A DNA stretch of 64,000 nt from Octopus vulgaris. Taxonomy: Eukaryota. Location: the NCBI GenBank assembly GCA_951406725.2, contig OX597827.1, positions 42,036,001 through 42,100,000 on the forward strand, in the 5' to 3' direction. This document shows, one piece after another, positions 1 through 64,000 of this stretch (its first letter is position 1; each line of letters opens with the position of its first letter). Made by a program: the position numbers and the translations under genes. The notes beneath the pieces were generated by a model that was given only the letters and a program-made list of their open reading frames with translations, did not search any database and was not told where the DNA came from.

Positions 1-132
1 GTGTGTGTGTTAGGAGCGGAATAGGTAGAATTTAGGGAACATATGTTTCTTAACTAGCTGAAGTTGCTTATGACATTAGGTGGATTGCCTGGCGAATCAC
101 GTGTTGTTTATTTCTTACGGCGTTGTCAACTT

Positions 133-170
<38 letters not shown>

Positions 171-748
171 GCTGTTGCTGCTGCTGCTTTTCTAGTGTTG
201 TTGCTCCTGCTGCTGCTGCTGCTGCTACCAAAATGTCGCTTCATTGAGCTTCTTTGAACCAATGGAATGAGCAAGAAATAGCAGTCAAATCTCCACCAAA
301 CTGGTCATAATCAGAAACACGTTGGACGAAATGCCGCTTAGCATCTTGCCAGACGTGCTAACGATTCTGCCAGCTCGCCGCCTTAATGTAATCCTACATT
401 CCTGTCAGAATGACAGGATTGTCATGGCTGGGATGCCTTTGAACATAGATCTGCACACTCATGGCTGACACGTGACAACTACACAACAAACATTACCACC
501 ATCACCACCACCAAAACGACGAGGACGGCGATGACGACGACCACCATCACCGTCACCACCACTGCCGCCACCGCCACCACCACTACCACCAACACTACAT
601 TAAATAGTATTAATGAGGAAAAAAATAACTAATTTTCAAAATTAATTGATCAATTAATTAAGATCATTAAATATGTCAGACACTGGTGGTAGTGATAATC
701 ACCTGGCGGTAGTTATAGCAACGGTGCCAGTGCTAGTATAGGAGGTAA

Positions 749-801
<53 letters not shown>

Positions 802-1397
802 AGAATGTTGGTATTATATTCATTATTGAAGGCGCGTATTTTTTCTTCCATTATCCAATCTACTTTCGCATATTCGGTTTCTTGGCAAAGGACCGTACAC
901 CGAATCCACTTATATAACAATAATATAACCATTATGTTACATCATTATTATAATCTGTTATAAGATTATAATAATCTTGAAGAGATTATCATAATCTTGC
1001 TGATTGAGCCGTTGAACCGTTATCTTGCTGGTTGAACCGTTATCACGCCGGAGTAAATGCTCAGCGACCCGTTTTTACGTTCTGAGTTCAAATTCCACCG
1101 AGGTTGACTTTGTCTTTCATCCCTTCAAGATCAAAGAAACATGTGAGTTTGATGCAATCGACTCACACCCACCCCAAAAGTTTCTGCCTTGTGCCTCTAG
1201 TAGAGAGGATTGTTATAACCTGTTTCTTCATAAAGAGTGAAGTGGCTGTGTGGTAAGTAGCTTGCGTACGAACCACATGGTTCCGGGTCCAGTCCCACTG
1301 CGTAGCACCTTGGACAAGTGTCTTCTGCTATAGCCTCAGGCCAACCAAAGCCTTTTGAGTGGATTTAATAGACGGAAACTGAAAGAAGCCCGTCGTA

Positions 1398-1423
<26 letters not shown>

Positions 1424-1428
<5 letters not shown>

Positions 1429-1690
1429 TAGAAGAAATGAGGTACTCAGAAAATCGGATGGTTTATATTTACAGATATTTATTTGTATATTACATTTTTT
1501 ATACATCATATAGGTGAAGTTTGATTTGAAAACCCCACTAGAATGGGAGAAAGCGCTAATACTTGATCTAAGTGATATGATGTATAAAAAATGTAATATA
1601 CGAATAAATATCTGTAAATATAAACCATCCGATTTTCTGAGTACCTCATTTCTTCTAATATAAAATACATGTACATCATCTCCAAACTTT
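1424..1690. mobile_element. Palindromic non-coding element, family P1 (Penelope-like terminus?)
   Basis: Inverted arms 1424-1511 and 1575-1662; homologous to the 28908-29304 element; inserted in (TA)n. Confidence 0.8.
1521..1560 (+). ncRNA. Hammerhead-like motif, U3:A8 variant
   Basis: TTGAAAA-c-CCCA(ctagaa)TGGG-a-GAAAGCGCTA: core-like heptamer, stem II, GAAA and palindromic stem III AGCGCT. Stem I is weak. Confidence 0.4.
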
Positions 1691-1733
1691 GCCCCAGCAT
1701 GGCCACAGCTCATGAGCTGAAACTAGAATCAAT

Positions 1734-1771
<38 letters not shown>

Positions 1772-2117
1772 TTCATATATACATAAAGAGACCGATAGAA
1801 TAAGTGCTGGGCTACGATTTGCTCGACTAAAGGCGGTGCTCCAGCACGGCCACAGTCAAGTGACTGAAACAAGTAAAAGAGTAAAAGACGCCACAGTTTG
1901 AAGCGTTTCAGTTTCTTCCTTAGAGCTTGAAATTAGATTGCATTCCGTTTGTGTTGCTTTTCATTCTTCGCATATTTTGGATACTTTAGCTAATTCTGAC
2001 GCATCTACTGGTGGTGGCGGTGGCAGCAGTGGTGGTGATGGTGATGATGGTGGTCGTCGTCGCCGTCTTCGTCGATTTGGTGGTGGTGGTGGTGGTGGTG
2101 GTGGTGCATACATGCAT

Positions 2118-2157
<40 letters not shown>

Positions 2158-2178
2158 ATGTGGATTATTATACTACTA

Positions 2179-2588
2179 AGTGGCCGTGTGGTAAGTAGCT
2201 TGCTAACCAGCCACATGGTTCCGGGTTCAGTCCCACTGCGTGGCATCTTGGGCAAGTGTCTTCTGCTATAGCCCCGGGCCGACCAATGCCTTGTGAGTGG
2301 ATTTGGTAGACGGAAACTGAAAAGAAGCCTGTCGTATATATGTATATATATATATATGTATGTGTGTGTATGTGTTTGTGTGTCTGTGTTTGTCTCCCTA
2401 GCATTGCTTGACAACCGATGCTGGTGTGTTTATGTCCCCGTTACTTAGCGGTTCGGCAAAAAGAGACCGATAGAATAAGTACTGGGCTTACAAAAGAATA
2501 AGTCCCGGGTTCGAGTTGCTCGATTGAAGGCGGTGCTCCAGCATGGCCGCAATCAAATGACTGGTAAAAGAGTAAAAGAGTAAAAGAG
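2179..2588 (+). mobile_element. SINE family A, near full length
   Basis: Consensus head, internal (TA)/(TG) tract and (GTAAAAGA)n tail; TACTAA on both flanks is a possible TSD. Confidence 0.85.
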
Positions 2589-3057
2589 TACTAAAAAGCT
2601 CTGTGGACATTTTACTTTTTATTTTTTATGACTGAGCTCAAACACTTTTTGCCTTGCATAATTACTTTATACAATTGTCCGTACATACGCAGATACGCGC
2701 ACAGACTCACGCAAATACGCTCATAAAAACTGCTTGTCGAAAATCCATACATGCCCACATAGACAATAAAAAGCAAATTGTATATGATGCGCTCTTACAT
2801 CTGAGCTCTTTGATCAGAACAGTATTTCTTCTAAGAAATATCAGCCGCCTTACTTATTAGCGTTCGCATTATGCAACATGCTTCATTTTTTTCTTGACAA
2901 AGTGCACCTATCCGAAACGTTAAGTTTCTTCTGTTTCTTCTTATCTTGTCTTTAACGTCTGCTGCTTTTTCCATTGTTATTGTTGTTGATGCTGCTGCTG
3001 TTGTTGTTCCTTTGCGGAATGTCAAGCTTGATCAAACAGATCTATATATGATATAAG

Positions 3058-3360
3058 TGGAGGCACATGGCATAGTGGGTAGAATAGCGGACTCTCGGTC
3101 GAGGAATCACGGGTTCGAATCTCAGACCGGGCAATGTGTGTGTTTATGAGCGAAACAACTAAGTTCCACGCGGCTCTGGCAGAAGGTAATGGCGAACTTC
3201 TGCTGACTCTTTTGCCACAACTTTCTCTCACTCTTTCCTCCTACATCTCGCAGCTCACCTGCGACAGGCCGGCGTCCCGTCCAGGTGGGGAACCTAAACG
3301 CGAATGAAACTGGGAAACCGGCCCTTATGAGCCAGGCTTAGCTCGAAAAGGATCAAACAA
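3058..3360 (+). mobile_element. SINE family D (tRNA-like head)
   Basis: GGAGGCACATGGCATAGTGG (A box) and GGTTCGAATCT (B box); homologous to 45183 and 54917; (CAA)n tail. Confidence 0.65.
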
Positions 3361-5166
3361 AAACAACAACAACAACAGCAACACCAACATATATGATATA
3401 ATGTAATCCGTTTCAGCCATGACTGTCCCATCAGTTTTTGGATACAGGACAATATGAATCCACTGCTTTCCTTCTATTTACAAAAATTAAAACAACAATA
3501 AGAGAGGATAAGATGTTATTGAGGTGCATTAGCTGTTATTTCTAGAATGTCTGGTGATCAAGCATAGGCTCCTGCTTGAAGATGTGGCTCGTAATGATGT
3601 AAAGCAGGAAGTATGAATTGTACAGTTGTTATTATTGCTATTGTTTTTGTTTAACCTTCAGATCAACTCGATCGAGCAAACTTACAGTAAGATGATTTCC
3701 ATCCATGACCATCAGTCATCAGCTTTTATTCAGACATAGTACACCAAGGGTAACATCATTCAGATCGACCTTCCTGCTTCGTAAATCACCAGCGTATGAC
3801 TTCTAGCACGATTATCGACCGTGTACGGGCTTTTTCATTATCACATCATGTAACGGTGAATGGTGGAGGTGTTACTAATGGTGTTGCTGGCGGTGTATTA
3901 ATGGGGACGCGGCGATGGTGGTGGTGTTGGTGGTAGTGGTGGTAGTAGGAGTAGTAGCTACGGTGGTAGTTTTGGTGGTGACGGTGATGCTGGTAGTTCA
4001 AGCAGTGATGAACATTGATATTGATGCTGTTGGGAAAATGGTGGCGATGGTTTTGGTTGTGGTGAGGATACTGACTGTGGTAGTGGTAATGCTGTGGGAG
4101 GAGGTACTAGTAATAGTATTAGGATTGTCGGTGGTGTAGTTGGTGGTTGTCACTAGCGTTGATGTTGTTGTTGATGGTGGTGAAGATGGTAGTGGTGGCA
4201 GAAGTAGTAAATGTACTGCTTGTAGTAGTACTGGTAGTAGTAGAGGTGGTAGTAGTAATGGTGGCGGTGGTGGTAACGGGGTTGTGTTGGTCGCTGTAGT
4301 CTTCATAGAGACAATGGTGGTGGTGGTAATGGCGATGTAGTTAATGATGATGGTGGTGGTAGTGGTTGCGGTGATAGTGGTAGTGGTGGTCGTGGCAGGG
4401 TTGGGTGAAGTAATAATCTTTTATTAATGCGGCCATGATGCTTAATTTCTTCAAATAATTGTCGCACACAAACGCATCCCACCACCCTACTTTCCTGCTG
4501 CACTCCCTCCCTTCCTCCGCACCAAATAATCGAACAAACAAACAAAGTAAAAATGACAGAAGGAAAGAAAGACGAAAAGATATAAACAAACAAACAAACA
4601 AACACGCAAACAAATAAATAAATAACTGATGAGACAAAGAAAAGGAACGAGAGAGCGAAAACTCGGTTCAAATGATAAAGATGAATAAATTAAAGCAAAA
4701 ATGAAAAAAAAAATAATGAAAATAATTATATAGCCTCAAAAAGACACCACCCACACCACACAACAACAATAACAATAACATCAAAAACAAATACAACGAA
4801 ACAAAAACCACAATGATACCAACATATGTAGACTTAAGATTAATATTGTTTTTGTGAATGGTGTATGTTTGTGTGTGCGTGTGGGGGCATATGTGTATGA
4901 ATGTGTGTGTGTGTGTGTATGTGGATGCATGTGCGCGCGTGTCTGTGTGGGTATGTGTGAGTGTGTGAGTGTGTGAGCGTGTGTGGGTGTGTAACCCAAA
5001 ATCTGTACGTGAATCAATGTGTATGTTTAGTTATATACATGGAGATTTTTTACGTGTATTTGGGGGGGGGGGTGCACGTACGTGTCTATGTGTGGGAATG
5101 CGCATGTGTCGGCATTTCTGGACGTGTCTCTCTGTATAATAACAAAAATAAGGATGATAATAATTA

Positions 5167-5224
<58 letters not shown>

Positions 5225-5240
5225 TCTTCTTCTTCTTCTT

Positions 5241-5336
<96 letters not shown>

Positions 5337-5348
5337 ATAATAATAATA
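5167..5348. repeat. Compound trinucleotide microsatellite (CTA)n/(TTC)n/(TAA)n
   Basis: Seen directly in the sequence. Confidence 0.95.
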
Positions 5349-5575
5349 ACACAACTACGAGCATATGGTATACAGTGCCCAGGTGGACGTGCCTGGGTGG
5401 TTATGTATAGGTATATATATATATATACCTATATATATGTATATATATAAATATGTATATGTATATATATAGGTATATATACATACATGTATACATATAT
5501 ACATACATATATATGTATATACATAATCATTCGTATATATATATGGATAATTAAGAATACATTTATATACAAACG

Positions 5576-5634
<59 letters not shown>

Positions 5635-5674
5635 TTGTGTGAGTGTGTATTATGTAAATATAAGTAAACTTGTG

Positions 5675-5732
<58 letters not shown>

Positions 5733-6034
5733 TGCATGCACCTACGTATTTGTGTGGTTAATGCACGTGTATGTGTGTATATGTACTTACACGTATATGT
5801 TTGTCTGCGTGTGTATGTGGTAGTTTTTGTATGTATATTTGTGTATATGTTTGCATGTATGTGTCGCAAATAACATGGGTAATTAACTTAGCGTTTTCAT
5901 ATTTTTTGTTAAATATGTGCGTACGTTGCTGTGCGTATTGCATATCATTGCGTATAAATATTTCTGTGAAGTTATTAATGTATAGATATTCGCATATGTG
6001 TACATGCATAGATATGTTTATATGTGTAGGCATA

Positions 6035-6073
<39 letters not shown>

Positions 6074-6162
6074 TATACATGCATTAGTTACATATATATA
6101 TATACATGCATTAGATATATATATACAATACATAAATATATATATATGTATATATATATGCC

Positions 6163-6217
<55 letters not shown>

Positions 6218-7080
6218 GCATACATACAGACACACACACCTATATATACACACATATATATACCTATATACATGCATATATGTATATAAATACATGCATA
6301 CATATTTATATTTACATATACTTATATATACATACACATATGTATATATACACATAAATACATACATACATACATATATATATATATTTATACACACACT
6401 CACACACACACACACACATATATTTATATATATATATATATATATACAGATGTGTGTGTATGTGTCTGCGTAGGTATTCGTATGTGTATGAAGGTATAAT
6501 TGGTTACACGTATCCATATATACGTGAAAGTGTATTATGAATTTGTGCGCATGCGTACCCATAACTGCGTAACTGTCTACATATGTGCCTGAACATGGCT
6601 GCATATGTATATGGACCACCGTAATGTAGTATGCATGAGTATGAGACAATGTTTGCATTGTTTTCTCGTCCATTGCTTTCTATTTTTCCTCTTGTATTCT
6701 AATTGATTTCACTGTAATTCTAGACGTGTCAGGGTTGAATAATTTTTACTCTAAAAGTATTTAACGCTAATCTTATCAAAAGTTACAACCATAACACAAG
6801 CCACCGGCAGCTACGCCTGCATAAAGTCCGCCACCGAAAAGCACAAAAGTACAGCGCCATCAGAACCCACCACCACCACCACCAGCGATAACAACGACGA
6901 CGACGACGATGACAATGCTATAAACACCACGGCAACAATTAACAACGCCACACTTAGTCATGCACACGAATCCACCACCACAACCTCCACAATTAAAACG
7001 ACGACGACAACCACTACCACCACCACTACCAATACCAACTGCAACGCCAGCACCACTATCACAATGACCACCATTAACAA

Positions 7081-7129
<49 letters not shown>

Positions 7130-7159
7130 GTAATAATAATAAAAAATAAAAAAAAAAAA

Positions 7160-7502
<343 letters not shown>

Positions 7503-7524
7503 AGAGAGAAGAAGAAGAAGATTA

Positions 7525-9062
7525 TTGAATGCCTTTAGTCTCACACAATCCTGAAGTTAATACAAAATTCAATGACAACATGGCAAACTGAACTCACAGC
7601 ATGGGGAGATAAGCTGGGAGAGGTAAATATCAAAAGAGTAATCTTCCAAAGGTGACAGTCTGTCACCTCTCCTATTTGTTGCCTCTATACTGCCACTAAC
7701 AAGCGTTTTAAGGAAGATGCGTGTGGGGTACATGCTAGGCTGGGTGAAAGTAAACAACCTGTTGTTTATGAGCGTTTGACGTCAACTGTGCAGATGATTC
7801 GCAAAGATATTGGCATGGAATCTGGGATCGAGAAATGTGGTGTAATGATTCTCAAAATGGGGAAAATCAGTAAAAGCCATGTGATCAAGCTAGAAAGTGG
7901 TGAAATATAAAGGAAGCTGGAGAGGATGGATATAAGTACCTGGGTATCATTGAAAGAGATCAGATGAATGAACACAAGATGGAAGAAATATACAGGAAAG
8001 GGTATTTGAGGAGAATTCGGCTTGTGCTCCAATCAAAGCTAAATGGTCGTCATAAAATTAGAGCAATTAACACGTGGGCAGTTGCTTTGATGAGATATGG
8101 GGCAGGAATAGTATCTTGGAAGAACCATGAATTACCAGAGATAGACCAGAAAATACATAAATTAATGACAATGAACAAGGAACGACACCCTAAGAGTGAT
8201 GTGTCAAGATTGTATGTAAAGAGGAAGGAAGGAGAACGGGTATTAGTGTGTAAGGGAAGAGGAGAATAGCCTGGCTTGGTATGTCAAGGGGTGTAAAGAA
8301 GAAATGATTGAATCAGTGAAAATGCAGAGAATCTTAAAATGAACGAAGCCGTAGATCCAACACAATTTCGGAAGACCAGTGAGAACAGATGAAGAAAATT
8401 TAGCAGGACAAGAAAATGCACAGTCAGTTCTTGAAGAGTAAGGATGAGATTGATCGGAATAGAACCTGGCAATGGCTGCAGAAAGGAGACTTAAAAGGTC
8501 CCACTGAGGCATTAGTGTACAGCACTCAAGAAGTTCTCAGAACAAACTACTCCAAGTATCACATTGATAAAAGCACTGATTCGCCACAGTGTATGATGTG
8601 CTCTGACATGGGATAAAATATAAACCATATTGTTAGTGTGTGCTGTAAGTTTGCACAACGCGAGTATAAAAGGGGACACTGTTGTGGGTTGTGGGGTAAA
8701 GCTAACCTCGAGAGAACCGAACAATGGTATGAACACAAGCCAGAGGGAGTAAAGCAAAACGAAGTACCAGGGCCTAGCTATTGAATTACAGAGGCTATGA
8801 AAAGTGCAGATAAATATTATCCCAGCAGTTGTAGGTGCATTGGAAACTATCCTTAAAGACCTGAACAGATAGATAGAGGAAATAGGCATAAAACTCAGTT
8901 TAGTACAGCTGTAGAAAACAGTGTTATTAGGGACAGCTAGGATACTTAGGAGGGTTCTTGGCATCTAAGTTTACTTGTTGTGGGCCGACAGGAGGGTTCT
9001 TGGTATCTAAGGTTACTTGATATAGCCCGATGTTAAGATTTTTTTCTTTTCCAGTGTATATG
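7525..9062 (+). pseudogene. Decayed R4/Dong-clade non-LTR retrotransposon (RT, CCHC knuckle, C-terminus)
   Basis: Motifs IFQGDSLSPLLF, YKYLG, INTWAVALMRYGAG, CMMC...NHIVSVC and KTVLLGTARILRRVL, with stops and frameshifts; ends in (TAA)n. Confidence 0.85.
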
Positions 9063-9127
<65 letters not shown>

Positions 9128-10150
9128 TGACAACATCATCACCATCATTACGTCGCCATCACTAATACAACCATTAGCAACACCGTCATCATCACCGCCG
9201 ACACTATCACCACTATTATCACTACTATCACCACCCCTGCCATTAGCAATATCATCATCATCATTATCCTCCCCTCCTCCTCCTCCTCCTCATCATCATC
9301 ATCATGTTATCGTCATCAACGTCACCACCATCAATACTAACAGCATTATGTACATGAAAAAAACTTATCGAGACACCTACCACCAACACTACAGCAATTC
9401 TCGTCACCACCGCTGTCATCAACACCAATACCTCCAGTAACAGCAACATAACACACAGCATCACCAGTGACACCTTAAGAAATAAATACCGCCAGGTGTC
9501 ACTCGCGTGTGAGTACGGCTTCACGGCATGTCCCATGCTTTCGTTAACTGTTTTAGATGCCTTGTCACCTTGGCCCCAACAGAACGTCTAAGTAGTGACA
9601 ACTTGAGGAAGAAAGAGAACTCTGGCAGCTCCTCTGTTGCTACTCATTTACCACTGAATAGGACACCTCGTGCCGTCCGATCCAGGAATCGAACCCATGA
9701 CGTTAAGATCGTGAGCCGAATACGCTAAACTTGGAGCCATGCGACTACTCAACACAATAACTATAAGTTAATGACAAAACCCATGTTTGTTTGTTTCATC
9801 TACTGAGAATAACGGCCGTATCTTCTGCGCGTCAAGCTCACTCTACACTAGGTTTAACACTAAGGGCAATAATACATCCTTCAACGCGACAAGTGGTATG
9901 AAAAAGCGTTTAATTTTCCATAGAAAACGATTTCCGTCGCAACACTTAACCCTGAAATTCTGCCTCATCCTGAAACTTACTCTGTGCCTTCAGGATTCTT
10001 CTTAACGTTGAACATTCTCGATAATCTGAACATAAACGAGTTACAGTTCTATATTTAAGAGATGAGGAATTATGTACATTATTTACATTATTGACATTAT
10101 TGACATTATTTACATTCGACGGATATTTGTCCTCATCTTGTTTGTTGTTA

Positions 10151-10194
10151 ACACAACGTTTCGGCTTATATACCCTCCAGCCTTCTTAAGGTGT
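10151..10194 (-). ncRNA. Degenerate minimal type I hammerhead in a Penelope-like fragment (about 10040-10194)
   Basis: Minus strand ACAC-CTTAAGA-a-GGCT...AGCC-GAAACGTT-GTGT. Stems I and II are intact; core G5 is mutated. Confidence 0.5.
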
Positions 10195-10197
10195 ATG

Positions 10198-10497
10198 CGC
10201 GTGAGGCGCGTGGCTTAGTTGTTAGGACATTCGGCTCACGATTGTAAGGTAATGTGTTCGATTCCCGACGACGCGTTGCGTCCTTGAGCAATATACTTTA
10301 TTTCACGTTGCTCCAGTCCACTCAGCTGGCAAACATGAGTTGTACCTGTATTTCAAAGTCTGGCCTTGTCAAACTCTGTGTCATGCTGAATCTCCCTGGG
10401 AACTACGTTGGGGGTACACGTTTCTGTGGATTGCTCAGTCATTGCACGTTAATTTCACGAGCAGGTTGTTCCGTCGATCGGATCAACAGAGTGCTCC
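10198..10497 (+). mobile_element. SINE family C
   Basis: GAGGCGCGTGGCTTAG...TTCGATTCC head and core CACGTTGCTCCAGTCCACTCAGCTG shared with 41373, 48020 and 52205. Confidence 0.7.
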
Positions 10498-10584
10498 ATT
10501 TTATGTACGTATGTACTTACGTAAGTATGTATGCATGTATGTAAGTATGTTTGTATCAGTATAGCCCATATATATATATGCGTG

Positions 10585-10870
10585 CGTGTACTTATTTCTA
10601 AAAACTTGGTACTTATTCTATCGGTCTCTTTTACATGTAAACACACAAACACCGCCTGTCAAGTGGTGGTTGGACAAGCAAACGCGAAGACACCCACACC
10701 CACATGTCTATACGACAGGCTTCTTTCAGTTTCTGCCTTCCAAATCCACTCACAAAGCCCTGGTCGGCTCGGGGCTATAGTAGAAAACATTTGCCCAAGG
10801 TTCCACGCAGTAGGACTGAACCCAGAACTATATAGTTGGGAAGAAACTATCTTACCACACAGTCACACTT
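10585..10870 (-). mobile_element. SINE family A, diverged
   Basis: Reverse complement of the family A consensus. Confidence 0.7.
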
Positions 10871-11131
10871 GCACTTGTCCACAAAGCCACACCTGCACGT
10901 ATATGACAGTTTATCAATTTCCTTTAGTTTTACACAATCGTCTGATCGTCTGATAGAGTTTACCCTCCATTAAGATTCAGTCACTTTTTTTAAGTGGTGT
11001 TCGAGAACAATGTCTGGCGTTTTATCCTTGAACTCTGTATCTGTGTCGATTTGCCACATCCCAGATCATGTAGTCACTTTTTCATTCTTGTGTATGTGTA
11101 CGCCATCATTTTCAATTAGTATTTCAGTATA

Positions 11132-11524
11132 GGCGCAGGAGTGGCTGTGTGGTAAGTAGCTTGCTAACCAGCCACATGGTTCCGGGTTCAGTCCCACTGC
11201 GTGGCATCTTGGGCAAGTGTCTTCTGCTATAGCCCCGGGCTGACCAATGCCTTGTGAGTGGATTTGGTAGACGGAAACTGAAAGAAGCCTGTCGTATATA
11301 TGTATATATATATATATAAGTGTGTGTGTTTGTCCCCCTAGCATTGCTTGACAACCGATGCTGGTGTGTTTACGTCCCCGTCACTTAGCGGTTCGGCAAA
11401 AGTGACCGATAGAATAAGTACTGGGCTTACAAAGAATAAGTCCCGGGGTAGATTTGCTAGACTAAAGGCGGTGCTCCAGCATGGCCGCAGTCAAATGACT
11501 GAAACAAGTAAAAGAGTAAAAGAG
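11132..11524 (+). mobile_element. SINE family A, full length (young)
   Basis: GGCGCAGGAGTGGCTGTGTGGTAAG...GGTTCCGGGTTCAGTCCC...GTAAAAGAG; nearly identical to 26772-27202. Confidence 0.9.
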
Positions 11525-11639
11525 AGTGTGCATGACAGCCCCCAACTCTTATATTTACAGATATATTTACCAATGCCATTGTTTATTCCTTAATAAACAA
11601 TAGCCCTGTTCGAGCAGATTTATGATTAGAGTCTCAACC

Positions 11640-11871
11640 TATTTCTTTATTACCCACAAGGGGCTAAACACAGAGGGGACAAACAAGGACAGACATAGGT
11701 ATTAAGTCGATTACATCGACCCCAGTGCGTAACTGGTACTTAATTTATCGACCCCGAAAGGATGAAAGGCAAAGTCGACCTCGGCGGATTTTGAACTCAC
11801 AACGTAACGCAGACGAAATACCGCTAAGCATTTCGCCCGGCGTGCTAACGTTTCTGCCAGCTCGCCGCCTT
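11640..11871 (-). mobile_element. SINE family B, full length
   Basis: Head GGCGGCGAGCTGGCAGAAACG and central GAGGTCGACTTTGCCTTTCATCC...GGTCGATAAATTAAGTACC (resembles the MetaSINE core as I recall it). Flanked by ATTAGAGTCTCAACC at 11625 and 11883. Confidence 0.85.
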
Positions 11872-11884
11872 CTAGACTCCAAAT

Positions 11885-12046
11885 TAGAGTCTCAACCGTC
11901 TCGCCTTTCAAAAAAAATTGTCTACTTAGGATTGTATTTTCTGATGTGTCCTTCCCATCTTTAAGTAGAGTCTCAACCGTCTCGCCTTTCAAAAAAAATT
12001 GTCTACTTAGGATTGTATTTTCTGATGTGTCCTTCCCATCTTTAAG
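11885..12046. repeat. Perfect 81-bp tandem duplication
   Basis: 11885-11965 is identical to 11966-12046. Confidence 0.9.
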
Positions 12047-12194
12047 TCGATGAGATGGGATTTAGAGGTTGATTTTGCTGCTATTTGTAGCGAGGCAATT
12101 GACCACGTTGAGACAGATTGTTTTTATTAATTCGCTCTTATTGATTTTCATGCCAACGCTGTTGCTTCCTCCCAATCCTGCCCCCTCCTCCTCT

Positions 12195-12372
12195 TTCTTC
12201 TTCTTTCTTCTTCTTCTTCTTTTTCTTTTTCTTCTTCTTCTTCTTCTTCTTCTTCTTCTTCTTCTTCTTCTTCTTCTTCTTTTTTCTTCTTCTTTTTCTT
12301 TTCTTCTTCTTCTTCTTTTTCTTCTTCTTCTTCTTCTTCTTCTTATTCTCCTTCTTCTTCTTCTTCTTCTTC
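12195..12372. repeat. (TTC)n microsatellite
   Basis: Seen directly in the sequence. Confidence 0.95.
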
Positions 12373-12945
12373 CATTAGTTGTCGTTACGTGACGTTAAAG
12401 TCAAGCAATGTGTTTTTTTTTTTTTTTTTGCTGCTTTTAAATTTATTGTTTCCTCGTGATTGATGTTGTCCTTTTTTGTTGCGTTGCTGTTTAATTAATA
12501 GAAGTTGTTTGTTGCTGATCGGTGATATCTTTGTTGTTGTTTTTGTTGTTGTTGCTGTTGCTGCTACTGTTGTAGTTTAGTATTTTTGTTCTTGTGTCAT
12601 TTCCAACTTCTTTCTCTGAAACTCACAGAAAATCGTATTCTAAATACATTCTCAGTTAGATTTCGTGATTCAAGTTCGCCTTGCCGCTTGCTTTTTTTTT
12701 TTCCTTTTACATGTTCTCCAGAATATTCACCATGTGTTTATTTATTTATTTCTTTAGTTATAGTTGTTGTTGTTATTCTTTTATTTATTTTTTTGTTTGT
12801 GAAAATTTATTACATGTCAAAAGGATTAACTATGTGTGTGGGTGAATATTTCTGGGATCCTAATTGAGCGTGTGTGTGTGATTGTGTATATGTTCGTACA
12901 TAATGTGTCTGTATGTATGTGATCATGCGTGTGTTTGTGCATGTG

Positions 12946-13049
<104 letters not shown>

Positions 13050-13319
13050 TGTGTGTGTACTTGTGTGTCTGTGTTCTGAAACAATAGTAAAATTTGGTGG
13101 CATGGCCAAATGGTTAGATAAGTTCGCTTCTTAATCACGAGGTTTAAGTTTCGAAATATTATTCCATAACACACTTCATCAGTCCAGTGTTTTCTACCAA
13201 AGCCTGCACGGGGTCGATGGCTGTTGTGCCAAACGCACATGAAAGAACGTATGCGGAAATACTTCGAATACTGTGTAATTCAAAGGGCCACAGTTATCTC
13301 CAGTTGTTATAGTCTTTTC

Positions 13320-14222
13320 TACTATAAGCACAAGGCTTCAAATTTTTTCGGGGAGGAGTCAGTCGATTGCTTCGACTCCCAATGCTTGACTAGTACTCTT
13401 TTCCCCGACCCCAAAACGATGATAGGCAAAGCCCACCTCGGCGGAATTTGAACTCAGAACATAAAGACGGACGAAATACCTATTTCTTTGCTACCCACAA
13501 GGGGCTAAACACAGAGAGGACAAACAAGGACAGACAAGCAGATTAAGTCGATTATATCGACCCCAGTGCGTAACTGGTACTTATTTAATCAACCCCGAAA
13601 GGATGAAAGGCAAAGTCAACCTCGGCGGAATTTGAACTCAGAACGTTGCGGCAGGCGAAATACGGCTAAGCCTTTCGCCCGGTATACTAACGTTTCTGCT
13701 AGCTCGCCGCCTTAAATACCGCTAAGCATTTCGTACAGCGTGCTAATCTAAATATTATAACTTTTAGTATAAGCACAAAACCTGGAAGTTTGTGGGGAGA
13801 GCGAGGCTCAATTACATAGACCCCATTACTCAATTGGTACTTATTTTATCGACCCCCAAAAGTTGAAAGGAAATATTTGAACCTCGGCGGAATTTGAACC
13901 TCAGCGGTATTTGAATTTAGAATAAAAAGACAGACGAAATGCTGCTAAACATTTTGTGCGACGTTTAGGCGATTCTGCCAGCTCGTCGCCTTATCTCAGA
14001 CTAGTAACGGTTTCGAATTTTGGCACAAAGCCAGCAAGTTCAGGGGACGGTATAAATCGATTACATAGACCTCCAGCGTTCAACGTCTATTTATTTTATC
14101 GATCCCCGAAAGAAATTTATGGCAAAGCTGACCTTGGTAGAGTTTGGAGTCACAACGTAAAGACGGACATAATGACGCTAAGCATTTCATCGGCGTACTA
14201 ACGTAACGATACCGCCAGCTCA
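13320..14222 (-). mobile_element. Cluster of 4-5 head-to-tail or nested SINE B copies
   Basis: Repeated CCCCGAAAGGATGAAAGGCAAAGTCGACCTCGGCGGAATTTGAAC-like blocks of varying divergence. Confidence 0.8.
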
Positions 14223-14224
14223 CC

Positions 14225-14680
14225 TGTCCTTGGCCTTGCAGTGCTACGAGTTAGGGGGCCTCCTATCAGACGGGCTTGTCCGCGGTGACAAAACCGTTCT
14301 GCTCACCCTCGTTCAGCGTCCGGGCATTGCTGAATTGTGGGATTATGTCGAACAACTGCTGTCACGTGTGGAACGCATTCGTCTGTTGGCCGTGTCTGTA
14401 ATGATGGTTGTCCTGCCGCCCTCCTTTAATTGGGCTGGCAAGACAGTTTTCCCTTACAAAGTGGCTGTGGTGAAAGAGGTTGTTTGGTGGAAAAAGGCCG
14501 AACGGCATGAGGATAGATACATTCCACTTTGGTACAGCTCTCATTGACTTCTTCAAGTTTCATTTGAAAAGGAAATTGAGAGTGGAGAAGGATGTCCTGT
14601 CCTTGAGTGAGTTTACTGAAAGGTGGGTGAAAGGTGCGAAAATGTGAAGAGTGGATGGTACCTCTCTAAGTGTAGATCAT
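14225..14680 (+). pseudogene. L1/Tx1-type LINE ORF2 C-terminal fragment
   Basis: Decayed post-RT region ...AELWDYVEQLLSRV...AVVKEVVWW...FHLKRKLRVEKDVLSLSEFTERWV. Confidence 0.55.
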
Positions 14681-14691
14681 GTATATATATA

Positions 14692-14783
14692 TACCTGTTG
14701 GACACATGTGCCTCCATCACCTCGCCTCCGGGGGCTGAGTAACAGCCATTTCAAAAACATGCGTCCTCTCTTGCCCCACTCTG

Positions 14784-14832
<49 letters not shown>

Positions 14833-14960
14833 ATATATATATATATATATACATGTGTGAGTGTATATATATATATATACATGTGCACTCACATCACCCC
14901 GCCTCCGGGGCAGGCAACAGCCATTTCAAAAACATATGCGCCCTCTCTTGCCCCACTCTG
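14692..14960 (-). repeat. Two inverted copies of the left end of the 15083 Tc1/mariner element
   Basis: 14692-14785 is the reverse complement of 15081-15174; 14879-14960 is a second, more diverged copy. Confidence 0.85.
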
Positions 14961-15063
<103 letters not shown>

Positions 15064-15082
15064 ATATATATATATATACATA

Positions 15083-15857
15083 CAGAGTGGGGCAAGAGAG
15101 GGCGCATGTTTTTGAAATGGCTGTTACTCAGCCCCCGGAGGCGAGGTTATGGAGGCACATGTGTCCAACAGGTACCATTCGGTCCGTAGTGTCTTAGCAT
15201 TTTTTTTTCTTTTCAGGTGAAGCAACGGCGCTATGGATGATAGAGCATCGCGTGTTTGCCCGCGAGATTTACGTGAAGGTTAACGAGTCTGACACAGAAG
15301 TTCAACGTGAGTTTCGGAGCCACTTCAACATTCACCGAAACAAAGGTTGTTCCCACCCGTAACACAATATTACGTTGGGTGGATGCACTTCGTACACGTG
15401 GTACACTAATGAATGGGAGATTAGTGGGGGCGTCACGAACAGTACGGACCCCGGAAATGTAAAATGAGTCAAACAAGCTTTGATACGGAGTCCGAATCGC
15501 TCTGCTCGAAGGCATTCTACTGAACTTGGCATCGATAATCGATCGGTAAGGCGTATTTTGTATGAAGACCTGCATTTCCGCAGATCATACAAATTGATCC
15601 TTGGACAACAAATGAAACCATGGGATTGTGCAAAGAGCAATGCTGGAGAGAGTGAAGGCCAACTTCACTCTGAAGAACGCCTTCAGAAATGCATCAATGA
15701 AAACGGACACCACATGATGGATGTTGTTTTCCACACTTGATTTTGACAAATGCTAATTTAATACGAACACATTGGTGTCAATAAAATTTGTTTGCAGCCA
15801 AAATTAATGATTTTGTGAATTTTTAAAAAAAACGCCCGCCTTCTCTGCCCCACCATG
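15083..15857 (+). mobile_element. Internally deleted Tc1/mariner-superfamily transposon
   Basis: TA|CAGAGTGGGGCA left end, diverged right end TGCCCCACCATG; HTH region VQREFRSHFN...RSPNRSARRHS...VRRIL and C-terminus RLQKCINENGHH. Confidence 0.75.
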
Positions 15858-15862
15858 TGCAT

Positions 15863-15901
<39 letters not shown>

Positions 15902-16011
15902 CATACATACATACATACATACATACACAAACACATACATACACACACATATACATACATATATACATACATACACGCACACGTACACATACATACATAC
16001 ATACATACAAA

Positions 16012-16426
16012 GGCGCAGGAGTGGCTGTGTGGTAAGTAGTCTGCTTACCAGCCACATGGTTCCGAGTTCATTCCCACTGCGTGGCACCTTGGGCAAGTGT
16101 CTTCTACTATAGACTCGGGCCGACCAAAGCTTTGTGAGTGGATTTGGTAGACGGAAATTGAAAGAAGCCCGTCGTATATATGTATATATATATGTATGTG
16201 TGTGTATATGTTTGTGTGTCTGTGTTTGTTCTCCCAACATCGCTTGACAACCGATGGTGGTGTGTTTACGTCCCCGTAACATAGCGGTTCGGCAAAATCC
16301 ACCGATAGAATAAGTACTAGGCTTCCAAATAATAAGTCTTGGGGTCGATTTGCTCGACTAAAGGCGGTGCTCCAGCATGGCCGCAGTCAAATGACTGAAA
16401 CAAGTAAAAGGGTAAAGATTAAAGAG
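16012..16426 (+). mobile_element. SINE family A, full length
   Basis: Consensus head, internal microsatellite and tail. Confidence 0.88.
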
Positions 16427-16742
16427 TACACAAATTCATACACACATACATACATACACACATACATACATACATACATACATACATACATACATACATA
16501 CATACATAATTACGACGGGTTTTCACACACTCTATGTCTAGCAAATTCACTCGAAAAGCATTGGTCAGCAGGGAGATATTATAGAAGTCATGTACCCAAG
16601 TTGTCGCGCAGTGGGACTGAAACCGGGACCACGTGATTGGAAAGCGAGTTTCATAAATACAAATATATATGTGTGAGTGTGTGTTTAAGCAAGAATGCGT
16701 GCATGCATGCTCGAATAAATGGTCGTATGTGATTCCATTAAA

Positions 16743-16833
16743 CTATCTATCTATCAATCTATCTATCTGTCTATCTGTATATCTATCTATCTGTCTGTCT
16801 GTCTATCTATCTGTCTATCTATCTATCCCTCTG

Positions 16834-16890
<57 letters not shown>

Positions 16891-16898
16891 GCATCCCC

Positions 16899-16982
<84 letters not shown>

Positions 16983-16990
16983 ATCTATCT
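16743..16990. repeat. (TCTA)n microsatellite
   Basis: Seen directly in the sequence. Confidence 0.95.
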
Positions 16991-17571
16991 TTCTATATAT
17001 GTCTAAGTATGTATGTCTTTTTCAATATGTCTGTTTATCTGCCTTTCCGTCTGTCTGTCTATCTGTCTGTCTGTCTTTACGTATGTATGTACGCATGTAG
17101 GTATGCATGTACCTTACCATATATGGAAATGTGGTAGCGGGAGGCACTTCTAGCAATCTATTGAAAATGTATTTTTGGAGTGTTCTTGGTAGTTATCAGA
17201 TATCAGGACGTTTTTCATAGCGTTTATCACATGAATTAGATATCACTTCCCTGTATATTTATTATAGTTTAGTTTATTAATTAAAAACAAATTAAAATAA
17301 AATAAATCAAACGCATTTTACGCAGAATCGGATTTCACAATCATTACCAGATTATAACCAATTATTCACGATTAATTGTTTCCCTTTCACTTGGATTTAA
17401 AGTAGTTTCTTCTATATAGCCGCCATCCGCCATCTTCTATGTACAACGTGCAAAAATTTGCTCTACATGCATTTATGCACACACGTATAAACATGCACCA
17501 ACACGCACACAGACGCTCATGCATATACGTATTGGTATAAAATTATGTATGTATGAATGTACGAATGTATA

Positions 17572-17635
<64 letters not shown>

Positions 17636-17671
17636 AATATATATATATTTACATGTTTATATGTATGTATG

Positions 17672-17725
<54 letters not shown>

Positions 17726-17744
17726 CATGTTTATATGTATGTAG

Positions 17745-17780
<36 letters not shown>

Positions 17781-17785
<5 letters not shown>

Positions 17786-18103
17786 CAGCGTGGAAGGTGT
17801 TTATAAGCCATTTAAAAATACGCAAAACCATTAGATTCCTTCAACATTTAAATTAAATTTGTATCAAAATATTTTCGTCGCTTTGAAACCGCGGCCTGTT
17901 CAGGACGAAATTTCGTCAATGAACAAGTTGCGGTTGAAAGCGAGGAAAATATTATGACATGAATTAAATTTAAATGTTGAAGTGAAACTAATGGTTTCTC
18001 TGTGTATTTAAATGGCTTATAAACACCCTCCATGCTGCAGTTGTTTTTGTTTCAGCACACGATATAAGATCAAATCATATGCTATGCAAGTAGATTTCCT
18101 TAA
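17781..18103. mobile_element. Palindromic element, family P2, with HHR-like motifs in both arms
   Basis: Centre GACGAAA|TTTCGTC at 17910/17911; arms about 130 bp; unpaired tail to about 18103; flanked by (TA)n; homologous to 59887-60215. Confidence 0.8.
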
Positions 18104-18111
18104 TATATATA

Positions 18112-18171
<60 letters not shown>

Positions 18172-18173
<2 letters not shown>

Positions 18174-18362
18174 CGCCGAGCTAGCAGAAACGTTAGCACG
18201 CGGTATTTCGTCTGACTTTACATTCTGAGTACAGATTCCGCCGAGGTCGACTTTGCCTTTCATCCTTTAGGGGTCGATAAATTAAGTACCAGTTGCGTAC
18301 TGGAGTCGATCTAATCGTCAGGGCCCCACCCACCAAAGGTTGTGCCTACACTAGAAAAGAAT
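18172..18362 (+). mobile_element. SINE family B (variant tail)
   Basis: Family B head and core present. Confidence 0.75.
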
Positions 18363-18377
18363 ATATATATATATATA

Positions 18378-19609
18378 CAGATGCGTAAGATATTTGAAGA
18401 CAGTTTTATGTTTATAAAAAAAGAAACAGATATATAATTACAAATGCTATGTGGTTAAAAATAAACCTTCTTTTCTATAATGTTATTCAATAAAGCCACC
18501 TTCCGCTTCAACAACTGCTTCTATACGAGATTTAAATCATCTACATGATGTAATCAAGTGGTCCTGGTTCATTTGGGATATTACACTGACTATGATAGCT
18601 TCAAAGAATATTTGGTGATACGGGCACTTTCCTTGACCTCTTTCTCAACAACGCTCCACATGTAAATAATCCAATGGATTGTGATCTGGGGAATTACGAG
18701 GCCAAATGTTAGGGGTTATGTGACCATGAAAATTTTCACTCATCCGTTCCTGTGTTACTAGAGCCATGTGTGATAGTGCAGAGTCTTACTGAAACACACA
18801 TGGCGTTCCATTGCATATGCTGTCTATCCAGGGCTTAATTATTTCCACGCAGTAGAGTTAACTATAAGGCCTTGTGGAAAGAGGTAAGGAGGCATAACAT
18901 GTTCTTAATTGCTGACAACTCCTAAAACCATGACAGTTGCAGGAAATTCAGTATGCATAACACTTGGTAATTCAGAAGGGTCTGCACATAACCATCTGTC
19001 ATTTCTTCTGTTAACTTTTTGATCTTGGTCGAAGTATTTCTCATTTGAGAAAACCAAATCGAATCTCCTTCTGCTGGATTTTTCAGTTTCTTTAAGAACC
19101 TTTTAGATTTGATGTAGTGATTTTCTTTTGCTTTTCCTGACAAGTTGACCTTTCCTCATCATATAAGGACTTATATCTGATGTCTTCGAGGACAACATTT
19201 CTGACTGTTCATTCTGACACATGGAGATCTTTTGCAATTGACTTCATGGACTTTCTGTGATTGTAATCAATGATCTGTTGAACTTGTTGGATAAATTCAA
19301 TTCTTCTGATGATTTCAGAGCGTCTAGAATGCTTTTTATGCTTTGATACAGGTAGTATACATTTCCACCTTAAGTCTCTAGCTCCTTACAAACGTTGTAG
19401 ACGAAATATCCGACAACTATTAAAAATCGAGATATTACTAAATTGCTATGTACAGCCTTTTATAACCACAATAACAGCATGCATCTTCATTTCTTGAGGA
19501 AGCTGAGCGTCTGCCACTATTTTTTTGTGAAACAAAGACTATACAAAGTTAGCAAAACATGCAGCAATGACCCCTAAAATGTATGTCTACAAACACCTTA
19601 CGCAACTTT
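18378..19609 (-). mobile_element. Decayed full-length Tc1/mariner-superfamily transposon
   Basis: Diverged TIRs CAGATGCGTAAG.../...CTTACGCAAC in TA context; minus-strand motifs QDSALSH, WPRNSPDHNPLDY and SRIEAVVEAEGGFIE*. Confidence 0.8.
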
Positions 19610-19789
19610 TATATATATATAGGCGCAAGAGTGGCTGTGTGGTAAGAAGCTTGATTCCTAACCACATGGTTCTGGATTCAGTCTCACTGCGTGGCAGCTT
19701 CGGCAAATATCTTCTACTATGACCTCGGCCGACCAAAGGCTTGTTAGTGCGTTTGGTAGATGGAAACTGAAAGAAGCAGTCGTTTTTTT

Positions 19790-19952
19790 TCTCTCCTTGT
19801 TTCTCTTCTTATTTTTTCTGTGTCCCTTTCTCTAGAAGAGCGTAGGCTCGAAACGTAAAAGACTTTTTCTATTCCTGAGCGTTATACTAATACATCGATT
19901 TGTTTTGTACACCACCTGTCTTCTTCTTTTGTTTTTTTCGTAAACTCTCCCT
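19790..19952 (+). mobile_element. Penelope-like terminal fragment, family P4, with degenerate HHR
   Basis: CTTT-CTCTAGA-a-GAGC(gtag)GCTC-GAAACGTA-AAAG; homologous to 60583-60750. Confidence 0.6.
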
Positions 19953-19955
19953 ATA

Positions 19956-20016
<61 letters not shown>

Positions 20017-20303
20017 ACAATAAAGGGTGAAATTAATTAATTTGGAATAATTATTAATTACACCAAGTAGATTTTGGCATGTAAAAGCCTCATTCGAGGA
20101 AAATTTAAGTAATACTAAGCAATTAAGGGTTTAGCAACGAATTGCCTCGCCACACACACCGAATTTAGAAATAGCAGTCAAAGAGATATAGCTATTCCTT
20201 CTACTAAAAGGGAGATCTCAGTAAAAACACAGCACTTGAAAAGCAAACACAGACAGGTAAGAAAGAATGAGATGACGGCAATCTATCATACAATTTTAAG
20301 TTA

Positions 20304-20396
20304 CCTACGGACGTACGTTTCGAAATCAAGTTTTAGGAAAGCATAAGAATTAGAAAATTCTACCTTACCCCAAACTTCTTTTCTCATCGGCGTAGG
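20304..20396 (-). ncRNA. Type I hammerhead ribozyme (left-arm copy)
   Basis: Reverse complement of 20690-20781. Confidence 0.7.
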
Positions 20397-20689
20397 ATAC
20401 TACAATTATGAATAATTGTATATTAAATTTTGAGATACTAGAAGGCATTATCTCAACTCAGTGTCAGAGCGAGCCAAAGCATTACCAGTACCACGAAATT
20501 CAAAGTGTGAATGAAAGTTTGCGTCACCAGCCCCCTTCCACCCGCGTGTAGGGGGCGGGTGACACAAACTTTCATTCACACTTTGAATTTCGTGGTACTG
20601 GTAATGCTTTGGCTCGCTCTGACACTGAGTTGAGATAATGCCTTCTAGTATCTCAAAATTTAATATACAATTATTCATAATTGTAGTAT

Positions 20690-20781
20690 CCTACGCCGAT
20701 GAGAAAAGAAGTTTGGGTAAGGTAGAATTTTCTAATTCTTATGCTTTCCTAAAACTTGATTTCGAAACGTACGTCCGTAGG
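20690..20781 (+). ncRNA. Type I hammerhead ribozyme, GUC cleavage site predicted after 20775
   Basis: Stem I CCTACG/CGTAGG; core CCGATGA; long stem II GAAA...AAGTTT/AAACTT...TTTC; GAAA; palindromic stem III ACGTACGT followed by C17. Confidence 0.72.
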
Positions 20782-20967
20782 TAACTTAAAATTGTATGAT
20801 AGATTGCCGTCATCTCATTCTTTCTTACCTGTCTGTGTTTGCTTTTCAAGTGCTGTGTTTTTACTGAGATCGCCCTTTTAGTAGAAGGAATAGCTATATC
20901 TCTTTGACTGCTATTTCTAAATTCGGTGTGTGGCGAGGCAATTCGTTGCTAAACCCTTAATTGCTTA

Positions 20968-21023
<56 letters not shown>

Positions 21024-21287
21024 GTATATATATACATATATATATGTGTGTGCGTATGTATGCACTTGCATGACTGTCCTCCCACCATCGCTTGACAACC
21101 GATGTTGGTGTGTTCATGTTCCCGTAACTTACAGGTTTGGCAAAAGGTTCCGATAGGATAAGTACTAGGCTTATAAAGAATAAGTTTGTAGGGTCGATTT
21201 GTTCGGACTAAAGGCGATGCTCCAGCATGGTTGCAGTCAAATGACTTAAACAAGTGAAAGAATAAAACAATAAAAGAATATATATAC

Positions 21288-21353
<66 letters not shown>

Positions 21354-21359
21354 TATTTT

Positions 21360-21742
21360 ATTCTTTTGCTTATTTATGTCATTTGACTGCGGCCATGCTG
21401 AGCACCGCCTTTAGTCCGAACAAATCGACCCCAGTAATTATTCTTTCTAGGCCTAGTACTTATTCTATCGGTCCCTTTTGTCGAACCGCGAAATTACGGG
21501 AACGTAAACACACCAACATCGGTTGTCAAGCGATGGTGGGCGGACAAACAGACACATGCACATACATATACGTATACGACGGGCTTCTTTCAGTTTCCGT
21601 CTACCAAATACTCTCACAAGGCTTTGGTAGGCCCGAGGCTATAGTAGAAGACACTTGCCGATGTTGCCACGCAGAGGAGATGAAGCCGGAACCATGTGGT
21701 TACGAAGCGAGGTTCTTAGCACACAGCCATTCCTTACGCCTA
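21360..21742 (-). mobile_element. SINE family A
   Basis: Reverse complement of the family A consensus. Confidence 0.8.
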
Positions 21743-21748
21743 TATATA

Positions 21749-22800
21749 CAGAGGTTGGACAAAATAATGGAAACACCTTAAAAGTTCAAACACATTTATA
21801 TTAATAAGGGGCAGGACTGCCTTTGGCAGTAGTTAGATCTTGAATACTACGAGCTATGGACTCGTACAAAGTTTGAATTGTTTCCAAAAGAATTTTTCTC
21901 CATTCTTCAGCTAAAACAGTCTCCAGTTCTTGTATTGATAATGGTGGAGGCTATCGATTCCTTACTTGTATTTCTAAATAATATTGAGATGTGGGGACTG
22001 TGATGGCCAGATAAGATGTTCAACTTCACTAGAATGCTTCTCATTCCATTCAGTAACAAATTTAGCAGTGTGAATTGGTGCATTATCATCCTGAAAGATT
22101 GCGTTTTCCTCCAGAAACAGTTCCGCAACCATAGGATGAATTTGAAATGATAAAATGCTTAAACAGTTTTGACTATAAATTCTGCCATGAAGGGAAACTG
22201 CTGGGCCGGAGGATTTCTAAGATATCGCTCCCCACCAGATGATCACAGATCTTCCTCCATGTTTAACAGTTGGAAGACGGCAGTCTGGGTCCAATGCTTC
22301 TTTTGGCTGTCTCCACACGCATACTCGGCTGGTAGTTGGAAATAAGAGTAAAGGATGACTCGTCTGAGAAAATAACATTCTTCCACTGCTCTAGGGACCA
22401 ATTCTGTAGGTTTTTACTCCACTCTAAATGCTTTGCGACGTTTGTTTTTCGAAAGTAGTGGTTTTCTGATTGCAGCCCTGAAATCCGACTTTATGCTGCT
22501 CTCGGCGAACAGTTTTTATGGAAACTGAGTTCTCGAGTTGGTCATTAAGTTCTGCAGTAATTTCGGGAGCTGTACTTTTGCGATCCTTTCTCACAATTCG
22601 CGTAAGAGTGCGACGGTCCCTATGAGAAAGTATTGGTTTTCTTCCGGAGTTATTCCCTCTTTCTCAAAGGCTGTCATTACTTTCGAGACAGTATTTCTTG
22701 ATACACCAAAGAGTTTGGCTGTTTTCGTTACGCTAGCGCCTGCCATACGACCACCAACAATTTGATCTCTTTGAAAGTCCGAGAGACCTGTTATTTTAAT
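21749..22800 (-). mobile_element. Decayed Tc1-like transposon
   Basis: TA|CAGAGGTTGGACAAAATAATGGAAACA end; LSDFQRDQIVGGRMAGASVTKTAKLFGVSR, WKNVIFSDES, QDDNAPIH and WPSQSPHLN motifs. Confidence 0.85.
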
Positions 22801-22809
22801 GAATTTAAT

Positions 22810-23410
22810 TACCTTTTTCAGTGGGTAGGGAAAGGAAAAACACCGGCTGCTCAGGCTAAAGAAGGTTTTCACCCACGTAAAATGTTCTTATGTGTTTGAT
22901 GGGATGTGAAAGGTTTAGTTCAATTTGAACTTTTAAACCCAAACCAAACGATAAAAAAGGAGATCTACTGCGAGCAGCTTGAGCGGCTTTAGTCAGCGCT
23001 GGCGGTAAAATGACCATCTTTGGTTTCAAGATGAAAGGGGTTCTTCCATCAGGATAATGCTCGGACACATACAGCGAGGACGACATCCCAAAAGCTGGAG
23101 CAGTTTGAATGGGAAACGATGCTCCACCCACCATATTTGTTGGACATTGCCCCATCTGATTATCATTTATTCTGCAGTCTTCAAAATCATTTGGACGGAA
23201 AAAAATATGAATTTTGCAGACGAGGTCAGAAGAATATTGGAGGAGTATTTTTCGTCACAGACAAGTGAATTTTGGAAGAAGGGCCTTGCAAGTCTATCAG
23301 ATTGATGAAAGGGCATTGTAGAAAATGAAAGAAAATACATATTAGATAAAAAAAGAACTTTGTTAAACTTAATTTTGAAAAAGAAAAGAAGTATACAAAA
23401 ACCGCATTTA
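22810..23410 (+). mobile_element. Mariner (DD34D-type) transposase 3' half
   Basis: YCEQLERL, HQDNARTH, HPPYLLDIAPSDYHLF and FWKKGLASL motifs; same family as 48423-49363. Confidence 0.85.
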
Positions 23411-23575
23411 ACAGGAAGTTTTGCGAAATCTCAGTTGCATAAGAGTTTTTTTTTACTAATTCTTACTGTTTTTAACCTGCTAAATTCAAATCTGAAAACA
23501 GTTATATTCGACATGCTCTAGTTTTCAGGCAAATTTAGGTTTTGCATTCTAGACATTTGCGGTCAAATTAATTAA

Positions 23576-24495
23576 TTACCTCCGCTCCACATCAAGCTGG
23601 GTTTGATGAAACAGCTTGGCAAAGCATTAAATTCTGATGAGGATTGCTTCCAACACATAGTCTCTACTCTCTCTGCTTTGTCCTTCGAGATGATCAAGGC
23701 AGGTGTGTTTGACGGAGCGCAGATTCGTACACTTGTACGTGTTCAAGAATTTGTCAGAACGATGAATGACAAGGAAAGGTCTACGTGGCTTTCACTTATG
23801 GCGGGAATAGAAAACTTTCTCGGTAATAAAACATCTGACAACTATGAAAGTATCGTAGCTAATATGTTGTCAGCTTTTCGTAATCTTGGACGTAACATGA
23901 GTGTCAAATTCCATTTCATGCACAGTTATCTTGATAGATTTCCTGAGAACCTAGGAACAGTAATTGACGAACAAAGCGAGCGGTTCCAATAGGACCTCAA
24001 GGCCATGGAAGAGCGTTACCAAGGAAGATGAGACAAATATATGATGGCAGACTACTATTGGAGCATTAAGCGAGATTGCTCCGAGACAGTCCACAGGCGC
24101 AAAAGCTTCAACCGCAAATTCCTGCATGAATAGACTGCAATCGAGCTTTGCCTTCTCATAGTAACTAATGTCTCATTTATCAATCAGTTTTATATAAACT
24201 ACAACCTTTCCTTATTAGGGAAAACGTTTCACATTGTGTTCTTGAATAAATTTATACTATCTTGTATAATCTCTTTTATTACCCAGTTAATACAAAGAGA
24301 GTTTAATCACAGATATCTCTTGGTAGACTATGACGTCAATGCGATGAAGACGAAATTTTGAGATTATGGAATACAGTGATTGTCAAACAATTAATGCATT
24401 TAGTTAAATAACCAGTTTCAGATCTGAAATCTATGCACTCAGACTTGGTTATCGAAGTGTTGATATCAATGCAACAAAAAGTTTGTTGACCAGTT
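23576..24495 (+). mobile_element. Chapaev3/Transib-related (CMC) DNA transposon 3' part
   Basis: LPPLHIKLGLMKQ, IKAGVFDGAQIR, MSVKFHFMHSYLDRFPENLG...DEQSERFQ, MMADY.W motifs; terminus-like GTTGACCAGT at about 24493. Confidence 0.75.
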
Positions 24496-24507
24496 ATTCA
24501 TTAAGCA

Positions 24508-24510
<3 letters not shown>

Positions 24511-24571
<61 letters not shown>

Positions 24572-24876
24572 TTCTTTACTGCCCACAAGGGGCTGAACAT
24601 AGTGGGGACAAACAAGGACAGACAAAGGGGTTAAGTCGATTAAATCGACCCCAATGCGAAACTGGTACTTAATTTATCGACCCCGAAAGAATGAAAGGCA
24701 AAGTTAATCCAAACATGAAAACACAAAGAGAAAACACAACAATGCGAGGACGTGGAACAAGTATAGTGTTATTGATCGCTCAGGAAAGGATAGAAAGATG
24801 GAGGATCTAACGTTTCGACGATCTGTCAGAAACATAGGAAAAGGAAAGATCCAAGGAAGGGAAGACAGAGGAAAAT

Positions 24877-24934
<58 letters not shown>

Positions 24935-24943
24935 ATGTGTGTG

Positions 24944-24981
<38 letters not shown>

Positions 24982-25382
24982 CACATATACATATATGTAT
25001 ATATTTGTGTGTGTGTGTGTGTGTGTGTGTGTCGGGAGTGTACCGTTGGCGATTTTTTTCCCTCTGTCTTCCCTTCCTTGGATCTTTCCTTTTCCTATGT
25101 TTCTGACGAAGAGCGCTGCTCGAAACGTTAGATCCTCCATCTTTCTATCCTTTCCTGAGCGTCCAACAACATATGCTTGTTCCACGTCCTCGCGTTGTTG
25201 TGTTTTCTCTTTGTATTTTCATGTTTGGATTAACTTTGCCTTTCATTCTTTCGAGGTCGATAAATTAAGTACCAGTTTCGCATTGGGGTCGATTTAATCG
25301 ACTTAACCCCTTTGTCTGTCCTTGTTTGTCCCCACTATGTTCAGCCCTTTGTGGGCAGTAAAGAAATATATATATATATATA

Positions 25383-25430
<48 letters not shown>

Positions 25431-25433
25431 TGT
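24511..25433. repeat. Composite inverted repeat: [microsatellite + SINE B 3' half + family P5 HHR element] mirrored
   Basis: 24571-24875 is the reverse complement of 25055-25366; flanking (CA)n(TA)n and (TA)n(TG)n are also mirrored. Confidence 0.9.
25099..25133 (+). ncRNA. Minimal type I hammerhead motif
   Basis: GTTT-CTGACGA-a-GAGC(gct)GCTC-GAAACGTT-AGAT: canonical core with loopless palindromic stem III ACGT. Confidence 0.6.
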
Positions 25434-25769
25434 AGTGGACTCTCCCGTGGTTAGACCACGCAAACAATTTATTCAAACTGATCAAGTGTTTGTGTTCACT
25501 TGAGCTCCCACTCTCCATCAAATCAACATTACCTGTACAGGTGCACCATGTATTCCACATGCCAGGTTACGAAATTATCGCAGAACAACGCGAAACCAAG
25601 TGCTTTGCTCAAGAACACAATGCAACGCCTGGTCTTGGAATCAAAATCACGATCTCGCAATCATGAGTGCAACACTCTAACCACCAATTTTGGCACCGCT
25701 CACAGGGTGACATGGACCATCTGAAACATTTATGACCATACAGTCTTGAAATTAGACTCAAAATAACTG

Positions 25770-26290
25770 TCTGTGTGTGTGTGTGTGTGTGTGTCTTCTA
25801 GGATCTCGGGCATCCTCCATCCGATTGCGCTCAAATTTGATACGTAGATACCGACGGTATCAGGGAGTGTATAAGTCTTGAAAAAAATTACAAAAATCGA
25901 TTGCAGGTGAGAATGCGGTCGATAAAGCCGTGGTAACGTGCATTTGTACGCGCAAGTTCATCAGCTGTTGCGATCGACACAACGCGTACGCGAGAAAAAT
26001 ACACGTGCAGCTTGCTCAAAAAAAAAATCAGCATGCTTTTCCATCTAGATTTACCGCCAGCTAACTCATTTGCATGCATCGTTTTGTCCTGCTTTTCTTC
26101 CGTCAACCGGTACATAACTGCACCTTCCATTTCTTTCCTGCCAAGCTTACTGTTTAAACCATGTTTGTGTTCTCCCAGTCAACAGCTTTATCATTACTGG
26201 TACTTTAAGCTCTTCGGTTGCATATTTGTGTGAATGAAATCGTTTTTCTTTGGAATAGAAAAAAGTCTATCTTTCTTCTTTTGCTGGTGT
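25770..26290 (+). mobile_element. Possible non-autonomous Helitron/Helentron-like element
   Basis: CTGTCTG(TG)n followed by CCGATTGCGCTCAAATTTG, reminiscent of DINE-1-like elements; ends not defined. Confidence 0.3.
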
Positions 26291-26771
26291 CTGAAATTTA
26301 GGTTAGATCAGTGTTTCTCAAAGGTGGGGGGGGGGGGGGGATATGGGACGGTCGGACAAGTTGTTTTGAGAAAATTTGGTTTAAATGTTTGGCATCTCAG
26401 CACTGTCCATTGGACAGCGGGGCGGGGGCGTTTTCCTCGTATATGTGTGTGTGTGTGTATGTGTGTGTGTGTGTATGTTTGTGTTTGTCCTCCCCGCCAT
26501 CGCTTGACAACCGATGGTGGTGTGTTTATATCCCCGTAACTAAGTGTTGTTCGGCAAAAGAGTCCCGATAGAATAATTACTGGGCTTACAAAGGATAGGG
26601 CCTGGGGTCGATTTGTTCGACTAACACCCTTTAAGGTGATGCTCCAGCATGGCCGCACTCTAGTAACAGAAACAAGTAAAAAGAGTTAAAAAAATTAAGA
26701 GAGTATATATATATATATATACACAGACAAAGAAATATATACGCAAGTATATATATATATACATATATACA

Positions 26772-26938
26772 GGCGCAGGAGTGGCTGTGTGGTAAGTAGC
26801 TTGCTAACCAACCACATGGTTCCGGGTTGAGTCCCACTGCGTGACATCTTGGGCAAGTGTCTTCTGCTATAGCCCCAGGCCGACCAATGCCTTGTGAGTG
26901 GATTTGGTAGACTGAAACTGAAAGAAGCCTGTCGTATA

Positions 26939-26993
<55 letters not shown>

Positions 26994-27202
26994 TTGTGTG
27001 TTTGTGTTTGTCCCCCTAGCATTGCTTGACAACCGATGCTGGTGTGTTTACGTCCCCGTCAATTAGCGGATCGGCAAAAGAGACCGATAGAATAGGTACT
27101 GGCCTTACAAAGAATAAGTCCCGGGGTCGATTTGCTCGACTAAAGGCGGTGCTCCAGCATGGCCGCAGTCAAATGACTGAAACAAGTAAAAGAGTAAAAG
27201 AG
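26772..27202 (+). mobile_element. SINE family A, full length (young)
   Basis: Consensus head to tail; preceded by an older 3' half at about 26470-26700. Confidence 0.9.
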
Positions 27203-27901
27203 TATATATACATATATACATATATAGATATATTCATATATGTGTATGTGTGTGTCTGTGTGTATGTATATACCCATTTTTTATAGGTGTTTTTGTGTAT
27301 CTGTACATGTGGAACTAAGCCAAACATACCACAGATATATACGCACAAGCGTCATCTAAATTTAACTGACAGCATTCAGTATTCATTAAACAGTTAAAAT
27401 AGTTTAGATCTAGTCAACCATAATAATATTGTAGAGCTAAACAGAATTAAAATTGTTAGTACTACAGTCGTGTTGATGTTGTTAGTGTTACTAATGCAAC
27501 CGTTACGAATTCTGCTGCTTCTGCTGCTGCTGCTACCGCTGCTGTTGCTGTTGCTGTTATGTTTTTCATGAACATTTTCGACCATTCTTTGAATTTTTAT
27601 TGATTTGTCGCCAAAGTGTTGTTTTCAATTCAAATCTAATGAATTTGTATGTCGTATTGTTCTATAGACCAATTCCATACGAGAATTCTAACCACGCACA
27701 GACTGATGCTTTTATTTACATACCCGTCAGCACATACACACACATACACACACACACACAAACGTACAATACTTACGGAAACGTATACAATAAGTACACA
27801 CCCGTTCGTACCTACTTCAAAATATGTGTAGAGATATATAGATTTACTATTTCAAGATCTCAATTATGCCCATGATTATGTTGTTGGTGTGTGTGTATTT
27901 G

Positions 27902-27932
<31 letters not shown>

Positions 27933-28155
27933 ATATGTGTGCGTGTGTGTCTGTCTGTACGTATGTAGGCATGTATGTGTGTGTATACATATAAATATAT
28001 AATTAATTTAGGTAGTAGTAACATATATCTATATACATACATACATACATAGATATATGTATATAGTCATAGATATATGTACATACATACATAGATATAT
28101 ATAATAGACGTATGTATATATATGTATATCTATCTATATATATGTATATGCATAC

Positions 28156-28215
<60 letters not shown>

Positions 28216-28523
28216 TCATACACACATATACACACATATATATACATACATATATATATGTGTATGTGTGTATGTGAGTATGTTAAAGATTGCTTTTATG
28301 TTATAAGTCAAACGAATTTACTTTAAACTGGAGGATTACTTAATGTGTTTGATAGAATATAAATTTATTATACTTTAACAAGAATAGTATAGGCGGTCAC
28401 TTCGAAGTTTCAGTCAGCTAAAGCAATCATGGGATATAGTAGAAACTGCTGTAAGCTAGTGAAGTTGATCATGTAATCGTTTATTCACTTTCAGTGATAG
28501 GAAATTAAATAAACGACAAGATA

Positions 28524-28554
<31 letters not shown>

Positions 28555-28877
28555 CGTATGCGCTTGCGCGCACACACACACACTCACACACACAAAGACA
28601 AACACACACGCACACATGTGTGTGTATACATATTCTTTCATTCGTTTATTTGTTTCAGTCATTTGACTGCGGCCATGCTGGAGCACCACCTTTACTCGAA
28701 CAAATCGACCCCAGGACTTATTCTTTGTAAGTCTAGTGCTTATTCTATCGGTCTATTTGCCGAACCGCTATATACAATGCACACACACACACGGAAATGT
28801 ATATATATGTATGTGTGTATATATATTTATATATATGTATGTATGAACGTATATATATATATATATATATATATCTG

Positions 28878-28907
<30 letters not shown>

Positions 28908-28908
<1 letters not shown>

Positions 28909-29304
28909 TGGAAGGTTTGGAGATGATGTACAGGTATTATATATTAGAAAAAATGAGGTAATCAGAAGATCGGATGGTTTATATTTACAGATATTTATTT
29001 ATATATTATATTTTTTACATATATATCATATCACTTAGATCATTAGCGCTTTCTCCCATTCTAGTGAGGTTTTCAAATCAAAATAATTCCTTTGTGGAGA
29101 ATTTTAATCATTTATACGAAACTCTATAAAATGATTAAAATTCCCCACAAAGGAATTATTTTGATTTGAAAACCCCACTAGAATGGGAGAAAGCGCTACT
29201 GATCTAAGTGATATGATATATATGTAAAAAATGTAATATATAAATAAATATCTGTAAATATAAACTATCCGATCTTCTGATTACCTCATTTCTTCTAATA
29301 TATA
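28908..29304. mobile_element. Palindromic element, family P1, complete hairpin
   Basis: Arms 28938-29116 and 29125-29304, 8-nt loop CGAAACTC; HHR-like motif in each arm (29042-29081 minus, 29161-29200 plus); in (TA)n. Confidence 0.88.
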
Positions 29305-29732
29305 TATGTATATATATATATTTATATATATGTATGTATTTATCATAGGTCAGTAGGATACAAAAGAAATTTAATCAAATTACTGTAGCAGCTAAAATTT
29401 TAGTGGTCTGTACCTTTTAAAGTGGATCACTCTATCTTAATAGGAGCAATACTAGATTTCTTCAACTACCAAATGTACATAGAGAGACTCTTGGAAAATC
29501 TTTATATAGATTTCTTAATCTTATATGTTTTGTACATTTTCTACGTGTACTTTGACAACTGTCAGAAAGAGAGCAGGTATCACGAACTTTAGAGATAAAA
29601 TCTGTAAATGGAGCAAGAAAAATAGACGAGCATTTCTTAAAGTTCGATATGTGCCAATAATCATTGTTTTTATCTAAGCTTCAGTGATTGATCTTTTGTT
29701 TCTTTATTAAAAACTAAATCTCTCTCTCTCTC

Positions 29733-29772
<40 letters not shown>

Positions 29773-29953
29773 TCTAGAAAGTACATTGATAAATACAAAA
29801 CAAAATGCATACCTACATGAGTGCATATATATTGTCTGTATATATATAGATGTGACTACATGTGTGTGTACATATCAGCATAGACACAAACACACACACA
29901 CATGTTTGTGTGTGTGCGTATATATATATATATATATATATATACTCACATAA

Positions 29954-30031
<78 letters not shown>

Positions 30032-30815
30032 GTGTGTGTACGTGTGTGTGTACGTGTGTGTGCACGCTTTGAAAGTGATTTAAAAACGAAGCAACAGAAA
30101 AGGATAAGGTAAACTACAAATCAAATGTATAACAGTGGCAACAACAAGAACAACAACAACGACTACTACTACTACTGCTACTATTTAGAGCGTAACAGTC
30201 GTAGCAACAAATACAATATAAATATGAACACTAATCCGATTATCTATATTTAGACCGATTATTTTAATTTAATTTCAGTTATATATGTTTGAGTGTATGA
30301 CTGCGTTATTTATGACTATGTATGCATGTATGTGTATATACGTTTTATAAGATTGTGTGTATGTGTGTATGCCTATGTGTGTGTGAGTGTGAGTGTGTGT
30401 ATATGCCACTCTGTGCATATGAATAAGCGTACGTGTTGTGTGTGCATTTAAATGCATGGTTACAGATTTTATATACCATAAATCATTCTTATCTTTCTCC
30501 TTCATTATACATCTATCAATTATACACACACAACCCACCAACAAGCACCTATACACCCACGCGATGGCACACCGTCAAGTTGATTATAAGCGTGTGTAAG
30601 TATGGAAAATTTTGTATGCGTGTGTGTGTGTGTGTAGCTATATATGTGTGTGTATGCGGTGTGTGTGTGTGTGTGTGATATATTTATTCTGTATGACACA
30701 AATATTTACTCATATATTCAACGTAATGTACTAGATTCAGTAGTAAATCGATACATACATACGTATACGTTAAACACTTTTCCAGTAATATGCGTACGTA
30801 TTCAGCGCTAAGTAT

Positions 30816-31636
30816 ATGTATGTACGTACGTATGTATGTATGTATGTATGTATGTATGTATGTATGTATGTATGTATGTATGTATGTATGTATGTATGTA
30901 TGTATGTATGTATGTATGTATGTATGTATGTATATATGTATGTATGCATGTATGCATGTATGTATGCATGTATATATGTATGTATGTATGTATGTATGCA
31001 TGTATTTATGTATGTGTGTATGTTTGTATCTGTATGTATGCATGTACGTACGAATGTATGTATGTACATATGTATGTATGTGTGTATGTTTGTGTCATTC
31101 TGTATGTACGTATGTATGTGTGTATGTGTATATGTTTGTGTCTGTATGTATGTAAGTATGTATGTGTATACGTACACACGTATGTATGTATGTATGTATG
31201 TTTGTGTCTCTATGTATGTACGTATGCATGTGTATACGTACGTATGTTTGTATGTATGTATATGTGTATGTTTGTGTCTGTCTGCCTTTACGTATGTATG
31301 TATGTATGTATGTATGTATGTATGTATGTATGTATGTGTGTATGTATGTATGTATCTTTGTGTCTGTTTGTCTGAATGTATGCACGTACGTATGTACGTA
31401 TCTATGTATGCATGTATGTGTCTATGTTTGTCTGTATATATGTGTATGTTTGTATGTATATATGTACGTACGTATATATGCACGTGTGTATGTATTTTTG
31501 TGTCTCTCTGTCTGTATGTACGTATGTAAGTATGTATGTATGTATGTTTGTATCTGTCTGTGTTTTTATGTATATATGTATTTATACATACATACATACA
31601 TACATACATACAAATATAGATATATCTATATATATA

Positions 31637-31667
<31 letters not shown>

Positions 31668-31690
31668 CATACATACATACATACATACAT
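30816..31690. repeat. Large degenerate (TATG)n satellite switching to (CATA)n
   Basis: Seen directly in the sequence. Confidence 0.9.
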
Positions 31691-31937
31691 ACTTACGTAG
31701 AGAGGATGTATAGACGATCGCAAATTCATAACACGTTGTAAGTCTAACAGCATTATATTCTTTGTACAAATACTGGACTAAGATTTTATTAAAAATATTC
31801 TTTGGCAACGCAGTAAATTTGAATTATTCATACCCTTAGGGAACGCCCTTCTTACCCTTCTTTTTTTTAATTAATGAATACATGTGCAGTACGAAACATT
31901 AAAAGGTATTGTTTAGGGATGAGAAACATTTTGTATG

Positions 31938-31968
<31 letters not shown>

Positions 31969-32013
31969 TTATATATACATACATATATATATACATATAT
32001 AATATATATATAC

Positions 32014-32073
<60 letters not shown>

Positions 32074-32078
<5 letters not shown>

Positions 32079-32826
32079 AATAAAATAAAACATATGCATA
32101 TATATAAACATATATGTACGTACCTACCTCTACATGTACATCTACATGTTCATCTACTCTACTTTTCGAAGGATAAAAGCGAGACGTATCTTCGACAAGA
32201 AACTTTCCTTCCTGCGAAAAGCAAATCAATTAAAATTCTGAGATCTTTTTGCAGAGGGGTAAAAAATGGTAACAAAAACAGGACAGTAACGACAGTACAA
32301 ATTATAAACAGTAAAAGACAGGACAAGGAAAAACAAGATAAGAAGGGCTGTTAACGCCGAACGAAAAAAAGAATTTTTTATGAACGACGAGCGGAGCAAA
32401 AAGAATGTCGTCCATTACCTTGAGAGGGCCAGGCCAAAGAGACAGCAGCGGAAGTCACGTCGCGGGTGAACGACGGAAAGAACAAAAACTTGATATAAAG
32501 AACAATCTTACTTAAGGGGGTGCGTGCGTTTCATCATATAGTATATTAATAAATAAAATAAAACATATGCATATATATAAACATATGTGTACGTACCTAC
32601 CTCTACATGTACATATACACCCATATATGAGTACAGGACACCAAAAGGACGTCGAACACAATGAGAAACGAAAACATAGACACAAACCAAAGGAACTGGA
32701 CATTTTTTTTAAAAACAGCAAAAAAAAAAGCAAAAAAAATAGGAGTACAGGACAATTAACACAAAGAAAAAACCCCTTCTTCAGTCGCTAAACGTTTCAT
32801 CTACTCTACGTTTCGAAGGATAAAAG

Positions 32827-32829
<3 letters not shown>
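32074..32829. mobile_element. Partial-tandem non-coding element in (TA)n
   Basis: Direct repeats 32074-32141/32547-32614 and 32149-32183/32796-32829. Confidence 0.6.
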
Positions 32830-32869
<40 letters not shown>

Positions 32870-32877
32870 TATACATG

Positions 32878-32994
32878 TTTCTGCTATAACCACGAGTCGA
32901 CTGAAAGCTTGTGAGTGGATTTGGTAAACGGAAACTGAAAGAAGCCTCTCGTATATACATACATAAATACATACGCACATAAATAAATAAATAA

Positions 32995-33025
<31 letters not shown>

Positions 33026-33235
33026 ACTGTGTTTGCCTTTGTGTTTGTGTTTGTCCCAAATCACCGCTGTTGATGTGTTTACGTCCCCGTAAGTTCGCAG
33101 TTTGGCGATAACGGCCGATAGTATAAGCACTAAGCTTTAAAAAATTAAGTCTTAGGGTCGATTCATTCGTCTAAAAATTCTTCAAGTCGGTGCCCCAGCA
33201 TGGCCGCAGTGTGGTGACTGGAACAAGTAAAGAGC
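32878..33235 (+). mobile_element. SINE family A, 5'-truncated and diverged
   Basis: GTGAGTGGATTTGG...GAAACTGAAAGAAGCC...CAGCATGGCCGCAG. Confidence 0.7.
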
Positions 33236-33556
33236 AAAATATATGCGTATATAGGTGTGTGTATGCGTGTATGTGTGTGTCTGTGTGTGTTCTAACGAAA
33301 ATACGACACGAATCTAATTTAATCTTTGTTAAGACTGTCGTATCTGCGTATCAAACATTTTTAGTTCTTTTTTTATAAGAAGTTTCCAAATGTATTTTTA
33401 TTGAGGCTTATAGGTACAACTTCGGGATACGGATCTGTGCTAACTTCTTATAAGTTATCAAATAATACCATATATCACATAGAATATCATATATTATATC
33501 CGACATTATATCCATATTATTAGCTGATACCATACATTGTATTTTTACAAAGTTTC

Positions 33557-33601
<45 letters not shown>

Positions 33602-33857
33602 TATATCTTTCAATGTTTGTTTACGCAACTGTATTTAAACACTATATCCATGGAGATGTATGCAAATACAAACTTATAATATATCTATATCTATCGATCT
33701 ATGTATGTATGTATGTATGTATGTATGTATGTATGTATGTATGTATGTATGTATGTATGTATGTATCTATCTATCTATCTATCTATCTACATGTTTGTTT
33801 ATCTCTCTGTCAGTCTGTCTATCTGCCTGTCTGTCTATCTGCCTGTCTGTCTATCTA

Positions 33858-33890
<33 letters not shown>

Positions 33891-33976
33891 TGACATGCTT
33901 CAACGAATGATGCGCATTTATGCAAATATCCATATATCTTATATGTGTACATATACAATTGTCTGGTATGTTTACG

Positions 33977-34016
<40 letters not shown>

Positions 34017-34129
34017 TGCGTATATATTTACGTATGTGTATGTTTACCTACATGTATATGTGTGTATGTTTTTGTGCATGAATATATAGAAACCAATACG
34101 AGAACACAAACATACAAACAAACATATTT

Positions 34130-34455
34130 TATTCTTTCATTCTTTTACTTGTTTCAGTTACTTGGCTGCGGCCATACTAAAGTATCGCTTTTAGTCGAAG
34201 AAATCTACTCCAAGACTTAGCCTATGTTGGCCTAGTACTTATTCTTTCGGTTTCTATTGACGAAGTGCTAAGTTACGGGGACGTAGACACACCAACGCCG
34301 GCTTTCAAGCGATGGTGGGGGGCAAGCCAAATCCACTCACAAGGTCTTGGTCAACCCAAGGCTATAGTAGAAGACAAGGTGCCACGCAGTGGGACTGAAC
34401 ACGGAACCGTGCGGTTGGTTAGCAACCTTCTTACCACATAGCCACTCCTGCGCCT
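34130..34455 (-). mobile_element. SINE family A with internal deletion
   Basis: Reverse-complement match ending GCCACTCCTGCGCC. Confidence 0.75.
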
Positions 34456-34482
34456 ACCCCCAAAGACACAGACACACACACG

Positions 34483-34533
<51 letters not shown>

Positions 34534-35210
34534 CTATCTATATATACATATATATATATATATTTTAAATGTGTGTGTATCGTGTTTAAGTATGTATGTA
34601 TTTACGTATTTATGTGTATAACGTATGTATGTGTGTGCGTGTGTGCAGTTATATCTGATTAGCAATTATATCTGCGATGTTGTGAAAGAAAAAAGAACAT
34701 AACAAAATGACAGATAGTAAAATAATATAAGAGATAATAGATAGCTTTGTGGATTGTTTAGGTTTCAATGTCGAACCGTAAAAGCGAAGTGACAAAAACA
34801 ATGAGAGAAATAGCTAGGTGGCGAATGAAAGACATAGAGACGGACAGAGGGAGATAAAACATTAAGAGTGATATATATCTAGAGAGATAATACATGGAAA
34901 AGAACGAGAGAGACAGGGGCGGAAAACGATATTTATATATATGTATAGGTAGAAAGTGGGAAGTTAAAATTAAAATGACAGTGTCGTAAAATAGTACAGA
35001 AAAAGAAAATGGCAGATGTCTGAATAGAGAAATAAAATAACAAGAAAAATGGACGGTAGTAAATTAAGTTAAATGAATAAATAACAATATACTGGGAGCA
35101 TAGTTGGTGGCTTAGATGTTAAGGTTAAATGGTAGGCGGTTTTGTGTTCCAAAACCTTTTCATCGGATTTTAATGTTTGTCTTATTATTGGTGATGTCTA
35201 AATAACCATC

Positions 35211-35467
35211 CAGGCGGCAAGCTGGCAGAAACGTTAGCACGCTCGACGAACGTCTTGTCTTTACGTTCTGAATTCAAATTCCGCCGAGGTCGACTTTGCC
35301 TTTCATCCTTTCGGGATCGATAAATTAAGTACCAGTTGCGTACTGGAGTCGATCTAATCGACTGCCCCCCCCTCCCCAAAAATTTCGGGCCTTGTGCCTA
35401 GAGTAGAAAAGAATCGTTAGCACGCCGAGCGAAAAGCTTAGCGGTATTTCGTCTGCCGTTACGTTCT
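35211..35467 (+). mobile_element. SINE family B plus partial second head
   Basis: Family B consensus match. Confidence 0.8.
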
Positions 35468-35815
35468 GTTATAAAGGGGGTAAAGACCCCTTCGGTCATG
35501 AATGACAATGGGATTGCACCTAGAAAGTTACCCTCCTAGACACAAGTCCGGGCAAGGTTGTTTATGGAAGACCAGCAGTCGCCCATGCATACCAGCCTCC
35601 CTCTCCACGCCACCAGTGTTATCCAAGGGAAAGACAAAGGTCGATACAGCTTGGCACCAGTGACGTCGCAACTCATTTCTACAGCTGAGTGAACTGGAGC
35701 AACGTGAAATAAAGTGCCTTGCTCAAGAACACAACACGCAGCCCGGTCCGGGATTCGAGCTCACAACCTCACGATCGTAAGCCCGACGCTCTAACCACTG
35801 AGCCATGCGCCTTCA
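35468..35815 (-). mobile_element. SINE, family C head/core with a distinct 3' tail
   Basis: Minus-strand GGCGCATGGCTCAGTGGTTAGAGC...TCGAATCCC head, family C core and a different tail. Confidence 0.7.
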
Positions 35816-35831
35816 TATATATAACGTTCTG

Positions 35832-35964
<133 letters not shown>

Positions 35965-35994
35965 CATACATACATACATACATCATACAAACAT

Positions 35995-36096
<102 letters not shown>

Positions 36097-36695
36097 CATA
36101 GTATAGTCGATCTCGTTTAACTGCATCTTCTTCATGATTGAAACTTTTGTGTAGTTGGTCAGAGTATTCAATTAAGCGCTCAATTCGTATTGGCAGCGAT
36201 ACTTTACGAGATTTCAGTATATTTTCAATAGTAGTAAGCTAATGTGACTATATTGTCACAATGAGCAACATATATTAAAACAAGAATAAAATGGCTTCCA
36301 TTTAATTACACTTCGTTTTGTGTACCCATAATTTATTTCCTTCTCATCTAATTTAAGCTGATTTTTGTTATCGATATATATCACCTACACAATCGCTTGA
36401 ATTGTACCAAATAAGATGGTTTTATTTTCCCCAATCTTTTGGCTGTTCTTCAATTACCGAAGCTTAGCCAGATTAACACGTTTCGATAATAACTTTCACT
36501 CAATTTGAGTTACTTAACAATAACAACTAGTGACATAAGGATTAAGCTTTTTCTTATTTCTACTGGAATACATTGACTTCAATTCAATGAATTCTGACAA
36601 TAGTGACGAATTTCATAATATAACTTTGTCATTATTAAGCTAGTTATTTAAACATATTTAAGGTAAACACTTGTGTGTTTTTGAATGCAGGAGTC

Positions 36696-36757
36696 AAGGT
36701 CTCATCAGGCGGTGAAATAACCATTTTAGTTGTTTCGGTCCCTTCCAACGCGACACC
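36696..36757 (-). ncRNA. Rearranged (non-circularly permuted) hammerhead-like motif
   Basis: Minus strand GGTGTC-GCGTTG-g-AAGGGACC-GAAACAAC...CACCGC-CTGATGA-GACCTT. Confidence 0.5.
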
Positions 36758-36880
36758 AGAGCTATCCGGAGTCACCCACCGATGTAGGCGACAAAACATC
36801 CATTCAACAGCACAAGCTTTGTTGGGTTAGATGTTGTGACTCTTAGCCAGATGTTTCTACCATCCGTAATGCTCGTTCTT

Positions 36881-37296
36881 ATTTCTTTATTGCCCACAAG
36901 GAGCTAAACATAGAGGGGACAAACAAGGACAAACAAAGGGATTAAGACGATTACATCGACCCCAGTGCATAACTTGTACTTAATTTATCGAACCAGAAAG
37001 GATGAAAGGCAAAGTCGACCTCAGCGGAATTTGAACCCAGAACGTAACGGCAGACGAAATACCTATTTCCTTACTACCCACAAGGGGCTAAACACAGAGG
37101 GGACAAACAAGGACAGACAAACGGATTAAGTCGATTACATCGACCCCAGTGCATAACTGGTACTTAATTTATCGACCCCGAAAGGATGAAAGGCAGAGTC
37201 GACCTCGGCGGAATTTGAACTCAGAACGTAACGGTAGACGAAATACTGCTAGGCATTACGCCCAGCGTGCTAACGTTTCTGCCCGCTTGCCGCCTT
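36881..37296 (-). mobile_element. SINE B dimer with 18-bp TSD
   Basis: TCCGTAATGCTC(G/A)TTCTT at 36863-36880 and 37297-37314. Confidence 0.88.
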
Positions 37297-38610
37297 TCCG
37301 TAATGCTCATTCTTGATGCACAACTCATCTCCCTTGAGCCAAATGTTATGGTTTGCTTTCACAGCAGCTTCTGACAATTTTCTGGCAAATTCTTTTCCCT
37401 CCTTCGTAACTAGTCCAAGGCTCCTCGGCGTTTTGTAAGCACTAGATCCACCAAATCCTATAACACTTATCTCTACAGGATGGTATTTTGCCGTCAATCC
37501 ACTGTTTTTATAGACTTCAAACAACGCAGTGTATTTTCTGTATTTCATGAAAAAGTGACTTCAATGTTCGCTTCACAGGGAACGGCCAGTTCTACCAAAG
37601 TTATGTATTATATCACTTTATACAGGAAGTTTGTATAGCAGAGCCAGGAAACAGTCGAAGACAGTCGATATCAGGAAGGTTTAAAGAATAGTCGTTTAGA
37701 TCGGCGACTGGCTAATGTTGCCAACATAATGAAGGCAGTGAAATAACAGCATCTATTCACAGTTGGATCCGAAATCATCTGTATAGAAATGTTCTCCACA
37801 ATGAAAATGTATTTATTGAAAGAATTTTGTTACCAAACTAAAAATAACATTCAAACGACACCGGAATTTTAATTAAATTAATCTAAATGGTAAGAATAAT
37901 TTGAAAGTTTCTATCTCTTTTGACATCGTTTGTTTGTAAATAGGAAATGTTGACCTTTCATGAAATCGGAAACATTCAGAATCACTTTATTCAAAATAAA
38001 TGAAATAAATGTAGGATTTTATGCTAAATTTTTCCATTGTTTTCCTGGAAATAACAAAAAAATGCCATTATTATATATGCACGAGTAATTTATTTTGTTT
38101 GTTAACTAAAGAGTCGAAAAATAAAAGTATGCGATTAACCGAAACTGATATTATTCGCATATGCAATTAACTGATTAGTTTTATATAGAGTTGATGGTAA
38201 ATAGTTCGGAGTTGTGGAATTTATGCATTTAAACGAATTATGCAATTATCTGTTAATGACATCTAGCAGAATCCGTCATTATGTACTCTGTATGTGTACA
38301 AATACTGGTGCTTGCGCAAATAATTACATGCAATTTCAACCATACGTTCATACATACATGCATGTATACATTCGTGTATGCATGTATTCCTGCATTATTA
38401 CACATATGCATACACATACATATAGGTACACTGCTACATACATGCAGCAGTGCATACGTACAACGTACACCTTAATAAAGGCAAATCTCCAACGTGAGCT
38501 AAGAGGCGAGAAAAAGATAGAGAGTTAGACAGAGTGCAAGAGAAAGGCCGAAAGAATGGGAAGCAGAAAGAGAAAGAGGGTGCAGTGTATGTACGTACGT
38601 ATGTATGTCA

Positions 38611-38874
38611 TTATTCAGTTTTATTTCAAGATTTCTTGCCAATAGAGAAAGAGCCGGTTTCTAACCCAGATCCAAGGCTTCTTCATTGGAATTTCAACAT
38701 CAGTGTATGTATGTATGTATGTATGTATGTATGTATGTATGTATGTATGTATGTATGTATGTATGTATGTATGTATGTATGTATGTTATTATTCAGTTTT
38801 ATTTCAAGATTTCTTGCCAATAGAGAAAGAGCTGGTTTCTAACCTAAATCCAAGGCTCCTTCATTGGAATTTCA
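38611..38874. repeat. Two about 86-bp direct repeats separated by (TATG)n
   Basis: 38611-38696 is similar to 38789-38874. Confidence 0.85.
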
Positions 38875-39286
38875 GCTTGTATGTATCTATGTATGCATGT
38901 ATGGTTGTATATACATGTATGGCGTTGTGTATGTATGCATGTACGTATGCATACGTTTCTGCGCAGATGAGAGTGCGTGTGTGTGCGTGCACAATTATGC
39001 TTTGCATCAGCGCTCATTACAGAGCATGAAAGGGAAACACACACACACAGCTTCATGGATCAACAGATAGTTAAAGAGAGAGATAATGAGAGAGGCTGCA
39101 AAAGAGACAGTGAGTATACATGGCAGGAATGAGATTAACAGCAGACTGATCTGGAAATGACATGCGCTTAGTTTACACTAGTTAACCTCTACTGCCGGCT
39201 CTTGTGTGACATAATACGCTCTGTTCCTTTTTCACGTCCAGAGACTGCTTTGTGCGAATACGCAAATTCATTTTTGTCACATATGT

Positions 39287-39438
39287 AATTGGGTTGGTGT
39301 ATAATTATTGCGGCTTTTTTTCAACAATTTTTATTCAACAAAAACAATAACAACATGTGACAAAAACATATTTAAATGATTATTTTAGAGCATATTCACC
39401 ATCTACTTCAATTACTGCTTCACATTTGCTTGGCAGTT
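39287..39438 (-). mobile_element. Mariner 3' end
   Basis: TIR-like TTGGGTTGGTGTATAATTATTGCGG; minus strand encodes KLPSKCEAVIEVDGEYA. Confidence 0.6.
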
Positions 39439-39925
39439 TGTAGAGTCATAGGAGCGTCAGATAAAATGTCTTGAGATTGTAGTGACGTCATATTCCAGTG
39501 TGCGCACACGCAACGTCATTCTTCAGTGTGCGTGTGCGGGGTTGGAACCTTCTGGAAAGGCATAAGGAAGTTCCCTCATGAACTTCAGAGACTGAAGAAT
39601 AAATTCTATAGCGTTCCTTAATATCGTCGGGGACTTGAGACACGGCGATAGAAGAGAAAGGACGTATTTTTAAACGTGTGATCAGCCTATTCTCCTGTCC
39701 CAGACGCTTAGGATTTAACCTGTTCTATTAATGCTGAATTGTTGTAAGAATGGATACCAGTATACCATCGTGTTTCATTGTTGAATAAGAGAATAAAGAA
39801 TTGTATATATTTCTAAACTTGCGTTTCGTTCCTGACTGGTAGTTACTAGAAACAAAAAGAAAGGAAATTATGTTGCACCCAAGTTGCACCCCAAAAGTGT
39901 AAAGAAGCAACCCGTTCCCCTTACA
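39439..39925. mobile_element. Possible solo LTR
   Basis: TGTA...TACA termini, 487 bp, AATAAA inside; abuts the truncated mariner; TSD imperfect (AGTT/AGAT). Confidence 0.4.
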
Positions 39926-40581
39926 AGATATTCGATCCAGCTTTCTGTATTATAAGTTCAATAGGCACCAACGTCAACTTTGATTCTCACTTTTTCGAGG
40001 GCCAATAAATAAAATGCATGCTCAGTACTGAGTGTCGGTTCTTCTGTATTAGTCGTGATGAAATCTAAAAACAAAAGTGGGGTTTCTTCTCCAAGTTTAA
40101 ATTGCTTAAGATACGCTTTATGTTACATATGTGGTACTCGATCGGTTAGAAATAGCAGCTGAATCATTCCCAAATCCATACCCTTCTAGTTTTTAAATAA
40201 GCAATGTAAACATTAGCCAATTTTCAGAAAACGCCCACAGATTTTCACTGTTCCATTTATAGAGTGATTTAAACGACTACATATGAACTTGTCTACTTCT
40301 CTCAGCAGGAAAAACCCACGACGTTTCGATTATTACTTCAACGCTTAATAAAATAGCAAAGTTTACCGATGTTAGTAGGTAGTAATGTAAATATTGAAAT
40401 ATGTTTTAGGATTTGAATCTGTTATCCGTAATAGTATGAATGTATGTATGTGAATATGCATGTGGATAAGTGTCTATGTGTGTAAGTATGTGTATGTATG
40501 CATTACATGCATATGTATGCATGTGTGTATACTTGTATGATGTGTGTTTACGTATGTATGAGTTTGTTTATGAATGTTTGA

Positions 40582-40672
<91 letters not shown>

Positions 40673-40803
40673 TGTGTATAAGTGTCTATGTGTGTATGTT
40701 TGTGTATGTATGCATTATATATATATGTATTCATGTGTGTATACTTTTATGTGTGTATATGTATGTATGAATTTGTTTATGCATGTGTGAATGTGTGTAT
40801 GTG

Positions 40804-40834
<31 letters not shown>

Positions 40835-40948
40835 ATGAAAGTATGCAAGTAATGTGTGCATCTACATATGTATCTGTGTATGAATGCATGTGTATATTTA
40901 ATGCATGTATTCATGTCCATATAAATGCTATATATGTCTGTGTTTATG

Positions 40949-41016
<68 letters not shown>

Positions 41017-41372
41017 CATGCATAAATGCAGGTCTGTATGCTCACTTAGAAACACAACTAGTGACTATGATGACAGACGTAAATTAATAATTCAGCCAGA
41101 GACGTTGTTAAATTTTAAAGCTTTTGTCAATAAATATTCTCTTCCATACTAGTTTTCAATGTTCAAAGCCACAGGCGGAGCTAACTAACAGAAAATTACA
41201 TGCAGAGCTGTTGTGTTCAGCATTTATCTTAAAACTTAATGGACGCATCACCTCATTGCCTCATCACCTGATCACCACATCAACAGGTTATATTTTCTAT
41301 AGAAATGTGGTGAACGTACTCTACGTCAGCAGTATTTTGCTCTATATTTTCGTCCCAATATTGTGCTGCTTG

Positions 41373-41625
41373 TGGAGGCGTGTGGCTTAGTGGTTAGGGT
41401 GTTGAACTCATGAACGTAAAGTAAAGTTGTGGTTTCGATTCCTTGACCGGGCGATGCGTTGTTTTCTTGAGCAAAACACTTCATTTTCACGTTGCTCCAG
41501 TTCACTCAGCTGGCAAAAATGAGTAATCCTGCGACGGATCGGCGTCCTGTCCAGGTGGGGAATTTCTACGCCACTGAAACCGGGAAACCGGCCCTTATGA
41601 GACTGGCATGGTTCGAGAAGGAACA
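41373..41625 (+). mobile_element. SINE family C
   Basis: GGAGGCGTGTGGCTTAGTGGTTAGGG...GGTTTCGATTCC, core, and GAAACCGGGAAACCGGCCC tail. Confidence 0.8.
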
Positions 41626-41954
41626 TTGTGTTGCTTCGTATTGGCCTTGTACAGTACTTATTGAACAGACCTATGATCAAACGCATTCCTTCAGTGGCCA
41701 TCTTGCATTTGAAGGGTTATGTGATACTACTTTAACCAATGTTTGCATTGCTTATTTAAAAACTAGAAGGGTATGGATTTGTGAATGATTTGGCTGCTAT
41801 TTCTAACCGATCGAGTAGCACATACAAGCGAGTCTCTCTACCTTGTTTGGGGGAAGAGTAATACCTTGAGGACATTTTGGAGACTTCTGAAGAAATGTGA
41901 CGTAATCAAATGATTGTGTATGGAAAAATGTTGATTACGTCACATTTCTTCACA

Positions 41955-42715
41955 GGTGTCGATTATTTGAACAAAGTGGTTCTTTTCCTATTTATTCGTG
42001 GAGATGAATGGGAAACCTGTCTGCTCGGTGTGTATTCGTAGCAGGTTTCAGTATTCAAAGAATATAATATTTGGCGTCACCAAGGGACTCATCATGCCGA
42101 CAAATACAATAACTTGCAATGATAAATGGGGAAAGAGAAGGTAAATAACTGATTAGCGGGTCTAAAGAGACAACAGTCTGCTTTAACCCAAAGCCGAGAT
42201 ATCAGTCAGGCAACAGGTAAAGCTAGCTACTTTGCTGCTAGAGAAATAGCACTAGCATCAAAACCTTACTGTGAGGCTGAGTTCGTGAAAACATGCATAC
42301 TGAAGGCTGCGGAAATTGTATGCCCTGAGAAGCGACAGAGTTTTGTCAACATTAGCCAGATGAGAAACACTCTGGCAGATAGGATTTCAGATCTTTCTGC
42401 TGATTTGGACAGGCAACTGAAGCACAAAGTCAAGTCGTTTATTGCATTTTCGGGTGGCAATTGATAAGAGCACGGACATTACGGATGTTGCGCTACTGGC
42501 CATATCCATCCGTGGTGTAGACGTCACCGACGAGTTCCTGGAGTTGGTTCGTATGATGGACACCACAACAGTAAATGGGATTTTAATCCTGGAGCGCTGG
42601 ACAGGGTCGGAGTGGACTGGGCCCGTGCTGTCAGCGTGGGTGCAGATGGCGCTCCATCAATGATTGGGAAAAATGCAGTAATTGTGATGTAATTCAGAGA
42701 GGAAGTAGAGATCAA
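41955..42715 (+). pseudogene. hAT (Charlie/SPIN, GTF2IRD2-like) transposase fragment
   Basis: GKPVC..C, KEYNIWRH, SKPYCEAEFVKTC...EIVCPEK, DKSTDITDVALLAISIRGV and DGAPSMIG motifs. Confidence 0.85.
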
Positions 42716-44077
42716 AAATAAACATGCATTAGTGTTAATGGTGGTTTTCCAGCATGGTCACTACTCTGGCTAAAACCGATCATAGAATAACAGAATAGAA
42801 ATACTTCGACATATGTGAGGAAGAATGTCTACATTTTGGCATGCAGTGGTTAATAGTAAAGAAAACTCTTTGAAAATCTTGACATGTATCTCTTCCCTGT
42901 GTAGTCATTTTATGTAAAACAGTTCATATTTAGACCCAGTGCTGACTGAATGATCTGACTAGTGGTGATCAAAATTATTCCAGCCAAGACCACTTTATAT
43001 TTTTCTGAAATATTGGGTAAATCGGACTATATTAACGTATATGTTCCATGGTTTGCAGGAACACAACTTTTCTGTAACGTGGTATGTGCCTGTACAAATA
43101 CATACTTACCGAGGGGTAAGTAATTTGAAAGCAATTTGGTTACTATTTTTGCAGATCGGAGAGACATTACTGGAGATAGCCACAGAGGAAACAAGGAGAG
43201 AAAGGAGAAGAGTTTACATCTTATTCGATCTTCAAAGTAATAGCAAGAAAAATCTCCTTCACGCTCTACCACCGTCATTATGTTTTTTTTTTTTTATATG
43301 CAGATGCTGTCAGAGAGATACCTAAAAAAACAGCTGCCTTTCCAATCTGAAGTCTCTACTTAGTTATATTTTTTGCAGTCAAATTCTATTATCTTTGGAT
43401 TTGTGCTTACTTCCATGTAAGGTTTCCAGCTCGTAATTTCCAATGCCAATAGAACAAATTTCCTTTATGGTCCAATTAAATATATCTAATACTCGTATCA
43501 GTGCTCGTTTTTGAAATGCATTGTAGGATAATTCCCGTTGCAATACGTGAACGCTTCTGACAGGCATCTCTTTTTTAAAACCTTTGTGTGATATACTTTG
43601 ATCATCTTTGTTTCATTGTTCTCTGTACAATTGGATGAGATACAGTTTCCTCAATACCTATGTATTAGTAGGAAGCTGTATCTCATACATATGTATTTCT
43701 AGGATTCACTGTGTGGAACAGGCAAAGAGAGATAGAGAGAGAGGGGGAGAAGAGAGAAAGAGAAACTATTGATATAGATACTTTGGGTGTTTCGATACCA
43801 GTTCAATCAACTATGAAGTTTCCTTTTCATTAAATTCTGTCTGTCATCTGAAAACGCTTGTTATTAAATCCATCTGTTACTCCACATTGTAAATATTTTC
43901 ACCTCCTACCATTAACAAAGAAATCACGGATCACGTTTTCGTTCTGCATTCGTGCGCCCTCTATTTGGAGGATGCAATGTGAGTTAGGCAATGCTGTAGA
44001 GTGCTCAGTCTTCAATTTATGCTCTTACACTTGTAGTTTCTTTTATGTATGTATATAGATTATATAGATAGATATTA

Positions 44078-44345
44078 TGGCTGTGTGGTAAGCAGCTCGC
44101 TTCCCAACCACATAATTCCGGGTTCAGTCCCATTGCGTGGCACTTTGGACAGGTGTCTTCTACTATAGCCTTGGGCTGACCAAAACCCTGTGAGTGTATT
44201 TGGTAGATGGAAACTGAGAGAATCCCGTCGTATATATATATATATATATATATATATGGAATTAGCGGGCATTTTGAATTAGTCTTGATGCATACATGCA
44301 TATATATGTATATATACATTCGTATATGTAATTATTCGTATTTTG

Positions 44346-44386
<41 letters not shown>

Positions 44387-44616
44387 TTATGTTTCATTCT
44401 GAGTGTATTCTACTGACGAGGCAAAGCATTTCTAAATGCAAAGTCAGAAATCCGGGAAATAGAATTATCCAATAATTTTTTACTAGTTTCATCTTGTCTC
44501 TTTGTCTTTTCTCCATGTTGCTATATGAAAGCTTAAGGTAGTTTTAGAGTCGGTTCACGGCTGCTATTTTGGGCATGGTGGTATCTCGTAGATACCCTGG
44601 TTGATAAATTTTAATG

Positions 44617-44700
<84 letters not shown>

Positions 44701-44922
44701 TATAGATATATGTATATGCTTATAGCTGTCTTTGTGTCTCTGTACTCTCTTCATCGCTTGACAACTGGTGTTGGTGTGTTTACTTAGCGGTCCGGCAGAA
44801 GAAACCGATTGAATAAGCGCCAGGCTTTAAAAAAATAAGTCATGGGGTCGAATCGTTCTACTAAAACACTTCGAGGCGGTGCTCCAGCATGGCAGTAGTC
44901 AAATGACTCAGAAGTAGAAGAA
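44078..44922 (+). mobile_element. SINE family A split by microsatellites and an HHR-bearing insert
   Basis: 5' half at 44078-44230, 3' half at about 44740-44922; followed tail-to-tail by a minus-strand 3' half at 44930-45125. Confidence 0.6.
44407..44465 (+). ncRNA. Degenerate type I hammerhead motif
   Basis: ATTCTA-CTGACGA-GGC...GCATTT/AAATGC...GTC-a-GAAATCCGG...TAGAAT; the NUH site has decayed. Confidence 0.45.
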
Positions 44923-45182
44923 TACATTCCTTTACTTGTTTCACCCATCAGGCTGCGGCCATGCTGGGGTACCGCCTTGAAGAATTTTAGTCGAATAATC
45001 AACCTCAGCACATATTTTCCTTTAAAGCCTGGTACTTATTCTATCGGTCTCTTTTGCCGAACCGCTATTTTACGGGCGTAAACAAACGATCACTGGTCAT
45101 CGAGCGGCGGTGGTGGGCAAACACAGACACAAAATCATGTATGTATATATGCGTGTGTGTGTGTGTGTGTGTGTCTGTGTAT

Positions 45183-45548
45183 GGAAGTACAATGGCCCAG
45201 TGGTTAGGGCAGCGGACTTGCGGTCATAGGATCGCGGTTTCGATTCCCAGACGGGGAATTGTGAATGTTTTTTGAGCGAAAACACCTTAAGGCTCCACGA
45301 GGCTCCGACAAGGGGTGGTGGAGAACCCTGCTGTACTCTTTCGCCACAACTTTCTCTCACCCTTTATTTGTGTTTCAGTTGTACCTGTATTTCAAAGGGC
45401 CAGCCTTGTCACACTCTGTGTCATGCTGAATCTTCCCGAGAACTGCGTTAAGGGTACACGTGTCTGTGGTGTGCTTAGCCACTTGCACGTTAATTTCACG
45501 AGTAGGATCAACTTGAACCCTCGTCGTCGTAATCGTTGGAGTGCCGTA
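45183..45548 (+). mobile_element. SINE family D head with the tail used by family C copy 10198
   Basis: GGCCCAGTGGTTAGGGCAGCGG head; tail CCTTGTCACACTCTGTGTCATGCTGAATC...GGAGTGCC. Confidence 0.7.
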
Positions 45549-45567
45549 AGGTATATATATATATACA

Positions 45568-45644
<77 letters not shown>

Positions 45645-46064
45645 CGGCGGGCTTCTTTCAGTTTCCATCCACTAAATCCACTCACAAGGTTTTGACCGAA
45701 CTATGGTGAAACAGTATACTTCACAGCTAATCAAAATGAAAACTTCCCCGGAAGCGAAAGAAAACGCCATTTATCGATATTTCACTTTTTTTTCTGCTCA
45801 TTACATGCCGGATATTGCCACGCTTCCGAAATGAAATCGAATTAGCAGCTAGAAGTATATATAAATAGTGTTAAAATTTATTCCCTGATGTGCAAATTTT
45901 GTGTTAGAATCAGTTCAATAATGCAAACATTATTAATATTCCACACTTCAAAGCTTTGACGTATATTAAGTTTTTAACACTATACGTCTTTAAGGGGGGG
46001 GGGTAATACCGCAGCTTTTTAGCGGTTAACGACAAACACACATATTAAGTGTGTAATATTCTTT

Positions 46065-46480
46065 TATTCTTTTGCTTCCTTCAGTCATTTAACTGCCACC
46101 ATGCTGGAGCATCGCATTTAAGATATTTCAGTCGAACAAATCGACCTCAGGACTTATTTTTAGAGCCTAGTACTTGTTCTATCGTTCCTTTTGCCGAACA
46201 GCTAGGTTACGGAGACGTAAACACACAAACACAGGTTGTCGAGCGGTGATGGGGAAACAAACACAGATAAAAGACATGTACACACACACATGTGTGTGTG
46301 TACGTGTGTGTTTGTATACGACGGGCTTCTTTCAGTTTCCGCCTACCGAATCCACTCACAAGTCTTTGGTCAGCCCGAGGATGTAGCAGAAGACCCTTGC
46401 CCAAGGTGCCACGCAGTGGCACTGAATCCAGGACGATGTGATTGGGAAGCAAACATCCTAGCACACAGCCATACCTCCGC
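46065..46480 (-). mobile_element. SINE family A, diverged
   Basis: Reverse-complement match. Confidence 0.75.
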
Positions 46481-46806
46481 TTATATTGTTAATTTTTAGA
46501 TTACTGAACTACTTCTCACACTTAAGTTTAATTTTGCAGCGCCATTACACATCAGCTTTTACACTATTTGCATACACTTCGAACTGACGATACGATTTCG
46601 TTTCGGAAGGGAGGCGAGTATACAGTGCTGATGAGCAGAAATAACTGCGAAATATCGATATCTATTGTTCTCGTTCAGTTCCAGGGCGATTTCGTTTCGC
46701 CTTTGAAGTATACCGTGTTTTTTTAAACTTTGTACATCTTTATAGTGTAGACTCCCGTGCATAATACCACAGCCACAAGCGTTTAAGCTTGCAGGTTCTT
46801 CATATC

Positions 46807-46876
<70 letters not shown>

Positions 46877-46960
46877 TGTGTGTGCGTATGATAAGACAAA
46901 GAAAATCCTTGAACATATCTTTAATGATTCGTTACTATTGTTTCTGTACTAACACTATAC

Positions 46961-47008
<48 letters not shown>

Positions 47009-47091
47009 ATTGTATGTCAGAGTATCATCTAGAAGAAGAATACTCTGACATACAATTAAATAGCTAGAATAATACCAGTCATCTCGCATGA

Positions 47092-47210
47092 CGACAGAGA
47101 GAACCTTGAATGGTGAAAGAGAGAGAGAGAACCTTGTATGGTGACAGAGAGAACCTTGTATGGCGAGAGAGAGAGAGAATCTTGTATGGTGACAGAGAGA
47201 GAGAGAGAGA
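47092..47210. repeat. Short minisatellite GACAGAGAGAACCTTGTATGGT
   Basis: About 4 units with variable (GA)n length. Confidence 0.75.
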
Positions 47211-47836
47211 GCGGTAAAATTGTACAAGCTTTCGTTATTGAAAGCCAATGCTGTACAGATGTTCTATCATCGTGCGCAACGGTTATCATCTGACGAGATT
47301 GAGCAATCACCATGTATGTATTAATTTTTACCAGGAAACAATTGACAGCGACTTCGAATTTTCGTTCAGCATGATTTATCGAACTGTCATCTGTTTAATA
47401 ACAGGTGAGGAAGTCGAAACTTGGAACACTCTGCTAAGAAGTTTTATGAAAAAAAAGAAAAACATCTTTTAAAAGTTTATAAATATTTTGTCTTCTGAAA
47501 AATTTCGAGTAATCCTTGTTCCTTTCGTTTAATGTTAAACTTGTTTATATCTAACTTCATATAAGAACAAACATTAAATACATGTATGTATGTATGTATG
47601 TATGTATGTATGTATGTATGTATGTATGTATGTATGTATGTATACTGTGATTTAAATTGCATGACATATAACCTTTGTTTTGAACTCCATGTTCATACTT
47701 AAGCAGTGAAAGAAAATCTGCAAAGAAAATTCTTGTCTTCAGTTAGAAAGATCATAGAAGTAAAAAATATGGTGACTGGCTTCATGTGTTGTATCATGTG
47801 TATTGGTACATGCATACATGTATAGATAGATAGATT

Positions 47837-47919
<83 letters not shown>

Positions 47920-48381
47920 TGATAGATAGATAGATACATACATACATACATACATACATACATGCATACATACATACACACACACACACACACTTGTGTG
48001 TATGCTTATATAATAACATGGGAGGACGCGTGGTTTAGTGGTTAGGGTGATGCACTCAAGATCGTAAGGTTGTTGTTTCGATACCTGAAGCAGGTGATAC
48101 ATTGTGTTCTTAAGCAAAACACCTTTATTTCACGTTGCCACACAGTCCACTCAGCTCGCAAAACGGGTAACCCTGCGAGGGGCCGACGACACGTCCGTGG
48201 TGGTAATGGTGGTGGTGGTGGTGGGGTGGCGAGAGTATAGCCATAGCAAAGATTTCGGGAAACTTACCTTATGAGTCTCAGGAAGGACTGTTAATCACTT
48301 TTGATATAGATGTATATATATATATATATGCGGAGATATGCATTTACATACAGGCATACATACAAATATACATACACACAT

Positions 48382-48422
<41 letters not shown>

Positions 48423-48428
<6 letters not shown>

Positions 48429-49363
48429 CATATGTAATGCAGTTTTTTTATACTGGATTGTATATGCGGTTTTTTTATACATTTTTATTTTTCAGAATTA
48501 AGATAAACAAAGTTCGTTTTTAAACTAAAATATACTATCATTCATTTTCTACAATGTTCTTCCATCCATCTGCTAGTCTTGCAAGCCTCCTCTTACAAAA
48601 TTCATTTGACCGTGACGAAAAATACTACGCCAGTACTGTTCTAACCTCGTCTACAGAATTCATATTTTTTTCGTCCAAATGATTTTGAAAGCTGCGGAAT
48701 AAAATGAATTAGCAGATGGGGCAATGTTCAGCGAAAATATTATCGTGGGGAACCGTTTCCTACTCAAACTGCTCCAGCCTTTGCAATGTCATCCTCGCTA
48801 TATGTGGCCGAACATTATCCTGATGGAAGAACACCTTTCATCTTGAAACCAAAAATGCTAGTTTTCCGATGGCACACAGGTGTCGATGAATGGTTGAATG
48901 ACTAAATCCAAGCTACTCTGATTGCTGTTCAACAGTTACAATGGGAATTTGTTCCACCAGGATTTGCAGGGCGCCCTCGTTGAACTCTACAGATCTTTCA
49001 GGACGAGGCTCATCTGCTAGGCTGTAGTTTTGGACTCTGCAACCACCGTTGACACTGGCTTACGCTTATTGTCCGATCCCCATATACAGCATTAATATCG
49101 CTCGCACTTTCAGTTGCGTTATTGTCTTTATTGAACTCAGGAAGCAAAATATGCCGAATATGCTCCTTTGTCACTTCCATTATAGCTTTGAAAATGTAAC
49201 TGTTAAAATCGAACTGCACTCTTCAAAACTTGCACTAAGAATAAGCAAAAGGTACAATTTCTACTTACTTTTATAGCAAGTTGATGCAGGTAGTTAATCC
49301 CGTCCCCTTCCGACTTTTAGTTCAGGGAATTGAAAAAAACCGCATCATTTATGGATAACCCAA
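48423..49363 (-). mobile_element. Internally deleted mariner (DD34D-type)
   Basis: TIR TTGGGTTATCCATAAATGATGCGG; MEVTKEHIRHILLPEFNK...INAVYG...CQRW and HQDNVRPH motifs. Confidence 0.85.
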
Positions 49364-49375
49364 TATATATATATA

Positions 49376-49428
<53 letters not shown>

Positions 49429-49469
49429 GGGTGTATGTATGTACGTACATATGTATGTATATATGTGTG

Positions 49470-49501
<32 letters not shown>

Positions 49502-49777
49502 TGTGGTGCTGTTAGAAAAAACATATATGATTCGTGGTGCGCTCGAATAAATATATATATATACACATATATATATTTAAACACACATTGTCATGGATGT
49601 AATGTTTTTGATGAGGCGTTCCAACAGTGACCATCCCCTTTAAAATAATCCTGACATTGCCAAAACCATCTCATTTTTTAAATTAAAGTCAGTAGAGTGA
49701 GAATTACGGGCAATTTAAATAAGTAACAGTTATGCACTGGAGGTCAATGTAATCGACTTAATCCCTTCGTCTGTCCT

Positions 49778-50442
49778 TATTTCTTTATTGCCCATAAGGG
49801 GCTAAACATAGAGGGACAACCAAAGACAGACAACTGGATTAAGTCGATTACATCGACCCCAGTGCATAACTATTACTTATTTAATAGACCTCGAAAGGAT
49901 GAAAGGCAAAGTCGACCTCGGCGGAATTTGAAATCAGAACGTAACGGCAGACGATATACTGCTAAGCATTTCGCCCGGCCTGCCAACGTTTCTTATTTCT
50001 TTACTGCCCACAAGGGGCTACACACAGAGAGAGGACAAACAAGGACAGACAAACGGAATAAGTCGATTACATCGACCCCAGTGCGTAATTGGTACTTAAT
50101 TTATCGACCCCGAAAGGATGAAAGGCAAAGTCAACCTCGGCGGAATTTGAAATCAGAACGTAACGGCAGACGAAATACTGCTAAGCATTTCGCCCAGCGT
50201 GCCAACGTTTCTTATTTCTTTACTGCCCACAAGGGGCTACACAGAGAGAGAGGACAAACAAGGACAGACAAACGGAATAAGTCGATTACATCGACCCCAG
50301 TGCGTAATTGGTACTTAATTTATCGACCCCGAAAGGATGAAAGGCAAAGTCGACCTCGGCGGAATTTGAAATCAGAACGTAATACTGCTGAGCATTTCGC
50401 CCTTCGCCCGGCGTGCTAACGTTTCTGCCAGCTCGTCGCCTT
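49778..50442 (-). mobile_element. SINE B head-to-tail trimer (period about 219 bp)
   Basis: The junction AACGTTTC|TTATTTCTTT is repeated at about 49993 and 50212. Confidence 0.88.
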
Positions 50443-50713
50443 AAGCAAGGTTCTTACCATACGGCTACGCCTGCGCCTTAGTTACAAGCTGCTGATTCAT
50501 AGAAATCTATTCTTCGTTATGTAGTAAAAAAAAAGAATAGACATTGAATCTTTACGTATCGTCTCCACCATTCCTCGATAGTATGGTTGGATATTTTTAG
50601 AATACACAGCTAGAATGTTCCAAGTATTTCTATGAATTTTAAAGCTATAGAATTACTGCTTTGTCCGTGTAGGTGAGTTGAATTCAACATTGGCACGTAT
50701 GTATGTACGTATG

Positions 50714-50746
<33 letters not shown>

Positions 50747-50749
50747 TTG

Positions 50750-50812
<63 letters not shown>

Positions 50813-50845
50813 TTCTCTATTCCTCTCTCTCTCTCTATCTATTTA

Positions 50846-50928
<83 letters not shown>

Positions 50929-51209
50929 TTGTATGTATGTATGTATTATGTATGTATCTGTATAATACCTTATGGAGCAGAAATACAGCCAACAAAGACG
51001 AATGAAGGTATATTAAATATGATACAGTATAAAATATTGATTGCTTGAAATTACCTTCCTTTCAAGGAAAAAAAAAGAACGTAAAAGATACCACATAAAA
51101 TCTCGAACGACTCCGTTTTAGGAAAGAAGATAATGTCTGGAATTCTTCGAAATTAAAATTATTTTAAGCGAAACACACTGACTATCTTCAAACATACAAA
51201 CACTTCACA

Positions 51210-51253
51210 TATATATGCATATATACATACATACATACATACATATACATATA

Positions 51254-51289
<36 letters not shown>

Positions 51290-51291
51290 AT

Positions 51292-51382
<91 letters not shown>

Positions 51383-51441
51383 TGTTATATTTCGGAATGG
51401 TCATATTGCCAGTTTAGCCATAATATATTTAAACGTATATG

Positions 51442-51537
<96 letters not shown>

Positions 51538-51550
51538 ATATATATATATA
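51210..51550. repeat. Long (TA)n region with a short unique insert at about 51381-51435
   Basis: Seen directly in the sequence. Confidence 0.9.
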
Positions 51551-52091
51551 TAAATACCTAGAGAGATACACAACTATACATACGTACGTACATACAAATA
51601 CATGCATATAGAATATTTTCGAAATACAATATTTTTGATGTTTATATTAAATTTACCATCTACTCCTCAAAACTTTTAATTTCACCGCTAATCTCTGAAC
51701 TTCTTCTTCAAAATCTATTCTTCGTTGAATTCATTTACTGAATAATTCATCTTAATCCATAATAATAAACATCCAGTTGTACCTACTCCCACATATTTCC
51801 ACTCAGAAACGTCAATTTATGTCTTCCTCGTAGATTTAGATAAAATGTAGGTGTGTGCGTAACATACGCAGTAGATGTATAAACACGGGAAATCTAATTA
51901 TTTCTCCGTAGATTGAAACGATGATCAACAGTCTTAATCGATTTTCAGACCATATTGCGTTCTCCTCAGGGGTGTCTACGTAGATTTAACCAATCCCGGT
52001 AAATACCTCTCTGTTTATCTATCTGTCTATCATTCTATCTATCTATTTATCGATGCATACATACATGCATATGCATATGTGTGTGTGTGTT

Positions 52092-52129
<38 letters not shown>

Positions 52130-52135
52130 CATACA

Positions 52136-52189
<54 letters not shown>

Positions 52190-52204
52190 TATCTATATAT
52201 AAAT

Positions 52205-52636
52205 GCGCCCTTTTAAAGCCTAGCCAGGCTCATGGGACCGGTTTCCCGGTTTCCATGGCGTATTTCCGTGGAATAAGCTGCCAGACGAGATGATGAAGAT
52301 GCCGACGACCGCTCGGTTCAAAGTCTCCCTTGACCACAAGTGGCCTGAACTCTTTACATGAACACCACCCTGTACATAACTCCATGTCCCCCTACATGGC
52401 TTTGCTTTTTGCTTTTTGAGCCAAAAAATTAACTAACTAACTAACTAACATGTGTTCCCAAGCTGGATGGGACGCCAGTCCATCGCAGCGGTACTCATTT
52501 TTGCCAGCTGGGCGGACTGGAGCAACGTGAAATGAAGTGTTTTGCTCTAGAACACAACGCATCGCCCAGTCCAGGAATCGAAACCACAATCTTACGATCA
52601 TGATGCTAACACCCTAACCACTAAGCCACGCGCCTC

Positions 52637-52638
<2 letters not shown>
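52205..52638 (-). mobile_element. SINE family C interrupted by a LINE tail
   Basis: Head at 52638 and tail at 52205, collinear across the insert. Confidence 0.8.
52264..52449 (+). mobile_element. CR1-like LINE 3' end
   Basis: PWNKLPDEMMKMPTTARFKVSLDHKW...* followed by a UTR and a (TAAC)n tail. Confidence 0.7.
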
Positions 52639-52684
<46 letters not shown>

Positions 52685-52892
52685 GATAGATATATATATC
52701 AAAAGAATTATTATAATACAATTCCACAACCATACAAACAATCCAACATACATCCATCATCAGCTGCCCCACGGATATCATTATGGTTTCGACTCCTGGG
52801 AAGTACCAGTCAATCCGGTGGTGTCACCAGCACCTAAATAAGTGTTGTTTGGGAACAAACAAATCAAATAAACCACAACTTTCAAACACATT

Positions 52893-52946
<54 letters not shown>

Positions 52947-52960
52947 TATACATATGAATA

Positions 52961-52998
<38 letters not shown>

Positions 52999-53212
52999 TA
53001 TTCATATGTATATATATGTATACATATACATATATATAATTTCTGCATGTATTTATGTGTGTGAGTGTGAAGTTAGGGGAATAGATAAGGTGATAGATAA
53101 AGAGCGAGAAAAGAATACGCGCATAGTTAGAGAGATAGTGATACAAACAAACAGACAGGTACGTAGACAGATACATAGACAGAGATAGATAGATAGATAG
53201 ATACATAGACAG

Positions 53213-53277
<65 letters not shown>

Positions 53278-53917
53278 CATACATACATACATACATACAT
53301 ACATACGTACAGACTGTGATATATACGCAGATGCAGAGGTGGATAGAGTGATATATACATGCGTGCAGTGAATGAGCACAAACATATTTTTAGTTAGGTT
53401 GGTAGACTAAAAGATGGAGAGGGACAGAGGGGGGGGCGAATGGGAGAGAGAGAGCGGGTGCGGGGGAGATGGAGAAATGGAGAGATATATTAAGAAACAG
53501 GTAAACAATAAGGAACAATAAGATAAAAGGCGAAGTTGAAAGAAGATGGAGAATATAAATATAAAGACAAAACCCAAGTTCAAAGAACGATGGAATCAAT
53601 GATTTCTCCATGGAGAAACTCCATGGAAATATATATACACCACCACGACCACTACTGCTATAACTGTTACCGCCACCACTAACCGCACTACCACCGCAAC
53701 TGTCTTCATCACACCCATTAACACGCAACAATAAAAACAACAACCTGTTAATACCTCCAACGGTGTCGGCACCATCGCTGTCAACATCATCGTTATCTCT
53801 GCAATCACAGCATCTACGCTGCTGCTGCTATCAGCCAACGAGGAAATCTCTACTCGGTTACACGATGTAAAAAAGAAAACAAAATGGAAGTCAAATATTC
53901 CTTAAATAATTATTTAT

Positions 53918-54520
53918 ACTCTAGGCACAAGGCCTTGGAGATTTAAAGGGGAAGGAGGTTAGTCGATTATATCGACCCCAGTGCGTACCTGGTACTTATT
54001 TCCTCGACCCCGAGAGGATGAAAGCAAAGTCGACTTCGGCGGAATTTGAACTTAGAACGTAGCGGTAAACGAAATACTTATTTCTTTACTACCCACAAGG
54101 GGCTAAACACCGAGAGGACAAACAAAGACAGACAAACGGATTAAGTCGATTACATCGACCCCAGTGCGTAACTGGTATTTATGTCATCGACCCCGAGAAG
54201 ATGAAAGGCAAAGTCGACCTCGGCGGAATTTGAACTTAGAACGTAGCGGTAAACGAAATACTGTTAAGCATTTCGCCGGGCGTGCTAACGATTCTGCTAC
54301 GTCGCAGACTTAAATAATGTTATTAATTTAGGAAGATTTACATCAGACAAAATGCTGAGAGGCATTTCGTCCGTCCTTATGTTCAGAGTTGAAATACCGT
54401 TGTGGTCGACTTTCATACTTTCTGGGTCGATAAAGTAAGTACCAGTCAAGCACTGAGGTCGATATACTCGACTAACCGCCTACCCCCAAATTCCAGGCTT
54501 TGTACCAATAACGGAAAGGA
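53918..54520. mobile_element. SINE B dimer (minus) followed by a diverged plus copy
   Basis: Family B consensus matches at 53918-54310 (minus) and 54345-54520 (plus). Confidence 0.75.
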
Positions 54521-54634
54521 TTATTTTGGTAAGATTTGGCTACAAAGTTTTAAAAGAAATATATAACAAGGTCTCCAGTGGTTACGACGCTGAGTATTAC
54601 AGTATTAATCCGACCAATCGGAACAGTCTCTCTC

Positions 54635-54912
54635 TATTTTACTCTTTTACTTGTTTCAGTCATTTAACTGTGACCATGCTGGAGCACCGCCTTTAGTCGA
54701 GCAAATCGTCCCCAGGACTTATTCTTTGTAAGCCTAGTATATATATATATACTAGGCTTCTTTCAGTTTACATCTACCAAATCCACTCACAATGCTTTGG
54801 CCGGCATCGAGGCTATAGTAGAAGACACTTGCCCAAGGTGTCACGCAGTGGGACTGAATCCGGAATCATGTGGTTCGTAAGCAAGCTTCTTACCACAGTG
54901 CCACTCCTACAC
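54635..54912 (-). mobile_element. SINE family A with central deletion
   Basis: Reverse-complement match; the junction forms the small palindrome AGCCTAGT(AT)nACTAGGCT. Confidence 0.75.
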
Positions 54913-54916
54913 CTTT

Positions 54917-55266
54917 TAGGGAGAGAGAGAAAGCTGTGATGAAAGAGTATAACAGGGGTCACCACCACTCCCCGCCGGAGCATCATGAAGCTTTTAGGTG
55001 TTTTCGCTCAATAAACACATACAACGCCCAGTGTGGGAATCGAAACCGCGATCCTCCGACCGCGAATCTGCTCCCCTAACCACTGGGCCTATTAGGGAGA
55101 GAGAGAAAGCTGTGGTGAAAGAGTATAACAGGGGTCACCACCACTCCCCGCCGGAGCATCATGAAGCTTTTAGGTGTTTTCGCTCAATAAACACATACAA
55201 CGCCCAGTATGGGAATCAAAACCGCGATCCTCCGACCGCGAATCCGCTCCCCTAACCACTGGGCCA
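54917..55266 (-). repeat. Tandem dimer (about 176 bp) of a SINE D head
   Basis: 54917-55092 is similar to 55093-55266. Confidence 0.85.
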
Positions 55267-55390
55267 TTGCACGTGAAATCGGCGTGCAAGTGGCTGAGTC
55301 CTCCACAGACCCTCATACCTTGAACATCGTTTTCAGAGAGATCCAGCGTGACGCATTGTGTGATGAATCTGGCCCTTTGAAATCGAATTA

Positions 55391-56134
55391 TAGTAATCCC
55401 TCGACTATCGCGGGTGTTACATTCCAAAACACCCCGCAGTAGGTGAAAATCCGCGAAGTAGAAACAGTACTACACTATATATATTTTAATTATTCTTATA
55501 ATGTGGCTGTGTGGTAAGTAGCTTGCTGACCAACCACATAGTTCCGTATTCAGTCCCACTGCGTGGCACTTTGAGCAAGTGTCTTCTTCTGTAGCCTCGG
55601 GCCGACCAAAGACTTGTGAGTGGATTTGGTAGACGGAAACTGAAAGAAGCCTGTCGTATATATGTATATGTGTATATATATATATATATGTGTGTTTGTG
55701 TATCTGCTGTGTTTGTCCCCACAACATCACTTGACAACCTACTATAACCTCGGGCCGACCAAAGTCTTTGTGAGTGGATTTGGTAGACGGAAACTGAAAG
55801 AAGCCCGTCGCATATATGTGTGTGTGTGTGTTTGTGTTTCTGTGTTTGTCCCCTCCCCCAACATCGCTTGACAACCGATGCTGGTGTGTTTACGTTCCCG
55901 TAACTTAACAGTTCGGCAAAAAAGAGACCGATAGAATAAGTACTAGGCTTACAAAGAATAAGTCCCGTGGTCGAACTGTTCGACTAAAGGCAGTGCTCCA
56001 GCATGGCCGCAGTCAAATGACTGAAATAAGTAAAAGAGTAAAAGAATTTGTATATATTTATTTTACAGAGGAATCGACGTAAGCTTAAATAATAAACCGC
56101 GGTAAGTGTACCGCGATATGGCGAGAGATTACGG
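55391..56134. mobile_element. Tigger/pogo-like MITE containing a SINE A (55503-56046), itself inside a SINE C
   Basis: TA|TAGTAATCCCTCGACTATCGCGG ... CCGCGATATGGCGAGAGATTACGG|TA. Confidence 0.75.
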
Positions 56135-56893
56135 TACGAGTACAACTCACTTTTGCCCGTTGAGTGGACTGAAGTGACGTAAAATAAAATAAAAATGTCT
56201 TGCTGATGGACACAACGCGTCGCCAGGAATCGAACCCGCAATCGGAAGCCGAATAGAGTAACCACTAATCCACGTACCTTTCGAAGATTGATAAGGGTAC
56301 AAGGTAAACACTAAATGAAATATTTCAGAAGCAAAAGATAGGATGGTCACGACTGGATAGTCAGCAATTCATTCTCGCGACAAATATGAGCGTAGAAAGC
56401 TCTAAAACAGAAATTTATCTTTGTAGAAATCGACAAAATATTTAGAATAAAAAACAGTGCGAATTTGGAAAAAATGGTGGAAAATACACGCACACAAATA
56501 CACACACATACATATACAGGTATGTATATATGTATATATATACATACACACACACACGCACACACGCACATACACATACAGTATATATGTATGTATGTAT
56601 GTATACATACATACAAATATGTATAAATATCTGCAGAACTATATATGGATATATGATTATATATGTAGGTATAATTCTATGTATTTATAAGAATATACAT
56701 ACACACAAGCACACGCGATGGGCACACACCCCGCGCGCGCACGCACACACATATTCTCCAGGCGCAAATTAAAATACATCACTTTATTTAATGGATAAAT
56801 TGCACAACATTAAAAATGGTGCTATTACAAACGTAGGAAGTTCCAAAGACCTCTAAGACATATACATACTTCCATACGTGCAACATACATACA

Positions 56894-56929
<36 letters not shown>

Positions 56930-56943
56930 TATATATAAATAGA

Positions 56944-56978
<35 letters not shown>

Positions 56979-57015
56979 TATATATAGATGTATATATATA
57001 TATATATATATACAC

Positions 57016-57047
<32 letters not shown>

Positions 57048-57054
57048 GTATGTG

Positions 57055-57109
<55 letters not shown>

Positions 57110-58667
57110 GTGTGTGTGTATACGCACACATACATATATAATAGATAGAGAACATAATACAGAAGCCAATTATATAAGTATAGCATACCTCCGGCCCAAC
57201 ATATTGATTTTCTGCTACACGAATTAAATTCCATCTACCTGTGGGACACAAAGTAAATAGGAACTGTCCCTATACCTGTTTCAGCAAAGAACGGTAATCA
57301 AAACGAACTCATTTTCCTGATTACTTATAGCACCAAAATTCTGTTAACATGCCAAAAAATAATGTTATCTCATTAAAACATAGATATTTTAGCGTACAGA
57401 TGTATGATACAGGGTCGGCGGCTACCGTTGGAAGATAGCAGCTCAGCGTGATCATTCATTTGCTCTTGACAAATGCGTTTTAGACCCGAAATATTCAGAT
57501 TATAATGTAAGAGTGTAAGATGCTGTTTTATGGCGCTTTTTGTTTGTTTTTGTTTCTGAATTCACTCCTTTATTTCTCACTTGTTTTGTCAGTGGCTTTG
57601 TAAAACAACTTTAACTCTGTCTCACAAAGATGTATATAAAGTATACTACTTCAATATATCATATTATATTATATTATATTATATTATATTATATTATATT
57701 ACATTATATTATACATACGTGGGAAACCAAAATCAATACAGCTTTATAATACGTTTCTTAATACAATAAACCAAACAAGCCATTAACACAGTTTATTAAA
57801 GCAAAGCTATAGAATTCAGCTTTATTATAACATTAAATTGTTAAAAGAGCCTTTCTTTCTCCTATTGCGAATTTTACACGATATAATAAATTATGCATTG
57901 CATTCTAGAGTTCAGCTTCTATAAATTCATTTGTTCCCTGGAGCTGCTCTATTGTTCATCAATTTTTTTTTGTTTCCACTTTCTATTGTTTGAGCTCTTT
58001 GCATACCACATATTATAGCAAAGCCTTGCAATAGATCCGTCGTAGAGCCGTTGTATCGAGCGAGAAACTGATGAGATGCTTGCATGTCACAACCCATTTA
58101 TAAATTTTGCATCCTTTCTTGTGCTTTCTTAGACAACAGGAATTATGGAAAAAGAAAAAAGATCTTCAAGAAAAGTAGGTTCGATAGTACGGCTTTCGTC
58201 TTTGTGTTTTTGTTCCTTGAAAATAGTTACATGAAACACAATATGGTGTTATATAAGTGAAAGGGATTTGTATTTTTGGGAAATGAAAAAGCAACATTTT
58301 ATAAGCTAGTGATATTGCAGTGGTACTATCAATATTACATATAGTTGACGTGGCGAGCAGGCAGAATGGTTTACACGCTGGGTAAAGTACTAAGCGGTAT
58401 TTCGCCTGTCATTACGTTCTGGTGTTCGAATTAGGCCCAGATCGATTTGCCTTTCATCCTCTCGGTGTCCTTTTCGGGGCCAATAAAATATGCAACATCT
58501 GAACACTGAGGTCGATGTAATCGACTTGCCGCCTCTCCCGAAATTGCTGGTACCTGTGCCAAAATTTGAAAGCAATATTTATTTCTTTATTGCCCACAAG
58601 GGGCTAAACATAGAGGGGACGTGTATGTATGTATGTATGTATGTATGTATGTATGTATGTATGTATG

Positions 58668-58699
<32 letters not shown>

Positions 58700-59357
58700 C
58701 ACAGAGGAGACAAACAAGGAGAGAAAAGACGGCGAGCTGGCAGAATCGTTAGCACGCCGGGCGAAATGCTTACACAGAATGTAGAAAGTAACGTAACACC
58801 AATGACTATATAATCCAACCAAAATATCTAAGTTACACAAACGTAAATGGAATAACCTTAAAATACATTGTACATATTCAAAGAAACTTCTTGGTTTAGT
58901 AGTACGGAACGGTTTTCCGGTATTGTTTTATTATTTTACTTGTTTCAGTCATTTCACGGTGGCCATGCTGGAGCACCACCCTTTAGTCGAAGAAAGTTAC
59001 CCATGGACTTATTGCCTGTAAGCCTGGTGCTTTTTTATTAGTCTCTTCTGCTGAACAGCTAAATTACAGGGACGCAAACGCACCAACATCGTTTGTCAAG
59101 CAATGGTGGTGGTGGGATAAACACACTCACAAACATATATACATACATACATACATACATACATACATACACACAAATATATATGGCGAGCTTGGAGATG
59201 GTGGTGATGCTGGCTTGTGCGATTTTGTGGTTTGTTGATATGACGAGAAGATCCATTGGGCCTCTAGCTGGTTCCCCGATCTTAAAGGTGTAATGTGTAT
59301 GTGTAATGATGGAGCGGCTGGTGTGGTGGTGATGCTATCTGGTGCGGTGGTCTTCCT

Positions 59358-59660
59358 CAGTACTTCATGGCCAACGATATTTTGTGAGTATGTCACGCCA
59401 CGTTTTTGGCATTGTCTGTTATCCCAATTGAGTGTCATATCTCTTACTTTAATATTGTTCATAGCTCGTGCTCTTGAAAATATGACACATAATTGGCCAT
59501 GAGAAAATACCAGTTGAGGCAAATGTATTCCAACTTTTTCAAATGTTTGCCCTTGAACCTTATTAATTGTCATTGAATATCCAAGTCGAAGTGGAAACTG
59601 TAGTCTGTTTAGTGTGAATGGAATATTTGCATCACTTGGGCTAAGTTTAATAATGGGAAT
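59358..59660 (-). pseudogene. Helitron Pif1-like helicase C-terminal fragment
   Basis: PFTLNRLQFPLRLGYSMTINKVQGQTFEKVGIHLPQLVFSHGQL...SRAR...NIVGHEVL. Confidence 0.88.
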
Positions 59661-59849
59661 TTCTTTCCGTTTCTTCTGGCATGCAGTTGTTGAAAATTTC
59701 TGGATACAAATGTACAAATTGAAATGCAAAAGAACGAAATAATAAATGGATTTATGAATGAAAGTTTGGTAATTGCGTTTATTTCCACCAAGCGACACTT
59801 ATTGCAGACATGTTTTAACTAACCCATACTATATACACACGCAAATACA

Positions 59850-59886
<37 letters not shown>

Positions 59887-59888
<2 letters not shown>

Positions 59889-60215
59889 CAATTGCAGCGT
59901 GGAAGGAAGGTGTTTATAAGCCATTTAAGAAACACTCAAAGAGCGTTAGATTCACTTCAACATTTAAATTTAATTTGCCAAAATATTTTCGTCACTTTGA
60001 GACCGTGGCCTGTTCACTGACAAAATTCCGTGCTGCATTTGAGCAGCTCAGACGCAGCACGGAATTTTGGCAAATTAAATTTAAATGTTGAAGTGAATCT
60101 AACGGTCTTTGTGTGTTTCTTAAATGGCTTATAAACACCTTCCAAGCTGCAATTGTTTTCGTTCCACCACACGATCTCAGATCAGATCACTTGCTATGCA
60201 AGTACATCTCCATAA
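59887..60215. mobile_element. Palindromic element, family P2
   Basis: Arms 59887-60044 and 60046-60157, unpaired tail to 60215; in (TA)n; the right arm lacks the HHR. Confidence 0.85.
59975..60023 (-). ncRNA. Type I hammerhead motif with G3:C8 core
   Basis: Minus strand TTGTCA-GTGAACA-g-GCCAC(ggtctcaaa)GTGAC-GAAAATATT-T-TGGCAA. Confidence 0.55.
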
Positions 60216-60227
60216 TATATATATATA

Positions 60228-60430
60228 AAGTTAATCCAAACACGAAAACAAAAAACACAACAACGCAAGGACGTGGAACAAATAAAGTATTATTGGACGC
60301 TCAGGAAAGAAGGGAAGAAGGAGGGTTTAACGTTTCGAGCGGAGCTCTTCGTCGGAAACATAGGAGAAGGAAAGATCCCGAGAAGGGAAGACAGAGGGAA
60401 AAAAATCGCCGGTGGTACTCACGAGGTCAC
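60228..60430 (-). mobile_element. Family P5 terminal element with minimal HHR (60325-60359)
   Basis: Homologous to 25040-25236; minus strand GTTT-CCGACGA-a-GAGC(tcc)GCTC-GAAACGTT-AAAC; ends GGATTAACTTT(AT)n. Confidence 0.7.
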
Positions 60431-60530
60431 ATACTGAAAGACGTAAGTAGTAAGGTAGAAGAATAATAATGTTTTTTAAAGACAGGAGAATTTATCAAAG
60501 ACAGTATGGTAAAGAAAGTGAGAAGGGAAA

Positions 60531-60582
<52 letters not shown>

Positions 60583-60583
<1 letters not shown>

Positions 60584-60750
60584 CGGGAACATTTACGAAA
60601 ATAAACAAAAGACGAAGGCAGGTGGAGTACAAACAAACAAATGTATTAGTATAGCGCTCAGGGATAGAAATAGAAAAAGTCTTTTACGTTTCGAGCCTAC
60701 GCTCTTCGACAGAAAGATACACAGAAAAAAATAAGGAGAGAAACAAGGAG
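60583..60750 (-). mobile_element. Family P4 terminal element with HHR-like motif (60680-60717)
   Basis: Minus strand TCTTT-CTGTCGA-a-GAGC(gtag)GCTC-GAAACGTA-AAAGA. Confidence 0.65.
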
Positions 60751-61769
60751 GTAGAGTACTCAGCCATTTGTGAGCTAATTTTATTTTCGTGTGATAATGA
60801 AAAGTGAAATTGACAGCCAATATTTGCTGTGTCTCTGTATCTATGTATGAATTGTCTCTCTCACTTTCTTTCTCTTTCCCTTCCTTTGTGTCCCACTTCT
60901 CTCCCGCTTTTAATTAAACAATGTGTATATTATCTATGTATCTACATCTCTTGCGATGTGATAAACATTTAAAAATACAAAACAAACGCCGTCACCACTC
61001 ACTGTCTCTTTCATTCCTTCTCTCATTCTCTCTCACTCTCTCTTTCTTTCTCACACTCTCTCACTCCCTCTCTCTTTGTCTCTTACTTCCTCTCTCTCCT
61101 TCTCTCTCTCGCTTTGCCATTTCAAAGAAGTGTGACGCACACAACAGTTACGTACAAAAGCAAAAAGTTATCGTATTAATATTATATATGTGTGTATGTG
61201 TGTGTGTGTGTTTTGTATGTGTGGCTTTGTGTTTGTGCGTCACCCATCGCCGCTTGACAACTCGTCTTCGTGTGTTTACATTCCCGTAACGTAGCAGTTC
61301 GTCAAAAGAGTCCGATAGAATCAGTACTCGGCTGGAAAACTATAAGAACTAGGGTTGATTCATTCAGCTAAAAGTTCTTCAAGACGATGCCCCAGCATGG
61401 CCACAGTCTAATGACTGAAACAAGTAAAAGATGAAATGATAATGCATCTACGTTCGGTAAGAAGACACCGGAAACGGTTTGTCAACTTCGTTCGCAGAGG
61501 TCACTGAAATAGTAACTGCATTAAGGACACCGTCGCAAGGCAGAAAGACCTGGAAACAATTAATCTGCATATAGAAACTCCCTCCCTCCCTCTCCCCGTC
61601 TTGTTCTCTTCTCTCTCTCTTCTCTCAATTACTGAACTATACAACATCGATGAAGAAAAATAGGAAAAAAGGAAAACAAACATTCCACGAATGTCTAATA
61701 ACTTGTAATTATTTTCCTTCCTTGGGAAATGTCTCGTTTCGTAAACAATTATCAATTTAGCGTAATCTA

Positions 61770-61901
61770 CAGGGTGTCCCAAAAAAATGTATACACATAG
61801 TGGTTCGGCAAAAGAGAACGATAGAATAAGTACTAGGCTTACAAAGAATAACAAATTTACAATTATTTAAGGTGTGTATACATTTTTTGGGGGACACCTT
61901 G
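61770..61901. mobile_element. Mariner-type MITE with an internal SINE A fragment
   Basis: TA|CAGGGTGTCCCAAAAAAATGTATACAC ... GTGTATACATTTTTTGGGGGACACCTTG|TA. Confidence 0.8.
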
Positions 61902-62622
61902 TATATACCTCGAATGAAGTAATGCTGGCAATTTCTCATAATAATGAAATGGTGCTAGACATGATTACGTGAGACCAGATAATTAAAGATCTTTGTGAAG
62001 CGTTGAGCCCGAAAAGACATTACATTTGTACTTTCTACACAACTTCTATGTTCTTCGATATTAATTCATACTTTTACTTCTACCAACGTTTATCTACGAA
62101 TAATTAATTCCCATACACTATCTTGCCCCAGGGAACGCTACCGATTCAATTTATAATATATAATATAGTCTATTGACTAATTTTTCTATACGCTAGGCCA
62201 CTGGTAGTAAATATTTCTCAAATCTTTATTACCCTGATATTACTAATTACGTATACTGATTTCTGGAAGATTCGCTCGAATAAATTGCCGGCATCTTTTT
62301 TCTCTCGACAAAAAACTGCGCTTGCGCGGTGGATTTCAAAAAATTAAAATGTATAAGTAAGAGGCACATACTGGATTGGCCTCGTGTATATATGTTTAAT
62401 CTTGGCGTACCTGTTGACGAAGACTTCGCCTAGCAAATTATTTTATTTTATTTGCTAAAATAAGTCAGAAACCATGGTTCAGGAAATATATGGTAAATGT
62501 TTTTTATTTTTCATTCCCTCGAGAATTTATCTCTAATTAGTGGTCTGGACTCTAGCTGTTCCTGTTAGTGTAAGGGATTCCTATGATGGAAATCTCTTAA
62601 TGAGTTTAAATGTACACTGTAT

Positions 62623-62674
<52 letters not shown>

Positions 62675-62676
<2 letters not shown>

Positions 62677-62832
62677 ACGGATTTCTTTCAGTTTCCGTCA
62701 ACTAAATCCACTCACGAGGTTTTGGTCAGCCAGAGACTATAGTAGAGGACACTTATCCAAGATGTTATGCAGTGGGACTGAACCCGGAACCATGTTGTTG
62801 GGAAGCAAGCTTTTTATGATACAGCCACGCCT
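62675..62832 (-). mobile_element. SINE family A 5' half
   Basis: Reverse-complement match. Confidence 0.7.
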
Positions 62833-63274
62833 GGACAAATATATAATTGATTTTTTTGACGTTAAGGCTCAAAACAAAATTTTTAGAGATTTCTTTAGCA
62901 AATATTGCTAATTTGTAATAAAGGAACAATACTATCTTTACCCCATTCTGAATTATTTATTGAAATTCTTGTCTAATCTTTCCTCCGAAAAGTGTTAAAA
63001 TACAAAATTTTGTTTGTCCCTCGCCTTATATTTTAAATTATTATTTTAATTCATACTTTGCGGACGTCGACATATAAAAGTTCAACTTAAACAGCATCCG
63101 TATTGATCAAGCTATTCTAAGGACAGGCGTCCTGCAAAGGTCAAGAGTACCAGCCTTCCATCACCACAAACCAGGAACAATCAATCAATCAATCAATCAA
63201 TAAGTCAATATATTTTTATAGAAATCAATGAAGCAAGCAGACAATTATTCTATATGTTTGTGTATATATATATA

Positions 63275-63334
<60 letters not shown>

Positions 63335-63716
63335 GTATATATACATATACGTATTCATATATATGTATACGTGTATAATGTAAATGTACATATGTGTGTA
63401 TATATGTGTGTGTATATGTGTGAGTATATGTGTGCATGTATATATGTTGTATGTATGGATGTATGTGTGTGTGGGTGTGTGTATGTGTGTGTGTCTAGCA
63501 ATCGGATAAGTTATTCTATCTATCTATATATATATATATTACTGAGACAGCGATTTTGTGGATATCTTCTCTCTTGCACTCTCTCTCTCTCTTACTTACT
63601 AAATGTGTTATGTGTGTACATATGTATATATACATATATAAATATGTAGATATATATGCATATATATGTAGATATATATATGTATATATATATATATGTA
63701 CATATGCATATATATA

Positions 63717-63807
<91 letters not shown>

Positions 63808-64000
63808 CATAGTATATTTAATGCGTGTGTACATAGTATGTTACCAAGATAGCTACCACTCAAGACAATTGAAAAATGTCTGTACAGGACACTACATATA
63901 CATCCTCCATTCTTCTTTCGCATGGCATCGTTTTAATCATTTCTCTACCCATCCCTCCCTCCTCCCACTCTTCCCACTCTTCCTTCCTTCCTACCTTCCT

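Follow-up and report, generated by a model that had tools for sequence, protein, structure and literature searches.

The window, a 64,000-nucleotide stretch of Octopus vulgaris DNA, contains a hammerhead-like motif with G at position 3 and C at position 8 of the core, and this motif belongs to a repeat, here called family A, that is an EN+ Penelope-like element (PLE). On the basis of sequence, we consider it probable that family A represents a PLE lineage with a fixed G3:C8, whose pseudo-LTR (pLTR) contains the minimal type I form of the hammerhead fold, and that intact copies keep the 3:8 tertiary pair and would cut slowly, as dimers or with assistance from a protein.

The motif in the window and the consensus of its family

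Read on the minus strand, the motif at 59975-60023 consists of TTGTCA as the 5' strand of stem I, the core GTGAACA with G3 at 60017 and C8 at 60012, a single G (9.1; 60010) and stem II (GCCAC/GTGAC), followed by GAAA, the palindrome AATATT, U16.1 (59982), U17 (59981) and TGGCAA; the predicted cleavage point lies between 59981 and 59980. This re-reading reproduces the layout proposed in the first-pass annotation, with GTGAACA between stems I and II and then GAAA, AATATT and a UH site, and adds the extra G between A9 and G10.1, which had gone unmentioned. A T-to-C change, at a site occupied by T in 43 of 44 family motifs, leaves the window copy with a C-A mismatch in stem II, and folding predicts another hairpin for it, with a stem II probability of 0.00. 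For intact family-A copies, the predicted minimum-energy fold has both stems, I and II, formed and the core left open (stem II probability 0.99-1.00), and in cofolding the predicted dimer joins via stems I/II rather than stem III. The window copy is a decaying passenger and probably inactive.

Two further copies near 17.9 kb had been described as sharing C8 but differing at position 3, and this holds: position 3 is C in the minus-strand copy (17864-17906, the decayed motif extending to 17909) and A in the plus-strand copy (17915-17958). One of the two has lost a base at the stem I/core junction and the plus-strand copy has a G10.1-G11.1 mismatch; because such damage accompanies them, we read C3 and A3 as decay and not as further variants.

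The 2.8-Gb genome was searched for exact matches to a 34-letter family-A pattern with positions 3 and 8 open, using the reversed pattern as control. This gave 1,354 matches (control 0), and the first 100 listed, scored by eye, comprised 95 G3:C8, three G3:U8, one U3:C8, one G3:G8 and no C3:G8. A looser pattern with positions 3, 7 and 8 open had 6,633 matches (control 0) in several loop II subfamilies, with G3:C8 in 94 of the first 100 listed, again by eye. The first-pass annotation had suggested that the swap marks a family, and the genome-wide consensus, among the first matches listed, is indeed G3:C8. In contigs from sequencing runs of four organisms, C8 made up 95-99% of contig depth, and no position 3 variant appeared among the rows listed. 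Stem I of at least four pairs lay beside the UH site in 94 of 115 distinct family-A motifs, which come from examined loci and are not a random sample; in the metagenome control this was the case for 0 of 56 core-plus-stem-II matches, and the metagenome scan for the motif thus gave chance matches only.

Family A has the core U4, G5, A6, A9, G12, A13, A14, A15.1, U16.1 and H17; intact copies also have G10.1-C11.1, the extra nucleotide 9.1 and stems I and II, and AATATT forms a palindromic 15.2-16.2 region whose sequence would allow a dimer. The literal CUGANGA consensus (C3, G8) does not describe it. A canonical-core pattern joined to the family-A stem III start found 9 genome matches (control 2), two of which were family copies; with only these two recovered genome-wide, a CUGANGA search misses nearly all of the family, as had been predicted. 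Among inserted family-A copies there was no excess of core conservation (differences of 5.3% in the core vs 3.1% in the flank). Because the core is no better kept than the flank in these copies, any selection would act on source elements only.

An Rfam scan of the window gave no hammerhead match among the matches listed (150 of 300), which were microsatellite-driven miRNA matches. Neither an intact G3:C8 copy nor a canonical C3:G8 sister (see below) had an Rfam hammerhead match, and because the canonical sister is missed too, the miss of the G3:C8 copy is not due to the swap. The top miRNA-like score in the window among the matches listed fell on a long near-perfect inverted repeat at 29042-29200, which is probably another palindromic insert. 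Members of a different repeat family, whose minimal hammerhead is of the canonical type (CTGACGA...GAAACGTT), lie in the window at 25097 (+) and 60361 (-), with a decayed inverted arm near 24790-24850 (-); the copy at 60361, in which U4 is changed to C, abuts the insert described below. Another canonical C3:G8 hammerhead-like motif, with an extra G and a palindromic stem III region, lies at 46622 (+).

An EN+ Penelope-like element and its solo pLTR

The motif in the window lies within a palindromic family-A insert at about 59887-60215 (326 nt when counted from 59890), detected as a self-inverted match in a (TA)n tract. Its inverted arm (59887-60046, minus strand) runs from the unit 5' end to an inner 3' end without a tail and bears the hammerhead motif; its direct arm (60048-60215, plus strand) ends with a tail of ~57 nt and has lost the core; the two stem I strands on either side of the loss are alike, and the junction lies near 60069/60070. 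At 60124-60213 (+), the direct arm includes the first 30 codons of an RT-GIY-YIG ORF (MAYKHLPSCNCFRS...), matching the ORF start at position 5334 of the tandem autonomous copy L251. A further family-A insert, at 17781-18103, is more decayed, likewise has two arms and shares 79% identity with the first. Genome-wide, a first look with the 59887-60215 insert gave 3,576 candidates, the best 40 of them at 86-100% identity.

GIY-YIG remnants were located upstream of family-A copies, and a protein search with one of them found 4,088 candidates, at least 150 of which were scored as matches; many of these lie in long open frames. In all ten long-ORF regions examined (nine distinct places) the G3:C8 motif adjoins the open ORF. 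The longest RT-GIY-YIG open frame has 1,025 codons and an RYVDD motif; its GIY-YIG domain scores 25.4 bits vs the Pfam cut-off of 22.6. The Pfam scan of the family-A ORF gave no RT family match, and a named relative of this ORF carries the label reverse transcriptase domain. The nearest named relative of the element protein, at 54% identity, is labelled Octopus vulgaris, and no relatives of the ORF were found in the viral contigs searched.

The family-A motif is found ~1 kb 3' of the RT-GIY-YIG stop codon and, in the pLTR-ORF-pLTR tandem L251, 92 nt 5' of the ORF ATG. The order in L251 is an acceptor-like site (5221), the core (5242), the predicted cut (after 5277), the ATG (5334), the inner end (5363) and the tail end (5425), after which the remainder of the ORF follows. 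The window insert corresponds to the 5' 207 nt of such a unit, arranged as head-to-head arms. An inversion is also present in L249, and the pLTR has two 3' ends with an optional tail: arm 3' ends cluster at unit positions 148-151 (45/146) and 206-207 (66/146). Flank words of at least 8 bases were held in common in 9 of 29 inserts and in 48 of 812 mismatched pairs, which fits short target duplications; these and AT-rich targets are expected of an EN+ PLE and are found in family A. We conclude that the repeat is an EN+ PLE and, because its pLTR, inversion and tail anatomy is that of PLEs (PMC8557442; PMC11167929), that the insert is a solo pLTR and not a MITE or a tandem retrozyme. A non-LTR retrozyme, which forms short head-to-tail tandems, was likewise rejected, as copies are seen dispersed, single or head-to-head. 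Opposite-strand family-A pairs 2.7 kb apart were considered as an autonomous element and rejected, being passengers in another large palindromic repeat. Palindromic repeats with family-A inserts as passengers (L061 and L062) have arms of 1.9-2.4 kb at 95-99% identity and occur in many near-identical copies.

The 5' ends of the arms show no enrichment at the predicted cut site. Just one of 146 family-A arms starts there and 49 of 146 reach the unit 5' end or beyond, in loci that were mostly chosen for the motif. An acceptor-like CTAAC/pyrimidine/YAG site ends 20 nt upstream of the core, and it is at this site (L251:5200-5225) that solo copies have their sharp 5' end. In 8 of 14 non-extended copies ending in AG, the base before the AG is G, in contrast to the C or T of source copies (p about 0.01 at 25%); this G may be a copied cap marking a transcription start. 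Contigs of four runs that hold the repeat and are RNA-like (their RNA status is a guess) contained no spliced joint, RNA ends or strand information. Two insect metatranscriptome runs (X19 and X20) contained 0.10-0.19 of sampled words of the repeat, a figure that is a word share alone.

Elsewhere in the window, a 223-codon frame at 59127-59798 (-) presumably represents the end of a Pif1/Helitron-type helicase, and the frames at 7904-8269 (+) and 23576-23992 (+) look like the end of a non-LTR reverse transcriptase and a DNA transposase fragment, respectively.

Sister families and the 3:8 pair

One canonical-core match led to family B, which combines C3:G8 with the G9.1 and GTCRC/GYGAC stem II of family A. 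Family B has 562 matches (control 0), and among the first 100 listed 78 are C3:G8 and none is G3:C8. A wider pattern revealed two more families, D with C3:G8 and E with U3:A8, as well as group C, an older and diverse set of G3:C8 motifs. Group C came to light through the match list of a search for other large G3:C8 families whose stem III starts differently; no such family was found, with 1,042 matches vs 1,567 in the control. Family E has 3,530 matches (control 0), with U3:A8 in 89 of the first 100 listed; in family E (e.g. L315-L344) stem I is only 3 bp, and a Penelope-type ORF remnant is present at L323. Families B, D and E each have their own GIY-YIG ORF remnant upstream. In a tree of the last 290 residues of the ORF, with at most 34 database relatives covering at least 150 positions and without group C (no ORF in the examined loci), A branches next to (E,(B,D)); support is 84% for the grouping of all four families and 100% for each of the inner splits. 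Where the ORF is known, A is 33-49% identical to the other groups.

An alignment of 21 motifs, drawn from five groups, has GC at the 3:8 pair in 10, CG in 6 and UA in 5, with no unpaired case; in stem II, too, two pairs have changed in both partners. The covariation score was reached by none of 500 shuffles; the motifs were picked by hand for intactness and kinship of the rows inflates the score, so that the signal amounts to about three independent events. Positions U4, G5, A6, A9, G12, A13, A14 and A15.1 are invariant across all 21. At H17, scorable motifs have U in 103/103 cases in family A, C in 23/23 in families B and D, and U throughout family E; because family E also has U17, the link between positions 3 and 17 represents one or two events.

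Because sister families with C3:G8 or U3:A8 share one stem II scaffold, the pair covaries in three ways. The first-pass annotation had stated that positions 3 and 8 form a Watson-Crick pair in the active fold, and the occurrence of G:C, C:G and U:A among related families supports this as sequence complementarity; C3:G8 and U3:A8 in the sister families are what a maintained Watson-Crick pair would predict. Because these families keep C-G or use U-A, the swap from C-G to G-C is likely a natural compensated variant. Its direction, from C3:G8 to G3:C8, is taken from the general hammerhead consensus and not from outgroups.

Possible function of the motif and comparison with known systems

G8 provides the catalytic 2'-OH of the hammerhead, and G8C alone costs about 10^5-fold in activity, which C3G partly rescues (PMC8495972). 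In family A the catalytic 2'-OH at position 8 would stay in place because position 3 changed along with position 8. Formation of stem III would require two motifs, joined via their AATATT palindromes; minimal PLE hammerheads cleave weakly and as dimers (PMC4209133). U17 in place of C17 likely prevents a G3-C17 mispair, and G3-C8 is described as more active with G17 than with C17 (PMC3884650, data not displayed there). By analogy with the anole Poseidon element, whose solo copies are scattered with the hammerhead uncut, reverse transcription would begin at two sites, ~150 and 207 nt into the RNA, and copy back to the RNA 5' end. In the anole element, uncut RNA is the insertion template and cleavage is dispensable for insertion in vitro (PMC11167929). 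Whether hammerheads serve PLEs or ride along is stated to be open (PMC8557442).

In the older G3:C8 motifs the core forms a palindrome with the 5' strand of stem II, and this suggests, as a hypothesis, a single templated event as the source of both changes; family A would later have broken this palindrome at the free position 7. A broader scenario is that one PLE clade swapped the 3:8 pair repeatedly (C:G, G:C, U:A) while active, that it reached G3:C8 via a single quasi-palindrome correction that skipped dead intermediates and was stabilised by the change from C17 to U17, and that the ribozyme cleaves in vivo. We put this forward tentatively, as a possibility that we would sooner doubt than accept. 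If repeated swaps and in vivo cleavage were true, self-cleavage would be under long-term selection, and large G3:C8 families would be systematically missed in animal genomes.

We also considered that the fold and its 3:8 pair are kept for a non-cutting job, such as protein binding or a translation-start structure upstream of the ORF, with negligible cleavage in vivo. The location of the motif 92 nt ahead of the ATG and the derivation of inserted copies from uncut RNA, with the single arm of 146 that starts at the cut site, are consistent with such a role. So are the functions beyond cleavage left open in PMC4209133, the lack of RNA ends at the cut site in PMC11167929, and the viral type I hammerheads that are tied to translation, there through the catalytic core (PMC13725137). 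The catalytic positions, however, are invariant in the 21 motifs despite the divergence of the ORFs between family A and the other groups, and we regard a purely non-cutting role as unlikely. A quasi-palindrome correction with the 5' strand of stem II as its template may explain the simultaneous rise of G3 and C8, and it could be the whole explanation if the ribozyme has been dead since and the compensation is a by-product. In group C the core and the stem II 5' strand together are almost perfectly palindromic (GTGACC A GGTCRC), 20 of 25 motifs have C at N7 (in a search that excluded A at N7), and the rival hairpin is dominant in two of five decayed copies folded. Yet family A broke the palindrome at the free position 7 while keeping G3, C8 and the core, the rival-hairpin probability is 0.00 in its intact copies, and a dead ribozyme leaves the separate U3:A8 family unexplained; this account appears highly improbable to us.

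The palindromic nature of the insert and the lack of an Rfam hammerhead match, both for the intact copy and among the 150 of 300 window matches listed, would also fit a motif that resembles a hammerhead by chance and lies in a MITE or some other DNA repeat. That the motif is physically joined to RT-GIY-YIG ORFs refutes a look-alike in a MITE; together with the Rfam miss of the canonical sister, the absence of stem I from all 56 chance matches and the three-way covariation, it leaves chance with next to no probability. We retain the reading of a minimal hammerhead with a kept G3:C8 pair.

This reading places family A close to the minimal hammerheads that Cervera and de la Pena (2014, PMC4209133) describe in metazoan PLE pLTRs, with which it shares the pLTR position, the nucleotide between 9 and 10.1, G10.1-C11.1, the palindromic 15.2-16.2 region, dispersed single or opposite-strand copies and natural 3:8 covariation. 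All four emergent features listed there are present in family A. The accessible part of that paper does not report G3:C8, whereas in the octopus genome it is the consensus of an expanding lineage, with C:G, G:C and U:A among related families. Natural U3:A8 has been published (PMC3088659; PMC4209133, Schistosoma); Perreault et al. 2011 (PMC3088659) thus share a compensated natural 3:8 change, with U3:A8 alone named in the part available. In the literature searched, the coverage of which is incomplete so that a prior report is possible, we found engineered G3:C8 variants only and no natural one. Among these is the C3G/G8C double mutant of a PLE hammerhead that depends on the element's protein for cutting; the double change brings back part of the cleavage (PMC11167929). 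That element, Poseidon PAc of Anolis carolinensis (Frangieh et al. 2024), has in common with family A a hammerhead at the pLTR-ORF junction, two internal RT starts, an optional tail, AT-rich targets and an uncut RNA template. It differs in that G3:C8 is an engineered mutant there and the ORF starts at stem II (PMC11167929); family A, unlike PAc, has its ATG 57 nt after the predicted cut, a tail of about 57 nt and an endonuclease with a Cys linker. Nematis/Neptune-type EN+ PLEs (Craig et al. 2021, PMC8557442) share the C-terminal GIY-YIG with a CxxC linker, the pLTR, an inverted 5'-truncated copy and the tail; judged by eye and not from a tree with reference sequences, the short family-A linker resembles the Nematis rows of Fig. 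S2 in that paper. The CUGANGA descriptor given there would not match family A, and motif counts from searches demanding CUGANGA are too low. With copies in the thousands and sources that have open frames, a G3:C8 family occurring in nature would be the natural counterpart of the G8C/C3G rescue, and compensation of one pair in three ways across sister lineages speaks for selection on active-site geometry; families A, B/D and E are a ready natural series for one assay. This case goes beyond the known systems in copy number, in having source elements with open frames and in the three types of pair that related lineages show.
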